From the NCBI GenBank assembly GCA_036676985.1, contig JAKFBU010000019.1, forward strand, positions 1 to 64,000: 64,000 nt of DNA, in the 5' to 3' direction. Under the pieces are notes generated by a model that was not told where the DNA came from, did no database searches, and saw only the letters and a list, made by a program, of their open reading frames with translations. Below are positions 1 to 64,000 of the stretch, piece after piece (position 1 is the stretch's first letter; every line of letters starts with the position of its first letter). The position numbers and the translations under genes are program-made. The stretch is from Candidatus Sericytochromatia bacterium. GTDB taxonomy: Bacteria; Cyanobacteriota; Sericytochromatia; S15B-MN24; UBA4093.

Positions 1-244
1 ACCATGCCCATGCGTGTATCTCGAAAGCCTTGCGCAAGCTCTTCCTCCCTGTGAACGGACCCACCCTACATACCCGCCTTCGTCCGGGGTTCCACCCGAG
101 GGTCGCTTGATCTATTAGCAGGTTCTCAGGAAAATGGAGTCATGTCGCCCGGCGACATAACGCCGCGGACCGCAGCGAGGGGGTCCGTGGAGGCCACGCC
201 CACCCCAGACGAGGCCCTCGTTTGGCTCAATGGAGAGCACAGAC

Positions 245-373
245 ATGGAAGATATCGTACGCGCCAAGCTCCTGGAGGCCCTGCAAGCCGCCTCCCGTCG
301 TGAAGGACACTCCGCCGTGCTGGCCATCAGCGAGGCGATCGCCATGATGGACAAGCACACGCCCGCATCCTAG
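245..373 (+). CDS. small hypothetical protein (42 aa, MEDIVRAKLLEALQAASRREGHSAVLAISEAIAMMDKHTPAS)
   Basis: GGAG RBS at ~232, ATG 245, TAG 371-373, GC3-rich codons, followed by a hairpin; below the ORF-track length cutoff. Confidence 0.6.
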   Translation: MEDIVRAKLLEALQAASRREGHSAVLAISEAIAMMDKHTPAS

Positions 374-387
374 TCCACCCTACAAGC

Positions 388-417
388 CGCGCCCCCGGGG
401 AATCCCCCGGGGGCGCG
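388..417 (+). terminator. GC-rich hairpin terminator (CCCCCGG..CCGGGGG stem family)
   Basis: cgcgcccccgggg-aatc-ccccgggggcgcg between convergent genes. Confidence 0.65.
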
Positions 418-449
418 TCGCTATTCAGGACCTTGGATCGTCTCCGCTA

Positions 450-548
450 GAGACCCTCAACAAACCCGTTCACCCAGGAATCGGTCGTATTCGAGACCCT
501 CAACCAATCCGTTCACATTGAGCCCGGTCGAAATGCGAACGGTTCCTC
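450..548. repeat. REP-like element, family A (CCGTTC..TTGAGCCYGGTCGAAA..GAACGG), with a partial tandem copy
   Basis: gagaccctcaac..ccgttcac at 450 and 493; related copies at 20658-20825 and 43297-43595. Confidence 0.75.
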
Positions 549-575
549 CCGTGCATGTAGACGGGAAGAAAAGCG

Positions 576-1088
576 CTAAGGCCCGAGCTTGACAGTCATC
601 CCCGCGATCGCATCGTCCAGCCGATTGAACGCCTCCGGCGCCGGGCCGCTGACCGACACCGAATGCGTCCCGCCCTCGAGGGTCAGCGTGATGGAGCGCA
701 TGCCGCCGCCCACCGCTCCCGAGTCCACCGTCTGCGGCAGGTCGATGAAGCGCGGCTGCCCACCCCCCGGCGACTCGAAGGCCATGTCCACCAGCCGCTG
801 GAGCTGATCGCGCGACAGCATGCCGGCTCCGATGCCCTCCTTCTTCACGGGCTTGACGTACGGATACACCCGCGAGGCGATCCAGTCGCCGTTGCCGTAA
901 ACGGTGAGCGAGCTCTCGCTGTAATACTGCGGCGCGACGGCCCCCGAGCGGTAGCGCTGCTCGATGACGGGCAGGCTCGCGTTGCTGTTGTATCTAGGCT
1001 GCATGCCACCCCACCGCAAGAACCCTCCGCCCGCGGCGCATCCGCCGAGCAGGGTCACGACCGCCATCAACGTCAGTACCTTACGCAT
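576..1088 (-). CDS. hypothetical lipoprotein
   Basis: signal peptide with lipobox LLGGC; good codon bias. Confidence 0.75.
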   Translation of the reverse strand: MRKVLTLMAVVTLLGGCAAGGGFLRWGGMQPRYNSNASLPVIEQRYRSGAVAPQYYSESSLTVYGNGDWIASRVYPYVKPVKKEGIGAGMLSRDQLQRLVDMAFESPGGGQPRFIDLPQTVDSGAVGGGMRSITLTLEGGTHSVSVSGPAPEAFNRLDDAIAGMTVKLGP

Positions 1089-1136
1089 GCGCCCATCCTA
1101 AAGGGGGAGCCCCGGGCGGTCAACCCGGGGCCCTCA

Positions 1137-1487
1137 CTACTTGTCCTCCACCGCTCCGCTGGCCTCTTCCCAGGCCTCGAAGCCGCCCCTCAGGGCCCGC
1201 GCATCGTATCCCTGATCCCGGAGCTTCTGCGCCACACGGGCGCTCGTGCCCTCGTTCGGTCAGGTGCAGTAGGTCACCACCAGCGCATCCTTCGCGACGG
1301 GCAGCTCGACGTGCTCCGCCATCAGGAGATCGTCCGGCTCGACGCGCTGGGCGTCCTGGATCTTGACGGGGCTGTTGCGGTACGAGCCGCGCCGCACGTC
1401 GATGATGTGGAGCGGCCGCCCGCTCCGCTGCTGATGCTGCAGCTCCGTCGAATCGATGCGGGGAACCTCCTTGGTCGATTGGGTCAT
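1137..1487 (-). CDS. rhodanese-like selenoprotein (CxU motif, in-frame UGA at 1260-1262)
   Basis: IIDVR..YCT-TGA-PNEGTSARVAQKLRDQGYDARALRGGFEAW..TAG; the rhodanese domain is complete only with read-through; AGGAGG RBS. Confidence 0.85.
1221..1245 (-). promoter_or_regulatory. putative bacterial SECIS hairpin
   Basis: GCGCC-CGUGU-GGCGC stem-loop 17-31 nt downstream of the UGA, with GU in the apical loop. Confidence 0.6.
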
Positions 1488-1516
1488 CGCGCACCTCCTT
1501 GCATGAGGCCATCATG

Positions 1517-1551
1517 CCGAACGGACCGCGCCTGTGGCGCGGTCCGTTCGG
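1517..1551. other. perfect 16-bp intercistronic hairpin between queF and the rhodanese gene
   Basis: ccgaacggaccgcgcc-tgt-ggcgcggtccgttcgg; no U-tract on the coding strand. Confidence 0.6.
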
Positions 1552-1575
1552 ACGAAAATTCGACGGACCTTGCGT

Positions 1576-1968
1576 CTACTTGCGGTAGGTCGCGGTCACG
1601 ACGGTCTTGATGCCGCCGCGCACCGTGAAGTCCCCGACCACCTGCATGTAGCGGGGCGAGACGGCCGCCACGAGATCGTCCAGGATGCGGTTGGTGACGT
1701 TCTCATGGAAGATGCCCGTGTTCCGGAACGAGCCCAGGTAGAGCTTCAGGCTTTTGAGCTCCACGCACTTCACGTCGGGCGTGTAGTCGATCCGGATCTC
1801 CGCGAAGTCCGGCTGGCCCGTGATGGGGCAGTAGGCCGTGAACTCGGGGCAGACGAACTGGATGAGGTAATCCCGGCCCGGATGGGTGTTGTCGAAGGTC
1901 TCGAGTTTGGCCTCTTCAGGGCTCTGGGGAAACGGGGTCGGACGCCCCAGCTGAGTCAGGCTCTCCAT
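1576..1968 (-). CDS. queF: NADPH-dependent 7-cyano-7-deazaguanine (preQ0) reductase, unimodular
   Basis: [26 protein letters not shown] and FHE motifs. Confidence 0.95.
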
Positions 1969-2002
1969 GGAAGTTCGGGTTCCTTTCTTGTGGTGACCAG
2001 CC

Positions 2003-2086
2003 TTAGAGCGCCTAACAAGACTGTTCCATCAAGCCGCCGGTAGGCGGCCACAGGCGGCACATGCCTGGTTTTGTTGGGTGCTCTAA
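2003..2086. mobile_element. MITE-like element with 19-bp terminal inverted repeats
   Basis: TTAGAGCGCCTAACAAGAC ... GTTTTGTTGGGTGCTCTAA (16/19 match). Confidence 0.5.
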
Positions 2087-2087
2087 C

Positions 2088-2116
2088 ACGTTACCCACTC
2101 CCGAAAGCCCTGTCAA
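2088..2116 (-). promoter_or_regulatory. sigma70-type promoter of queF
   Basis: TTGACA-N17-TAACGT on the minus strand. Confidence 0.6.
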
Positions 2117-2154
2117 TGTGGGCCACGGCCCCGCAACCGTGCTAGCATGGAGGC

Positions 2155-2469
2155 ATGAATACCGAACGCCGAAGCCTGAGCTTCCCCAAACTCACCGGGC
2201 TGCGCCCGACTCTCGAGTCCACCGCCCTCAAGCTGATGGAGGAGGCCGGCGAGCTGGCCCAGGCCATCGGCAAGTTCCGTGGCATGTCCGGCGAGACCGG
2301 CGCCCTGCCCGGCCAGGAGTCCCTCGGGCTCATCGCGGGCGAGCTGCTCGACGTCGCCCAGACGGCCGCCACCATGATGTACGTGCTGCAGGACCAGCAC
2401 GGCGTCGATCTGGACACCCTCATGGCCCAGCACGAGGCCAAGCTCAAGACCAAGGGCTACCTGGTCTAA
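2155..2469 (+). CDS. MazG-like nucleotide pyrophosphohydrolase family protein
   Basis: KLMEEAGELAQAI...GELLDVAQ (EExxE..ExxD) motif. Confidence 0.8.
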   Translation: MNTERRSLSFPKLTGLRPTLESTALKLMEEAGELAQAIGKFRGMSGETGALPGQESLGLIAGELLDVAQTAATMMYVLQDQHGVDLDTLMAQHEAKLKTKGYLV

Positions 2470-2479
2470 TCCCCTATTC

Positions 2480-2518
2480 GCAACAGCGGCCCCTGTCTCG
2501 ACAGGGGCCGCTGTTGCA
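2480..2518 (+). terminator. intrinsic terminator hairpin
   Basis: gcaacagcggcccctgtc-tc-gacaggggccgctgttgc. Confidence 0.7.
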
Positions 2519-2551
2519 TATTCGGGGGTCCATCCGCAGGGGCTACCGATA

Positions 2552-2589
2552 TGATATTCATTACCAGAGGTATATGATGATCATCTTTA
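2552..2589 (+). promoter_or_regulatory. putative Fur-family box(es)
   Basis: TGATATT-C-ATTACCA (12/14 to the 7-1-7 TGATAATnATTATCA consensus) plus a weaker TGATGATCATCTTTA. Confidence 0.55.
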
Positions 2590-2635
2590 CATCACATCAC
2601 CATGCGGTCCGACCGCAACCTACCAGGAGGTGACC

Positions 2636-3418
2636 ATGCGCTCATTATGGATGCCGACCCTCATGGCCGTGCCACTCCTGGCAGGCTGTCCCTCGAGCCC
2701 GCAATTGATCACGGGCCAACCCTTGCCGCCGTATGCGACCAAACCGATGATGTACCCGACACCCATGCCCATGCCCATGATGACGAGCGCTCCGACCTAC
2801 CCCGGCATGGTCTACCCGGTCCCCACCCTCGTGTCGGACGGGCCTAGCCTCGATGACGCCTACCATCTCGTGCAGCGCTACGTGGCCCAGCACTATCCCG
2901 AGTCGGAGCTCGTGGCCATTCGGTCGACCCAGGTCGGCCCGCCCGGACGGATCGCCAGGGCGGGCTCCTGGTCGTTCACATTCCGCGCGCCGGCGTCCGA
3001 CGCGTCGAGCAGCGCCAGGACACAAGCGATCGCGATCCCTTCGCAGTTCGAAGGGCAGCAACTCACGTTCAAGCTCAACGGACAGCTCGAGCTCTTTGCC
3101 CCCGAGGTGAAGGAGAGGACCCCGCTACACACCATCGACTTCGCCCGTACCATTCCCCTCAGCAAGGCCCTCGAGGCATGCCTGGGCTACGGCATGGCGT
3201 TCGGTCCCGGCGGCGTCTCGGTCAACCTTCTCTCGGACGCCGCCGACGGCCCCTACTACGAGATCGACAACGGCATCGGCTATCAATTGACCTCGCCCAG
3301 CCCGAGCCCGTACGGCTCCGGGACCCTCAACCAGGGCGGCTACATCCCGGCCTACGTCCGCGCCAAGTATCGGATCGATGCCCTGACGGGGGATCTGATC
3401 GAGCGCATGAGTCCCTAG
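2636..3418 (+). CDS. hypothetical lipoprotein, Pro/Met-rich N-terminus, PepSY-like C-terminus
   Basis: lipobox LLAGC, AGGAGG RBS, C-terminal YRIDALTGDLI. Confidence 0.7.
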   Translation: MRSLWMPTLMAVPLLAGCPSSPQLITGQPLPPYATKPMMYPTPMPMPMMTSAPTYPGMVYPVPTLVSDGPSLDDAYHLVQRYVAQHYPESELVAIRSTQVGPPGRIARAGSWSFTFRAPASDASSSARTQAIAIPSQFEGQQLTFKLNGQLELFAPEVKERTPLHTIDFARTIPLSKALEACLGYGMAFGPGGVSVNLLSDAADGPYYEIDNGIGYQLTSPSPSPYGSGTLNQGGYIPAYVRAKYRIDALTGDLIERMSP

Positions 3419-3433
3419 CGATCGCACCCTCGC

Positions 3434-3471
3434 AACGAAACGGGGCGGCCGGTTGGCCGCCCCGTTTCGTT
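3434..3471. terminator. bidirectional terminator
   Basis: aacgaaacggggcggcc-ggtt-ggccgccccgtttcgtt between convergent genes. Confidence 0.8.
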
Positions 3472-3484
3472 TGGGGATGGGGGA

Positions 3485-4948
3485 TTAGAGCGCGAGCGCC
3501 TTCTGGAGGTTGATGCGACCGAAGCCGTACTTGCTGTTGCGGCCCTCGGAGCCCTTGTGGTCGACGCTGTTGTCGATGGTGTAGTGCACCTGCTGCGGGG
3601 TCCAGTTGGGGTGCTTGGCCCAGATGAGCGCCGCCTCGCCGGCCACGAAGGGAGCCGCCATCGAGGTGCCCGAGAGCTTGGCGTAGCCGGTGGCGCCGGT
3701 GCGGTTGGCATCCAGGGGGACCGTCGACCAGATGCCGCCGCCGGGGGCCGCGACCTCGACCTTGCTGCCGCGGTTCGAGAACCACGAGAGGTACTCCCAG
3801 AAGAGGAACTTGGAGGTCGAGCTGACGGCGATCGCACCCGGGTCGTTGGCGGGCGAGCCCACCTCGCCGTGGTTGTTGCCGGCCGCCGCGATGACGATGA
3901 CGCCCTTCTGGTTGGCGTACTTGATGGCCGCCGAGAGCGCGGGGTCGATGGTGGTGTCGGGCGAGCCCAGGCTCATGTTGATGATCTTGGCGCCCATGTC
4001 GGCCGCGTACTTGATGCCGTTGACGACCGCCGCCGTCGAGCCCTGACCGTTGTCGCCGAGGACCTTGATGGCGAGAATCCGGACGTTCCACGCCACACCC
4101 GCGACGCCCACGCCGTTGTTGCCCGCGGCGCCGATGATGCCGGCCACGTGGGTGCCGTGACCGAAGCGGTCCATCACGTCCGCGTTGTTGTCCGCGAAGT
4201 TCCAGCCCTTGAGGACGCGGCCGCCGAACTCGGGGTGGCGGTAGTCGACGCCCGTGTCGAGCACGGCGACCGTCACGCCGCTGGCGTTGATGTTCTGGCC
4301 CCAGGCCTCGGGAGCGTTGATCTTCTCCTCGGCCCACTGCTTGTCCATGAAGGGGTCGTTGGGCTCGACCACCGCGCCGGCGACGCCGTAGATGCGGTTG
4401 GGAGTCACGCTCGCCACGCCGGTGTTCTGACCGTAGCGGCGGAGGCCCTCCTCGACGGACATGCCCGCGGGCAGGTTGATGACCTGGTACTTGTTGCCGA
4501 GGTCGATGTTGAAGGCGACGCGAGCGCCCGAGTCGGCCGTGAAGCGGGCGACGTTGTACTGGGCGACGGCGCCGGGCTTGAGCTGCACGATGATCTGGTT
4601 GCGGACGATGCCGGCCTTGGTGAGGGCGAAGTCCGCCCCCTCGGCCGCCGCGCCGCCGGCGTCGGGATCGTCCACGATGGTGCCCGCGCCGGGCATCAGG
4701 GAGCCGATGGCCGAATCGCCGAAGTCGGCCGCCAGCGCCTCGGCGCTCTGCTCGACGGGCAGGTCGCCCAGACCGGTGCTCGGGGCCTTCTGGCCGGCCG
4801 TGTTGTTGCCGACCAGGGAAGACTGCTGGAGGGAGCTGCCGCCCAGGGACGTGGGAGGCGTCATCGGCTTGCCGCAGCCCGTGAGGCCAATGGTCGCCGC
4901 GACCAGCACAGCGGTCAGCGTCAGCGACTGGCGAATCATCCGATGCAT
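3485..4948 (-). CDS. S8 family (subtilisin/thermitase-like) serine peptidase, lipoprotein
   Basis: catalytic motifs VLDTG, HGTHVAG, GTSMAAP; lipobox GLTGC. Confidence 0.95.
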   Translation of the reverse strand: MHRMIRQSLTLTAVLVAATIGLTGCGKPMTPPTSLGGSSLQQSSLVGNNTAGQKAPSTGLGDLPVEQSAEALAADFGDSAIGSLMPGAGTIVDDPDAGGAAAEGADFALTKAGIVRNQIIVQLKPGAVAQYNVARFTADSGARVAFNIDLGNKYQVINLPAGMSVEEGLRRYGQNTGVASVTPNRIYGVAGAVVEPNDPFMDKQWAEEKINAPEAWGQNINASGVTVAVLDTGVDYRHPEFGGRVLKGWNFADNNADVMDRFGHGTHVAGIIGAAGNNGVGVAGVAWNVRILAIKVLGDNGQGSTAAVVNGIKYAADMGAKIINMSLGSPDTTIDPALSAAIKYANQKGVIVIAAAGNNHGEVGSPANDPGAIAVSSTSKFLFWEYLSWFSNRGSKVEVAAPGGGIWSTVPLDANRTGATGYAKLSGTSMAAPFVAGEAALIWAKHPNWTPQQVHYTIDNSVDHKGSEGRNSKYGFGRINLQKALAL

Positions 4949-5067
4949 GGCTCCCCCTCCTCTACGTGCCACCCCATGGCACGCTCACTTGAGAAGCTAT
5001 CGGGAGGATCGAAAGCAGAGTTGCGGTAAGAAGCTGAAGGCCAACGTAAGCTTTCGGAAAACTTACG

Positions 5068-6093
5068 TTAAGGCGTCGCGGCGCCGTCGGTGCCGCGCGG
5101 CAGGGGACCGGTGGGGCGGCGGGCAGGAGCCAGGTTCGGCAGGCGTACCAGGAGCTGGTCACCGGAGTGCAGGGAGCTGTTGCCCGCCGCGAGCTGCTCG
5201 CGGTAGCGCTCCACCGAGAAGTCGAGGAAGTTGGCCGGATCCTGGTTGATGATCTGGAAGTAGGCGTCGTGCATCATCATCTTGCCGACGAGCAGATCGT
5301 GGCCCAGGCAGAGCATGTAGTTGGCGGCGTCCGGCGCGATGAGGGGCGGCGGATCGATGGGCGTCTCCGGCGTGTAGGTGAGCACCAGCTCGTTGCGCTC
5401 GAGCGCCACCGCCGTGGGACGGCCGACGGCCTTGGGCGCCGGGAAGATCTCGGCCGGATCGATCGTGATCTGGTTGCCCCGGACCCGGAAGGGGCCGTCG
5501 TGGGGCAGATCCATCAGGCCCTCGAGGTCCAGCTTGAAGAGCTTGATCATACCCCCGATGCCGACCTCGGAGACGGCGATCCGGTGCGGCAGCAGCTCCA
5601 TGAAGCCGCCGGGACCGACGCTCACCTCGCTCTCGAGGGTGATGGGCAGATCGAAGCCCATCTTGTGGACCTTGCCGCGCAGGACTAGGCGATCGCCCAC
5701 GATCGAGAGCCGCGCCTCCCGGAGGGGATGTCCCGCCGCGGGCAGGACGTAGCGGTTCAGGAGGGCCTCCAGGCTGGGGGCCGACAGGCGGATCTGACCC
5801 TGCCGGATGGCGAAGACGTAGGAGTCCTTGAGCTCGGGGATGAGCGGGCGATCCGGATCCTTGACCTGCAGGTCCGCAACGAAGTCCCGGAGCTTCAGGA
5901 CGACGGCGTCATCGAAGAACAGACGCGCGTTCTGGGCCCAGACGCGCATGGCGCCGGGTGCGATCTCGGCGAGCGCCTGCTCCTCGGCAGTGGCCCGCTT
6001 CTGGGTGATGAGCGTCCGCCCGAAGGCCTGGACGAACGCCGACAGGATCTGCGCCTGGGTTTTGATGCGGCGCGGAAAGGACTTCTGTTGCAT
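5068..6093 (-). CDS. hypothetical protein (possible LmeA/DUF2993-like beta-rich lipid-binding fold)
   Basis: long ORF with host codon bias; fold guess is weak. Confidence 0.6.
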   Translation of the reverse strand: MQQKSFPRRIKTQAQILSAFVQAFGRTLITQKRATAEEQALAEIAPGAMRVWAQNARLFFDDAVVLKLRDFVADLQVKDPDRPLIPELKDSYVFAIRQGQIRLSAPSLEALLNRYVLPAAGHPLREARLSIVGDRLVLRGKVHKMGFDLPITLESEVSVGPGGFMELLPHRIAVSEVGIGGMIKLFKLDLEGLMDLPHDGPFRVRGNQITIDPAEIFPAPKAVGRPTAVALERNELVLTYTPETPIDPPPLIAPDAANYMLCLGHDLLVGKMMMHDAYFQIINQDPANFLDFSVERYREQLAAGNSSLHSGDQLLVRLPNLAPARRPTGPLPRGTDGAATP

Positions 6094-6188
6094 GGGTGCA
6101 TGATAGCAGAGGCGGCGCGCACCCCTCGTGCCGGGCATCACGCGGCGAGGCGCGACTCGTGAGCATTCCAGGCAGCCGGTCGTTGGCC

Positions 6189-6282
6189 GTCATCCCGGTC
6201 AGGCCGGGATCCAGGGTCGGCTCAACGGGTGCCTACCGGGCCAGAACACACGTATCCCCGCCCTTGCGGGCGGGGATACGTG
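6189..6282. repeat. REP-like palindrome (GTCATCCCGG..CCGGGATCCA type) plus a second hairpin
   Basis: gtcatcccggtcaggccgggatccag; cacgtatccccgccc-ttgc-gggcggggatacgtg. Confidence 0.55.
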
Positions 6283-6316
6283 CGGGATGGTGGGAGGAAA
6301 CGGCGGGTTGCTCGGG

Positions 6317-6745
6317 CTATGCGCCTTTGCTGACCGCTTGCGGGAGAGACTGGGTCGCGATGTCGCGCAACAGCAAGTTGCAGCAATCGCTCAGGAATTC
6401 GAAGAGCCAGGGAAGACGCCCCGGGGGCAACGCCAGGCGCTCTTGGCCGTGGCCCGAGCGTCCGAGCGCTCGAAGGGCCGGCTCTGCCTGGGCGAGGGCC
6501 TCCACCAGGGACGCCTTCGGATAGAGGGGCTGGGCGACGCGCATGAGGGTCCGCCCCATGGGGAGCTCCGGGCTCGCGGCGAGCTCGCGGCGAACCTGCT
6601 GGCAGGCCTCGGCGGCGGCGAACAGGCGATCGCGCTCGGCCTGATCCAGGGAGCTGCCGTAGTTGAGGAGACGCGAAAGAAGCATGGCGGCTTCCGACCA
6701 GGTCAGGCCGAGGTGGTAAGCGGCGAAGTGCTCGGGAGTGCCCAT
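6317..6745 (-). CDS. hypothetical helical protein
   Basis: GAGGAG RBS before ATG 6745; extended -10 TGnTATGAT upstream. Confidence 0.6.
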   Translation of the reverse strand: MGTPEHFAAYHLGLTWSEAAMLLSRLLNYGSSLDQAERDRLFAAAEACQQVRRELAASPELPMGRTLMRVAQPLYPKASLVEALAQAEPALRALGRSGHGQERLALPPGRLPWLFEFLSDCCNLLLRDIATQSLPQAVSKGA

Positions 6746-7102
6746 GGGTGGTTCTCCTCTGGTCGCAAACCCAGGAAGCGAAGGCCTCCTGCCAGCATGT
6801 TGCCTCGAAACCATCGTGCGCTGTTGGCGTGACGGCTTTGTTGACAACTGGTGATGGTCATCATAGCACAATCAAGCAAGCGGATCCACCCTTCGGCCAA
6901 ATTCGCCGAAACCGCCCCGAGCCCTTGCGCACGACCGGAGGCCTCATCGGGCCATCCCTTCATCCGAGGATCCGATCGTCCCAGTGGCCGCCCATTAGCC
7001 TCTGATCCGCTGTCGGCGCAGCCTTGAAGCGCACGTGGTAGAATGTGGCGCCTATCGAGCCACGCCTCGTTCCCCCTGCCATCTCATGGAGGAGTACGCT
7101 GC

Positions 7103-9829
7103 ATGAAACGTAACGCCCTGGTCGCCCTCGCGCTCGTCATGGGTGCCGGCCTGACGGTGCCCATGACCCCGGCCGTGGCGCTGGCGGCGCCCGCCGTCGC
7201 CACCACCCAGACCATCGCGGGTCCGATCCAGAGCCTCACGCTCGCCAACGGGCTCAAGGTGATCCTGGTGGAGAACCACGCGGCCCCCGTCGTGACCTGG
7301 GTCGTGACCTACAAGGTCGGCAGCCGCAACGAGGCCGTCGGCTGGACGGGCTCGACGCACCTCCTGGAGCACATGCTCTTCAAGGGCACCAAGAACCTGG
7401 GCAAGGGACAGATCTCCCAGCTCCTGCAGCGCAACGGCGCCCAGTTCAACGCCACCACCGGCACCGACCGGACCAACTACTACGAGACCTACTCGAGCGA
7501 CAAGCTGGAGATGGGCATCCGGCTCGAGGCCGACCGCATGCGCAACTCGCTCATCCCGGATGGCGAGCGCCAAAGCGAGATGACGGTCGTCCGCAACGAG
7601 CTGGAGCGCGGCGAGAGCAACCCGGATCGCACGCTCTTCCAGGCGGTCAGCGCCCAGGCCTACAAGTCGCACCCCTATCACCACCCGACGATTGGCTGGC
7701 GCAGCGACGTCGAGGGCGTCTCGACCGAGCGCCTGCGGGAGTTCTACGACACCTACTACCACCCGAACAACGCCGTGGCCGTGCTCGTCGGCGACTTCAA
7801 GACCGCCGAGGCTGCCAAGCTCATCGAGCAGTACTTCGGACCCATCCCGGCCGCCAAGCACATCCCGCCCATGTACACGACCGAGGAGCCGCAGGAGGGT
7901 GAGCGTCGCTTCACCATCCGCCGCCGCGGCGAGACCAACCTCGTCCACAGCGCCTGGCACATCCCCGACGTGAACCACCAGGACCTGGCCCCCCTCAAGG
8001 TACTGGAGACCCTCCTGGACAGCGGCAAGACCTCGCGCCTGCACCGGGCCCTGGTCGAGAAGGAGCTCGCCACCGAGGCCTGGGCCTACTGCGGCATCCA
8101 GCGGGATCCTTCCTTGTTCTGGATCGGCACGACCGTCCGCCCCGGGGTGACGCACGAGACGATCGAGAAGGCCGCCCTCGCCGAGATCGACAAGCTCAAG
8201 CAGGAGCCCGTGACCACCGCCGAGCTCCAGAAGGCCAAGAACCAGGCCGAAGCGGGCTACATCTACGGCACGGACGGCACCTCGGGCCTCGCCATCAGCC
8301 TCGGCGAGTACGAGGCCATGGCCGGTGACTGGAAGCGCGCCTTCACGCTGCTCGACGAGATCAAGAAGGTCACGCCGCAAGACGTCCAGCGCGTGGCCAA
8401 GACCTACTTCGGGCAGGACACCCGGACTGTCGGCTGGTACGTCGCCACCCCCGACGGCCCCGTCCGCAAGCCGCCCCAAAACGCGGGCAGCGGCAAGGCC
8501 GTGGCCAGCACGGAGCCCGTGAAGCCCCTGCCTTACTTCGACTACGAAAAGCGCCCCATCGCCGAGCGCAAGCTCACCCTGCCCAAGCGCAAGGTGCTCG
8601 CCAACGGCATGACCGTGCTCGTGCTCGAGAACAAGAGCAACCCCACGGTCGCCGTCAGCGGCTTCCTGCGGACGGGCGGCGTGCATGATCCGAAGGGCAA
8701 GGAAGGCCTCGCCTCCATGACGGCCGCCATGCTCGATGAGGGCACCGCCAAGCGCGACAAGTTCGCGATCGCCGAGGAGCTCGAGTCCGTCGGCTCGTCG
8801 GTGGGCTTCTCGGGCGGCACCGAGTCGACGGGCATCAGCGGGCGATCGCTCGCCAAGAACCTCGATCGGACGCTCGGCGTGCTCGCCGAGGAACTGATGC
8901 AGCCCTCCTTCCCCGAGGCCGAGCTCGCCAAGGTCAAGGCCAACTGGATCGCGAGCATCAAGCAGGCCGAGGACCAGCCCGACACCCGGGCGTCGCGGGC
9001 CTTCAACCATGCCATCTATCCGAAGGGGCACCCCTACTACGACCTGGAGCCCGCCGAGCAGATCAAGGCCATCGAGTCGCTCACGGTGGCGGACCTCCAG
9101 GACTTCCACCGGAAGCACTACGGCCCCAACGCCATGACCCTCACGGTGGTGGGCGACGTCTCGGCGGAGGCCGTCTTCGCCAAGCTAGAAAAGGTCTTCG
9201 CAAGCTGGCCCCAGGTGACGGTGCGGCCGACGGAGATCCCCGACGTACCGACGGTCGCAGCCTCCAAGGCCGTGGTGCCCATGATGGACAAGACCAACGT
9301 CTCCATCCTCTTCGGCAACCCGACCACCATCAAGCGCCAGGACCCCAAGTACTACGCGGCCAAGCTCGCCAACTACATCCTCGGGGGGCACCCGCTCTCG
9401 GCGCGCCTCGGCGTGAAGCTGCGCGACGAGATGGGCCTGACCTACGACGCCCGCTCCAGCGTCAACCCCAGCTTCGGGGCGGGCACCTGGACGGCGACGG
9501 TGACGGTCAACGCGGCCAACGTCGGCAAGACGCTCGACGCCCTCAAGGGCGAGCTGAACCGCTTCGTCGCCAAGGGCGTGACGGCCGACGAGCTCTCGCA
9601 GGCCAAGACCGCCTTCATCGGCAGCAATGCCGTGGGCCTCGCGACCAATGGGGGCATGGCCTCGAGCCTCTCGAACATCGAGATGTACGGGCTGGGCCTC
9701 GACTTCTGGAGCCGCTACCCCAAGCTAATCCAGGCCGTCACGCTCGACGAGGTCAACGCGGTGGCGCGCCAGATGGTGCGGCCCGAGGTGGCGGATCTGG
9801 CGATCGCCGGCCCCTACCAAGAAAAGTAG
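7103..9829 (+). CDS. M16 family zinc metallopeptidase (PqqL-like), signal peptide
   Basis: inverted zincin HLLEH motif, duplicated M16/M16_C architecture. Confidence 0.95.
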   Translation: MKRNALVALALVMGAGLTVPMTPAVALAAPAVATTQTIAGPIQSLTLANGLKVILVENHAAPVVTWVVTYKVGSRNEAVGWTGSTHLLEHMLFKGTKNLGKGQISQLLQRNGAQFNATTGTDRTNYYETYSSDKLEMGIRLEADRMRNSLIPDGERQSEMTVVRNELERGESNPDRTLFQAVSAQAYKSHPYHHPTIGWRSDVEGVSTERLREFYDTYYHPNNAVAVLVGDFKTAEAAKLIEQYFGPIPAAKHIPPMYTTEEPQEGERRFTIRRRGETNLVHSAWHIPDVNHQDLAPLKVLETLLDSGKTSRLHRALVEKELATEAWAYCGIQRDPSLFWIGTTVRPGVTHETIEKAALAEIDKLKQEPVTTAELQKAKNQAEAGYIYGTDGTSGLAISLGEYEAMAGDWKRAFTLLDEIKKVTPQDVQRVAKTYFGQDTRTVGWYVATPDGPVRKPPQNAGSGKAVASTEPVKPLPYFDYEKRPIAERKLTLPKRKVLANGMTVLVLENKSNPTVAVSGFLRTGGVHDPKGKEGLASMTAAMLDEGTAKRDKFAIAEELESVGSSVGFSGGTESTGISGRSLAKNLDRTLGVLAEELMQPSFPEAELAKVKANWIASIKQAEDQPDTRASRAFNHAIYPKGHPYYDLEPAEQIKAIESLTVADLQDFHRKHYGPNAMTLTVVGDVSAEAVFAKLEKVFASWPQVTVRPTEIPDVPTVAASKAVVPMMDKTNVSILFGNPTTIKRQDPKYYAAKLANYILGGHPLSARLGVKLRDEMGLTYDARSSVNPSFGAGTWTATVTVNAANVGKTLDALKGELNRFVAKGVTADELSQAKTAFIGSNAVGLATNGGMASSLSNIEMYGLGLDFWSRYPKLIQAVTLDEVNAVARQMVRPEVADLAIAGPYQEK

Positions 9830-9836
9830 CAAGCCC

Positions 9837-9872
9837 AAGAGGGCCCGGAGACTGGATCTCCGGGCCCTCTTG
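9837..9872 (+). terminator. terminator hairpin
   Basis: caagagggcccggaga..tctccgggccctcttg. Confidence 0.65.
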
Positions 9873-9933
9873 CCATGCCGGGCCATGTGATACACTGGCT
9901 TGCAGTTGCCCCCCATGCCAGCGAGGTCTCGCC

Positions 9934-10107
9934 ATGCTCACCGATCGTCAGAGTCTCGAAAGCGCCGCCCTCAGCGCCTTCCAGGAGGCGGACCTGCCCA
10001 ACGGACTGCCGGCGGCGGAGGTCTTCAAGCTGGGCTTCTACGCGGGCTTCCGGGCCGCGAAGGTCGAGGAGCAGGACGCCCTGCTCAAGTCGATGGAGCA
10101 AGCCTAG
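9934..10107 (+). CDS. small hypothetical protein (57 aa, MLTDRQSLESAALSAFQEADLPNGLPAAEVFKLGFYAGFRAAKVEEQDALLKSMEQA)
   Basis: GAGG RBS, host codon bias, stop 6 nt before the next ATG. Confidence 0.7.
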   Translation: MLTDRQSLESAALSAFQEADLPNGLPAAEVFKLGFYAGFRAAKVEEQDALLKSMEQA

Positions 10108-10113
10108 CTCCCC

Positions 10114-10515
10114 ATGGTCACTCGGACGCTCCTGCCCCTGGTGCTCGCGGCGGTCCTGGCCCTGCCGGCCGTCGCCGCCCCGAGCCCGGCGCCGACGCGT
10201 GACCCGGCCTACTTCAGCTATGCCGACTACTACATGCGGCACTATCGCGACCAGAAGGCCACCCAGCGCCCCGCCGAGCAGGATCCGTACCGCTTCTTCA
10301 ACTACTACGGCTACTACCAGAGCCGGTACGGGACGGCCTCGACCGGGGCGGATCCCTACTATTACTACGGCCTTTACGAGGCGGCCCTGAGCGAGCGCTA
10401 CCGGCAGGCACTCGGCACCGAGGCGCCCCGCAAGTCCGGTCTCATGTCCCAGGCGATGCGGTTCTGGCAGTTCACGCAAACGCCCCAACCCAAGAGGACG
10501 CCCCATGAACGGTAA
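10114..10515 (+). CDS. secreted tyrosine-rich protein
   Basis: signal peptide (AVA-A) and three DPxYxxYxxYY-like repeats; overlaps the gmk start. Confidence 0.75.
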
Positions 10516-11059
10516 GGTCTGGATCCTGGTCGGCCCCTCGGGGACCGGCAAGACGACGCTCGCCAAGGAGTTGCCCCAGCGGGTGCCGCAGCTCAAGCGC
10601 GCGGTCACCTGCACTACCCGCCCGCCGCGACCCGGCGAGCACGAGGGGGTCGACTACTACTTCGTGACCAACGAGCAGTTCGACTTCTTGCTCGCCTCCG
10701 GCAAACTGCTGGAGTCGACCACCTACGGCGGTAACCGCTACGGGCTGCCGTCGGACCAGTTCCTCGAGCTCCGGGACCACGACGTCATCTGCGTCCTGGA
10801 CTACGTCGGCGTGGAGAACCTGTACCGGCGCCTGCAGCCGGAGACGCTGCGGGTGGTGTACCTGGAGAGCCCCTCGGCCGGCGAGCTCACCAAGCGCATG
10901 CGCGAGCGCGGCAGCACCGAGGACGAGATCGAACGGCGCCTCTTGATGCGCCAGGAAGAGCACCAGCCGGACCACTGCCACCACGTGCTCAAGACCGACG
11001 CGCCCTACGACGAGGTGCGCGCGGAGCTGGAGCGGATCATCACCGGCGCGCGGAGCTAG
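10505..11059 (+). CDS. gmk: guanylate kinase
   Basis: [10 protein letters not shown]-loop, [18 protein letters not shown] signature. Confidence 0.9.
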
Positions 11060-11099
11060 GTCCTCCCCGCCCTGTGACGCAACGGCAGGAGCTGCTACG

Positions 11100-11210
11100 C
11101 TGGCCCCCCGCTTACGCGAGGGTGACGGGAGTGCCGACTGGCCGCTGACAGGGCTTCCGCACGATACGCGAAAGACCGTTCCCGTCACCCTCGCGTAAGC
11201 GGGGGTCCAG
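11100..11210. repeat. inverted pair of REP-like palindromes (GTCACCCTCGCGTAAGCGGGGGTCCA)
   Basis: 11100-11130 and 11180-11210 are 30/31 inverted repeats. Confidence 0.8.
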
Positions 11211-11244
11211 AAAGCCGACGGGTGATGTCACGACATCCCAAGGG

Positions 11245-11277
11245 GAAGGCCCCGAGCAATGCTCGGGGCCTTTTTCG
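11245..11277. terminator. intrinsic terminator
   Basis: aaggccccgagca-a-tgctcggggcc followed by a T-tract. Confidence 0.8.
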
Positions 11278-11292
11278 TGGGAAGGGATGGGA

Positions 11293-12093
11293 TTAGAAGT
11301 TCCACCACTGCGACTCGGCCGGGATGACCGGGGCGTTGGGATCGGCGGGCGGGGTGTTGGGATCCGCCGGAGCCGGAACGGGATCGGCCGGAGGAGCCGG
11401 GGGGTTGTTGCCGCCTGGCACGTAGTTCGGGTTGATGGCCTTGGCCACCGCGACCATGTAGAGGTCCTCGAACTCGCCCTGCGAGAGCTGGCCGTCGCCG
11501 GTCTTGTCGCACGCGGTGACGTCCGCCGGGTCGAAGGCCGGGATCATCACGCGGATGTGCACCTTGTCGTAGGCAAAGCCCAGGCCCAGCTTGGCGAGCG
11601 CGGTATCCGCGAGCTCTTCCTGCGAGAGGTAGCCGTCGCCCTTGCCGAAGAGGCCGCTGCCGGGGGTCTTCTTGTCGAGGCGGGTGAAGGCGGTGGCGAT
11701 GAAGCGGCGCATCCGCTCCATGAAGGCGTTGGGGTTGTCACGGCCGCTCAAGAGACCACCCGCGGTGGCGTACTTCATGAACTCGGTCTTCGAGATCTTG
11801 CCGTTGCCCTTGCCGCTCTTGCCCTTGTCGGCCTTGGGGAACTCCTTGGTCAGGTTGAAGTAGGGGCCCGCCTCGTACTCGTCGACGTACTTGTCGCCGT
11901 TGGAGTCGAACTTGGCGAAGATGGCCAGGTGGACGTTCTTGAAACCTTCCTTGAGCGTCTTGGTCGCGGCGGCGTCAAAGCCGACCTCGGCCTCGGCCGT
12001 GTTGACGCCCGTACCAGGGGCCATACCGCAGCCAGTCATCAGGGTGAGGCCGGCCGAAACGGCGATGAGGGTAGCCAGGGCGTTCTTACGCAT
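11293..12093 (-). CDS. EF-hand calcium-binding lipoprotein with Pro-rich tail
   Basis: lipobox LMTGC; DSNGDKYVDEYE and DKTGDGQLSQGE loops. Confidence 0.85.
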   Translation of the reverse strand: MRKNALATLIAVSAGLTLMTGCGMAPGTGVNTAEAEVGFDAAATKTLKEGFKNVHLAIFAKFDSNGDKYVDEYEAGPYFNLTKEFPKADKGKSGKGNGKISKTEFMKYATAGGLLSGRDNPNAFMERMRRFIATAFTRLDKKTPGSGLFGKGDGYLSQEELADTALAKLGLGFAYDKVHIRVMIPAFDPADVTACDKTGDGQLSQGEFEDLYMVAVAKAINPNYVPGGNNPPAPPADPVPAPADPNTPPADPNAPVIPAESQWWNF

Positions 12094-12404
12094 ACCGGGA
12101 CGCTCCTTCCATCAGAGGGAACAGCAACTTCGTTAACCTGTGATGAATATCGCCTTAACCGCTCAGATCTTTCTTAAGGGACGGTTAAGGTCAATTAAAG
12201 TTTGGAGTTTGTCAGATCCGGCAAAGGTCGCCCCCGAGAGGGTTTTAACACTTGACGAACTGGACCCCGAGGGGCCCGAAGCCTGACTGCATGGGAGCGG
12301 AGATGCCCTTTGGGTCCGCGCACGGTATAATGGACGGTTTAAGGGGGCCTATCGGCCCTAGAAGCGCAGCGCCTACCAGGCAGGACCCTAAGAAGGAACC
12401 CTCG

Positions 12405-14210
12405 ATGACCGTCCCGACGGATCGCATCCGGAATTTCTCGATCATCGCCCACATCGACCACGGCAAGTCCACGCTCGCCGATCGCCTGCTCGAATACACG
12501 GGCACCGTCGAGCAGCGGGAGATGGAAGCGCAGCTGCTCGACTCGATGGACCTCGAGCGCGAGCGCGGCATCACCATCAAGGCGCAGGCCGTGCGCCTCG
12601 ACTACCGCGCCAAGAACGGGCAGGACTACGTCATCAACCTGATCGACACGCCGGGCCACGTCGACTTCACCTACGAGGTCTCGCGCTCGCTGGCTGCGTG
12701 CGAGGGCGCCATCCTGGTCGTGGACGCCTCCCAGGGCGTCGAGGCCCAGACGCTCGCCAACGTGTACCTGGCCCTCGAGCACGATCTCGAGATCGTCCCG
12801 GTCCTCAACAAGATCGACCTGCCCGGCGCCGAACCCGAGCGCGTGCGCAACGAGATCGAGGAGGTCATCGGCCTGGACGCCTCCGAGGCGGTGTTGGCGA
12901 GCGCCAAGGCCGGCATCGGCATCCAGGACATCCTCGAGCAGATCGTCGAGAAGGTGCCCGCCCCCAAGGGCGAGGCCGAGGCTCCGCTGCAGGCCCTCAT
13001 CTTCGACTCGTACTACGACGCTTACCGCGGCGTCATCGTCTTCTTCCGCGTCTTCAACGGCACGCTCAAGGTCGGCGACACGATCCGCATGATGGCCACG
13101 GACGCCGAGATCCAGGTCACGGAGCTGGGCGTGCTGCGCCCCCGCCAGACCCCGGTCACGGAGCTCGGCATCGGCGAGGTCGGCTACCTGGCGGGCGCCA
13201 TCAAGAACGTGGCCGACGCGCGGGTGGGCGACACCATCACCCTCGCCAAGCGCCCTGCCGGAGAACCCCTGCCGGGCTACAAGCAGGCCACACCGATGGT
13301 CTTCTGCGGCCTCTACCCCACCTCCGCCGAGGACTACCCGCAGCTGCGCGACGCCCTCGAGAAGCTCACGCTCAACGACGCCTCCCTCCACTGGGAGCCC
13401 GAGACGTCGGCGGCCCTCGGCTTCGGCTTCCGCTGCGGCTTTCTGGGCCTCTTGCACCTGGAGATCATCCAGGAGCGCCTGGAGCGCGAGTACGGCCTGA
13501 CGCTCATCGCCACGGCACCCTCGGTGGCCTACCGGGTCACGGTGCAGGGCGGCGAGGTGGTCACGGTCGACAACCCGACGAACATGCCTCCGGCCGTCAA
13601 GATCGAGAAGATGGAGGAGCCCTTCGTCAAGGTCAGCATCATCGCTCCCAAGGACTACGTGGGCCCCGTGATGGAGTTAGCGCAGGGAAAACGCGGGGTA
13701 TACCTGAACATGGAGTACCTCAGCAGCGACCGGACGCAGCTCACCTACGAGATCCCGCTTGCCGAGCTGATCACCGACTTCTTCGATCAGCTCAAGAGCA
13801 GGACCAAGGGGTATGCCTCCATGGATTACGAGCTCGCGGGCTTCCGCGAGTCCAACCTGGTCAAGCTGGACATCCTCCTGGCCGGTGAGGCGGTCGATGC
13901 GCTTTCCGCCATCGTCCACCGGGACCGGGCCCAGGCCGTCGGGCGTCAGCTCGCCGAAAAGCTCCGGGAGCTCATCCCCCGGCAGTTGTTCGAGGTGCCC
14001 ATCCAGGCCGCGATCGGCAACAAGGTCATCGCACGCGAGACCATCGCTGCCATGCGCAAGAACGTCTTGGCCAAGTGCTACGGGGGCGACATCTCCCGCA
14101 AGCGCAAGCTGCTCGAGAAGCAGAAGGAAGGCAAGAAGCGCATGAAGCAGGTGGGCAACGTGGAAATCCCCCAAGAGGCCTTCATGGCCGTCTTGAAGAT
14201 CGGCGACTAG
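12405..14210 (+). CDS. lepA: elongation factor 4 (LepA)
   Basis: [47 protein letters not shown]. Confidence 0.98.
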
Positions 14211-14243
14211 TCAAGGGCAACCAACGAAAGGCGGAATCAGAAG

Positions 14244-15242
14244 GTGGACTTGCCGTTTCTCAACAACGCCCCTGCCGGGGCACCCGCGGCAAACCCGGGA
14301 GCCCCTCAAGGCGGCGACTTCTGGGGCGGGGATTCCGGTAGCAACGACGACGCGACGCTGAACGACCTGCTCGCCCTCTACCAGTCCGCCAACGAACCCG
14401 CCGCGCCCTTCGCAGAACCCACGGCCCTCGCCGAGCCTGCCTTTGCCGCCGAGCCCGCCTTCGCTCCGGTTCCGGCCATGGAGCCTGCCTTCGCACAGGC
14501 CCCCCTGGCGGATCCCTTCGCCATGCCCGGCGCCGACGCCGAGATCGACGAGCTGATCAAGAGCTTCCAGAACCCGGGCGCCGAAGCTCCCGCGTTCGCG
14601 GCCCCTCCGGCCGAGCCCATGTTCGCGCCTCCCCCCGCCGAGCCCGTCTTCGCGGCCCCTCCGGCCGAGCCCGTGTTCGCCGCTCCGCCGGCCGAGCCGG
14701 TGTTTGCGGCCCCTCCGGCCGAGCCCGTGTTCGCCGCCCCTCCGGCCGAGCCGGTGTTCGCGGCGCCTGAGCCCGTGTTCGCCCCGGAGCCCGAACCCGT
14801 CTTCGCGGCTCCGCCCGAGCCGGTCTTCACTCCGCCCGCTCCGGTGGCGGCGCCCGCGCCGATCCCGCAGCCGACACCCGTGGCCCCGGCCATGGAGACC
14901 ATGCGGGTGGCCACCGTGCCCCAGGCGGCCCCCATCGACATCCCGGCGGGCAGCATGCGCCTCGCCACCGCCGAGGAGCGCCAGGCGGCGATGCAGGGCG
15001 TGGTCTCGGCCGTCAACCAGCTGACCACGGGCATCGAGCAGATCCAGTCGCAGCTCGCGACCCTCTACGAGGGCCTCGCGCACGCCGCCGCCCACCGGGC
15101 GCCGGTGACGGAGATCGTCACCCTGACCGAGCAGCTGACGGCGACCAAGGGCCAGGCCGGCGAGAACTCGCCACTCTGGCAGCAGGCGATGATGATCCGG
15201 CAGACCGCCGACGCCTACCTGCAGATGCTCAAGACGCTCTAA
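14244..15242 (+). CDS. Pro/Ala/Glu-rich repeat protein with helical C-terminal domain
   Basis: GTG start after lepA, host codon bias, terminator downstream. Confidence 0.8.
   Translation: MDLPFLNNAPAGAPAANPGAPQGGDFWGGDSGSNDDATLNDLLALYQSANEPAAPFAEPTALAEPAFAAEPAFAPVPAMEPAFAQAPLADPFAMPGADAEIDELIKSFQNPGAEAPAFAAPPAEPMFAPPPAEPVFAAPPAEPVFAAPPAEPVFAAPPAEPVFAAPPAEPVFAAPEPVFAPEPEPVFAAPPEPVFTPPAPVAAPAPIPQPTPVAPAMETMRVATVPQAAPIDIPAGSMRLATAEERQAAMQGVVSAVNQLTTGIEQIQSQLATLYEGLAHAAAHRAPVTEIVTLTEQLTATKGQAGENSPLWQQAMMIRQTADAYLQMLKTL
14595..14828 (+). repeat. intragenic 27-bp tandem repeat (FAAPPAEPV) x6 plus degenerate copies
   Basis: ttcgcggcccctccggccgagcccgtg units with synonymous variation. Confidence 0.9.
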
Positions 15243-15252
15243 GCCAGACCTG

Positions 15253-15286
15253 AAACGCCCCCGGGGTATTCCCGGGGGCGTTTTTC
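15253..15286. terminator. bidirectional terminator
   Basis: aaacgcccccggg-gtatt-cccgggggcg-ttttt. Confidence 0.8.
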
Positions 15287-15318
15287 ATGGGCAAGTCGGC
15301 GATCCCGTCAGCAACGAT

Positions 15319-15852
15319 CTAGCGCTTGCCGTGTTTCTCAGCCAGGATCTTGGCGTAGCTGCGGGTCTCCACCTGGTCATCCGCGAGGCCGAACCGCTCG
15401 CGCAGGCCCTTCAGGCGCTCCTGGGCCGAGGCGTCGGTCGCGAGCACTTCGAGCTCGGCGAAGTCCTCGTCCAGGCCCTCGATCCGATCCAGCGTGACCG
15501 TGACGCCGTCCACGTCGTACTCGTCGCGATGCTTGCGGACCGTCAGGAGCGGCCCGTGCCCCAGCCAGGCGAACGTCTCGGCGAGCGCCTCGACCATGTC
15601 GGAGGGGACCGGCGTCTCGATCTCCGTGCGCACCTTGGTACCGTCCGCAGAGACGGTCGAGGCGTCCTTGCGGGTCATGACCCAGCCGTCCCCCTCGCGC
15701 CGCAGCCTCAGGACCCGGCCCGGCACGTCGAAGTAGCGATCCTCCTGGTCCATGCCGTGATGGGGAGCGCCCTCGAGCGCACGCGCGATCGCCTCCCGCT
15801 GCCCCGGCCGCAGGCGGAACTTCGCCTCGATCTCTAGCCCCCGCTTCTCCAT
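15319..15852 (-). CDS. CYTH-domain protein (class IV adenylate cyclase CyaB-like)
   Basis: EIEAKF (ExExK), QEDRYF, LRLR, VRKHR, ELE, SY motifs. Confidence 0.88.
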   Translation of the reverse strand: MEKRGLEIEAKFRLRPGQREAIARALEGAPHHGMDQEDRYFDVPGRVLRLRREGDGWVMTRKDASTVSADGTKVRTEIETPVPSDMVEALAETFAWLGHGPLLTVRKHRDEYDVDGVTVTLDRIEGLDEDFAELEVLATDASAQERLKGLRERFGLADDQVETRSYAKILAEKHGKR

Positions 15853-16051
15853 GGTCTTCCTCCTCGGACGTGACCGCCCGCTTCCCAAACAGCCGTGCAA
15901 GCATCGTAGCACCGGGATCAGAGCCTGTTAAGCCCCCGCTAACGAGCAATTGGAGATAATCAAGGGTTCATTAAATCGCACAAGCATGGAGGGGGTAGGG
16001 GTACAACAAGACTAGTCGACGACTGCTGGCAATCTCCAGGAGGCTGCTCCC

Positions 16052-17929
16052 ATGGCTACCAATCCCCTCAACGGCGGCACCGGCCCTATCCGCCCTCGCC
16101 TTCCGAACGCCGCAACCGCCCCGCTGCAGCCGCAGGCTCCACAGCAGGCTCCCGCGCGCCGTCCGGCCGACGCCAACCAGGTCGCCGGCCGCGGCCGCCA
16201 GACGTTGCAGGCCACGGGCGCCGAAGCCAGCAAGCTCGCCAAGGAGGAACAGCTCTCGAAGCTGAAGGCCGAGATGGCCAAGCGCCAGATGGAGCTTCGC
16301 TCGCAGGAAGCCCCCAAGAGCGTGTGGGACCGCGTGACCTCCTGGGCGGAGAACGTCTTCGACAAGGCCAAGCAGGAAGTCAAGGAGCTGGGCCAGCAGA
16401 TCGCGACCCTGGAGGCCGAGATCGGCGAGATCGCCAAGGACGGGGCCCAGGCCATCTCGGATGGAGTGTCGGCGACCTCCAGGAGCCTGAGAGAAGGCAA
16501 GGGCGTGCTCGACTCGCTCGAGGACGGCGTGGACGCCGCCGGCACCACGATCGCCCGCGAGATCGTCAGCCCCATGCTGGACCGCACCGCGCTCGGCGCG
16601 GGCGATCAGGCAGAGGACAAGCACGACCTGCTCGGCCCGGTGCTCACCAACCGCCTGGCCATGGGCGAGAGCGCCTCGATCAAGCTCGAAGCGGGCGCCA
16701 CCTTGCCCCTGCAGGCCCTGGGCATCCCCAACGCCCGCATCGACGGCGGGGGCACCCTCGAAGTCAGGCGCGTCCCGAAACTCGGCCCCGACGGACAGGC
16801 GCTCACCGAGCCCAAGGATGCCAAGGGCATGCCGCCCAGCGAGCTGAAAGTCACCGTCACCGTCGAGGGACAGGCCGGCGCCTTCTATTCGGCCGAGGTC
16901 GGCATGCAGGCGGGCATCGACGTGGGCGATCGCACGATCGGTCCTCAGGCGAGCGCACGCGCCGAGGCCGAGGCGGGGCTCAAGGGCAAGGCCTCTATCA
17001 CCTTCTCCTTCGATCCGCAGAACGTGGCCGACATGGACGCCCTGGGCGGCATGATCAAGGCCACGGCCGAGACGGGCGCGCTCAGCACCTTCCCGGGCCT
17101 GGGCCCCTTCCTCGGCTCGGCCGAGGCCGTCCGCAACGCCGACGCATTCCGCGAGTTCGGGCGGCGCGCCGAGTCGGTCGAGGGCCAGGGCAGCCTCTAC
17201 GCCCAGGCCAACGCGAGCCTGTCGGCGGATGTCGGCGTCTGGGAGGGCCTGGGCAAGACCGAAGCCGGAAAGGCTCAGAAGACCTACACCGACAAGGGCA
17301 GCGAGGTCGTCACCCTCGACGAGCTCTGCAAGAACATCGGGGCCCTCGAAGGGGCCGTCGGCGGCCAGCTCGGTGTGGGCGGCAGGGTCAACCTGCGCAC
17401 CGGCGAGAAGACCGTTTTCATCGACGTGCAGGGCTCCGCGCATGCGGGCGCCTACCTCGCCAACCTGGGCAAGGACGCCGACGTCGGCGCCAGCCGCCGG
17501 CTCGCTCTGACCTACAACCGCGAGGGCGAGCTCACGAGCGTGCGCGTCAACCAGGAGGTCAGCAAGTCCCAGTTCGAGGGCATCAAGAGCACGGTCGAGG
17601 ACATCTACGGCCGTCCCCTCAACGAGGGCCTGGTCGCGGGCATCGGCGAGGAGGACAAGGTCCGCATCTCGTACGAGCTCAAGCCCGAGCACCGGGAGCG
17701 CATCGCCGCCATGCTCCAGGGCTCGGCCATGGAGAAGGCGGGCGCCGTCCGCGAGCTCGCCGGCATGACCATCGACCCCAACACGGTGAAGCTCAAGCAG
17801 GGCGACGTCGTGGCCGTCCACATCGACAACTTCTCGGTCGGCGGCTCCCTGCGCCTGAGCGCGGGCGCGGTTGCCGGGGTCCGCGCCAAGCTGACGCTCA
17901 GCCGAGGCCAAGAATCGGTGGTTGATTAG
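16052..17929 (+). CDS. large hypothetical protein (disordered N-terminus, coiled coil, Gly/Ala-rich beta-strand region)
   Basis: AGGAGG RBS; 625 aa with strong codon bias; no recognisable family. Confidence 0.8.
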   Translation: MATNPLNGGTGPIRPRLPNAATAPLQPQAPQQAPARRPADANQVAGRGRQTLQATGAEASKLAKEEQLSKLKAEMAKRQMELRSQEAPKSVWDRVTSWAENVFDKAKQEVKELGQQIATLEAEIGEIAKDGAQAISDGVSATSRSLREGKGVLDSLEDGVDAAGTTIAREIVSPMLDRTALGAGDQAEDKHDLLGPVLTNRLAMGESASIKLEAGATLPLQALGIPNARIDGGGTLEVRRVPKLGPDGQALTEPKDAKGMPPSELKVTVTVEGQAGAFYSAEVGMQAGIDVGDRTIGPQASARAEAEAGLKGKASITFSFDPQNVADMDALGGMIKATAETGALSTFPGLGPFLGSAEAVRNADAFREFGRRAESVEGQGSLYAQANASLSADVGVWEGLGKTEAGKAQKTYTDKGSEVVTLDELCKNIGALEGAVGGQLGVGGRVNLRTGEKTVFIDVQGSAHAGAYLANLGKDADVGASRRLALTYNREGELTSVRVNQEVSKSQFEGIKSTVEDIYGRPLNEGLVAGIGEEDKVRISYELKPEHRERIAAMLQGSAMEKAGAVRELAGMTIDPNTVKLKQGDVVAVHIDNFSVGGSLRLSAGAVAGVRAKLTLSRGQESVVD

Positions 17930-17956
17930 CGCGCGGGACTGCCGGATAATAACGGC

Positions 17957-18364
17957 ATGAACACGCAAACCGACCTCATCACCGGAGAGCGGACCTACAC
18001 GCTCACCGTCGACTCCTTGACCATCTCGCTCTTCGGCCGCGCCAAGGGCGAGGTGCGCCTCACGTGCACGCCCGAGGGTCAGTTGACGGCTTTCGAGGCC
18101 GTGGCCCATCCGGCGCCCTTCCTGGTCCGCCAGAAGGCCGAGACCATCGCGGAGGCCGCCACATGGGACCTGCCCGCCTCCGAGCTGAACGCCGTCCCCG
18201 ACAACAGCCGGATCATCGTGCGCCTCACGCTCGGGGACAAGGCCCTCGCGGGTCTCCAGACGACCTCCGTCTTCGCCGCCGAGGACGTCGTCGCCCTCAT
18301 CGAGCGCGCCCAGGACGAGCCGCCGGGCGCCTGGCAGGTGGAAGACATCGAGGTCGAGATCTAG
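17957..18364 (+). CDS. small acidic hypothetical protein
   Basis: ORF between the 625-aa gene and the methyltransferase; its stop abuts the next start. Confidence 0.75.
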   Translation: MNTQTDLITGERTYTLTVDSLTISLFGRAKGEVRLTCTPEGQLTAFEAVAHPAPFLVRQKAETIAEAATWDLPASELNAVPDNSRIIVRLTLGDKALAGLQTTSVFAAEDVVALIERAQDEPPGAWQVEDIEVEI

Positions 18365-20629
18365 GTGGCAAGCTCCCCCCGGCGCTCGCGCCCCCAGGAA
18401 GACCCCAAGCAACAGGCCCTCCGCCAGGGCGTCTCCATGCTCTCCGAAGCCATCGCGAGCACCGAGGAGACCGCCGGCTGCTACGTGCTCGCCGAGGCGC
18501 TCTTCAGCTGGCTTCGGGACCACGGCGATCGCACCGCCCTCCAGCATGCCGTGACCGAGGCGCTGTCGAGCCTCGGGGGCGATCGCATCCCCCTCTTCGC
18601 CGACCTGGCGCCCCTGCCTCTGCGGGTGGGCGCCCCCTCGGTCGACGAGCTGACCGACCGGCTCGCGGCCCTCTTCGCGGCGGTCGAGTGGAGCTACGAG
18701 GACGGCGAGCTCCTGGGCGCCCTCTTCGAGACCCACCTCAACCCGGTCCAGCGCAAGAAGCACGGGGCCTTCTACACCCCGCGGCCCATCGTGGACTACC
18801 TGCTCGACGCGACCCTGCCCGACCAGCACCTGCCCCTGTCCAAGACCTTCCGGCTCCTGGACCCCTCGTGCGGCGCGGGTAACTTCCTGTCGGCTGCGCT
18901 CGAGGCGCTCTTCGATCGGGTCTGGACCCCCCAGACGGGCTCCGAGGGCCGCTACCTGCGCCTCAAGCGCGTGATGGAGCAGCACCTGTACGGCCTGGAC
19001 CTCAACCCGTGGGCGATCCGGCTCGCGCAGATCCGCCTCAACTTCGTCCAGCTCAAGCTCGTCCCCGAGCTCAAGCGCCCCCTGAAGGCCCACCTCCTGG
19101 GCCGCAACACGCTGCAGGATCACGACCCCCGGCTCGAGGCCGGCTTCGACGTGATCGTGGGCAACCCGCCCTACGGCGCCGAGATCTCGGATCAGGACAA
19201 GCGCTTCTTCCAGCGGCACTACCGCCTGGGCAACGGGCGCCAGGAGACGACGGCCCTCTTCATCGAGCGCTCGGCTCAGCTCCTCAAGCCCAAGGGCCGC
19301 CTGGGCCTGGTGGTGCCCCACGGCATCACGCGCACGGGTGCCTACGCCGAGTGCCGTCGCCTCCTGGTCGAGGACATGCGCCTAACAGCCCTCCTGGACC
19401 TCGGCAGCGCCTTTCCGGGCGTCAACCTCGAGACCATGGCTTTTGTCGCCGAGCACCACCGCACTGTTCGAAAGGCCGGCCAGCTGCCCTGGGCGCCGGA
19501 CGATCGGGCTGAGGTTCGGCTGGATACCTTCCGGGACGGCGAGATGCGCCACGTGGGGACGCAGCTGCACGGCTTCTACCGCCAGCGGGCGACCATGCCC
19601 ATCTACGTGGACCAGCACAACGGCGGCTGGATCGGCAAGGTCGAGGCCCTGGGCGTGCCCCTGCAGGACATTGCGGCCATCCGGCGCGGCGCGGGCATCT
19701 CGGCGCGGGAGGATGCGATCGCCCTGCGCGAGGACGGCATTCCCGTCGTGCGCGGGCGGGACATCCGCCGCTACGGGGCGGACTGCGGCCCCATGCGCCT
19801 GCACCCGCACTACCCGTTGCGCGATCGCTTCCGGCGCGACGTCCTGGAGGCGCCGCGCATCGGCTACCAGAACATCGCGAGCGCGGTGGTCGCGACCATG
19901 TTGCCCGCGGGCTCCATGCCCCTGGACACGGTAAACGTGCTGGAGCCCCAGGCCGATTGGGACGAGGGCTACATGCTGGGCCTTTTGAACTCGCGCCTGA
20001 TGGAGGCCTACTTCCAGCTCGTCATCGCCAACAAGGCGCAGCTCACGCTGCACCTGGACACGCCGACGCTCGGCACCCTGCCCATCCTGTTGCCGAGCCA
20101 GGCCGAGCAGCGCTCCATCGCCGCGGAGGTCCGCAAGGTGCTCGACGACATGTCGGGCGCCTCCACATGGGAGCTGGCGCTGACCTTGGAGGCGAACTAC
20201 TGGGAGACGCCGGAGGCGTTGCAGGCGGCGGCCCGGGACCTGAGCCTGGACATGGACAGCCGCCGCAAGCGTGCCGCGGCGCGGCTCGCCGAGATCGACA
20301 CGCGACTCATGGAGCTCTATGGGCTCACGGAGGCCGAGATGGAACTGGTGCGGGCGGAGACGCCGCACTCGACCCGCAAGCCGCCCAAGGAGCTCGCCAA
20401 GGCCGCGGAGATCGTCGTCGCTCGTGGTCTCTTGCGCCTCCTGGACAAGTCCCAGGCCTCGCGCGAGGCAGTGGACCTGTGGCGCCACTGGGCGCGGCCT
20501 GATGCCGAGGTCTGGCTCGAAGCCTGGGGCGGCGAGCTGGACGAGCTTCCGGAGTTGCTCGGGAAGTACGGCGGGGTGCTGCACGGGCGTCGGCTCGGCA
20601 TGTGGCAGCCGGGGTTGCAGCCGGTTTAA
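18365..20629 (+). CDS. N6-adenine DNA methyltransferase, gamma class (Eco57I/TaqI-like) with C-terminal target-recognition domain
   Basis: GAFYTP, LDPSCGAGNFL (motif I), GNPPY (motif IV), LGLLNSRL TaqI-C-like segment. Confidence 0.9.
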   Translation: MASSPRRSRPQEDPKQQALRQGVSMLSEAIASTEETAGCYVLAEALFSWLRDHGDRTALQHAVTEALSSLGGDRIPLFADLAPLPLRVGAPSVDELTDRLAALFAAVEWSYEDGELLGALFETHLNPVQRKKHGAFYTPRPIVDYLLDATLPDQHLPLSKTFRLLDPSCGAGNFLSAALEALFDRVWTPQTGSEGRYLRLKRVMEQHLYGLDLNPWAIRLAQIRLNFVQLKLVPELKRPLKAHLLGRNTLQDHDPRLEAGFDVIVGNPPYGAEISDQDKRFFQRHYRLGNGRQETTALFIERSAQLLKPKGRLGLVVPHGITRTGAYAECRRLLVEDMRLTALLDLGSAFPGVNLETMAFVAEHHRTVRKAGQLPWAPDDRAEVRLDTFRDGEMRHVGTQLHGFYRQRATMPIYVDQHNGGWIGKVEALGVPLQDIAAIRRGAGISAREDAIALREDGIPVVRGRDIRRYGADCGPMRLHPHYPLRDRFRRDVLEAPRIGYQNIASAVVATMLPAGSMPLDTVNVLEPQADWDEGYMLGLLNSRLMEAYFQLVIANKAQLTLHLDTPTLGTLPILLPSQAEQRSIAAEVRKVLDDMSGASTWELALTLEANYWETPEALQAAARDLSLDMDSRRKRAAARLAEIDTRLMELYGLTEAEMELVRAETPHSTRKPPKELAKAAEIVVARGLLRLLDKSQASREAVDLWRHWARPDAEVWLEAWGGELDELPELLGKYGGVLHGRRLGMWQPGLQPV

Positions 20630-20657
20630 CGGCCTACCCTACGACTCGCCATGCACT

Positions 20658-20825
20658 GGAGGAACCGTTTGCATTTCGACCAGGCTCAATGTGAACGGGA
20701 TGGTTGTTGACCTCGCGTGATATCTGCTTCCTCAGGGCTCTGCCCCGTGTGCCACCCACAACCAAACCGTTCGACTTGAGCCTGCTCGAAAGCCTGTCCT
20801 GAGCCTGTCGAAGGGGCGAACGCCT
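20658..20825. repeat. REP-like elements, family A (two copies, includes GTCCTGAGCCTGTCGAAGG)
   Basis: ccgtttgcatttcgaccaggctcaatgtgaacgg and ccgttcgacttgagcctgctcgaaagcctgtcctgagcctgtcgaagg. Confidence 0.8.
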
Positions 20826-20905
20826 CCTCGGCTGCATGACCACCCAGCGGCATGACAAAAGAACCGCTCACCCGATTGGGCGAGCGGTTCTTGGCTGAAG
20901 CAACC

Positions 20906-21628
20906 TTATTGCGCCGGCATGTTCACGAACGCCACGCCCGGATCCAGCCGGAACGTGCCGCCCGGAAGATAGCTCAGCCCCTTCACCAGGGCCGCGTTCT
21001 TGGGCCCTTCCTTGTCGAGCATGGCGACGATCTGCTCGCGGGCCTTCTTCTTGAGGTCGCCGCCGAACAGCTTCGCGAGCCAGCTGGAGGTGGTGGCCTT
21101 CACCGTGTCCTCCGGCTGCGTGATCCACATGATGCCGAACGGATCGATCCGCACGTCGAAGTCGAACGACAGATTGATGTTCTGTCCCTGCTCCACGACC
21201 GTGCCCAGCACGCGGACCCGGTTGCCCACACGGCTCGCTTGCAGGCCCTGCGGCAGCCCGCCCTTGACGTTCTTGAGCAGCTCCGTGGCCACCGTGTCGA
21301 TGGCCTGGCGGCGCAGCTTGTCGCGCTCGGCCTCGATGGTGGGATCGGGCGCGCCGTTGCCCATGAACCGCGACGACAGGTAGTCGTCGATGATCTGGGC
21401 CGCCGCCTGGGGATGGTTGAGCTTGATCCACAGCACGAAGGGATTCTTGCTGATGTCGTCCGAGGCCCCCGCAGCGGCGGGAGCCGGAGAAGACGCCTTG
21501 TACTGCTGGGAAGGTGTCGACTGGACGGGCTTCTTGACGGCCGTGGGCGCACCACCGCAACCGATCAGCATCATGCCGGCCAACATCGCGAGGCTCAGTT
21601 GTAAATAGCGATGGTCCCTGCGCGGCAT
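20906..21628 (-). CDS. hypothetical lipoprotein
   Basis: lipobox MLIGC; host codon bias. Confidence 0.8.
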   Translation of the reverse strand: MPRRDHRYLQLSLAMLAGMMLIGCGGAPTAVKKPVQSTPSQQYKASSPAPAAAGASDDISKNPFVLWIKLNHPQAAAQIIDDYLSSRFMGNGAPDPTIEAERDKLRRQAIDTVATELLKNVKGGLPQGLQASRVGNRVRVLGTVVEQGQNINLSFDFDVRIDPFGIMWITQPEDTVKATTSSWLAKLFGGDLKKKAREQIVAMLDKEGPKNAALVKGLSYLPGGTFRLDPGVAFVNMPAQ

Positions 21629-21728
21629 ACGCTCCCCCCTGTCCACTTCTTCCAGGGTTATGGGACGGACGCGCCGAAAACTTAGTAAAGCTCAGTTTAA
21701 GAACGGCTTAATTTTAGAACACCGCCCC

Positions 21729-22640
21729 CTAGACGGGGACGGTGACGATCCGGTTGCGACCCGTGCGCTTGGCCTCATAGAGCAGCTGGTCGGCACGGTC
21801 CAGCAGGTCCGCCGGGCTGTCCTCGGCCATGGCCTCGGTGGCCCCGACGCTCACCGTGATGCAGACGGTCTCGTCGGGGGCGGTGAAGGGGTGCTTGGCG
21901 AGCTCCGCGCGCACCCGCTCGGCCTGCAGCACCGCCTCGTCGAGCCGGCGGCCGGGAAGGATGTACAGGAACTCCTCGCCGCCGTAGCGACCGATGACGT
22001 CCTGGCGCCGCGAGGTGTGCCGCAGCACGCTCGCCATCTCCTGGAGGACGCGATCGCCCACCGCATGCCCCCAGCGGTCGTTGATGCCCTTGAAGCGATC
22101 CACGTCGAAGAGCAGCACCGAGAGGGGATGGCCGTGGGCGCGCGCCCCCATGAGGGCCTCCGTGAGGGCGGTGTCGAGAAACCGACGGTTGGGCAGGCCC
22201 GTCAGGTGGTCGTGATAGGCGAGCTCCCACAGGCAATCCCGCTCGCGGCGCAGCACGGCCTCGCGCTGGAGGCGGGTGCGCAGCAGATCGAGGCGGGCAT
22301 GCAGCTCCGCCGGGGTCTCCGGCTGCACCCACACGTCGTCGGCCTCGGTTTGCCGGGTCCGCAGGTAGGCCTCCTCGTAGCTCCGCTCGATGAGCACGAC
22401 GGGCACGGGCGGCATGCTGGCGAGGCCCTTGAGGATGCGGCACACCTCGCCGCCGTTGAGGCCGGCGAGCTCGGCATCGGCCAGGATGAGGGCGGGCGGG
22501 TTGCGCGTGGCCTGATCCAGGGCGACAAGACCGTTGGTCGCTTTGACCACGCGGTAGCCCGTCCCCGAAAGCTCCGCCGCGATCCACTCGCTGGGGGCCT
22601 CCGAGGCATAGATCACTGTGGATTGCGTGGCATCCGTCAT
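21729..22640 (-). CDS. response-regulator receiver + GGDEF diguanylate cyclase
   Basis: degenerate REC domain (LILAD), DHLTGLPNRR, RRQD I-site, RYGGEEF. Confidence 0.92.
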   Translation of the reverse strand: MTDATQSTVIYASEAPSEWIAAELSGTGYRVVKATNGLVALDQATRNPPALILADAELAGLNGGEVCRILKGLASMPPVPVVLIERSYEEAYLRTRQTEADDVWVQPETPAELHARLDLLRTRLQREAVLRRERDCLWELAYHDHLTGLPNRRFLDTALTEALMGARAHGHPLSVLLFDVDRFKGINDRWGHAVGDRVLQEMASVLRHTSRRQDVIGRYGGEEFLYILPGRRLDEAVLQAERVRAELAKHPFTAPDETVCITVSVGATEAMAEDSPADLLDRADQLLYEAKRTGRNRIVTVPV

Positions 22641-22803
22641 GATGTCGAGACTCCTCTTCGGCATCGTGCCCCATGGGCGGGCGCCCGTAACGAGGCAAGC
22701 GAGCCGCCCGCGCGCGTTTCCGCCCCTCCCGGCCGGCATGCGACACGGAAAGGCCCCCTGCTCTTGACGAGCAGGGGGCCGAGCAGGTTCCGGGGCTTGT
22801 GGC

Positions 22804-23586
22804 CTAGCGGGCCTTGAGCTTGGCGAGGCGCGCGAGCGACTCGGCGTCGGCGACCTTGGCGCGGGGCTTCAGCTCGACGACCGGGGCCGCCACCTCGGCG
22901 ATCGCCGTGCGCTTGGCGCGGGCCTTCTTGGGCGCCGCCGGCTTGGCGACGGCCTTGGGAGCCTTCTTCGCCACCGGCTTGGTGATGGGCACGGGCTGCT
23001 TGGCGACCTTGGCAACCTTGGCGGGCTTGACCGGAGCGACCTTCTCGGCGACCGGCTTCACGACCACCTTGGCCGCGGGCTTCTTGGCGGCCTTCTTGGC
23101 GGCGGCGCGCTTGGCCTTGCGCAGGTCCTTGGGCCACACCTTGAGGCCGTAGGTGCCATCCGCCACCCACTCGAAGGGCGAGTCGGCGTTGCGCTGCATG
23201 TCGTCGCCCACGCGGGCCCGCAGCGTGTAGGCCGGGGTCTTGCCCTCGGGACGGATGAGGCCGGCGCGGATGGCGCGGCGAGTGATCTCCTGGTAGTGCA
23301 GGGGCTTGCCGGCCAGCGTCAGGACCTTGAGCGCGGCTTCGCGCATGCTCATCGGGTGCTCGAGGATCTTCGAGGCCTTGATCTGCCAGGTGTGCGGCGC
23401 CGTCTGCTCGAAGCTCGAGTTCGGGTTCTGCGAGGCGCGCTTCAGCACCACGCCGATCGAGCGCTCGGGCTGCTTGGATCTCGGGGCGATCAGGCCCTTT
23501 CGGAGCGCACGGGCCACGATCTCGGCCTCCGTAAGCGGCTTGCGGGCTTCAGCCAGAATCAGGTGGGCGGCTTCGAGATAGGTCAT
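22804..23586 (-). CDS. tandem HARE-HTH (HB1/ASXL/restriction-endonuclease winged HTH) protein with histone-H1-like Lys/Ala/Pro tail
   Basis: two repeats MTYLEAAHLILAEARKPLTEAEIVARALRKGLI / MSMREAALKVLTLAGKPLHYQEITRRAIRAGLI..GKTP; tail AAKKAAKKPAAK. Confidence 0.85.
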   Translation of the reverse strand: MTYLEAAHLILAEARKPLTEAEIVARALRKGLIAPRSKQPERSIGVVLKRASQNPNSSFEQTAPHTWQIKASKILEHPMSMREAALKVLTLAGKPLHYQEITRRAIRAGLIRPEGKTPAYTLRARVGDDMQRNADSPFEWVADGTYGLKVWPKDLRKAKRAAAKKAAKKPAAKVVVKPVAEKVAPVKPAKVAKVAKQPVPITKPVAKKAPKAVAKPAAPKKARAKRTAIAEVAAPVVELKPRAKVADAESLARLAKLKAR

Positions 23587-23608
23587 TTCATGTCCCTCTT
23601 GTCGGGTC

Positions 23609-23870
23609 GATCTTAAGGGCGATCGATCGTTCAAACGCTTCCTATTCCTATTCTACCCCCAGATCGATCGCCTGTAAGCCCCTTTTGGCAAAGATTTTCG
23701 GCCGATCGGCGCAAACGCAGCGATCATGATCACTTTCGGCCCTCAAAAATTTTCAAATGATCGCCATGCCTGGGTTTGCGCCCCTTCAGTCGATCCGAAC
23801 CCTGATCTGCCCTGGATCCGAGCCCCCTCACTCGATCATGGGGCGATCGCCCCGGATCCGCCCTCCGATC
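23609..23870. promoter_or_regulatory. GATC cluster (16 sites) in a divergent promoter region
   Basis: GATC at 23609, 23621, 23625, 23662, 23666, 23704, 23722, 23728, 23759, 23792, 23804, 23815, 23834, 23845, 23855, 23867. Confidence 0.8.
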
Positions 23871-23914
23871 CCCGTCCAAAATGGCCGGAACCCGCCTCCC
23901 ACTTGGGAGTTCGG

Positions 23915-23942
23915 TTGACAAGCAACCCAACAGGGTTACAAT
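23915..23942 (+). promoter_or_regulatory. sigma70-type promoter
   Basis: TTGACA-N16-TACAAT. Confidence 0.65.
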
Positions 23943-24007
23943 AACTGGAGGACAGATTGGGCAAGTCGGCGCACGTCGTCTCCACTAGCCCGCGAAAGGA
24001 GATGCCC

Positions 24008-25192
24008 GTGGCGTACTCGCTCGCCTCCCGTACTTCCCGACTACACGGCTCGGCGATCCGCGAGCTGCTCAAGATCACCCAGCAGCCCGAGGTCATCTCG
24101 CTGGCGGGCGGCTTCCCCGCTCCCGAGCTGTTCCCCATCGACGCCCTCCAGAAGGCGAGCGAGACGGTGTTCCGCACGCACGGGCCGTCGGCCCTGCAGT
24201 ACGGCCCGACCGAGGGCGTGGGCGCCCTGCGCGCCCGGATCGCGGCGACCCAGCCGTTCCGCGTGCTGCCGGAGCAGGTGCTCGTCACCACAGGCTCCCA
24301 GCAGGGCCTGTTCCTGATCTCCCAGATCATGCTCGACCCAGGCGACTACGTGGTCGTCGAGTCGCCCACCTACCTGGGGGCCCTCCAGACCTTCGACGCC
24401 CATCAGGCCGAGTACCTGATCGTGGAGTCGGATATTAAGGGCGTCATCCCCGAGTCCCTCGAGGAGGTCCTCGCCAACGCCCCCAAGAAGCCCAAGTTCA
24501 TCTACCTGATCCCCAACCACCAGAACCCCTCGGGCCGCACCCTGGACGCGGTGCGCCGGTCGCAGGTGGTCGAGATCGCCGAGCGGCACGACGTGCTCAT
24601 CGTCGAGGACGATCCGTACGGCCCGCTGACCTTCATGGGCCACCTGCCGCCGCCCCTGCGCGCGTTCAGCGACACCCACGTGGTCTACCTGGGCTCCTTC
24701 TCCAAGGTCTTCGCGCCCAGCCTGCGCGTCGGCTACGCGATCCCGCCCTCCCGGCTCTTCAAGTACATGGTGCAGCTCAAGCAGACCACCGACCTCCAGA
24801 CGGGCAACCTCTGCCAGCTCCTGGCGCTCGAGACCTTCGCGGAGCTCGACTTCGACGCCCACCTGGAGCGCCTGCGCGCGACCTACGGCCACCGCTGCGA
24901 GTCCATGATGGCCGCGCTCGCGGCCCACTTCCCCGCGGGCACCACCTGGACCAACCCGACGGGCGGCATGTTCGTCTGGGTGCAGCTCGACAGCGACGTG
25001 GACACCCAGCAGCTGCTGGATCGCGCGGTCGAGCACAAGGTGGCCTTCGTGCCGGGCGCTCCCTTCTGCATCGACGGCAAGGGTCAGAACGCGCTGCGCC
25101 TCAACTTCTCGAACGTGGCTCCCGCCATCATCGAGGAGGGCGTCCAGCGCCTCGCAGGCCTGGTCAAGGCGGCCGTCGCCGCCACCGTCTAG
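24008..25192 (+). CDS. PLP-dependent class I/II aminotransferase (LysN/2-aminoadipate transaminase-like)
   Basis: SAIRELLK, ISLAGGFP, QNPSG, EDDPY, GSFSKVFAPSLRVG. Confidence 0.92.
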   Translation: MAYSLASRTSRLHGSAIRELLKITQQPEVISLAGGFPAPELFPIDALQKASETVFRTHGPSALQYGPTEGVGALRARIAATQPFRVLPEQVLVTTGSQQGLFLISQIMLDPGDYVVVESPTYLGALQTFDAHQAEYLIVESDIKGVIPESLEEVLANAPKKPKFIYLIPNHQNPSGRTLDAVRRSQVVEIAERHDVLIVEDDPYGPLTFMGHLPPPLRAFSDTHVVYLGSFSKVFAPSLRVGYAIPPSRLFKYMVQLKQTTDLQTGNLCQLLALETFAELDFDAHLERLRATYGHRCESMMAALAAHFPAGTTWTNPTGGMFVWVQLDSDVDTQQLLDRAVEHKVAFVPGAPFCIDGKGQNALRLNFSNVAPAIIEEGVQRLAGLVKAAVAATV

Positions 25193-25261
25193 GTTCGATC
25201 CGACATAGCAGCGGGTAAGGGATTATCAGGTCCCTTGCCCGCTGCTTTACATGGAGATCGC

Positions 25262-27112
25262 GTGACCCGGAGCCTCCCGTTCCTGCCCCTCGGGGCCGGC
25301 CTCGCCGCCGGTCTGCTCTGCCTGGGAGCCGCCCTGGCCCCCGGCGCCTTCTCGAACCTCGAGCTGTCACTCCTCACCTGGCGCATGGAGCGCTTCGACG
25401 CCCATGCCCCGACCCCCGGGGTGGTCATCGTCGACGTGGACGAGCCCTCCATGGACGCGGTGGGCCAGTGGCCCTGGCCCCGTCGGGTGCACGCGCGGCT
25501 CATCGACCGGCTGCACGCCTGGGGAGCCCGCGCCATCGTCTTCGACATGGTGTTCGCGGACCCCTCGAACGAGGCGGACGATGCCGCACTGGAGGCGGCC
25601 GTGCGACGAGCCGGCAATGTCCTCCTGGCGGGCTATCCGAGCGGCGTTTCCACCATCCAGGGAGGCGCGACCCAGGACGGATGGGTCCTGCCCCTCGCGC
25701 GGTTGGGTGCCGCCCACGGCTCGGCCGGCATGCTGCTCGACTCCGACAAGCACGTGCGGCGCATGCCACCCCGGTTCTGGGGCGCAGAGGCGTCCTTGGC
25801 CTGGGCCACCCTCGATCGCATCGCCCCGGGCCGCGGAGCGGAGCTCGAGCGATCGCTCGGTCCCTCTGCCCTCCTGGCCATGGCGGGACCGCCGGGCACC
25901 TACCCGACAGTCTCCTACGCCTCGGTGCTGGAGGACGTGCTCGACCCGCGCGTGGACGAGGCCTTCCACCCCGGCAAGGGGGTCACGAGCCACCGCGAGC
26001 TCTTCTCGGGGGCGGTGGTCCTCGTAGGCAGCTCGGCCCCCATCCTGCACGACGTCTTCCCCACGCCCTTCGCGCACGGGGAGCGCCTCATGCCGGGCGT
26101 CGAGCTGCATGCCAACGCCCTCGGCACCCTCCTCGCCGGCCGGGCCCGCCGCGAAGCACCCCTGCCCCTCAACGTCGCCTTGACCTTGCTCTTGCCCATG
26201 GCCGGCGCCCTCGCCATGGGCCGCGGCAGCCTGCTCTCGGGCAGCCTCGGCAGCGCCGGTCTCGCGACCCTCTACCTGGGCGGCAACCTGCTCTCTTTCG
26301 CGGGCGGCTGGGCCCTGTGGCTCGCCCCGCCTCTGGTGGCCCAGGCCGTCTCGAGCGTCGCCGTGCTCGGAGCCAAGTTCGCCCGCACCGAGCGCGAGAA
26401 GCAGCGCATCCGCTCGACCTTCTCGCGCTACGTGGCCCCCGGCGTGGTGGAGGCCATCCTCAAGCACCCCGAGCGCTACGCCCTCTCGCGATCCGAACGG
26501 CGGCAGGTCACGATCCTCTTCGCCGACGTCCAGGGCTTCACGTCCCTCTCGGAGCAGCTGCCCGCCGAGCAGGTGGAGCGCCTCCTGAACGGCTACCTCT
26601 CGGGCATGACCCGGGCCATCTTCGCGGCCGCGGGCTCGGTGGACAAGTACATCGGCGACGGCATCATGGCCGTCTGGGGCAACCTCGGGGACCAGACGCC
26701 CGAGGAGGCCGCCCTCGGCGCGTGCCGGGCGGCCCTCGCCATGCAGCACGAGGCCGATCGGCAGTCGGCGGAGTGGGTCCAGGCGGGCCTGCCGCCCCTC
26801 ATCGTGCGCATCGGCCTCCACTCGGGTGAGGCCCTCGTCGGCAACTTCGGCTCCGAGCAGAAGCTGGACTTCACGGTGATCGGAGACGTGGTCAACACGG
26901 CCTCGCGCCTCGAGGCCCTCAACAAGCCCCTGGATACCCGCATCCTCCTCAGCGGAGCGACCTACGCCCTGGTACAGGCCCACGTGGAGGCCCACCCCAA
27001 GGGCGAGCAGGCCATCCGCGGCAAGTCCGAGTCCCTGGGCGTCCTGGAGCTCACCGGACTGAGGCACACCGTTCCCGCCGCCCTCGCCCCCAAGGAAAGG
27101 AACCTCCCATGA
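25262..27112 (+). CDS. CHASE2-domain class III adenylate/guanylate cyclase
   Basis: GQWPWPR (CHASE2), PGVELHA, TM helices, FADVQGFT, DKYIGD, IGDVVNTASRLE. Confidence 0.93.
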   Translation: MTRSLPFLPLGAGLAAGLLCLGAALAPGAFSNLELSLLTWRMERFDAHAPTPGVVIVDVDEPSMDAVGQWPWPRRVHARLIDRLHAWGARAIVFDMVFADPSNEADDAALEAAVRRAGNVLLAGYPSGVSTIQGGATQDGWVLPLARLGAAHGSAGMLLDSDKHVRRMPPRFWGAEASLAWATLDRIAPGRGAELERSLGPSALLAMAGPPGTYPTVSYASVLEDVLDPRVDEAFHPGKGVTSHRELFSGAVVLVGSSAPILHDVFPTPFAHGERLMPGVELHANALGTLLAGRARREAPLPLNVALTLLLPMAGALAMGRGSLLSGSLGSAGLATLYLGGNLLSFAGGWALWLAPPLVAQAVSSVAVLGAKFARTEREKQRIRSTFSRYVAPGVVEAILKHPERYALSRSERRQVTILFADVQGFTSLSEQLPAEQVERLLNGYLSGMTRAIFAAAGSVDKYIGDGIMAVWGNLGDQTPEEAALGACRAALAMQHEADRQSAEWVQAGLPPLIVRIGLHSGEALVGNFGSEQKLDFTVIGDVVNTASRLEALNKPLDTRILLSGATYALVQAHVEAHPKGEQAIRGKSESLGVLELTGLRHTVPAALAPKERNLP

Positions 27113-27690
27113 CGGCTGCTGTTCGACTACTCGCCACCCTGGCCCTCGCCCTGTCCCTGACGGGCCCGGCGCACGCGCAGGCCGCCTCCGGAAAGCTGAT
27201 GCGGGCCACCGGACCCGTGACCGTAAACGGCCAGCCCGTGAAGGCGGGGGCGGTCCTGAAGGCGGGCGATCGCCTCGTCACCGGACCCCAGTCGCGGGCG
27301 GACGTGACGCTTTCGGACGGCTCGGCCATCCTCGTCTACGAGGGCAGTACCCTCACGCTCTCGAAGCTGGGCCGGCAGATCCGGCTGAACCTCGCCAAGG
27401 GCAGCGCCCTCAACGCCGTCCACAAGGGCAGCGACTACCGGATGACGAGCCCGTCGGCCATTGCGGCCGTGCGGGGGACGGTCTTCTACCTGAAGAGCGA
27501 CAGCAAGCAGAGCAACATCTGCGTGTGCGAGGGCAGCGTCGCGGTGGGCGACCCCACCACCAAGCTGAGCGAGACCTTCACCACCAAGCACCATGAAGCC
27601 TTCGACGTGGGCGGGGGCTCGATCCTGCCCGGGGCCATGGTGGGCCACACGGACCAGGAGGCGGCCGCGCTGCTGAAGCTGCGGCGATAG
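27109..27690 (+). CDS. secreted FecR-domain protein
   Basis: signal peptide, GDRLVTGPQSRADVTLSDGS, AAVRGT; ATGA overlap with the cyclase. Confidence 0.85.
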   Translation: MTAAVRLLATLALALSLTGPAHAQAASGKLMRATGPVTVNGQPVKAGAVLKAGDRLVTGPQSRADVTLSDGSAILVYEGSTLTLSKLGRQIRLNLAKGSALNAVHKGSDYRMTSPSAIAAVRGTVFYLKSDSKQSNICVCEGSVAVGDPTTKLSETFTTKHHEAFDVGGGSILPGAMVGHTDQEAAALLKLRR

Positions 27691-27867
27691 AGTCGCGCTC
27701 GAAACCGCCACGGCGCGAAGCGGGAACTGACCGCTTCGCCCTGCGGCGGCTGGGGGATAAGGCCAGAAACGCCAAAATCTGTCAGCCTTCCGTTCGGCTC
27801 GGCAGGTGCTAGACTTCATGTCCCAACGATCGTCTTGCATCACCATGCCGCCTGGAGACTGCAGCTG

Positions 27868-28536
27868 ATGAGCCTCTTGAAGACGCTGGCCGACAATGAG
27901 CGGCCGTCCTCCCTGGCCTCTCGACTTCGTCGGCGTCGCCTGGCCCTGTTCCTGGATCTCGTGGCCCCCTTGGCCCGCCCCCTCCGGATCCTCGACGTGG
28001 GAGGCTCGGAGCATTACTGGACCGATATCGGCTTTCAAGGCGAGCCCCAGCTCGAGATCCACCTAGTGAACCTCGAGGCCCCGATCGTCACGCAGCCCGG
28101 CTTCACGGGCCTGGCGGGGGACGCCCGGGACCTCCGTCAGTTCCGGGACCGAGCGTTCGACGTCGTGTACTCCAACTCGGTCATCGAGCACGTGGGCTCC
28201 TTTGACGACCAGCGCCGCATGGCCCGGGAGATCATGCGGGTAGGCACGCGCTACTTCGTCCAGACGCCCAACCGCTACTTCCCCATCGAGCCCCACTTCT
28301 TGTTTCCCGGCTTCCAGTTCCTGCCGACGGCCGTGCAGGCCCGTTTGCACTACACGTTCAAGCTGGGCTGGAACGCCTCGGTCGCCACCTCCCTCGCCGA
28401 GGCCCACGCCAGCGTGAGCGAGACCCGACTGTTGACGGAGCGTCAAGTCTGCTCCCTCTTTCCAGGCGCGACCCTGTATCGGGAGAAGGTCTTCGGCCTG
28501 TGCAAGTCCTTCGTGGCCTACGGTGGCTGGACTTGA
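27868..28536 (+). CDS. class I SAM-dependent methyltransferase
   Basis: ILDVGG, FDVVYSNSVIEHV, QTPNRYFPIEPH. Confidence 0.85.
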   Translation: MSLLKTLADNERPSSLASRLRRRRLALFLDLVAPLARPLRILDVGGSEHYWTDIGFQGEPQLEIHLVNLEAPIVTQPGFTGLAGDARDLRQFRDRAFDVVYSNSVIEHVGSFDDQRRMAREIMRVGTRYFVQTPNRYFPIEPHFLFPGFQFLPTAVQARLHYTFKLGWNASVATSLAEAHASVSETRLLTERQVCSLFPGATLYREKVFGLCKSFVAYGGWT

Positions 28537-28570
28537 GACCGGCTCGCAGGCCGGCAAGAGCGCAGAAAAG

Positions 28571-28605
28571 GCGAGCGCCCGGGGAATCCCCGGGCGCTCG
28601 CCCTT
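28571..28605. terminator. bidirectional terminator
   Basis: ggcgagcgcccgggg-aat-ccccgggcgctcgcc. Confidence 0.75.
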
Positions 28606-28617
28606 CTGGTGACGATG

Positions 28618-30597
28618 CTACTTGGCGACGGGCTCGGCGGCTACCGGGGGCAGCGCCTTGGTCTCGACCTCCGTCACGAGGCGGGCGATGACGTCGTCCA
28701 CCGAGAGGACCTCCTGGCGGCCGGTGCGCTGACGCACGGCCAGGGTGCCCTGCTCGACTTCCTTCTTACCCACCACGAGCATGTAGGGGACCTTCTGGAC
28801 CTGGGCCTCGCGGATGCGGTAGTTGAGACTCTCGTTCCGGCTGTCCAGCTCGACCCGCAGGCCCTTCTCACGCAGGCGATCCACCACCTCGCGGCAGTAG
28901 GGGTCGTTCTCCTCGTTGATGGGGATCACGACCGCCTGCACCGGCGCGAGCCAGAGCGGGAAGTGGCCCGCGTAGTGCTCGATGATGAGCGCCATGAACC
29001 GCTCGAAGGTGCCCAGGATGGCGCGGTGCACCATGATGGGGCGGTGCTCCTGGCCGTCCGAGCCGCGGTACGTCAGGTCGAAGCGCTCGGGCAGGTTGGG
29101 GTCGCACTGGACCGTGGGCCCCTGCCACTCGCGCCCGATGGCGTCGTAGAACTTGAAGTCGATCTTGGGGCCGTAGAAGGCACCGCCGCCCTCGTCGATG
29201 TCGTAGGGCATTTGCTTGCGCTCGAGGGCCGTCCGGAGCGCGCCCGTCGCGGCGTCCCAGAACTCGTCCGAGCCGATGGCCTTCTCGGGCTTGGTCGACA
29301 GGTAGACCTTGGCCTCCAGGCCGAAGATCCGCATGGCGTCCTGGATGAACTCCACGCAGCCCGTGATCTCGTCCGGCAGCTGCTCGAGCGTGCAGAAGAT
29401 GTGGGCGTCGTCCATGGTCAGGCCGCGCACGCGGGCCAGCCCGTGCAGGGTGCCCGAGCGCTCGTAGCGGTAGACGTTCGCGATCTCCTGCAGGCGCAGG
29501 GGCAGGTCGCGGTAGCTATGCGGCTTGGACTTGTAGATCATCGAGTGGCCGGGGCAGTTCATCGGCTTGAGGCGGTAGTTGGCGCCCTCGATGTCCATGG
29601 CCGGGAACATGTTCTCGGCATAGTTGCCCAGGTGGCCCGAGACCTCGAAGAGCGTCTCCTTGACCACGTGCGGGGTGTAGACCTGCTCGTAGCCGCGCTT
29701 CTTGAGCTCGGCGCGCAGCCAGTCCTCGATGACCGAGCGGATGAGCGCACCCTTGGGCAGCCAGAAAATGAGGCCGGGGCCCGTCACCTCGGGGATGGTG
29801 AAGAGCTCGAGCTCCTTGCCCAGCTTGCGGTGGTCGCGCTTGGCGGCCTCCTCGAGGCGCGTCAGGTGCGCCTTGAGGTCGGCTTCCGAGTAGTAGGCCG
29901 TGCCGTAGATGCGGGTGAGCATCTTGTTCTTCTCGTTGCCGCGCCAGTAGGCGCCCGCCGTGTTGAGGAGCTTGAAGTTCTTGATGACGCCCGTGGTCGG
30001 CACGTGCGGGCCGACGCAGAGGTCCGACCAATCGCCCTGGTGGTAGATGGAGATGGTGGCCATGGGATCGGCCGCGAGGATGTCGCGCAGGATCTCGGCC
30101 TTGTAGGGCTCACCCTGCTGCTCGAACTCGGCCATCTTGGCCTGGGACTGATCGGGCGGGACCACCTCGCGCGAGACCTTGATGTCGGCCTGCGAGAGCT
30201 TGCGCATCTCCGCCTCGATCTTCTCGAGGTCCTCGGGGGTGAAGGCCCGCTCGTAGTCGAAGTCGTAGAAGAACCCCTCCGCGGTGACGGGGCCGATGGT
30301 CACCTTGGCGCCCGGGAAGAGGCGCTGGACGGCGTTGGCCATCAGGTGCGCCGTCGAGTGGCGCAGGATCTCGAGGGCCTCGGGGTCGTCCTGGGTGACG
30401 ATCTCGAACTTGGCATCCTCGGTCAGGGGGCGGAAAAGGTCGACGGTCTTGCCGTCGAGGCGAGCGGCGATCGCCTTCTTGGCGAGGCTGCGGCTGATCT
30501 GGGCGGCGACGTCGGCTGCCGTCGTGCCCGTGGGGACCTCACGCTTGGACCCATCGGGCATCTCAAGGGCAATCGTGGCGGCGGATTCTACGGCCAT
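28618..30597 (-). CDS. thrS: threonine--tRNA ligase
   Basis: TGS domain, RHSTAH, DHRKLG, KPMNCPGH, GAFYGPKID, HRAILG. Confidence 0.98.
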   Translation of the reverse strand: MAVESAATIALEMPDGSKREVPTGTTAADVAAQISRSLAKKAIAARLDGKTVDLFRPLTEDAKFEIVTQDDPEALEILRHSTAHLMANAVQRLFPGAKVTIGPVTAEGFFYDFDYERAFTPEDLEKIEAEMRKLSQADIKVSREVVPPDQSQAKMAEFEQQGEPYKAEILRDILAADPMATISIYHQGDWSDLCVGPHVPTTGVIKNFKLLNTAGAYWRGNEKNKMLTRIYGTAYYSEADLKAHLTRLEEAAKRDHRKLGKELELFTIPEVTGPGLIFWLPKGALIRSVIEDWLRAELKKRGYEQVYTPHVVKETLFEVSGHLGNYAENMFPAMDIEGANYRLKPMNCPGHSMIYKSKPHSYRDLPLRLQEIANVYRYERSGTLHGLARVRGLTMDDAHIFCTLEQLPDEITGCVEFIQDAMRIFGLEAKVYLSTKPEKAIGSDEFWDAATGALRTALERKQMPYDIDEGGGAFYGPKIDFKFYDAIGREWQGPTVQCDPNLPERFDLTYRGSDGQEHRPIMVHRAILGTFERFMALIIEHYAGHFPLWLAPVQAVVIPINEENDPYCREVVDRLREKGLRVELDSRNESLNYRIREAQVQKVPYMLVVGKKEVEQGTLAVRQRTGRQEVLSVDDVIARLVTEVETKALPPVAAEPVAK

Positions 30598-30616
30598 GGT
30601 TCCTCCTCATGGGGTG

Positions 30617-30680
30617 GCGTCCGGCCGCCCTACGCACGGCGGCCGCTGACGCGGCGGAGCCCCGAACGGGGCTCCACCGC
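30617..30680 (-). promoter_or_regulatory. putative thrS translational operator (anticodon-arm mimic)
   Basis: GCGTC-ag-CGGCCGCC-GTGCGTAG-GGCGGCCG-GACGC just 5' of the GAGGAGG RBS; second hairpin upstream. Confidence 0.5.
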
Positions 30681-30843
30681 CATCTTACCATCCGCGCCGG
30701 GGCCCCGCCGCTGGACGGTCGTTCACAAGCTTTCACGAACGGACTTTACGAGCCGAGCCGGCATCGGGTATGATCCATGACAACAACGGCAAGATGTCGT
30801 CAATTGAGCAAGTGCCTTTCGAGTCGAACGAGGACCGCAGCCG

Positions 30844-31020
30844 ATGCCCGTCGCCCCGTCCCAACTCTGCCCCAAGTGTGGCCGCCACACGCTCAACACC
30901 ACCAAGACCATCAAGTTCGTCATCCCGGATGGCGAGACCAGCCTGCGCATGGTCCTCGAGTGCAGCCACTGCAAGCGAGCCGTGATCCAGGAGGCCGATA
31001 GCGACGCGCCCACCGCCTGA
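30844..31020 (+). CDS. small zinc-ribbon protein (58 aa, CPKC...CSHC)
   Basis: GAGGA RBS; MPVAPSQLCPKCGRHTLNTTKTIKFVIPDGETSLRMVLECSHCKRAVIQEADSDAPTA; not in the ORF track. Confidence 0.75.
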   Translation: MPVAPSQLCPKCGRHTLNTTKTIKFVIPDGETSLRMVLECSHCKRAVIQEADSDAPTA

Positions 31021-31134
31021 GTCTTCCGCGATCCCGCCGAGGGACAAAACGACGCGCTTGGTTTAGGATGAGAGTCCGACGGACCGCCTGAGGGCGCCGT
31101 CGGATGACCCCTTCCACCGATCCGAGCAACGCCC

Positions 31135-31998
31135 TTGGCCGATCCGCACCTCTACCTGCCCCTGCTCTTCGCCATTGCCGTGTTCGCCGGCACCCTCGGC
31201 TCCCTGTTGGGGATCGGGGGCGGCATCATCCTCGTCCCCTTCCTGACCAGCCTGCTCCACGTGGACATGCACCTGGCCATCGGGGCGAGCATCGTCACGG
31301 TCATCGCCACCTCGAGCGGCTCGGCCGCCAACTTCCTGCGGCTGCGCCTCACCAACGTGCGGGCGGGCTCCTTCCTCGAGCTGGGCACCACCGTCGGCGG
31401 CATCCTGGGGGCGCTGGTCGCGAGCTACGCCCCCGTCCCCTTCCTGAGCCTGCTCTTCGGCCTGGTGCTCGCCTTCTCCGCCTACCAGATGATCGGCAAG
31501 ATCAACTTGCAGCACGAGGTGCTCGCCGTCTCGTCGCCCCTGGCCGAGCGGCTGCGCCTCGGCGGCACCTACTACGACTACCATGCCGGGCAGCAGGTCC
31601 CCTACGGCGTGACGGGCGTCTTGCCGGGACTCGGCGTCATGATGCTCGCAGGTGGGCTCTCGGGCATGCTCGGCATCGGCGGCGGCGCCTTCAAGGTCCT
31701 GGCCATGGACCTCATGATGAAGATGCCCCTCAAGGTCTCGACCACCACCTCGAACCTCATGATGGGGGCCACGGCGGCCGCCTCGGCGGGCATCTACTAC
31801 TTCCGCGGCGACATCAACCCCTACCTGGCGGGCCCGGTCGCGGTGGGCGTGCTGCTCGGCTCCCGGATCGGCAGCCGGCTCCTGCCGCGCGTGCAGAACG
31901 CACGGCTGCGCCAGCTCTTCATCCTGATCCTCGTGCTGCTGTCGGCCCAGATGCTCTGGAAGAGCCTCGCGGGCTTCCTGGGAGGCCTCCATGGCTGA
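31135..31998 (+). CDS. sulfite exporter TauE/SafE family membrane protein
   Basis: GSLLGIGGG and GMLGIGGGAFKV repeats; multiple TM helices. Confidence 0.9.
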   Translation: MADPHLYLPLLFAIAVFAGTLGSLLGIGGGIILVPFLTSLLHVDMHLAIGASIVTVIATSSGSAANFLRLRLTNVRAGSFLELGTTVGGILGALVASYAPVPFLSLLFGLVLAFSAYQMIGKINLQHEVLAVSSPLAERLRLGGTYYDYHAGQQVPYGVTGVLPGLGVMMLAGGLSGMLGIGGGAFKVLAMDLMMKMPLKVSTTTSNLMMGATAAASAGIYYFRGDINPYLAGPVAVGVLLGSRIGSRLLPRVQNARLRQLFILILVLLSAQMLWKSLAGFLGGLHG

Positions 31999-32374
31999 GC
32001 CGGACAACACGCTCGAGCTGACGCTCGCCAAGGTCCTGTCCTTGGGAGTGCTCGTGAGCGGAGGGCTCCTGATCCTCGGCCTGGCGGGCATGCTCGTGAC
32101 AGGGCAGACGGGCTATCCGGCCGCCGTCACGGACTTCAGCCGCGTGCGCCCCGAGGCCTTCCCCCACACGCCGGGCGCCATCCTCGCCGGACTGCGGGAG
32201 GGACGCCCGCTCGCCCTGGTCTCGCTCGGCCTCCTGGTCCTCATCCTCACGCCCATGTTGCGGGTGGCCTCGGCGGTCGTCCTCTACTTCCGGGAGCGCG
32301 ACTGGCTCTACACCGGCATCGCCGGCGGGGTGCTGCTGATGCTCATGCTGGGCATGGCGCTCGGGGCCCGCTAA
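31991..32374 (+). CDS. DUF1634 family membrane protein
   Basis: GLLVLILTPMLRV motif; usual partner of TauE. Confidence 0.85.
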   Translation: MAEPDNTLELTLAKVLSLGVLVSGGLLILGLAGMLVTGQTGYPAAVTDFSRVRPEAFPHTPGAILAGLREGRPLALVSLGLLVLILTPMLRVASAVVLYFRERDWLYTGIAGGVLLMLMLGMALGAR

Positions 32375-32416
32375 AAAGACCCCGGGGCGACGCCCCGGGG
32401 TCTCTCGTTTCAACGC

Positions 32417-33613
32417 TTACTGGTAGCGGATGCCCGACTTCTCCAGGCGCTCGAAGACCTCCTTGAGGACCTCGACCGGCTTGACCAGGGAGATGCGGAA
32501 GTAGCCCTCGCCCAGGGGGCCGAAGCCCGTGCCGGGGGTGAAGACGACGCCCGCGGTGTCGATGACCCGCGCGACGAAGTCGAAGGCCTTCTCGCCGCGG
32601 GGCACCGGCGCCCACACGTACATGGCCGCCTTGGGCTTCTCGACGTTCCAGCCGAGCTTGTTGAGCCCCTCGACCACCACGTCGCGGCGCTCGCGGTAGA
32701 CCTCGATCATCTGCTCGACGTGGCTGTGGGGCAGGTTGAGGGCCGCGATCGCCGCGTCCTGCACGAAGTTGGGCACGCCGTAGTCCATGTTGGTCTTGAC
32801 CCGGTACAGGGCGTGGATCATCTGGGCCGAGCCCACCACGAAGCCGCAGCGCCAGCCGGCCATGTTATAGGTCTTGCTCATGGTGAAGAACTCGAGGGCG
32901 CCGTGCTCCTTGGCGCCGGGAATCTCGAGCATGCTCGTCGGCTTGAAGCCGTCGAAGGCGATGTCCGCGTAGGCCAGGTCGTGCACCAGCATGATCTGGT
33001 GCTCCTTGGCGAACTCCAGCGTCTCCTCGTAGAACGAGCGGGGCGCCACCGCGGAGGTCGGGTTGGAGGGGAAGTTGAAGATGAGGAGCTTGGCCGCATC
33101 CGCGTCCTCGGGGCGCACCGTGCTCCAGTCGGGCAGGAAGCCCGTGTGCGGGAGGCAGGGCACCTCGACGACCTCGCCGCCCGCGAGCACCGTGCCGCGG
33201 GTGTGCACGGGGTAGGAGGGCTGCGGGACGATCGTCTTGTCACCGGGGTTGATGAAGGCCAAAGGCAGCTTCGCGAGCCCTTCCTTCGAGCCGATGAGGG
33301 GCAGGACCTCGGTCTCGGGGTCGAGCGTCACGCCGAAGCGGCGCTGGTACCAGGCGGCGATCGCCTCCCGGAAGGCCTTCTTGCCCTTGAAGGTGGGGTA
33401 GCCGTGGTTGGCGGGGTTCTGGACCGCCGCGATGGCGGCGTCGACCACGGGCTGCGGGGTGGGCAGGTCCGGCGAGCCGATGCCCAGGTCGATGACCTGC
33501 AGGCCCTTCTTCTCGGCGGCGGCGCGCAGCACCTCGAGCTGGGCGGTCGCGTAGGGGGGAATCTTCTGCAGGCGCTCGGACTCCTGGAACATCGCCTTGG
33601 GGGAAGAGATCAT
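32417..33613 (-). CDS. class I/II aminotransferase (LL-diaminopimelate aminotransferase/AlaC-like)
   Basis: IDLGIGSPD, IGSKEG, NFPSNPT, HDLAY, SKTYNMAGWRCG. Confidence 0.88.
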   Translation of the reverse strand: MISSPKAMFQESERLQKIPPYATAQLEVLRAAAEKKGLQVIDLGIGSPDLPTPQPVVDAAIAAVQNPANHGYPTFKGKKAFREAIAAWYQRRFGVTLDPETEVLPLIGSKEGLAKLPLAFINPGDKTIVPQPSYPVHTRGTVLAGGEVVEVPCLPHTGFLPDWSTVRPEDADAAKLLIFNFPSNPTSAVAPRSFYEETLEFAKEHQIMLVHDLAYADIAFDGFKPTSMLEIPGAKEHGALEFFTMSKTYNMAGWRCGFVVGSAQMIHALYRVKTNMDYGVPNFVQDAAIAALNLPHSHVEQMIEVYRERRDVVVEGLNKLGWNVEKPKAAMYVWAPVPRGEKAFDFVARVIDTAGVVFTPGTGFGPLGEGYFRISLVKPVEVLKEVFERLEKSGIRYQ

Positions 33614-33631
33614 CGACAAGGCCTCCTGTGG

Positions 33632-34783
33632 CTACACGGCTAGGGGTGTGGGGGCGTGGGCACGACCCAGGGCGTCGGCCCGGCGGATGGCCTCGGCCAC
33701 CTCCGGTGCCCTGACGCCTCCGGGCAAGAGGTGGGCGCTCGAGCTGGGACGCACCGTCGCCAGGGCGATCCGCTCGATGGCATGGGCGTCGTCGGCGACC
33801 CCCTGGCCCCGGAGGGTCATGGGCACGCCGAGCGCGCTGAAGAACCGGACGAGCTCGGTGAGCTGGGCATCGGTGAAGCCCTGCAGCAAGCGCTGGACGA
33901 CGATGCCGAAGGCCACCTTCTCGCCGTGCCAGGCCAGGCCGTGGCCGGGCTCGGTGGTGAGGGCGTTGCAGACGGCATGCGCCACCACCGAGCGGCAGCG
34001 GGCGCCGCCGAGACCGCCGACGGTGCCGGCGAGCTGGACGTTGGCGTCGATGGCCTGCGCGAGCTCCGGGCCTACCTGGCCGCGCATGGCCTCTTCGTAG
34101 GCGGTCTCGCCCACCAGGCGCAGGCGCTCGTAGATGAAGCGCGCCATCTCGAGGGCCGCGAGCGTCATGGCGTCCGCATGATCGGCATCGACCGAGGCCG
34201 AGCTCTCGACCCACTTGGCCATGCTGTCGGCGATGCCCGCGGCCAACAGGCGCGCCGGCGCGGTGGCCACCAGGGCATGGTCGACCACCACGGCGTTCGG
34301 GTTGGTCGGCAGGGGCACGCCGTAGAGCCAGGTGCCCGAAGGCGAGTAGACGTTGGTGAGGGCGGTCCAGGCGGCACAGGTGGCCGCACTGGTCGGCACG
34401 GTGACGACCGCGACGCCGAGGCGGTGGGCCGCGAGCTTGGCGGCGTCGAGGGCCTTGCCGCCGCCCACGCCGACCACGACGTCGCGGCGGGTGGTGCGGC
34501 CGATGGCCACGAGCCGGTCGAGCTCGGGCTCGCAGCAGTCCTGGCCGTAGGTCGTCACCTCGACGTGGACGCCGGCCGCAGCCAGGCTCGCCTCGAGGGC
34601 GGTCTGGGCGGCGGGATAGCTCCGGGATCCCCCGATGACCAGGGCGCGGCGCCCGAACTGGGCGGCGATCGCGCCCACCTGGGCGACGGCGCCGGTGCCG
34701 GTGACGACCGTGGCGGGCGACACGAGCAACGAGCGGGTCGGATCTCCGCTCGCCAGGAAGTCCTCCTTGGCGACTGGGGTCAT
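33632..34783 (-). CDS. glycerol dehydrogenase-like iron/zinc-containing alcohol dehydrogenase
   Basis: GVGGGKALDAAK, PTSAATCA, AHAVCN, HGEKVAFG. Confidence 0.88.
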   Translation of the reverse strand: MTPVAKEDFLASGDPTRSLLVSPATVVTGTGAVAQVGAIAAQFGRRALVIGGSRSYPAAQTALEASLAAAGVHVEVTTYGQDCCEPELDRLVAIGRTTRRDVVVGVGGGKALDAAKLAAHRLGVAVVTVPTSAATCAAWTALTNVYSPSGTWLYGVPLPTNPNAVVVDHALVATAPARLLAAGIADSMAKWVESSASVDADHADAMTLAALEMARFIYERLRLVGETAYEEAMRGQVGPELAQAIDANVQLAGTVGGLGGARCRSVVAHAVCNALTTEPGHGLAWHGEKVAFGIVVQRLLQGFTDAQLTELVRFFSALGVPMTLRGQGVADDAHAIERIALATVRPSSSAHLLPGGVRAPEVAEAIRRADALGRAHAPTPLAV

Positions 34784-34997
34784 GGGTCCATCTCTCCCTT
34801 CTTGGCTGCCCACATTGTAGCACGTTGGGCGGCTTTGAACCCTCCAAGCCTAGCTCGGCAGCCGTCGCCCCCCAAAGGCGACCTTTGCCCCGGCTCCGAC
34901 GGCCGAAACCGTAACGCCGCGCAGCTTCGCGCCAGATCCGACCGCATGGTATAATGGGAAACGATCCCGAGACCATTATCAATGAATGGGACCGTGA

Positions 34998-37025
<2,028 letters not shown>

Positions 37026-37088
37026 AAGCCTCAAGCGACGCGCCCCCCGGAAGCTTCCGGGGGGCGCGTCGCGTTGGGGCATGAAACC

Positions 37089-37451
37089 CTAGCGGCGGTC
37101 GATCGCCTCGAGCGCCTGATGGGCCGCCATCCAGGCAGCTCGCTCGCGGAGCCACTCCAGCTCGGCCTGGGAGTCGGCGAGCGCGATGGCCGTGGCGAGG
37201 GCATGCTCGATGATCTGACGCTTCATGGGACGGAAGTAGCGATCGTCCTCGGTGCCCCAGCTCAGGAAGACGACCTCGGCGACGCGGGCCGCCTCGCGGA
37301 CGGTGCGGGCCTCGAGCACGGCGCGCTGGAAGATGGTCTCGGCGGTGAAGGGATCGCGCCGCTCGCGCGCCCTGCGCGCCAGCTCCAGGTAGGCCTCCAG
37401 CCGGGTGGCCGGCATGCTCAGCCGCGTTGCGATCGCCCCAAACTCTTTCAT
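37089..37451 (-). CDS. hypothetical helical protein
   Basis: GGAGG RBS; ORF fills the gap between terminator and next gene. Confidence 0.65.
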   Translation of the reverse strand: MKEFGAIATRLSMPATRLEAYLELARRARERRDPFTAETIFQRAVLEARTVREAARVAEVVFLSWGTEDDRYFRPMKRQIIEHALATAIALADSQAELEWLRERAAWMAAHQALEAIDRR

Positions 37452-37570
37452 GTCCGCCTCCGTGTCGCGCCCGCCCGCGGGCCGGCTCCATGGAGAGGAG
37501 TATAAGCAACCAGGCCAAAAAGGCGGACTATGAAGAGGTTAAGCTTGCGAAAAGCTCCGGGGAAACCAGC

Positions 37571-38611
37571 CTAGTCGGCGGCGGCCCAGTCGCGGTCGGC
37601 GATCTTGCTCAGGCGCTTGACCAGGGGTGCCTCGCGCAGGATCACGCCCAGCTCGCGGTTGTTGTCCATGGAGTTGGTCGTGAGGTTCACCGAGCCCAGG
37701 TAGGCCTTTTCCCCGTCCACGACGATGAGCTTGGAGTGCACCATGGGCTTGTTCAGGAAGCGCACCTTCGTGACGCCCGCCTCCTGCAACTCCTTCAGCT
37801 CCCGCTCGTTGGTGCCGCCCCCGTCGAACTTGGCGAGCAGCACCCGCACGTCCACGCCGGCCTTGACCCGCGAGCCGAGCGCCCGCGAGATCTCGGGGTC
37901 GCCGAGCACCTCGACCTGGACCACGACCGAGCGCTGGGCCCGGCTGATCAGGTTCTTGAGGCGCATGCGCGAGTTGACGGGGCTCACCACCAGGTCCGGA
38001 TCCTCGGGCGCGAAGTCCTTGCCCGCCCAGTCGGCCTCGAACATGGCCTGGATCTCGGTCACGTCCGACGTGGAGCGGTTGATGAGGCCGTACTCGCGGT
38101 TGCTCTCGAAGGCCGAGCGCGAGAGGTTCGCGGTCATGACGATGGCCGTGTGGCCGTCGACCAGGATCGTCTTCTGGTGCAGGTACTTGAAGCGCGGCTT
38201 GATGTAGCGCACGTTCACGCCGGCGGCCTTGAGCTCGTCGAAGGCCCGGCGGTTGATCGGCAAGGGAAAGTTGGGGTTCGAGGGGTTGAAGGGCCCGGGC
38301 TCCAGGAGGATGCGCACCGCCACCCCGCGCGCCTCGGCGTCGGCGACCGCCGTGATGACCTCCGGCGACGAGAAGATGTACATGGAGATGTCCAGGGACT
38401 TCTCCGCCTCGGCGATCGCCTTGAGGACCGGGGTCTGACCGTCATCCGGCAAGACGAAGAGCTGGTAGTCGGACTTGGCGAGGGCGGAGAGCTGAGCCTC
38501 GGACGACGTCTGGGCGAGCGGGGCGAAGCCGCAGCCCGCGATGGACAGCGCCAGCAGGAAGGCCGAGAGGAGACGGATGGGCCCGCGTGCGGGAATGAGG
38601 CGCTTCAGCAT
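37571..38611 (-). CDS. phospholipase D family lipoprotein (two HKD motifs)
   Basis: HQKTILVD and HSKLIVVD..GSVN..NRE; lipobox SIAGC. Confidence 0.92.
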   Translation of the reverse strand: MLKRLIPARGPIRLLSAFLLALSIAGCGFAPLAQTSSEAQLSALAKSDYQLFVLPDDGQTPVLKAIAEAEKSLDISMYIFSSPEVITAVADAEARGVAVRILLEPGPFNPSNPNFPLPINRRAFDELKAAGVNVRYIKPRFKYLHQKTILVDGHTAIVMTANLSRSAFESNREYGLINRSTSDVTEIQAMFEADWAGKDFAPEDPDLVVSPVNSRMRLKNLISRAQRSVVVQVEVLGDPEISRALGSRVKAGVDVRVLLAKFDGGGTNERELKELQEAGVTKVRFLNKPMVHSKLIVVDGEKAYLGSVNLTTNSMDNNRELGVILREAPLVKRLSKIADRDWAAAD

Positions 38612-38697
38612 GCGACCTTCCTTCATCAGCAGCGAGCAAGCGTAACGGCTCCACGCTAACACCCCGTGAACGCCGGCCGCAAGGCTCATGGCCAAAG

Positions 38698-38727
38698 CTT
38701 AGAAGGACTTTAACCCGACCTTAGAGG
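38698..38727. promoter_or_regulatory. 11-bp-phased Pho-box-like direct repeats
   Basis: CTTAGAA / TTTAACC / CTTAGAG with TTA at 38699, 38710, 38721. Confidence 0.55.
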
Positions 38728-38777
38728 CTAGGGGTGGGAGGGCGAGGGCCGGTATGCTTTGCATAGTCGTATGTCAT

Positions 38778-38806
38778 TTGACATTACCTGACTAAAGGGA
38801 TAGGCT
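38778..38806 (+). promoter_or_regulatory. sigma70-type promoter
   Basis: TTGACA-N17-TAGGCT. Confidence 0.6.
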
Positions 38807-38849
38807 TAGAACGTTTCCAAATCCGCTCACCGCCTAGAAGGAGCGCTTT

Positions 38850-39248
38850 ATGTACCCCTTCGATCGCGACGTCGTGGTCCGCGACGGGCAAGGTCAGTCC
38901 CACACGTTCAAGCTGCTCGACCTCATCGACGAACGCTACCTGGTCCTCATCGACAAGGAGCATGAAGCGGCGCTCACGAAGCTCGCGATCGCGCCGCAGC
39001 TCAGCGACGACGAGGTGAACCTGCTCACGGAAGAAGCCTTCGTCATCGACGGCAAGGCCGGGCTCATCATGGTGGACACCAAGGCCGCCCCCATCGTGCA
39101 ACGCTCTCATCACTACGCCCTGCGCGTCGCCGGTGCGCGGTGGGTGGACGAGTTGCCCCCGCTCGAAGCCGGCTGGCTGGACGAGTCCGACCTGGCCCTC
39201 GCCTTCGAGCTGGAAGTGGCCAAGCGCCGCCGTCGACAGCACGACTGA
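38850..39248 (+). CDS. hypothetical protein
   Basis: AAGGAG RBS, promoter upstream, host codon bias. Confidence 0.75.
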   Translation: MYPFDRDVVVRDGQGQSHTFKLLDLIDERYLVLIDKEHEAALTKLAIAPQLSDDEVNLLTEEAFVIDGKAGLIMVDTKAAPIVQRSHHYALRVAGARWVDELPPLEAGWLDESDLALAFELEVAKRRRRQHD

Positions 39249-39347
39249 AGCCGCGCCAACGCGTGCCCCCGGAGCCTCCGGGGGCACGTTCGTCATGCTA
39301 TAATCCCCTCGGGACGTCGTTTTAGCTTCCGGAGGTCGGTACACTCC

Positions 39348-39941
39348 TTGGCCAAGCAGCTCAACAAGCCAGCCGCACCCAAAAAACGGCGCACCGGCCG
39401 GACCGCCACGTACTGGGTGGTCTTCGCCTTCTGCGCGATCGCCTCGTTCGCCGGCGGGTTCTGGTTCACCTACCGGGGCACCCAGGTCTCCATCAAGGAG
39501 CCCCCCATCGCGCCCTCGAGCTTCCCGGCCGCCGTCGCGACCCCCGTGATCGAGCCCACCGAGGCCCCCGTCGACATGGCCACCCCGGCCCCGATCGACC
39601 CCTTCGCGGCGGCCCCGGCGCCCCAGAGCACTCCCGGCACGACGGCCTCCTCCGATCCCTGGGCGTCCGAGGTGCCCGCGGACGACGCCCCCATGGCCCA
39701 GGCGACGCCCGCCTCCGACGAGGGCAAGGTCTTCCGCGTGCAGGTGGGCAGCTACGACTCCCAGACCGCGGCCCAGTCCATGGTCGACGAGCTGTCGGCC
39801 GCGGGCATCAACGCCGCCGTGGTCCAGGGCACGGACGGCCAGTACCACGCCCAGATCGGGGCCTACTCCAAGCGCGATCGCGCCCTGTCGGTGGCCGACG
39901 AGGTCAACGCCAAGGGTTACTCGGTGACCATCCGCCAGTAA
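39348..39941 (+). CDS. SPOR-domain membrane-anchored protein
   Basis: N-terminal TM, Pro/Ala linker, FRVQVGSY..YHAQIGAY SPOR domain. Confidence 0.88.
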   Translation: MAKQLNKPAAPKKRRTGRTATYWVVFAFCAIASFAGGFWFTYRGTQVSIKEPPIAPSSFPAAVATPVIEPTEAPVDMATPAPIDPFAAAPAPQSTPGTTASSDPWASEVPADDAPMAQATPASDEGKVFRVQVGSYDSQTAAQSMVDELSAAGINAAVVQGTDGQYHAQIGAYSKRDRALSVADEVNAKGYSVTIRQ

Positions 39942-40036
39942 CGTGATCCATGCCGCATGTCCCTCGTGACGCACGACCAGGCAACCGAGCCCTGGACGCG
40001 CTATCCTGAAGGGGTTCGGGTGGCGGAGGTTTTTCC

Positions 40037-40243
40037 ATGCAATCGTTGGTAACCCTGTTGGTGGTCGGCATCGCCCTGTTCGCGCTGGGCTGCCTGTCGC
40101 TCGGCCTGCTGGTCGTGTTCACGGTCTGGGCCGGCCGGCAGATCGGCGGGGCGTTCGTCCGCCTGGCCACCAAGGCCGGTCAGCAAGCTCGTACGTGCTA
40201 CAATGAGCCTTTACAGAGCCTTCCACAAAACCAGGCCTCTTGA
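40037..40243 (+). CDS. small membrane protein
   Basis: GGAGG RBS, long hydrophobic N-terminus. Confidence 0.55.
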   Translation: MQSLVTLLVVGIALFALGCLSLGLLVVFTVWAGRQIGGAFVRLATKAGQQARTCYNEPLQSLPQNQAS

Positions 40244-40322
40244 GCCACTGGCCGTCTCGGCGGCTTGAAGGATCCGTTTTGTGCCGTGCTCTGACGCCCA
40301 TTGTCGAGGTACGAGGAACAGC

Positions 40323-41831
40323 ATGACACAAGCCACCCAAACCGACGTCATGGAGAAGATCGTTTCCCTGAGCAAGCGCCGCGGGTTCATCTTCCAGAGC
40401 TCCGAGATCTATGGCGGTCTCGGCAGCACGTGGGACTACGGCCCCATCGGCGTCCTGTTGAAGAACAACGTCAAGCAGGCCTGGTGGCGTGCCGTCGTGC
40501 AGGAGCGCCCCGACGTGGTCGGCCTCGACGCCGCCATCCTGATGCACCCGGAGGCCTGGAAGGCCTCGGGCCACCTGGAGACCTTCCACGATCCCCTGGT
40601 CGACTGCAAGCAGTGCAAGCAGCGCTTCCGCGCCGACCACCTAATCGAGGCCGTCGCCAAGACCCACCAGTCGGGCGAGAAGACCTCCAAGCTCGTCAAG
40701 AAGGGCGCCGAGGGCTTCGCCGCCGAGCTCACCACCTACCTGTCCGAGCATGCCATCGAGGAGATGCTCAAGGACAAGGAAAAGGTGCAGTGGGCGCTCG
40801 GCAACATGCTCTGCCCCAACTGCGGGTCCAACGAGCTGACCGAGCCGCGCAACTTCAACCTCATGTTCAAGACGTTCATGGGCCCGGTCGAGGACTCGGC
40901 CGCGGTGATCTACCTGCGTCCCGAGACGGCGCAGGGCATCTTCGTGAACTTCAAGAACGTCCAGACGGCCATGCGCAAGAAGCCGCCCTTCGGCATCGCG
41001 CAGATCGGCAAGAGCTTCCGCAACGAGATCACGCCCGGCAACTTCACCTTCCGGACGCGCGAGTTCGAGCAGATGGAAATCGAGTACTTCTGCCCGCCCA
41101 ACGAGTCCGAGAAGTGGTTCGACGAGTGGGTCGCCGCCCGCTGGAAGTGGTACACGGACCTCGGCATGAAGGCCGAGAACCTCCGCAAGCGCGGCCAGGG
41201 CGCCGACGAGCTCGCCCACTACTCCAAGGGCTGCTTCGACATCGAGTACCGCTTCCCGTTCGGCTGGTCGGAGCTCGAGGGCATCGCCAACCGCACGGAC
41301 TACGACCTCAAGCGTCACGAGGAGTTCTCGGGCAAGGACCTGAAGTACTTCGACGAGGAGACGCGCGAGTCGTACGTGCCCTACGTCATCGAGCCCTCGG
41401 CGGGCGCGGACCGCGCCACGCTGGCCTTTTTGGTCGACGCCTACGACGAGGAGACGGACGAGAAGGGCGAGACCCGCGTGGTCCTGCGCTTCCACCCGTC
41501 CCTGGCCCCCGTCAAGGTGGCGGTGCTGCCGCTCTCCAAGAAGCCCGAGCTCAAGGGCCCGTCGCAGGCCATCTTCGCGGCCCTGCGCGAGCGCTGGTTC
41601 GTCGAGTACGACGAGACGGGCTCCATCGGCAAGCGCTATCGCCGCCAGGACGAGATCGGCACGCCCTACTGCGTGACGATCGACTTCGACAGCCTCGAGG
41701 ACAAGGCCGTCACGGTGCGCGAGCGCGACTCCATGACCCAGGTGCGCCTCAAGATCGAGGAGCTGATCCCGTACCTCGAGAGCCGCCTCAACCCGGCCAA
41801 GCAGGGCCTGGAAGCCGCCGTCTTCGGGTAG
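40323..41831 (+). CDS. glyQS: glycine--tRNA ligase, homodimeric (alpha2) type
   Basis: [47 protein letters not shown]. Confidence 0.96.
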
Positions 41832-41851
41832 GCTTAGCGTACTCTCATCCG

Positions 41852-41887
41852 AAAAAGCCCGGTCGCCGCGGTGACCGGGCTTTTTCC
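41852..41887 (+). terminator. intrinsic terminator
   Basis: aaaaagcccggtcgc-cgcg-gtgaccgggc-ttttt. Confidence 0.75.
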
Positions 41888-41907
41888 ATGCGAGCGAGCG
41901 TGCTAGG

Positions 41908-42537
41908 ATGAGCCCCATGATGCGTTTATGGATTTCCGTCGCCGTCATACTGGCAACGCTCGCCGTACCCGCCGCCGCCCAACCCACCGAGAGCCGGGTG
42001 CGCCTCATGGCGCAGCCGAGCTACTGGTCCAATGACCTCGTCACCCTGCCCGTGCTCGGGCTGGAGGCGGAGGTCGGCGTGCCCGACACGGCCTGGACCG
42101 TCGGTGGGGTCTACACGCGCTACTTCTCGCGCTACAAGGTAGGCGACGACGTCGTCACGCTATGGGACGATCCCCCGAGCATCAAGACGCTCTTCGGACG
42201 CTACTCCAGCTCGTCGAGCCTGTCCTGGCTGGTCGGCCTCGGAGCCTTCCGGCGGGAGAGCGTCACGGCGCCCACCTGGCAGTGGAACGGCGCGGGCCTG
42301 GTCCTGGGCGTCTCGTATCGGCCGAGCTGGGGGCCGCTCTGGCTCCAGATCGCGCCCAACGTGGTCGTCTCGGACTTCATGTGGTCGAGCTACGGCACGA
42401 GCACCCAGCGCTTCTGGAGCCTCACGGGCATGTGGTCCGGGCTCTCCTGGCTGGAAGTCGGCGTGCGGCCGTTGCCGAACGTCGACCTGGCCTTCGATCC
42501 CCTGACGCGCACCCTGCGCACGTCCTGGATCTTCTGA
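41908..42537 (+). CDS. putative exported/outer-membrane beta-barrel protein
   Basis: signal peptide, aromatic-rich alternating strands, C-terminal Phe. Confidence 0.6.
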   Translation: MSPMMRLWISVAVILATLAVPAAAQPTESRVRLMAQPSYWSNDLVTLPVLGLEAEVGVPDTAWTVGGVYTRYFSRYKVGDDVVTLWDDPPSIKTLFGRYSSSSSLSWLVGLGAFRRESVTAPTWQWNGAGLVLGVSYRPSWGPLWLQIAPNVVVSDFMWSSYGTSTQRFWSLTGMWSGLSWLEVGVRPLPNVDLAFDPLTRTLRTSWIF

Positions 42538-42596
42538 TCCGCCTGGCAGGGCCCTTCGGACCCGGGTTATACTGGTTCCCGGGAAAGGAAGGTGCC

Positions 42597-43268
42597 ATGC
42601 GGCTTCAGGCGGTTCTCTTCGACATGGACGGCGTGGTCATCGACACCATGCCGCTGCACCGTCAGATCTGGCTGGAGTTCGCCCGCATGCACGGGCTCGA
42701 CCCCACGGCGGCCGAGGTCCGCGCCATGGACGGACGGCGGGCGGTCGACGTCGTGCGCCGGCTCTTCGGGGCGAGCCTCACGGAAGAGCGGGTTGCCGAG
42801 CTTGCCATCGAGCGCGAGGAGATCTTTCACCAGCGCCTGAAGACCGATTCGCTTGCGGCCGTGACCGGCGTCGAGGCCTTTCTCGCGGCGCTCGGGGCCG
42901 CCGGCATCCCCCGCGTGCTCGCGACGAGCGCCACCCGCGACAACGTCGAGCTCGTGCTGGGCCGGCTGGGGCTAGGATCGTCGTTCGAGGCCATCGTGTC
43001 CGCCGAGGATGTCCGCCACGGCAAGCCGCACCCCGAGGTCTACCTGACAGCCGCCGAACGCGCCGCAGCGCCACCCGAGCACTGCCTGGTGGTGGAAGAC
43101 GCCCTGCCCGGCGTGGAGGCGGCCAAGGCCTCGGGAGCCTACTGCCTGGGTCTTGCGACCAGCCAAGCGGACGAGGTCCTCCTGGCGGCCGGCGCGGACT
43201 GGGTGGCACCCCACTTCGCGGCGCTGCCGGAGCCCTTGCGGTCACTCATCAAGGGAGAGCATCAGTAG
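42597..43268 (+). CDS. HAD-superfamily phosphatase (beta-PGM/CbbY-like)
   Basis: FDMDGVVIDT, GKPHPEVY, VVED motifs. Confidence 0.92.
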   Translation: MRLQAVLFDMDGVVIDTMPLHRQIWLEFARMHGLDPTAAEVRAMDGRRAVDVVRRLFGASLTEERVAELAIEREEIFHQRLKTDSLAAVTGVEAFLAALGAAGIPRVLATSATRDNVELVLGRLGLGSSFEAIVSAEDVRHGKPHPEVYLTAAERAAAPPEHCLVVEDALPGVEAAKASGAYCLGLATSQADEVLLAAGADWVAPHFAALPEPLRSLIKGEHQ

Positions 43269-43296
43269 GCCTCAAGGAGCTGTAAGAGCCTTCCGT

Positions 43297-43595
43297 GAGA
43301 CCCACAATAATCCGTTTGTCTTGAGCCTGGTCGAAAGGCAAACGGTTCCCTATAACTCGGCGGCGGCCACGACTGGTCACGACCTAAAGAGGCTGACCTC
43401 GTGCCCTACTGCCTCTCACGGGAACGATTTGCCAATAAGGAACCGTTCGCCTTTCGACCGGGCTCAAGACGAACGGGATTTGTTGAGGGGGGCTGCCTGC
43501 ATCCATGCGGCCCGAGTCCTCATGCACGAATGAAGCCATTCGCCTTTCGACCGGGCTCAAGCCTGTCCTGAGCTTGTCGAAGGGACGAACGGGTT
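43297..43595. repeat. REP-like elements, family A (three copies)
   Basis: ccgtttgtcttgagcctggtcgaaaggcaaacgg; ccgttcgcctttcgaccgggctcaagacgaacgg; ..gcctgtcctgagcttgtcgaagg.. Confidence 0.8.
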
Positions 43596-43640
43596 TGAAG
43601 TGGGGTAAGGGTGAGGCGATTCCCGCTTTAGGGACGGGCT

Positions 43641-45611
43641 CTAGCCCACCTTCTTGGGGATGCGGCCCACCTGGTTGCGGCCGTTCTGCTTGGCCTCGTA
43701 CAGCGCTTCGTCGGCCGTGTGGATCAGGCCCTCGACCGTACCCGCATGGTCCGGATAGGTCGAGACGCCGAGGCTCGACGTGATGACCTTGTGCGGCAGC
43801 TTCTCCTGGTCCGTGAAGGGATACTCCTCCACCCAGGCGCGGATCTTCTCGGCCACGAACAGCGCCGAGTCATGGCCCGTCTCGGGCAGGATGATGGCGA
43901 ACTCCTCGCCGCCGTAGCGCGCGATGATGTCCACCTTGCGGACCTTCTCCTTCAGGAGGGCCGCCAACTGCTTCAGGACCGTGTCACCGCCCAGGTGACC
44001 CAGGACGTCGTTCGCCTTCTTGAAGTAGTCGATGTCCATGATGATGAGGCTGACCGGGTGGCTGTAGCGCAGCGATCGCTGCAGCTCCGTGTCCAGCCGA
44101 TCGTTGAAGTAGCGGCGGTTGAAGACCCCCGTCAGGCCGTCCGTGATGGCCTGCTGCTCCACCTTCTCGACCATCAGGGCGTTGGCGATCGTCAGGGCCG
44201 TGTGGCCCACGAGCGTCTCGACGAGCTCCAGCGCCGTGGGATCCAGCTCGCCCGGCAGCGACAGCACCACGAGGCCCATGGACTCCTGCTGGGTCGACAG
44301 CGGCAGGAGCACCACGCGACTGGCACCCTGATACGGCGTCCCCGCGAGCTCCCTGGCATCGAGCACCAGGCTCTTGGCGTGCGGATGGGCGCTCAGGGCC
44401 TCGCGCCACGCGATGGGCGGCTCCTCGAGGCCGCGGCGATCGCCCGCGACGCACTGCCACCCCTCGCCCTTGCGCAAATAGACCGCGCGATGATCCGAGA
44501 GCACGAACTTGGGCAGCTGAGCGAGCAGCGTCTCGCACGTCGTGGCCGCGTTGAGGTGCTGCCCGATGGCGCTCATGGCCTCGTTGAGGTACTTGAGCTG
44601 CTCGACCATGCGGTCCGCGCGCTGCTTCTCCTCGACGGTCTGGCCGTAGAGCTTGCCCGTGATGAAGGCGCCGGTGGCCTGCTGGGCGAGGTCCACCAGG
44701 AGCTCCTGCTCGCTCTCCGAGAAGGCGTGCGGCTCCTTGGTGCCCACCAGGAAGATGCCCAGGATCTCGCGCTGGGTGACCAGCGGCGTGGCCATGGCCG
44801 AGGCGAGGGCGTGCTCGCGGATGGCCTCGGGACACCCGTCCGGGTTCGCGAGCAGGTCGAGCATGGTCGGCTTGCCCGTCTCCATCACCTGGCGCAGGAA
44901 GCCCGACTGCCCGAGCGTCATGACCTTGGCGGACTCCCGGTTGTTGGCCTCCTGCAGCATCTTGAGGAGGCTCATGCCCTTGGTCTTGAAGACCGCGAGA
45001 TCCTCGATGACCTTGAGGGAGTCGCCGTTCAGGTGGTAGAGGCCCGCGTACTGCGCGCCCAGGGCCTGGGTGGCGATGGAGCAGATGGAGGCCGAGAGCT
45101 CCTTGAGGTCGTAGGAGTTGTTGATCTGGTAGGAGACCTGCTGGATGGCCCGGAGCTTGCGGCCCACCTGGCCGAGCAGCTGCTCCTGGTCACCCACGGC
45201 GACCGAGAAGAGGCCGTTGGAGAGCGCGAGCGACACCACGCCGAGCAGCGGCTTGAGGGGCTGCACGTCCAGGCTCTCGGGCACGAGCAGCACGGCCTGC
45301 TGGGGGCCCCGCACGCCGAGCCCGATGGACAGGTAGCGGCGGCTGCCGCAGACCACGGGCGCCACCCCCCCCGCCGGGGCCAACAGGCGCACGCCGAGTT
45401 CGGCGGCCATGGCCTCGTCGTGCGGGTACACGCGCCAGGGCTGGGTGCTCTGGGGGCGGACGGCGAAGACGGTGGTGGGCAGTCCGAAGAAGGTCGCGAG
45501 GAAGGCCGAAAGTTCCTGGCAGAGCTCGGGCAGGCCCAGGCCGCGCATGGCGATCTCGCCTAGCGCTTCGAACCGTTCGGTTTCGGCTGGGATGTGACGC
45601 TCGGACAGCAC
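43641..45611 (-). CDS. GAF-domain diguanylate cyclase
   Basis: GAF domains, DGLTGVFNRR, RKVD I-site, RYGGEEF. Confidence 0.93.
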   Translation of the reverse strand: MLSERHIPAETERFEALGEIAMRGLGLPELCQELSAFLATFFGLPTTVFAVRPQSTQPWRVYPHDEAMAAELGVRLLAPAGGVAPVVCGSRRYLSIGLGVRGPQQAVLLVPESLDVQPLKPLLGVVSLALSNGLFSVAVGDQEQLLGQVGRKLRAIQQVSYQINNSYDLKELSASICSIATQALGAQYAGLYHLNGDSLKVIEDLAVFKTKGMSLLKMLQEANNRESAKVMTLGQSGFLRQVMETGKPTMLDLLANPDGCPEAIREHALASAMATPLVTQREILGIFLVGTKEPHAFSESEQELLVDLAQQATGAFITGKLYGQTVEEKQRADRMVEQLKYLNEAMSAIGQHLNAATTCETLLAQLPKFVLSDHRAVYLRKGEGWQCVAGDRRGLEEPPIAWREALSAHPHAKSLVLDARELAGTPYQGASRVVLLPLSTQQESMGLVVLSLPGELDPTALELVETLVGHTALTIANALMVEKVEQQAITDGLTGVFNRRYFNDRLDTELQRSLRYSHPVSLIIMDIDYFKKANDVLGHLGGDTVLKQLAALLKEKVRKVDIIARYGGEEFAIILPETGHDSALFVAEKIRAWVEEYPFTDQEKLPHKVITSSLGVSTYPDHAGTVEGLIHTADEALYEAKQNGRNQVGRIPKKVG

Positions 45612-45626
45612 CCCGGGGACCCTCCC

Positions 45627-46208
45627 TTACTTGTTGAAGGACTCCATGACCAGCTGGCTCACGGCCCTCAGGGTCTCACTGACGCCCTGTCCGTCGCTCG
45701 CGACCGCTGCGAAGCTCGGGACGTGATACTGATTGAGCTCCGCCTCCAGGGCCGCAACCGGCAAGGCGCCTGCCACATCCCGCTTATTGTACTGGATGAC
45801 CCAGGGAATCGTCTGCAACGACAGTTCATACTCCGAGAGGTTGGTCTTGAGGTCCAGGAGACTCTCGGTGTTGGCGAGCCAGCGCGTGGGGCTCGAGTCG
45901 GCGACGAACACGATGCCGTCCACCCCGCTCAGGATGGCCTTGCGCGAGTTGACGTACTGGACCTGGCCCGGGACGGTGTAGAGCGAGAACTTCACCTTGA
46001 AGCCCTCGATCTCGCCCAGATCGAGCGGCATCATGTCGAAGAAGATGGTTCGCTCGGTCTCCGTCGCCAACGTGAGCAGATCGCCCTTCATGTCCTCGGA
46101 CATCGTGCGGTGCAAGGTCACGAGGTTCGTGGTCTTGCCGCACAGGCCGGGGCCGTAATAGACGATCTTGCAGAGGATTTCCCGCTTGCCGAAGTTGATG
46201 GTGGGCAT
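45627..46208 (-). CDS. mglA: MglA-family small GTPase
   Basis: KIVYYGPGLCGKTTNL, TERTIFFD, YTVPGQ, QYNKRD. Confidence 0.93.
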   Translation of the reverse strand: MPTINFGKREILCKIVYYGPGLCGKTTNLVTLHRTMSEDMKGDLLTLATETERTIFFDMMPLDLGEIEGFKVKFSLYTVPGQVQYVNSRKAILSGVDGIVFVADSSPTRWLANTESLLDLKTNLSEYELSLQTIPWVIQYNKRDVAGALPVAALEAELNQYHVPSFAAVASDGQGVSETLRAVSQLVMESFNK

Positions 46209-46216
46209 GGCTCGTG

Positions 46217-46699
46217 TTACAGACGTCCCAGGAAGAGGGAGATGGTGTCCTTGCTGAAGGAGAAGGGCTTGTTCTTGGTGGACTCGCGCGCGGCGATGAG
46301 CAGGGGCGTCACCGTCCGCACCACCTCGTCCAGCGGCTCCTCGTAGCTGCTGGGCTGGGTGCCCGGCGGCAGCATGAGCGCCAGCACGTCCTTGCTCTCC
46401 AGCAAGACGAGCACCATGGTGTTGCGGTTCCCGTGGTGCTGCAGGGTGCGCACCTCGGGCTCGCCCATCAGGGACGTCAGCGCCGAGATGCTCTTGAAGA
46501 TGCCAGCGATCAGGCTCGAGATCGACAGGTCGTTGATGGTCCCCTCGCCATAGGTCGACAGCAAGAGACCGCTGCGCTCGATGAGGAGCACGGCGGAGGC
46601 ATCGAGCTTCTCCTTGAGTCGCTGGAGCAGGGTATCCAGCTCCTTCTGTTGCTCTTCCGTGATGACGAGCTGCGTCAGCACCGATTTCGAATCGTCCAC
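46217..46699 (-). CDS. mglB: MglB-like roadblock/LC7 protein (GAP)
   Basis: AVLLIERSGLLL..SISSLIAG roadblock pattern; directly upstream of mglA. Confidence 0.85.
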   Translation of the reverse strand: MDDSKSVLTQLVITEEQQKELDTLLQRLKEKLDASAVLLIERSGLLLSTYGEGTINDLSISSLIAGIFKSISALTSLMGEPEVRTLQHHGNRNTMVLVLLESKDVLALMLPPGTQPSSYEEPLDEVVRTVTPLLIAARESTKNKPFSFSKDTISLFLGRL

Positions 46700-46739
46700 G
46701 TCGCGTCCTCATGAAAGCGGGGCACCGTCCGCAGCCATC

Positions 46740-46765
46740 ATACCCTACCCGACAAGCGAGCAAAC
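46740..46765 (-). promoter_or_regulatory. SigB/SigF-type promoter of mglB-mglA-DGC
   Basis: GTTTGC-N14-GGGTAT. Confidence 0.6.
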
Positions 46766-46915
46766 CGGGCAAGACCGGGCGCTTCCGGCCCTGCGCGGCG
46801 CCGTGCCGACTCGATCCGGGCGAACCTCGCCGGATAGGCCTCCGATAGGGGAGGGCGCGGCTCTATCGACGCCGTCGCGGTGCTATAATGGAGGCCTGAG
46901 AGCAAGCGATCGCTG

Positions 46916-47761
46916 TTGCAGGAGGGCCAAGCCATTAGCGACTCACCGACCATCACGGTGTACACCGTCTCCGACGGCTCCGGCGAGACCGCCGAGCACG
47001 TCGCCCGCGCGGCCGCCCTCCAGTTCAAGGGGCAGAACCTCAAGCTCAACCGTCTGCCCCGGGTCCGCAACGCCGAGCACCTCGCGGAGCTCGTGAGCGA
47101 GGCCGCCAAGGGCCCCTGCATCATCGCCTACACGATGGTCGAGGCCACCCTGCGCGACGCGCTCGTCTCCGAGGCCGCCAAGCGCGGCATCCCCACGGTG
47201 GACCTCCTGGGCAGCCTCATCGCCACCCTCTCCAACGCCCTGCAGGTCGAGCCGCGCTTCGAGGCGGGCCTCCTGCAGCTGCGCGACGAGAAGTACTTCA
47301 ACCGCATGGACGCCATCGACTTCGCCATCAAGTACGACGACGGCAAGGATCCCAAGGGCCTGTCCCAGGCGGATCTCGTCTTGATCGGCGTCTCGCGCAC
47401 GTCCAAGACCCCCACTTGCATGTACCTGGCGCAGAACCGGGGCCTCAAGGTCTCGAACGTGCCCCTGGTCATCAACGTCGCTCCCCCCAAGGAGCTCTTC
47501 GACCTTCCCCCGGGCCGCATCATCGGGCTGAACCTCAACGCCGAGGTCCTGCACGACATCCGCACGGCCCGCCTCCAGAGCTTGGGCCTCTCTTCCAACG
47601 CCTCGTACGCCAGCACCGAGCGCATCGAGCAGGAGATCGAGTACGCCCACCAGATCTTCCGCCGCCTGCGCTGTCCGGTGGTGGACGTGACCAACAAGGC
47701 CATCGAGGAGACAGCCAGCGAAATCCTCGAGATCACCCAGCGCAAGGAAACCTACGTCTAA
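46916..47761 (+). CDS. pyruvate phosphate dikinase regulatory kinase/pyrophosphorylase (DUF299)
   Basis: VSDGSGETAE, YFNRMDAIDFAIKYDDG, GVSRTSKTP; adjacent to ppdK. Confidence 0.93.
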   Translation: MQEGQAISDSPTITVYTVSDGSGETAEHVARAAALQFKGQNLKLNRLPRVRNAEHLAELVSEAAKGPCIIAYTMVEATLRDALVSEAAKRGIPTVDLLGSLIATLSNALQVEPRFEAGLLQLRDEKYFNRMDAIDFAIKYDDGKDPKGLSQADLVLIGVSRTSKTPTCMYLAQNRGLKVSNVPLVINVAPPKELFDLPPGRIIGLNLNAEVLHDIRTARLQSLGLSSNASYASTERIEQEIEYAHQIFRRLRCPVVDVTNKAIEETASEILEITQRKETYV

Positions 47762-47873
47762 AGGCCGTAGTATGCCCCGAAGACGGCAGGCGCCCTCCGC
47801 GCGACACTGTCAACGACGACTGACCCGGCGCTAGGATGCGCTCAAACGCTTTTTCTGAAGGAGATTGCGGTCA

Positions 47874-50558
47874 ATGACGACGAATACCCCGGCCGCCGCG
47901 ACGGCCACCAAACCCGTCTACCTGTTCGACGAAGGCGACGCCTCCATGAAGGACCTCCTCGGAGGCAAGGGCGCCAACCTCGCCGAGATGACCCGGGCCG
48001 GCCTGCCGGTGCCGCCGGGCTTCACCATCACCACCGAGATCTGCAACGCGTACATCGCCCTCGACAACCAGTTCCCCGCGGGCCTGGAAGCCGCCGTCAT
48101 GGACAAGCTGCGGGTCGTCGAAGCGCGCCTCGGCAAGACCTTCGGCGACGCCGAAAACCCCCTCTTGCTGTCCGTGCGCTCCGGCGCCAAGTTCTCCATG
48201 CCCGGCATGATGGACACCATCCTCAACCTGGGCCTCAACGACGTGACGGTCCAGGGCGTCATCAAGCAGACGGGCAACGAGCGCTTCGCCTACGACGCCT
48301 ACCGCCGGTTCGTGGCGATGTTCTCCAACGTCGTCCTCAACTTCAAGCTGCACCACTTCGAGGCCGTCCTCGAGCAGTTCAAGCACAAGAAGGGCGTCAC
48401 GCTCGACACCGAGCTCGACACGGCCACCCTCAAGGAGGTCGTCGCGGCCTACAAGGCGATGGTCAAGAAGGAGCTCGGCCTCGAGTTCCCCGAGGACCCC
48501 TTCGTCCAGCTCAAGCTCGCCATCGAGGCGGTCTTCAAGTCGTGGAACAACCCCCGCGCCATCACCTACCGCAACCACAACAAGATCGCCCACGACCTGG
48601 GCACGGCGGTCAACGTCCAGTCGATGGTCTTCGGCAACATGGGCGACGACTCGGGCACGGGCGTGGCCTTCACGCGCAACCCGTCCACCGGTGAGAAGCT
48701 CCTCTACGGCGAGTACCTCCTCAACGCCCAGGGGGAGGACGTGGTGGCGGGCATCCGCACCCCGAACCCCATCCAGACCCTGGCCGAGCAGATGCCCGAG
48801 GTCTACGCGCAGTTCGTCGCGATCGCCCAGCGCCTCGAGAACCACTACCGCGACATGCAGGACCTGGAGTTCACCATCGAGCGCGGCAAGCTCTTCATGC
48901 TCCAGACCCGCAACGGCAAGCGCACGAGCCCCGCGGCCGTCAAGATCGCCGTCGACCTCGCCACCGAGGGCGTCATCACCAAGGAAGAGGCCCTGACCCG
49001 CGTCGAGGCCCACAAGCTCAACGAGCTCTTGCACCGCCGGATCGACCCCAAGGCTACGCTCGACGTGATCGCCAAGGGCCTGCCCGCGAGCCCCGGGGCC
49101 GCCACCGGCACCATCGTCTTCGACGCCGACGACGCCGATCGCCTCGGCAAGGAGGGCAAGTCGGTCCTCCTGGTCCGCGTGGAGACCTGCCCGGACGACA
49201 TCCACGGCATGATCCAGGCCCAGGGCGTCCTCACCTCGCGCGGCGGCATGACGAGCCACGCGGCGGTCGTCGCCCGCGGCATGGGCAAGCCCTGCGTCGC
49301 CGGCTGCGAGAGCCTCAAGATCGACCTGGAGGCCAAGTACTTCGAGGTCGGCGGCCGCAAGTTCGTCGAGGGCGATCTGGTCTCGATCAACGGCTCGACC
49401 GGTGAAGTGATCGCCGGCCAGGTGCCCATGATCGAGCCCGAGCTGACCGGAGAGTTCGACCAGCTGATGACGTGGGCCGACGAGGTCCGCACGCTGCGCG
49501 TCCGCACCAACGCCGACACCCCCGAGGACTCCCTCAAGGCCCGCGAGTTCGGCGCCGAGGGCATCGGCCTCACGCGCACCGAGCACATGTTCATGCAGCC
49601 CGATCGCCTGCCGAAGATGCAGCGGATGATCATGGCCGAGACCGAGGCCGAGCGCCGCGCCGCCCTCAAGGAGCTCCTGCCCTTCCAGCGCGAGGACTTC
49701 CTCGGCATCTTCAAGGCCATGGCCGGCCTGCCCGTGACCATCCGCCTGCTCGATCCCCCTCTGCACGAGTTCCTGCCCAACCAGCTGGAGCTCGCGGCCG
49801 AGGTGGCCGTGCTCAAGGCGACCAACCCCTCTTCTCCCGAGCTCACCAAGAAGGAGGCCCTCCTCAAGAAGGTCAACAGCCTGCACGAGTCGAACCCGAT
49901 GATGGGCCTGCGGGGCTGCCGCCTCGGCCTGACCTATCCCGAGATCAACGAGATGCAGGTCCAGGCCATCATGGAGGCCGCCTGCGAGCTCAAGAAGCAG
50001 GGCGTCGAGGTCTACCCCGAGATCATGATCCCGCTCGTCGGCCACGTGAACGAGCTCTCGACCGCCAAGGCCCAGCTCGAGCAGGTCGCCAAGGAGACCA
50101 TGGAGCGCGCGGGCGTCACCGTGAGCTACATGTTCGGCACCATGATCGAGATCCCCCGGGCGGCGCTCACCGCCGACCAGATCGCCGAGCACGCCCAGTT
50201 CTTCTCGTTCGGGACCAACGACCTGACGCAGATGACCTTCGGCTACTCGCGCGACGACGCGGAGGGCAAGTTCCTCAGCACCTACCTCGACCGGAAGATC
50301 CTCAAGGACAACCCGTTCGAGACGCTGGACCAGGAAGGTGTCGGCGAGCTGATGCGGATCGCCGTCGCCAAGGGCCGCAAGGTCCGCAGCGACCTCAAGC
50401 TCGGCATCTGCGGCGAGCACGGCGGCGACCCCGCCTCGGTGGAGTTCGCCCACCGGCTCGGCCTCACCTACGTGAGCTGCTCGCCCTACCGGGTGCCCAT
50501 CGCCCGCCTGGCGGCCGCCCAGGCCGTCATCGCCTCGGGCGTCGAGCGCGACAAGTAA
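47874..50558 (+). CDS. ppdK: pyruvate, phosphate dikinase
   Basis: LGGKGANLAEM, SVRSGAKFSMPGMMDT, GGMTSHAAVVAR, FSFGTNDLTQ, ICGEHGG. Confidence 0.98.
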   Translation: MTTNTPAAATATKPVYLFDEGDASMKDLLGGKGANLAEMTRAGLPVPPGFTITTEICNAYIALDNQFPAGLEAAVMDKLRVVEARLGKTFGDAENPLLLSVRSGAKFSMPGMMDTILNLGLNDVTVQGVIKQTGNERFAYDAYRRFVAMFSNVVLNFKLHHFEAVLEQFKHKKGVTLDTELDTATLKEVVAAYKAMVKKELGLEFPEDPFVQLKLAIEAVFKSWNNPRAITYRNHNKIAHDLGTAVNVQSMVFGNMGDDSGTGVAFTRNPSTGEKLLYGEYLLNAQGEDVVAGIRTPNPIQTLAEQMPEVYAQFVAIAQRLENHYRDMQDLEFTIERGKLFMLQTRNGKRTSPAAVKIAVDLATEGVITKEEALTRVEAHKLNELLHRRIDPKATLDVIAKGLPASPGAATGTIVFDADDADRLGKEGKSVLLVRVETCPDDIHGMIQAQGVLTSRGGMTSHAAVVARGMGKPCVAGCESLKIDLEAKYFEVGGRKFVEGDLVSINGSTGEVIAGQVPMIEPELTGEFDQLMTWADEVRTLRVRTNADTPEDSLKAREFGAEGIGLTRTEHMFMQPDRLPKMQRMIMAETEAERRAALKELLPFQREDFLGIFKAMAGLPVTIRLLDPPLHEFLPNQLELAAEVAVLKATNPSSPELTKKEALLKKVNSLHESNPMMGLRGCRLGLTYPEINEMQVQAIMEAACELKKQGVEVYPEIMIPLVGHVNELSTAKAQLEQVAKETMERAGVTVSYMFGTMIEIPRAALTADQIAEHAQFFSFGTNDLTQMTFGYSRDDAEGKFLSTYLDRKILKDNPFETLDQEGVGELMRIAVAKGRKVRSDLKLGICGEHGGDPASVEFAHRLGLTYVSCSPYRVPIARLAAAQAVIASGVERDK

Positions 50559-50567
50559 GGACCAACG

Positions 50568-50601
50568 AACAGGCCCCCCGGGAATCCCGGGGGGCCTGTT
50601 C
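50568..50601. terminator. bidirectional terminator
   Basis: aacaggccccccggga-a-tcccggggggcctgtt. Confidence 0.8.
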
Positions 50602-50613
50602 AATAGGGGCGGG

Positions 50614-51585
50614 TTACTGTCCGCTCCGCTCCTGCGCGGCGGCCTTGGCCTTGGCGTCGTCCGACGCGAACTTGGCCTTGGCGAACTGGGGATCCAGCTT
50701 CAGCGCCTCCTGGAAGGACTCGTAGGCCGCGCCGTACTTCTGCTCCTTCATGAAGTCGATGCCGTGCTGGTAGGCCTGCTCGGCCCCCTTGCGCTTGGCC
50801 TCGCCGAGGAGCTTCTTGGCGTCGGCGCTCGTGGGCTGGGCGGCGAGCGCCTCGGTGAGGGCCTCGATGGCGCCCTCGTAGTTGCCCTCCTCGAACAGGT
50901 CCTTGCCGAGCTTGAAGGTCAGCTCGTAGCTCTTGAGCTCCGAGCGGTTGGTGTTGAACATGGCCTGCTGCTGGGCCTGCTGCTGCGCGCGCTCGCCCTT
51001 GTCGATCTCGGCGAGCTTCACCGGAGGCAGCGGGTTGTTGAGGTTCAGGCGCCAGCACTCCTTGAAGGCCGCGCGCGCCTTGGCCCACTCGCCCTGGGAC
51101 ATGTAGACCGTACCCCACATGGCCTGGACCACGTCCTCCAGCTCCGCGGGCACCGTCCCCTCGGGGATGGTCTGCAGCTCCGCGAGGGCCATCATCGGGG
51201 TGCCGGCCTCGAGCAGGGCCACGATGAGGAGCAGACGGGCCGAGACGTCCGTGGGATCGTCCTTGACCATGTCGCGGTAGGTGGGCACCTGGTCGGCGCC
51301 CTGCAGGCTCTGGAGCACCCGGCGGCGCTTCTCGGAGAGGCGGCGATAGTTGGTCAGCGCCTCGTCGACCTTCGAGACCTGATACCAGTTCTCGTAGCAC
51401 TTGGACAGGTAGTAGTAGGGACGTGGATCGTTCGGAAACTTCTTGACGTAGTCCTCGAGCACGTCCCGGCCGCGGCCGTAGTCCTGACGCTCGACGGCGG
51501 CGATGCCGTCCTTGAGCTGGCCGGCGAAGGCCGCCTGGGCCAGCAACAGGCTAGCCGCCAGACCCAATGCAACGCTTCGAAGCAT
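50614..51585 (-). CDS. exported tetratricopeptide-repeat protein
   Basis: signal peptide (AFA-G); several TPR-like helical repeats. Confidence 0.85.
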   Translation of the reverse strand: MLRSVALGLAASLLLAQAAFAGQLKDGIAAVERQDYGRGRDVLEDYVKKFPNDPRPYYYLSKCYENWYQVSKVDEALTNYRRLSEKRRRVLQSLQGADQVPTYRDMVKDDPTDVSARLLLIVALLEAGTPMMALAELQTIPEGTVPAELEDVVQAMWGTVYMSQGEWAKARAAFKECWRLNLNNPLPPVKLAEIDKGERAQQQAQQQAMFNTNRSELKSYELTFKLGKDLFEEGNYEGAIEALTEALAAQPTSADAKKLLGEAKRKGAEQAYQHGIDFMKEQKYGAAYESFQEALKLDPQFAKAKFASDDAKAKAAAQERSGQ

Positions 51586-51633
51586 TCTCACGATCCGCAC
51601 TCCTTTGGTCGAGGGCAAGGGCTCGCCTCTATC

Positions 51634-51659
51634 CTACCCGCCTGCTAAGACGGACAAAC
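51634..51659 (-). promoter_or_regulatory. SigB/SigF-type promoter of the TPR gene
   Basis: GTTTGT-N14-GGGTAG. Confidence 0.55.
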
Positions 51660-51717
51660 CCGTTCGCAGGTTCCCCGGGCGGGGAGCTTGCGAACGGGTC
51701 GAAGGAGGTGACGGGCG

Positions 51718-53019
51718 TCAGGCCTCTTCCTTGATCCCCTCGGACTCGGGCGGCCCTTCGGCCTCGGTCTCGACGGCGTACTCGATGAGCACCTGCTGGA
51801 CGCGGATCCCCTTGACGGCCTTGACCGTGATGCGGGCGCCGGGCACCTCGACCACGTCGCCGACCCTGGCCACCCGGCCCAGCTTGTTGATGACCAGGCC
51901 GCCCACCGTCTGGTAGCCGTCCATGGGCAGCTCGATGCCGAGCGTCTCATTGATGTCCTCGATGTTGGCCATGGAATCGACCATGGCCACACCGGGCGAC
52001 ACCGGGCGGATGGGGGCGAGCTCCTCGTCGGACTCGTCGCGGATCTCGCCGACGATCTGCTCGAGGATGTCCTCGATGGTGACGAGCCCTGCGGTGCCGC
52101 CGTACTCGTCGTTGACGATGGCCACCTGGATCTCCTGGGCCTGCATCTCGCGCAGGAGCTCGTTGAGGCGCTTGTTCTCGGGCACGAAGTAGACCGGATG
52201 CAGGCGCTCGGCGAGGTTGAAGGGCTTGCCGCGCGCCGCCGCCATGAGCGCGTCGCGCCCCGAGACGATGCCCACGATGTCGTCGATGCTCTCCCGGTAG
52301 ACGGGCATGCGCGAGTAGCCCTCCTCGGCGATGACGTCCAGGAGCTCGTCCAGCGTCGAGTCCTCGCTGACGGCCACGATGTCCACGCGCGGCGTGAGCA
52401 CCGCGCTCACGGGCGTGTCGTCGAAGGCCAGGGCGGACGACACCAGTTCGGACTCGTCCTCCTCGATGACGCCCTGCTCCTGACCCATCTCGAGGATCAT
52501 GCGCAGCTCGTCCTCGGTGTAGCGCGGCGAAGCCAGGGCCTCTTGGGCGCCCAACAGGCGGATGAGAGGCGTCGTCATCCAGAGGATGGCCCCGATGACG
52601 GGGCGAAGGAGGACCATGGTCGCCCGCAGGGGGGCGGCCACGAGGGCGGCCACCTGCTCCGGGCGGGCGGCAGCGATGGACTTGGGGACGATCTCGCCCA
52701 GGATGACGAGCAGGAGGGTCAGGCTCGCGATGGCGGTCACGGCCGCCACCCCCCCGAACCGGTCCAGGTTCTGGTAGACGATGCTCGTGCCGCAGACGCC
52801 CACCGTGACCATGGCGAGCGTGTTGCCCAGCAGGATCGTCGAGAAGAGCCGGCGCGGCTTCTGGATCAGAGCGTGGATCAGGCGCGCGGCGGGCTCGCCG
52901 GTTTCAAGCTGCGCATGAAGCTTGGCGCGGTTGAGGGACATCAGGGCCGTCTCGGCCGCCGAGAACAGGGCGGAGAAGACCAGGGCCAAAACGAGGATGA
53001 ACCCCTCGGTACTAGGCAA
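51718..53019 (-). CDS. CNNM/DUF21-CBS-CorC (HlyC/CorC family) membrane protein
   Basis: FSAAETALMSL, GEIVPK, YSRMPVY, DEYGGTAGLVTIEDILEQIVGEI; start codon uncertain (TTG or ATT). Confidence 0.92.
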   Translation of the reverse strand: MPSTEGFILVLALVFSALFSAAETALMSLNRAKLHAQLETGEPAARLIHALIQKPRRLFSTILLGNTLAMVTVGVCGTSIVYQNLDRFGGVAAVTAIASLTLLLVILGEIVPKSIAAARPEQVAALVAAPLRATMVLLRPVIGAILWMTTPLIRLLGAQEALASPRYTEDELRMILEMGQEQGVIEEDESELVSSALAFDDTPVSAVLTPRVDIVAVSEDSTLDELLDVIAEEGYSRMPVYRESIDDIVGIVSGRDALMAAARGKPFNLAERLHPVYFVPENKRLNELLREMQAQEIQVAIVNDEYGGTAGLVTIEDILEQIVGEIRDESDEELAPIRPVSPGVAMVDSMANIEDINETLGIELPMDGYQTVGGLVINKLGRVARVGDVVEVPGARITVKAVKGIRVQQVLIEYAVETEAEGPPESEGIKEEA

Positions 53020-53209
53020 GATAATAGAGAATCCCCTCCTTTGACCGGGGCAAGTTGCGGTCCGATCGATGGCACGTATTATAGCACGCTCCTCAAGGCA
53101 CCCCTGGCGGCTTGCAACGCGGGTTAAGGTCACGGCAAAATAGAGGAAAGTTCTGGCCCTAACAGTCCGATAACCATGACGTCGTCGTCGCCGTGTGAGG
53201 TGGGATCCA

Positions 53210-54718
53210 ATGAAGCGTCGCCCCTTCGCCCTTAGCCTGCTGCTGGCAAGCCTCCTGACCGCCTGCAGCCTGCCCGGTCAAGCCTCCAAGTCCGCCGAGA
53301 ATCCCGCCGTCACGGCCGAGGGCCGGCGCGCGAGCCTCAAGTCCTGGCAGGACGATGTGATCTACTTCGCCTTGCTCGATCGCTTCCAGGACGGCGATCG
53401 CTCCAACAACCACAACGTCAACCGCAGCAACCCGACGGCCTACCATGGCGGCGACCTCCAGGGCCTCATCGACAAGCTCGACTACCTCCAGGATCTCGGC
53501 GTCACGACCCTCTGGATCTCCCCGATCCTCGACAACGACGACAATCGGCTGGGCGACACCGACCTGTGGGGCTACCACGGCTACTGGACCAAGGACTTCG
53601 GCAAGGTCGACGAGCACCTGGGCACCTACGAGAAGGCCCGCGAGCTGGTCACCAAGGCCCATGCCAAAGGCATGAAGGTGCTCCTGGACGTGGTCTGCAA
53701 CCATGCGGGCTACGAGTTCCCGTCCAAGGACGGGCGTTACCAGGGCTGGTTCCACACCAACGGCAACATTCCGAACGGCAAGTGGGACGATCCGTGGTGG
53801 AGCGAGAACGGCTCCCTGTTCGGCCTGCCCGACTTCGCGCAGGAGAAGCCCGAGGTGGCGAACTTCCTGACGAGCACCTACCTGAGCTGGGCCGATCGGC
53901 TCGACCTGGACGGCTTCCGGATCGACGCCCTCAAGCACGTTCCGCAGAGCTACTGGAAGGACCTCATCGCGACGGCCCATGCCAAGAAGGGCCCGGGCTT
54001 CCTGACCCTCGGCGAGATCCTGCACGGCGACCCGAACGTGGTGTCGAGCTATCAGCGCAACGCGAAGTTCGACAGCCTCTTCGACTTCCCGCTCTATTAC
54101 ACCTTCGACGAGGTCTTCGCCAAGGGCGGCTCCATGCGCAAGCTGGGCGATCGCTTCGCCCAGGACCACCTCTACCCGGACGCGAGCATGCTCTCGCCCT
54201 TCCTGGACAACCACGACGTGCCGCGCTTCCTTTCGCAGGCGGGCGGCGACCTCTCCAAGCTCCGGCTCGCCCTGGCGTGCATGCTGACGGTGCGCGGCAT
54301 CCCCATGCTCTACTACGGCACCGAGGTGGGCATGTCGGGCGCGCATGAGCCTGCCAACCGGGGCGACATGGCCTGGGGCGCCAACGAGTCCCTGCGGGCC
54401 TACACCCAGAAGCTGCTTTCGATCCGCAAGGCCACGCCCGCCCTGCAGCACGGCAAGCAGCTGGAGATGTGGCAGGACGAGGACGTCTACGCCTACGCCC
54501 GCCAGGCCTCGAGTGAGGAGGCCGTGGTGGTGCTCAACAACGACACCCGCGCCCAGAGCCGCACCATCCCCATGCGGGCCGAGAGCCAGCTCAAGGACGG
54601 CACGCGGCTGGTGGATCAGCTGACGGGCGAGGCCGTGACGGTCTCGGGCCGCAAGATCCAGGTCTCGATGAGCGGGAAGCAGGCGCGGATCTTCGTGCCG
54701 CAGGGTAGCCGGCGGTAA
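53210..54718 (+). CDS. GH13 alpha-amylase family lipoprotein
   Basis: lipobox LLTAC; YHGYW, DVVCNH, GFRIDALKH, GE, FLDNHD. Confidence 0.95.
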   Translation: MKRRPFALSLLLASLLTACSLPGQASKSAENPAVTAEGRRASLKSWQDDVIYFALLDRFQDGDRSNNHNVNRSNPTAYHGGDLQGLIDKLDYLQDLGVTTLWISPILDNDDNRLGDTDLWGYHGYWTKDFGKVDEHLGTYEKARELVTKAHAKGMKVLLDVVCNHAGYEFPSKDGRYQGWFHTNGNIPNGKWDDPWWSENGSLFGLPDFAQEKPEVANFLTSTYLSWADRLDLDGFRIDALKHVPQSYWKDLIATAHAKKGPGFLTLGEILHGDPNVVSSYQRNAKFDSLFDFPLYYTFDEVFAKGGSMRKLGDRFAQDHLYPDASMLSPFLDNHDVPRFLSQAGGDLSKLRLALACMLTVRGIPMLYYGTEVGMSGAHEPANRGDMAWGANESLRAYTQKLLSIRKATPALQHGKQLEMWQDEDVYAYARQASSEEAVVVLNNDTRAQSRTIPMRAESQLKDGTRLVDQLTGEAVTVSGRKIQVSMSGKQARIFVPQGSRR

Positions 54719-54730
54719 GGAACAAGGAGA

Positions 54731-54867
54731 ACCCCCCCTAGCCCCCCCTCTAGAGGGGGGGAAGCTCTTGGGAGGGGTCGCTTCACCCATGAACCAGTGG
54801 AGCCATCTCGCTCTCACCCACCCATGATCCTCACACCCCCCTCTAGAGGGGGGCTGGGGGGGTCCTC
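54731..54867. repeat. inverted pair of REP-like palindromes (CCCCCCTAGCCCCCCCTCTAGAGGGGGG)
   Basis: copy at 54731-54761 and inverted copy at ~54836-54863. Confidence 0.75.
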
Positions 54868-54927
54868 CTTAGAAAAAACCCCACAAAAAATCCCCCGGTT
54901 TCCCGGGGGAAGCGAAAAGCCTCGAGC

Positions 54928-55797
54928 CTAGTAGGTAAGCGCCGCCTCGGCGGCATTGAACTGCTGGCCTCCGCCCGCCGTCACGTCGCGCATGGCCGTC
55001 CTGGTGCCCAGGTCCAGCAGCTTGCGGGCCTCGGGCCAGAGCTTCTTGCTGCCCAGCAACACCACCGTGACCGGGTTGGTCGACTGGGTCTGCCCGACGT
55101 AGCAGTGTCGTGCCGCCAGGGTGTAGCCCGTCTTGCCGAGCACCGGGTAGGCGTACTGCGTGAGCAACCGGTTCTTGTTGTGGAGCTTGACGGTCGGATG
55201 CTGCCCCGGAGCCTCGAGCGTGATGTCGGTCGTGGTCGCAATCCGCGTGAAGACCGGGTTCTGCAGGGCCGCGTTGAGGATGATGGCCAGGTCCTTGGCC
55301 GTCGTGTAGTGGTTCTTGATGGGCAGGCCGTTGGAGTTGGCGAAGCGCGAGTCCCGCGCGCCCAACAACCTAGCCTTGCGGTTCATCAGGACGGCGAACT
55401 TGCTCTCCGAGCCCGCGATGTGCTCGGCCAGGGCCACGCAGGCGTCGTTGGCGCTCTTGAGCAGGGCCGCGTAGCACAGCTCGCGGACGGTGTAGGTCTC
55501 GCCTGGCTTGATGCCGATCTTGGAGGGCTCCGCGTTGGCGGCCCGCCGCGACACCTTCACCTCCTCGTCGAGGTTGGCATGCTCCAGGGCCACGAGCACC
55601 GTGAGCACCTTGGTGGTGCTCGCCGGAGGCAGCTTGGCGTTGGGGTTGCGCTGGTAAAGGACGTGCCCCTGCGCGTCGATCACCAGGGCCGAGCGAGCGG
55701 AGAGCTCCGTGCTCGCGTGCGCAGGCGACAACCAAGCGGTCAGGGCGATAGCACTGGCAAGCAAGACTACTCCGAAGCCTACTCCATGTCGCGCCAT
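54928..55797 (-). CDS. D-alanyl-D-alanine carboxypeptidase (peptidase S11)
   Basis: PASTTK (SxxK), SAN (SxN), KTG motifs; signal peptide. Confidence 0.93.
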   Translation of the reverse strand: MARHGVGFGVVLLASAIALTAWLSPAHASTELSARSALVIDAQGHVLYQRNPNAKLPPASTTKVLTVLVALEHANLDEEVKVSRRAANAEPSKIGIKPGETYTVRELCYAALLKSANDACVALAEHIAGSESKFAVLMNRKARLLGARDSRFANSNGLPIKNHYTTAKDLAIILNAALQNPVFTRIATTTDITLEAPGQHPTVKLHNKNRLLTQYAYPVLGKTGYTLAARHCYVGQTQSTNPVTVVLLGSKKLWPEARKLLDLGTRTAMRDVTAGGGQQFNAAEAALTY

Positions 55798-56035
55798 CGA
55801 AGCCTCCTGTCGTACGAACTCACGGTGTACTATACCCAGCGGGCAAGCCGTTTGATAGGACATTTTGCACAATAAAAAACGCAACAATCGTGTAATATTG
55901 CCGCTTTGCGCCCGGTCACGCTTGACAAACAGGAGGGCACCCCGTAGGGTGAGCACGGCTTCGCCCTCCCGCCCCACCCCGGATCTCCATGGCCCCGCCC
56001 CCGCCACGCGGGAGGCGACTCGCGAAAGGATCCCC

Positions 56036-56911
56036 ATGGCCCAGCCGATCGCCATGCCGGAGGCCTCCCGCCCCGCTTCCGACCCCACCCAGCGCCGCGG
56101 ACGCCTCGGTCTCTCCGTTTTGGCCGCGGGCGGCGTGATCGCGACCTTCGTGCTGGCGGCCCTCCTGGCCCCGCGCCTCTGGCCCGTGGACCCCCTGGCG
56201 CTCCTGCCGGACGGCCTCACCGAGTTCGGCATGCCCCTCGCGCCCACCTGGAGCCACCCCATGGGCACCGACGAGCTCGGGCGCGACGTCTTCGCCCGCT
56301 GGCTGCACGGCGCCCGCATCTCCCTGTGGGTCGGCTTTCTGGCCACGGCCCTCGCGGGCCTCATCGGGGGTGCGGTGGGCATCCTCTCCGGCTACTTCCG
56401 CGGCTGGGTGGACCTCGCCCTCATGCGCGTGACCGAGATCGTCATGGCCTTTCCCACCCTGTTGCTCGCGATCGCCCTCGCCGCCGTCCTGCCCCCGTCC
56501 CCCTGGATGGTGGTCCTGACGCTCGGCCTGGTGGGCTGGACCGCGGTGGCGCGCGTGGTGCGCGGGGCCGCCCTCGCCCTTTCCGAGCAGGAGTTCATCG
56601 CGGCCTCCCAGTCCACGGGCGCCGGCGCCCTCTGGATCCTCACGCGGCACGTGCTGCCCAACGTCGCCCCCACCCTCATGTCCCTGTTGGTGCTCAAGCT
56701 CGCGGACATGTTCCTCCTGGAGGCGGCCCTCAGCTTCCTCGGCCTGGGCGTCCGTCCTCCCACGCCCAGCTGGGGCAACATGATTCACGAAGGCCAGCTC
56801 TACTTCCGCGACGCTCCCTGGCTCATGCTGACGCCGGGGATCGCGATCGCCCTGGTCGTGCTCGCCGCCAACGTGCTCGGCGATCGCTGGACCCAGCGCC
56901 AGAGACGGTAG
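56036..56911 (+). CDS. peptide/nickel ABC transporter permease (DppC/OppC-like)
   Basis: HPMGTDELGRD, HVLPN, LSFLGLG..PSWG. Confidence 0.92.
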   Translation: MAQPIAMPEASRPASDPTQRRGRLGLSVLAAGGVIATFVLAALLAPRLWPVDPLALLPDGLTEFGMPLAPTWSHPMGTDELGRDVFARWLHGARISLWVGFLATALAGLIGGAVGILSGYFRGWVDLALMRVTEIVMAFPTLLLAIALAAVLPPSPWMVVLTLGLVGWTAVARVVRGAALALSEQEFIAASQSTGAGALWILTRHVLPNVAPTLMSLLVLKLADMFLLEAALSFLGLGVRPPTPSWGNMIHEGQLYFRDAPWLMLTPGIAIALVVLAANVLGDRWTQRQRR

Positions 56912-56954
56912 CCAGATCGGTTTCACCCGTCACGCACCGCGGTAGGGAGGGACC

Positions 56955-57503
56955 ATGAACCTCGCACTCGAAGCCTACACCGAACGCACCGTCAGCCTGC
57001 CGGCGCCGCCCGACGACGTGGCCCGCTACTTTGCGCAGAACGAGAGCCTCCTGGCCGAACTCATCGGCCCGGAGCACGTCACGGCCCTGGGCGGTGGCCG
57101 CTACCGGGTCGCGACCCGCGGCTTCTCGGCCCTGGGGCTCACGGTGACGCCCGCCTTCGAGGTGGAGTTCGTGGATCACCCCGGCGTCACGCACATGGCC
57201 TCGAAGGAATGCCACCTGCTCGAGTCGAGCGCCATGGACCTGGACCTCGAGGCCCGCTTCGAGGGCGAGGCCCAGTTCCACCCCGCGCCGGACGGCACCT
57301 CCCTGTTCTGCTGGACCCACGCCCATGCCCGCGTGACGGTGCCGGGCTTCCTGCGCTGGATGCCCAAGGCCGCGGTCCAAGGCGCCCTCCAGGCCCTCAT
57401 GAAAGGGGCCATGGACGCCACCAGCAGCCGCTTCGTCCCCTTGATCCAGAAGGACTTCGAGCGCTGGCGCGCCGCGCAACCCAAGAGCGGCCTTGCCTTG
57501 TGA
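56955..57503 (+). CDS. DUF1997 family (START/SRPBCC-like) protein
   Basis: helix-grip pattern; C-terminal IQKDFERW typical of DUF1997. Confidence 0.65.
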   Translation: MNLALEAYTERTVSLPAPPDDVARYFAQNESLLAELIGPEHVTALGGGRYRVATRGFSALGLTVTPAFEVEFVDHPGVTHMASKECHLLESSAMDLDLEARFEGEAQFHPAPDGTSLFCWTHAHARVTVPGFLRWMPKAAVQGALQALMKGAMDATSSRFVPLIQKDFERWRAAQPKSGLAL

Positions 57504-57557
57504 GCGATAAGGCGAGATGCTAGCATCAGAGGGCCTGCTCCCCTTTGAAAGCCCGCG

Positions 57558-59129
57558 ATGAAGAAGCACCCTCTCGCCCTGATGCTGGCGGCCTGGCTCA
57601 TCCTCGCCCCGGCCGCCCATGCCAAGCCCCAGGTCCTGCGCCTGGGCCTGCAGGACAACCCGAGCACCCTGGATCCGGCCCTCGCCTCCAACGTGCCGGC
57701 CATCGGCGTGAGCCACTGGCTCTACAACGGGCTTGTCACCTTCGACGCCCAGGCGCGGATCGTGCCCGATCTCGCCGAGCGCTACGTCGTGAGCCCGGAC
57801 GGCAAGCGCTACACCTTCACCCTGCGGCGCGGCGTGCGCTTCCACGACGGCAAGGCCCTCACCTCGGCGGACGTCCGCTACTCGCTCAACCGCCTGCTCT
57901 TGCCCGAAACCAAGTCCCCGGGTGCCAGCTTCTACCGCGCCATCGTGGGCGCGCCGGCGGCCCTCGACGGCAAGGCCAAGTCGGTCGCGGGCATCCAGGC
58001 CCCCGACGCCCGCACGGTCGTCATCGCGCTCACCGAGGCGCAGCCCACCTTCCTGCAGGTCCTGGGCCTCAACTACGCGGCCATCGTGCCCCAGGGCGCG
58101 GGCGAGCGCGAAGGCTTCGCCAAGGCCCCCGTCGGCACCGGCCCCTTCCGCCTCAAGGAGTACACGAGCGGCCAGCGGCTCGTCTTCGAGCGCAACCCGC
58201 ACTACTTCAAGGCCGGCCTGCCGAAGCTCGCCGCGGTCGAGGTACAGCTCGGCCTCAACGAGCAGGTCGAGGCCCTGCGCTTCGAGCGCGGTGACCTGGA
58301 CGCCATCGGCCTGTTGCGAGCCATCGGGGCGGCGGACTTCGCGCGGCTCGCGAGCAACCCCGAGTGGCGGCAGCGCTTCCTCACCAAGCCCGACCATGCC
58401 ACCTACTACGTGGGCATGAACAACCGCATCAAGCCCTTCGACGACGCGCGCGTCCGCCGGGCCGTCTCCATGGCCATCGACAAGCGCCGGCTGGTCAAGC
58501 TCGTCAACGGCCGGGGCGTGCCCGCCCTGGGCTTCCTGCCCCCGACCCTGCCGGGCGCCAACCCCCAGGTACAGGGCAATCCCTACGACCCCGCGCGCGC
58601 CAAGGCCCTCTTGGCCGAGGCGGGCTATCCGCACGGGTTCCAGACCACCTACTGGTGCTCCAACTCCCAGACGGCCATGAAGATCGCCCAGTCCATCCAG
58701 TACGACCTGTCGCGGATCGGCATCCAGGCGACGCTGCGGCCCCTGGCCTTCCCCATGTTCCTCGCGGCGGTGGGCCGTGAGGGCAACGTCCCCATCTTCA
58801 CGGGCAACTGGAGCCAGGACTTCCCGGATCCGGCGAACTTCCTGGGCACCATCTTCTCGAGCCGGGCCATCCGCAGCGTCAACTCGCTCGACACCACCTT
58901 CTTCTCGGACGCCACGGTGGACCGCCTCCTGGACGCGGCAGCAGGCACCATGCACGAGCCCACGCGCTTCGACCTCTACCGCAAGGTCGAGCACCGCGTG
59001 CTCGCGCTCTCTCCGGTGGCCCCCCTCTTCCATCCCAAGCGCTTCGCGCTCGCCCAGCCTGGCGTCAAGGGGCTCGAGCTGCACCCGGTCTGGCCCGTGG
59101 ACGCCGAGCGCATCGAGGTGACCCGATGA
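57558..59129 (+). CDS. ABC transporter substrate-binding protein, family 5
   Basis: TLDP, YTFTLRRGVRFHDG, PVGTGPF, YDPARAKALLAEAG. Confidence 0.93.
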   Translation: MKKHPLALMLAAWLILAPAAHAKPQVLRLGLQDNPSTLDPALASNVPAIGVSHWLYNGLVTFDAQARIVPDLAERYVVSPDGKRYTFTLRRGVRFHDGKALTSADVRYSLNRLLLPETKSPGASFYRAIVGAPAALDGKAKSVAGIQAPDARTVVIALTEAQPTFLQVLGLNYAAIVPQGAGEREGFAKAPVGTGPFRLKEYTSGQRLVFERNPHYFKAGLPKLAAVEVQLGLNEQVEALRFERGDLDAIGLLRAIGAADFARLASNPEWRQRFLTKPDHATYYVGMNNRIKPFDDARVRRAVSMAIDKRRLVKLVNGRGVPALGFLPPTLPGANPQVQGNPYDPARAKALLAEAGYPHGFQTTYWCSNSQTAMKIAQSIQYDLSRIGIQATLRPLAFPMFLAAVGREGNVPIFTGNWSQDFPDPANFLGTIFSSRAIRSVNSLDTTFFSDATVDRLLDAAAGTMHEPTRFDLYRKVEHRVLALSPVAPLFHPKRFALAQPGVKGLELHPVWPVDAERIEVTR

Positions 59130-60043
59130 ACGGCCTGATCCGACGACTGCTCCTCGCGGTGGGCGTGTGGCTCGGGGTCGCGACCCTGACCTTCGGCCTC
59201 ATGTACCTGGTGCCCGCCGACCCGGCCCAGACCATGGCGGGCGCCCAGGCGGATCCCGCGACGGTGGCGAGCATCCGCGCCCAGCTCGGGCTCGACGACC
59301 CCATGCTCGTGCAGTACGGTCGCTACCTGGGCGGCATCCTGCACGGCGACTTCGGGCACTCCTTCGTCACGGGCGACGCCGTGCTGCCCACCATCCTCTC
59401 GCGCCTGCCCGCGACGTTGCTGTTGGCCTTCGGGGCCATGGTCGTCTACCTGCTCCTGGGCGTCTCCTTCGGCATCATCGGGGGCCTCAAGCCCGGGTCC
59501 GCGGCCGACCGGGTCGGCATCCTCATCGCCGTGGGCGGCGTCTCCGTGCCCACCTTCTGGCTCGGGCTCGTCCTGCTCTACCTCTTCGCCTACCAGACGC
59601 CCCTGTTGCCGCTCGGCGGCTACGGCACCCTCTGGCACCTCATCCTGCCGGCGCTGACGCTCGGCATCGGCGGGGCCGCCTACTACGCGCGCCTGTTGCG
59701 GGCGTCTCTGGCGGACGTCATGCGCAGCGACTACATCCGCACCGCACGGGCCAAGGGCCTCGGCGAGGCCCAGGTGGTCGCCCGGCATGCCCTCCGGAAC
59801 GCCGCCCTGCCGGTGGTGACGCTCTTCGGCCTGGACTTCGCCCACCTGCTGGCGGGCGCGGTGCTCACGGAGAGCATCTTCGCGTGGCCCGGCATCGGCT
59901 CGAACGCCATGCAGGCGATCGCCACCCTGGACGTCCCGATGATCATGGGCACCGTCCTCTTCGCCGCGACGGCCATCGTCGTGGTCAACCTCTTGATCGA
60001 TCTGGCTTACGGCCTCCTCGATCCCCGGCTCCGCGGCGCCTAG
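59126..60043 (+). CDS. peptide/nickel ABC transporter permease (DppB/OppB-like)
   Basis: LGLDDP..QYGRYL, DYIRTARAKGL, HALRNA, LLDPR. Confidence 0.93.
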   Translation: MNGLIRRLLLAVGVWLGVATLTFGLMYLVPADPAQTMAGAQADPATVASIRAQLGLDDPMLVQYGRYLGGILHGDFGHSFVTGDAVLPTILSRLPATLLLAFGAMVVYLLLGVSFGIIGGLKPGSAADRVGILIAVGGVSVPTFWLGLVLLYLFAYQTPLLPLGGYGTLWHLILPALTLGIGGAAYYARLLRASLADVMRSDYIRTARAKGLGEAQVVARHALRNAALPVVTLFGLDFAHLLAGAVLTESIFAWPGIGSNAMQAIATLDVPMIMGTVLFAATAIVVVNLLIDLAYGLLDPRLRGA

Positions 60044-60272
60044 GCCGTTCCCAGGCCGTTAACCATTCTTAAAGCAAGATCGGCGCAAGACCTTCCGACA
60101 AAGCAGCCAGACGGAGGAACAGCCCTCCTGGTGTCAAATTTTGGCCCGGGGCTAGGCGCTTGTTCGCTTTGTGTGCTAACCTGTTAAGCAGGGGTAAATT
60201 GGCACGTCCGTCCTGGACCCAACGAGGGGTCCAAATGCTGGCAACGGTCCTGTTGAAGCGGAGGATGCGCGG

Positions 60273-61016
60273 ATGGAAAAGGCGTTCAAGGGGGCTACGC
60301 CTCAGCAAAAGGCCAAGATCGTCGAGGATTACCTCCCGCTGGTCAAGAAGATCGCTCGCGGTCTCGCCCGACGCAGCACGGACCCGGTCGAGGATCTGAT
60401 CCAGGTGGGCTCCATCGGCCTCCTCGAGGCCATCGAGCGGTACGAGACCGGCCACAACACCGAGTTCAAGACCTACGCCGTCCACTTCATCACCGGTCAC
60501 ATCCGGCACTACCTGCGCGATCGCCAGAACCTCCTGCGCGGCCCGCGGGTCCTGCAGGAGCTGAGCTACCGCCTGAGCCAGGTCACGGCCAAGCTCACGC
60601 AGGAGTTCGGTCGCGAGCCGACCAACCAGGAGCTCTCGAGCGCCCTCTCCGTCACTCCCGAGCAGGTGGACGAGGTCAAGCTCTACGACCGTCGCGTCAC
60701 GGTGCTCTGGCTCGACCAGGAAGGCAACGACGGCGATGACGACGAGCAGCGCTCCCTCCTCGAGAGCCTCTCGGATCCGCGCTTCTCGGCCGACAGCCGG
60801 GATGAGATCGACGAGAAGCTGGTCCTCAGCGAGGCCATGGCCCGGCTGCCCCAGGCCCAGCGCGAGCTCCTCGAGATGCGCTACTTCCACGACCTGACGC
60901 AGGCCGAGCTCTCGCGCCGCCTCGGCATCTCCCAGATGGAGGTCTGCCGCCGCCTCAAGAAGGCCGAGAAGCAGCTGAGGACGGTGCTCACCCCCATCAA
61001 CCGCACCAACGCCTAG
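60273..61016 (+). CDS. group 3 sigma factor, SigB/SigF/SigG family
   Basis: EDLIQVGSIGLLEAIERYE, FKTYAVHFITGHIRHYLRD, LTQAELSRRLGISQM. Confidence 0.92.
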   Translation: MEKAFKGATPQQKAKIVEDYLPLVKKIARGLARRSTDPVEDLIQVGSIGLLEAIERYETGHNTEFKTYAVHFITGHIRHYLRDRQNLLRGPRVLQELSYRLSQVTAKLTQEFGREPTNQELSSALSVTPEQVDEVKLYDRRVTVLWLDQEGNDGDDDEQRSLLESLSDPRFSADSRDEIDEKLVLSEAMARLPQAQRELLEMRYFHDLTQAELSRRLGISQMEVCRRLKKAEKQLRTVLTPINRTNA

Positions 61017-61088
61017 CGCCTGCGGCCGAACCGTATTAGACTCGAGGGCCGGGGCAACCCGGCCCTCTTCCCTTCAGAAAGACCCGCC

Positions 61089-62120
61089 TTGGAGACCGCC
61101 CTGCCCATCACCGCCGCCACGCAACAGCTGCTCATGGGCCGCTCCATGCAGCGGGCCGAGGCCCGTGCAGTTCTGGCGGGCATCTTCTCGGGCGATACGA
61201 GCCCGGTGCAGGTGGCGAGCTTCCTCACGGCCCTGCGCATGAAGGGCGAGAGCCCCGAGGAGGTCGCGGGCATGGCCGAGGCCATGCGCGACCACGCGGT
61301 GGCCGTACCCGGCGAGTGGCCGGATCTGCTGGATACCTGCGGCACGGGGGGCGATCGCTCCGGGACCTTCAACATCTCGACCACCGTGGCCTTCGTGGCG
61401 GCGAGCCAGGGCCTCAAGGTCGCCAAGCATGGCAACCGCTCGGCCTCCAGCCAGTGCGGGAGCGCGGACGTGCTCGAGGCCCTCGGGGCCCACATCGAGC
61501 TGTCACCCGAGCATGCCGCCCGGCTCTTGGACCAAGAGGATCTCACCTTCCTCTTCGCGCCCCGCTATCACCCGGCCATGCGCCACGTGGGCCCCATCCG
61601 CAAGGAGCTGGGCTTCCCCACCGTCTTCAACCTGCTCGGCCCCCTGTGCAACCCGCTGAAGCCCCATCGCCAGGTGCTCGGCGTGTACAAGCCCGAGCTC
61701 GTGGACCTCATGGCGGGTGCCCTCAAGGCGCTCGGCGTCCGGCGCGCCCTGGTGGTGCACGGCCACGGCGGCCTCGACGAGCTCTCGCTCGCGGGCCCCT
61801 CCCAGGTGGCCGAGATCCGCGAAGACGGCACCTTGCACCGCTACCTGGCGGATCCTACGGCGTACGGCCTGGCACCCGCCCCGATCCAGGCGCTGGTGGG
61901 CGGGGATGCGCCCACCAACGCCGCCATCATCCGCGGCATCCTCGCCGGGGAGATCCGAGACGCCCGGCGCGCGGCCGTGGTCTGGAACGCCGCTGCCGCC
62001 CTCCTGGTCGGAGGAGTGGCAACCGATCTGGCGGAGGGCGTGGCGATCGCCTCTCGAGCCCTCGACTCGGGGGCGGCCATGCGCAAGCTGGAGGCCTTCA
62101 CGGCCGCCACGCGCGCCTGA
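61089..62120 (+). CDS. trpD: anthranilate phosphoribosyltransferase
   Basis: DTCGTGGD, NIST, KHGNRSASS, FNLLGPLCNP, GLDE. Confidence 0.96.
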   Translation: METALPITAATQQLLMGRSMQRAEARAVLAGIFSGDTSPVQVASFLTALRMKGESPEEVAGMAEAMRDHAVAVPGEWPDLLDTCGTGGDRSGTFNISTTVAFVAASQGLKVAKHGNRSASSQCGSADVLEALGAHIELSPEHAARLLDQEDLTFLFAPRYHPAMRHVGPIRKELGFPTVFNLLGPLCNPLKPHRQVLGVYKPELVDLMAGALKALGVRRALVVHGHGGLDELSLAGPSQVAEIREDGTLHRYLADPTAYGLAPAPIQALVGGDAPTNAAIIRGILAGEIRDARRAAVVWNAAAALLVGGVATDLAEGVAIASRALDSGAAMRKLEAFTAATRA

Positions 62121-62271
62121 ACGGAACACGCGACCTCCATCCACCTGAACGCAGCCTCATCACGCCACCCTTCCGATAAGGGGCAGGCGGCATGGCAACG
62201 TAAGAGGGGATTAACCCCCGATTGTGTCCCTCGGAGGCGCAAAAAATCTCACTTTTTTTGAAGAAAAGGGC

Positions 62272-62300
62272 TTGCGCTTTCCCAAGCTTGCCCCTATAAT
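62272..62300 (+). promoter_or_regulatory. strong sigma70 promoter of HU with AT-rich UP element
   Basis: TTGCGC-N17-TATAAT preceded by A/T tracts. Confidence 0.75.
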
Positions 62301-62403
62301 CGCGGGTATGTAAGGGAAGCTGGCTCGTCATGCGGCTTTCAGGGGATTACCCCGGGGTCGGAGCCAAGTTTCACGCCGCTTTAGGCAGAAGGGAATTCGT
62401 GGG

Positions 62404-62712
62404 ATGAACAAAGAAGAACTCATCAAGCAGATCAGCCAGAAGGCGAAGGTTTCCCAGAAGGAAGCCGGTGAGTGCCTGAACGCCACCATCGAGGCGATCT
62501 CGGCCGCTCTCGCCAAGGGCGACAAGATCACGCTCGTTGGCTTCGGCACCTTCCAGGTCCGCCAGCGCGCCGCCCGCGAGGGCCGCAACCCCCGCACCGG
62601 CGCGGTCCTGAAGATCCCCGCCAAGAAGTCGCCCGTCTGGACGGCTGGCAAGACCCTCAAGGAGCGCGTCGAGGGCAAGAAGGCCAAGGCCGCTGCCGGC
62701 AAGAAGAAGTAA
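62404..62712 (+). CDS. hup: DNA-binding protein HU
   Basis: MNKEELI, GFGTF..RAAREGRNPRTG. Confidence 0.96.
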   Translation: MNKEELIKQISQKAKVSQKEAGECLNATIEAISAALAKGDKITLVGFGTFQVRQRAAREGRNPRTGAVLKIPAKKSPVWTAGKTLKERVEGKKAKAAAGKKK

Positions 62713-62750
62713 GCATCCTGCGGCCATTCGCCGCGGTTGAGCTAGCTTCC

Positions 62751-62787
62751 ACCCCCGGGTCCCACGGACCCGGGGGTGCTTCTTTTC
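62751..62787. terminator. bidirectional terminator
   Basis: acccccgggtcc-cac-ggacccgggggt followed by a T-rich tail. Confidence 0.75.
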
Positions 62788-62792
62788 GGGGC

Positions 62793-64000
62793 TTACTTCT
62801 TGGCCGGCGCCTTCTGGACCTTGGCTGTCACGGGCTTGGGGGCCTCCTGCTTGGCGCCCACCGTGAACTTGAGCCCGAGCCCCACCAGCGCGAGCACCAG
62901 CACGGCCGCCACCGTGGCGATCGCCGCCTTCGGCACCCCCGTCTGGCCCTTGATGGCCTTCTTGGCCGGAGGGGCGAGCTTGGCCGTCTGAGCCTTGATC
63001 GGAGCCGTCGGCGCGCCCCGGCGCGGTGCGGCCACCTCCTCCTCGCTGTCGCCTCCGCCCGCCGCCAGCTGGTTGCGCCGGACGATCTGGGCCTCCAGGG
63101 CCGCGAGGACCTGCTCGGGCGTACAGAACCCCTTGGAGACGAGGATCTGGCCGATCGGCCGCGGGTCCAGCACCTGGAGCTGCAGCGCCTCTCCGAGCTG
63201 CTCCGAGTTGAGGGCCCCCTGGTTCACGAGCGTCTCGCCGAGCCTCGCAATCCCCGTCTGGGTGAGCCGCTTCTTCTGGGACTGCCAGCCGAGCACCCCC
63301 TGCAGATCCTGGTGCGTGATGAGCCCCATGTTGATGAGGACCTCGCCCAGGGGCACCCGGCGCTTGGTCTGCTCGTCGGCGAGCGCCTGGAGCATGTCCG
63401 TGCGCGTGAGCTTCTTGCGGGCCACCAGCAGCTCGCCGAGCATGTCCGCCTCGGGGAGCATCACGTTCAGGGCCCGCTGGGACTTAACGGCCGCCTGCAA
63501 ATCCGCCGTCGAGCAGGCCTTGAGCTGGGAGACGAGGATCTCGCCCACCGGCTTCTTCAGCTTCGGCTGCAAGGAGAGGGCCTCTTGCAGCTGCACCGGG
63601 GTCACGACCCCCTTGGCGAGCATGATGGCGCCCAGGCGCTCGTGGAAGGGACGTGCTCCCGGCTTGGCGATCCGGAAGTCGCCCACCACCGCCGAGACCA
63701 TGGCCTCGAAGTTCGAGATGCCGAGCCGCAGGATCGTCTGGCCGAGGGTCTCACCGCCCTCGCGCAGCTCGAGCGCGTCGTTGATGAGCTCCTGGTCGAG
63801 GGCGTTGTAGGAGGCGAGGATGCCGGCGAGGCTCGTGTCGGGAGGCTTGGCGCTGACGTCGTAGCCCCTGAACTCCGAGAGCCGCGCGAGGAACTGGCTC
63901 CAGCTGTAGAGCTTGCCCATCGTCAGGTCGTCGCCGGCGTTGCGCTCGCGAAAGAGGGCGTCGTCGCTCACCTTGGGCATGACCTTGTCCAGGTCCGTCC
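62793..64000 (-). CDS. membrane-anchored protein with multiple MshEN (GSPII_N-like, c-di-GMP-binding) motifs; 5' end probably outside the window
   Basis: repeats such as RLGAIMLAKGVVTPVQLQEALSLQ and RLGETLVNQGALNSEQLGEALQLQ; C-terminal TM; frame open to the window edge. Confidence 0.8.
   Translation of the reverse strand, partial: TDLDKVMPKVSDDALFRERNAGDDLTMGKLYSWSQFLARLSEFRGYDVSAKPPDTSLAGILASYNALDQELINDALELREGGETLGQTILRLGISNFEAMVSAVVGDFRIAKPGARPFHERLGAIMLAKGVVTPVQLQEALSLQPKLKKPVGEILVSQLKACSTADLQAAVKSQRALNVMLPEADMLGELLVARKKLTRTDMLQALADEQTKRRVPLGEVLINMGLITHQDLQGVLGWQSQKKRLTQTGIARLGETLVNQGALNSEQLGEALQLQVLDPRPIGQILVSKGFCTPEQVLAALEAQIVRRNQLAAGGGDSEEEVAAPRRGAPTAPIKAQTAKLAPPAKKAIKGQTGVPKAAIATVAAVLVLALVGLGLKFTVGAKQEAPKPVTAKVQKAPAKK

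Follow-up and report, generated by a model that had tools for sequence, protein, structure and literature searches.

The window analysed here, a stretch of 64,000 nucleotides at the start of contig JAKFBU010000019.1 (assembly GCA_036676985.1), comes from Candidatus Sericytochromatia, an uncultured, non-photosynthetic soil bacterium related to the cyanobacteria. According to the list of open reading frames, its reverse strand carries at 22804..23586 a gene encoding a protein of 260 amino acids (ATG at 23586, stop codon at 22804-22806), in which two HARE-HTH domains are followed by a long basic tail. Upstream of this gene lies an array of 16 GATC sites that spans 262 bp (23609..23870) and includes two GATCGATC doublets, at 23621/23625 and 23662/23666. 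A response-regulator/GGDEF gene on the reverse strand (21729..22637; Pfam GGDEF and Response_reg) is found directly downstream of the HARE-HTH gene, between it and a forward-strand gene (18365..20629) for an orphan gamma-class N6-adenine DNA methylase of 754 amino acids (Pfam N6_Mtase, Eco57I and TaqI_C). On the far side of the array is an aminotransferase gene (23957/24002-25192; Pfam Aminotran_1_2), whose predicted divergent promoter (23915..23942, forward strand; TTGACA, 16 nt and TACAAT, with 11 of 12 scan matches) shares the intergenic region. The aminotransferase neighbour is kept only within the same genus, and the response-regulator/GGDEF gene remains downstream in the related genus g4 and in the metagenomic lineage L034.

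Domain architecture of the HARE-HTH protein

The 260-aa protein matches Pfam family PF05066 in two stretches (106.4 bits against a cut-off of 25.9; E 1e-30), and no other family was returned by a Pfam scan at E <= 0.01. Domain 1 (residues 1-68; 23383..23586, reverse strand) scored 47.8 bits in a six-frame search of the genome, domain 2 (residues 79-151; 23134..23352, reverse strand) covers the full profile, positions 1-71, with 63.8 bits, and the two are 39% identical to each other (E 5e-12). The winged-helix fold was assigned through Pfam. No solved chain, DpnI included, resembled the family profile at E <= 1 or domain 2 at E <= 10, and the structure-chain matches to the HARE-HTH domains, to TFIIE and to a transporter, were at chance level. 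In the ESM Atlas, all clusters matched by homologue P0019 were of HARE-HTH or Mrr type, with scores below 0.9.

The remainder of the protein, residues 157-260 (22807..23118, reverse strand), is a Lys/Ala/Pro/Val-rich tail delimited by its composition and covered by no Pfam family. Its 104 residues include 25 K, 31 A, 12 P and 15 V, so that 80% are K, A, P or V, giving a net charge of +26 and a pI of 11.3. The tail ends in a conserved C-terminal motif (residues ~233-260; 22807-22890, reverse strand), which is kept across the lineages that carry a basic tail (alignment A2). The Mrr_cat nuclease domain (PF04471) was not found in the protein by Pfam, and the architecture described in an earlier note on this sequence, with two HARE-HTH repeats, a basic tail of about 100 residues and no nuclease, is thereby borne out. 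In composition only, the tail recalls the long Lys/Ala/Pro-rich C-terminal tails of linker histones H1/H5, which differ in possessing a globular linker-histone winged helix that the same Pfam scan did not detect here. The resemblance to Streptomyces DdbA, a nucleoid-associated protein reported to have an H1-like DNA-binding domain (PMC3643593), is likewise one of composition only; both proteins pair a basic stretch rich in Lys, Ala and Pro with an unrelated folded module, but here that module is tandem HARE-HTH and the tail is C-terminal.

The best non-orthologous matches are to (HARE-HTH)n-Mrr restriction enzymes, which share 37-50% identity per domain, carry tandem arrays of two to seven HARE-HTH copies and include Mrr_cat in 7 of 9 checked. 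These nearest relatives agree with the usual association of HARE-HTH domains with restriction endonucleases, which the earlier note had mentioned, whereas the present protein has its basic tail in place of Mrr_cat. It was rejected as a defence system, since PADLOC gave no match and no phage homologue was found.

The RNA polymerase delta subunit of Firmicutes, RpoE, combines a HARE-HTH domain with a charged disordered tail, and the PF05066 search also matched the control genomes of Bacillus subtilis and Lactococcus lactis. This common layout, a HARE-HTH fold followed by a long, charged, low-complexity tail, could mean that the 260-aa protein acts mainly on RNA polymerase and not on chromatin, with the array unrelated to its function. 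Such a role is highly improbable, given that the tail is strongly basic instead of polyanionic, that there are two HARE domains instead of one, and that the closest sequence relatives are restriction-enzyme modules and not delta. The product is most likely a lineage-restricted, very basic, DNA-binding protein associated with the nucleoid.

Orthologues were found in 9 of 9 genomes of one bacterial family and in 0 of 31 other relatives, with a metagenome scan contributing only four full orthologue loci, and the MTYLEAA start is identical in all 10 orthologue loci examined. The HARE domains are nearly unchanged in genus g2, recognition-helix regions included (alignment A2). Inheritance of the gene has been vertical within the one family, and it resides in DNA of normal GC content, outside any defence island.

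The GATC array

The 16 sites start at positions 23609, 23621, 23625, 23662, 23666, 23704, 23722, 23728, 23759, 23792, 23804, 23815, 23834, 23845, 23855 and 23867. The predicted 5'UTR contains three of them, the spacer of the promoter two and the stretch from about -61 to -116 four, and the distal seven (23792-23870) are spaced by 12, 11, 19, 11, 10 and 12 bp; the number of sites, the two doublets and the distal spacings are all as the earlier note had given them. Its proposal that the density be compared genome-wide identified the array as the top outlier. Among site-anchored 262-bp windows over the 4.68-Mb genome, 16 GATC sites occur only at the array and the best other loci have 10, against a genome mean of 7.2 GATC per kb (6.3 in non-coding and 7.4 in coding sequence). 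The intergenic region containing the array ranks first for GATC, followed by one with 7 sites in 203 bp. The naive Poisson tail for the array is ~1e-10, a value to be read beside the 25 other tetramers, most of them homopolymeric or AT-rich, that cluster more extremely elsewhere in the genome. A repeat or mobile element was rejected as the origin of the array, since blastn showed no second copy of the region in the genome and TRF detected no tandem repeat behind the GATC sites.

Two further features that had been attributed to the array stood in part. GATC sites do continue into the coding region, with seven in the first 156 codons, but simulation from the amino-acid sequence and the genome's codon usage gave a mean of 5.7 (P = 0.29); these two properties suffice to account for the coding sites, which were rejected as a signal. 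The distal seven do tend to one helical face, with a resultant of 0.89 at 10.5 bp (P ~0.001 versus random placement), but they are a subset picked post hoc, and all 16 sites reach only 0.53 at 10.75 bp (P ~0.02). Some of this phasing can be explained by local duplication, because part of the distal array is a 27-nt direct repeat with copies 42 bp apart; the repeat pairs in this part are D1, at a distance of 42 bp, and D5, at 63 bp.

The commonest octamer in the genome is GCGATCGC, with 2737 copies, indicating a sequence bias toward GATC-containing words, and no literature linking Sericytochromatia with HIP1 was found. The array might thus be a functionless by-product of the process that makes GCGATCGC-like words abundant, together with short duplications in a rapidly evolving intergenic region between divergent genes, as could be expected from the direct repeats, from the variation of distal sites within a genus and from the extreme clustering of other tetramers. 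We consider this origin very unlikely, because the full GCGATCGC is present at only 1 of the 16 sites, the flanks are like those of ordinary GATC sites (CGATCG at 5/16, compared with 17% of GATC genome-wide), no other intergenic region comes near the same GATC density, and the proximal sites have lasted across three lineages.

Predicted promoter elements and conservation of the array

A sigma-70-type promoter of the HARE-HTH gene is predicted at 23650..23678 on the reverse strand (-35 CTTACA, 17-nt spacer, -10 TAGAAT), with 9 of 12 matches in a scan that found 2 sites against 0.1 expected. One GATCGATC doublet lies in its predicted spacer and the other in the predicted 5'UTR, and the -10 element is kept in g1, g4, L034 and g2. 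Directly after the stop codon, a terminator-like hairpin with a 12-pair stem (22752..22780, reverse strand) folds with -35.6 kcal/mol (z -3.1); it was missed by the consensus terminator scan on account of its short T-run. The fold of the 5'UTR was not significant (z -1.0), and a known RNA family was rejected for the array region, where the sole match was to a miRNA at chance level (E 0.19).

Two inverted elements accompany the promoter. An inverted repeat of 17 nt, 88% complementary (23612..23678; arms 23612-23628 and 23662-23678), flanks the -10 element and the predicted start site and has a GATCGATC doublet in each arm, an arrangement still recognisable in g4 (alignment A3). Upstream of the promoter, a 28-nt imperfect palindrome, 75% complementary (23708..23782), is centred on an A/T tract, and both of its arms are kept in L034 and partly in g4.

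Retention of the array in orthologue promoters, which the earlier note had singled out as informative, was found in some genera and not in others. Conservation is strong in the host genus and in one metagenomic lineage and moderate in g4: the sister genome has 14 GATC sites upstream of its orthologue, L034 has 12, and g4 has 8 within ~155 bp, and the g4 HARE promoter is tied top for GATC in a 337-kb sample. The array fades in more distant relatives, the g3 promoter reaching no more than about the top 2% of windows and g2 having no array, although the genomes of both retain the HARE gene and a D12 methylase. Three of the 16 sites (-145, -38 and -26 relative to the ATG) are present in 5/5 aligned promoters. 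The proximal group is kept across three lineages, with 7 of its 8 sites retained in at least three of the four other aligned promoters; distal sites are genus- or strain-specific and vary even within a genus. GATC columns are 0.64-0.88 conserved, compared with 0.50-0.82 for the rest of the promoter (Fisher P 0.03-0.29), suggesting that in this well-conserved promoter they are marginally more conserved than their flanks. Among the 21 substitutions listed for related-strain contigs over 23587-23870, part of a table with 97 further rows, none falls on the 64 GATC bases, where ~4.7 were expected.

This pattern of conservation bears on the alternative that the GATCs belong to operators recognised by a conventional sequence-specific regulator, perhaps the 260-aa protein, which would bind the two palindromes irrespective of methylation; the GATC count would then be a side effect of CGATCG/GATCGATC operators and duplication. 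The 17-nt inverted repeat around the -10 element and start site and the palindrome upstream of it are what such a regulator might bind, the alignment between g1, L034 and g4 shows conservation of whole blocks beyond the tetramers, and the GATC columns are under no clearly stronger constraint than the flanking sequence. Nevertheless, a longer operator motif common to all 16 sites was sought and not found, GATC alone being shared, the palindromes take in only ~7 of the 16 sites, and g3 has its sites at other positions than g1/g4 even though part of the enrichment remains. On balance, we regard methylation-independent operators as an unlikely explanation of the array.

Adenine methylases and a model of promoter control

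The genome encodes the Dam-like methylase that the earlier note had proposed to look for, a Dam-family protein on contig C39 of G000 that scores 311.5 bits with TIGR00571 (cut-off 114.85). With the E. coli equivalog model it reaches 184.5, below the cut-off of 441, and its GATC specificity is therefore taken from the family. D12-class methylases are present in 39 of 41 relatives. DpnII, SeqA and MutH were not found in the genome (for SeqA, no PF03925 match), which, with a Dam family member present, makes GATC methylation without a known reader plausible. To our knowledge, no protein is known to read Dam-type GATC methylation in cyanobacteria. Dam itself is described as essential in Synechocystis and is reported to be so in Anabaena (PMC6105098).

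The second methylase, the 754-aa enzyme, which the earlier note does not mention, is single-copy in 9/9 genomes of the family and is linked to the HARE gene in three of four genera within 0.1-2.2 kb, the distance being 116-123 bp in g3, ~1.1 kb in g4 and 2.2 kb in the host. A reader-like gene beside the methylase in the sister family f4 was rejected, the gap there consisting of unrelated ORFs.

The reading that we favour, at a probability of roughly 0.45, is that a lineage-specific nucleoid protein is expressed from a promoter sensitive to Dam. The two HARE-HTH domains are of the kind that acts as a DNA reader in Mrr-type restriction enzymes, with the nuclease absent, and the gene would be transcribed as a single unit from the predicted sigma-70-type promoter; its spacer, the 5'UTR and ~220 bp of upstream sequence are packed with GATC. 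The array sites are probably methylated, given the conserved orphan Dam-family methylase in the organism, and their methylation state may set promoter activity, the cluster being fully methylated at rest, hemimethylated behind the replication fork or locally protected by protein. The supply of chromatin protein would thereby be tied to replication or to an epigenetic state, as in E. coli with its GATC-rich dnaA promoter and oriC. The analysis itself establishes how the protein is built, predicts the promoter, marks the array as an outlier and finds both a Dam-family enzyme and a linked second methylase; from this we infer that the sites are methylated, that their methylation alters transcription, and which protein reads the array. 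Should the link to methylation fail, the locus would still encode a bacterial nucleoid protein whose domain architecture is new and which is restricted to a single uncultured family.

The HARE-HTH protein could itself be the reader, recognising GATC in a methylation-dependent manner, binding its own promoter with or without the clusters at oriC, and autoregulating as an analogue of SeqA or a methylation-reading linker histone. The presence of an orphan Dam and of GATC clusters at oriC in a genome where no SeqA was found is consistent with this possibility, as is the occurrence of HARE-HTH on Mrr_cat in the nearest non-orthologous relatives, whose family includes modification-dependent enzymes. 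The HARE gene also has an orphan N6-adenine methylase as a neighbour, HARE-HTH is fused to an HsdM-type adenine methylase in one genome of the same bacterial family, and the two domains could conceivably pair one-to-one with the GATC doublets. HARE-HTH has been proposed as a 6mA reader on the strength of such associations, and 6mA-selective pull-down, in a sequence context other than GATC, was reported for ASXL1, which has the same Pfam domain beside a lysine-rich segment; the same report, however, describes no binding of its HARE-HTH to 6mA in a GATC context, and ASXL1 is eukaryotic, with a different role (Kweon et al., PMC6591016). HARE-HTH is described as having an extra helix relative to DpnI-type sensors and may sense cytosine marks, and 6mA sensing is presented as debated for the related RAMA domain (PMC11037411). 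Further arguments against a methylation-reading HARE-HTH protein are that its domains have no sequence similarity to the solved domain of DpnI, a winged-helix 6mA sensor, or to any other solved chain at E <= 1 to 10, and that the recognition-helix regions are almost identical in the array-less genus g2. Moreover, the linked methylase is not Dam, so the mark that is read could be another motif. Direct reading by this protein is accordingly judged unlikely, and the interpretation offered in the earlier note, of a protein that reads GATC methylation and autoregulates through the array, is partly supported as a whole.

Relation to the replication origin

The observation that no DnaA boxes are visible upstream of the gene was confirmed, none being found in 23587-24010 even at two mismatches. 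The host oriC is on contig C7 beside dnaA, with 12 DnaA boxes in 400 bp, including all four perfect boxes of the genome; with the origin placed there and no DnaA boxes in the array, the array was rejected as a replication origin. The oriC contains 6 GATC sites in 114 bp and is one of 8 non-coding loci at such density.

SeqA is reported to follow hemimethylated GATC, and synthetic GATC clusters serve as strong binding sites for it (PMC3384311). The present system resembles SeqA-type systems in that the organism has Dam, one of its promoters carries a dense GATC cluster, oriC contains a smaller one, and the array sites are partly helically phased. It differs in that PF03925 is absent from both the host genome and the 260-aa protein, and in that the gene carrying the cluster is the one that encodes the candidate reader. 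A more far-reaching conjecture, which we hold to be quite unlikely, is that the reader module of a modification-dependent restriction enzyme lost its nuclease, gained an H1-like tail and became a chromatin protein for reading the adenine methylation laid down by the orphan Dam, the gamma-class methylase or both, with the GATC clusters of oriC and of its own promoter as nucleation points. If true, this would be the first methyl-GATC reader in the cyanobacterial lineage and an independently evolved counterpart of SeqA, its control coupled to replication much as for histone genes, and a restriction-enzyme module would have been recruited to a housekeeping role. The interest of the locus is that the strongest GATC cluster of the genome, a nuclease-free module of reader type on a histone-like tail and a conserved orphan adenine methylase nearby are joined in the non-photosynthetic sister class of cyanobacteria. 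The locus offers a concrete hypothesis for the coupling of adenine methylation to the chromatin or replication cycle outside the gamma-proteobacteria.

The second-ranked GATC cluster of the genome, also on C7, lies inside a coding region and was rejected as an origin feature. The dnaA coding sequence contains 23 GATC sites compared with 12.8 expected, which places it 60th of 2928.

A tandem HARE-HTH protein with a basic tail

The gene at 22804-23586 on the minus strand (783 nt, with an ATG start at 23586) encodes a 260-aa protein in which Pfam identifies two HARE-HTH domains (PF05066, E 1e-30) that share 39% identity. No other Pfam family was matched at E ≤ 0.01 and NCBIfam gave no match, in agreement with the earlier note, which had described two such domains without a nuclease. 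Residues 157-260 form a tail that is 80% Lys/Ala/Pro/Val, with a net charge of +26 and a pI of 11.3. A GC hairpin of 12 pairs lies directly 3' of the stop codon, and the gene is therefore probably monocistronic. Comparison by sequence with solved structures, PADLOC and a search for phage homologues each gave no match to the protein. We favor, at a probability of roughly 0.45, a nucleoid-type protein expressed from a Dam-sensitive promoter; a function as a delta-like RNA polymerase factor appears very improbable.

An orthologue was found in each of the nine genomes from the window's bacterial family, with the window's genus (g1) and genera g2, g3, and g4, but in none of 31 further genomes from the order and class. 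Among 5.8 billion proteins searched there were 35 relatives, all unnamed or hypothetical; of 1.84 billion cluster representatives, searched exhaustively, only three clusters were orthologous. The next-best matches were multi-HARE-HTH proteins, and seven of the nine such relatives checked contain an Mrr_cat nuclease. Protein alignment (A2) divides the HARE family into two groups. Proteins of g1, g3, g4, and a metagenomic lineage (L034) carry the basic tail plus a C-terminal motif that is conserved among them, while g2 proteins have a short tail and a cysteine cluster, with a conserved CxCC ... CGNC replacing most of the basic tail (P0021-P0034); judging from its sequence, the cluster is a possible zinc ribbon. 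In the g2 genomes, neither the upstream GATC array nor the methylase linkage described below is present. The genome assembly containing the window (G000) has a second HARE-HTH gene (L018:196-1728, minus strand; ~22.2-23.8 kb of contig C28), where the local G+C content is only 44%. Its 510-aa product has HARE-HTH as the only family named by Pfam, the remainder resembling by eye a Nudix-type box and a P-loop-like sequence.

Density and phasing of the GATC array

Upstream of the HARE gene, positions 23609-23870 contain 16 GATC sites, and a recount of the window reproduced the doublets and spacings reported previously. The assembly (4.68 Mb, 79 contigs, 67.3% G+C; the window is C19:1-64000) contains 33,755 GATC sites, or 7.2 per kb. 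When site-anchored 262-bp windows were compared genome-wide, as the earlier note had proposed, the array ranked first, with 16 sites vs. 10 at the best other loci. A crude GC3-based gene mask (83% coding) gave 6.3 GATC per kb outside genes vs. 7.4 inside, indicating that intergenic DNA is not generally enriched; the densest intergenic stretch is the HARE upstream region, followed by one with 7 sites in 203 bp. The array region is unique in the genome (blastn) and matched no Rfam family. Scanning with TRF revealed no tandem repeat there. Elsewhere in the genome, 25 other tetramers cluster locally to a degree that is more extreme by a naive Poisson tail, the majority of these tetramers being homopolymeric or AT-rich. 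The sites seen to continue into the 5' coding region are present, seven of them within the first 156 codons, but amino acids and codon usage account for them (predicted mean 5.7, P = 0.29). In a comparison of 2009 genes (≥ 900 nt), raw GATC density peaks at 17.7 per kb in a gene at 5068-6141 (minus strand), where the excess is small once amino acids are allowed for (19 vs. 12.5 expected, z 1.9).

With a helical period of 10.5 bp, the distal seven sites show common phasing (resultant 0.89, P about 0.001), but this subset was picked by eye, and the resultant for all 16 sites is 0.53 (P about 0.02). The distal array also holds two direct repeats, one of 27 nt (copies 42 bp apart) and one of 16 nt (copies 63 bp apart); because these duplicated units are whole numbers of helical turns, they explain part of the distal phasing. 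The 16 sites have only GATC in common, flanked as usual by C/G. The octamer that occurs most often in this non-photosynthetic Sericytochromatia genome is GCGATCGC, the HIP1 palindrome of cyanobacteria (2737 copies, e.g., at 23843-23850; the next palindrome has 1079), and an array produced neutrally by GCGATCGC bias and duplication is a reading that we consider improbable. We found no literature report pairing Sericytochromatia with HIP1, and no C5-cytosine methylase (PF00145) in the genome. The assembly is 100% complete by markers and contains no photosystem reaction-centre gene, so that the label of the sister-genus record L019 as a cyanobacterium (Stenomitos sp.) looks like a mislabel; records L021-L024 are labeled Candidatus Sericytochromatia.

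Conservation of the array

GATC sites were counted over 520 bp upstream of each orthologue (450 bp for L034). The window has 18 (densest stretch, 16 in 262 bp) and its g1 sister genome 16 (14 in about 250 bp). L034 has 12, without a standout stretch; g4 genomes have 12 and 10 (8 in about 155 bp), g3 genomes 4 to 9, again without a standout stretch, and g2 genomes 2 to 7, with no cluster. The g4 promoter density is joint first in a 337-kb background sample, that of g3 only within the top ~2% of a 307-kb sample. Across orthologue promoters, the array is strong in g1 and L034, moderate in g4, weaker in g3, and absent from g2.

Alignment of five promoters revealed three invariant sites. Of the eight proximal sites, seven recur in three or more of the other four sequences, and distal sites are genus-specific. 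GATC columns are slightly better conserved than others, with P = 0.03 in only one of four comparisons. Related strains were represented by contigs from soil and groundwater runs; among the substitutions listed for the array region, 0 of 21 fall on a GATC base, and indels do affect the sites that are most distal. On the L034 contig, whose orthologue is 73% identical, the orthologous promoter has a perfect 9-letter DnaA-box consensus (~1445-1453) at the position of a GATC-containing block in the window; the whole of G000 has only four perfect boxes.

Promoter architecture

A promoter consensus scan found two sites vs. 0.1 expected: a predicted HARE promoter at 23678-23650 on the minus strand (CTTACA, 17 nt, TAGAAT) and one for the divergent aminotransferase at 23915-23942 on the plus strand (TTGACA, 16 nt, TACAAT). 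One GATCGATC doublet lies within the HARE promoter spacer and the other within the predicted 5'UTR, and each is the core of one arm of a 17-nt inverted repeat, with the -10 element between the arms. Upstream of this repeat is an imperfect palindrome of 28 nt. Such symmetry might suggest ordinary palindromic operators for which methylation is irrelevant, a reading that we consider unlikely. Equally doubtful is the earlier proposal that the HARE protein itself reads methylated GATC. This proposal is compatible with the Dam-sensitive promoter that we favor, the two differing in the identity of the array reader.

Methylases and the replication origin

The Dam-like methylase sought in the genome was found (TIGR00571, 311.5 bits), with no recognizable adjoining partner; searches for DpnII, SeqA, and MutH found none in G000. 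Of 41 genomes sampled from the class, 39 have a D12-class methylase. One study (PMC6105098) describes a Synechocystis Dam-like enzyme that methylates GATC and could not be deleted.

A second methylase, absent from the earlier note, is encoded at 18365-20629 (754 aa; N6-adenine type, Pfam N6_Mtase, Eco57I, TaqI_C). It is single-copy in all nine family genomes. In g3 it is convergent with the HARE gene, 116-123 bp away; the distance is about 1.1 kb in g4 and 2.2 kb in the window, and in g2 the two genes lie on separate contigs. At this shallow phylogenetic depth, the shared order can also be simple inheritance. The methylase is present in 8 of 8 sister-family genomes, in which the HARE protein was not found, and its older gene context consists of a small upstream ORF and thrS. 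A 135-aa ORF (17957-18364, plus strand) without a Pfam family abuts the methylase start and is kept there in g3 and g2 (21-28% identity, common N-terminal motif). Between the methylase and a GGDEF gene lies a 246-aa ORF (20906-21646, minus strand) that matches no Pfam family and whose N-terminus resembles that of a lipoprotein. A g2 genome (G005, contig C125; L012:1438-3237, plus strand) encodes HARE-HTH fused to HsdM_N and N6_Mtase (HsdM-type), which is consistent with the link between HARE-HTH and adenine methylases cited by Kweon et al. (PMC6591016).

Modest hints point to a role of GATC clusters in this organism's replication. The origin, oriC (C7:40467-41150), directly follows dnaA; within 400 bp it has 12 DnaA boxes (≤ 1 mismatch), among them the genome's four perfect boxes. 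It contains a subcluster of 6 GATC in 114 bp (C7:40780-40893), a density reached by 36 loci, 8 of them non-coding. The dnaA coding sequence ranks third of 2009 genes by raw GATC density and, allowing for amino acids, 60th of 2928 (23 vs. 12.8 expected, z 2.85).
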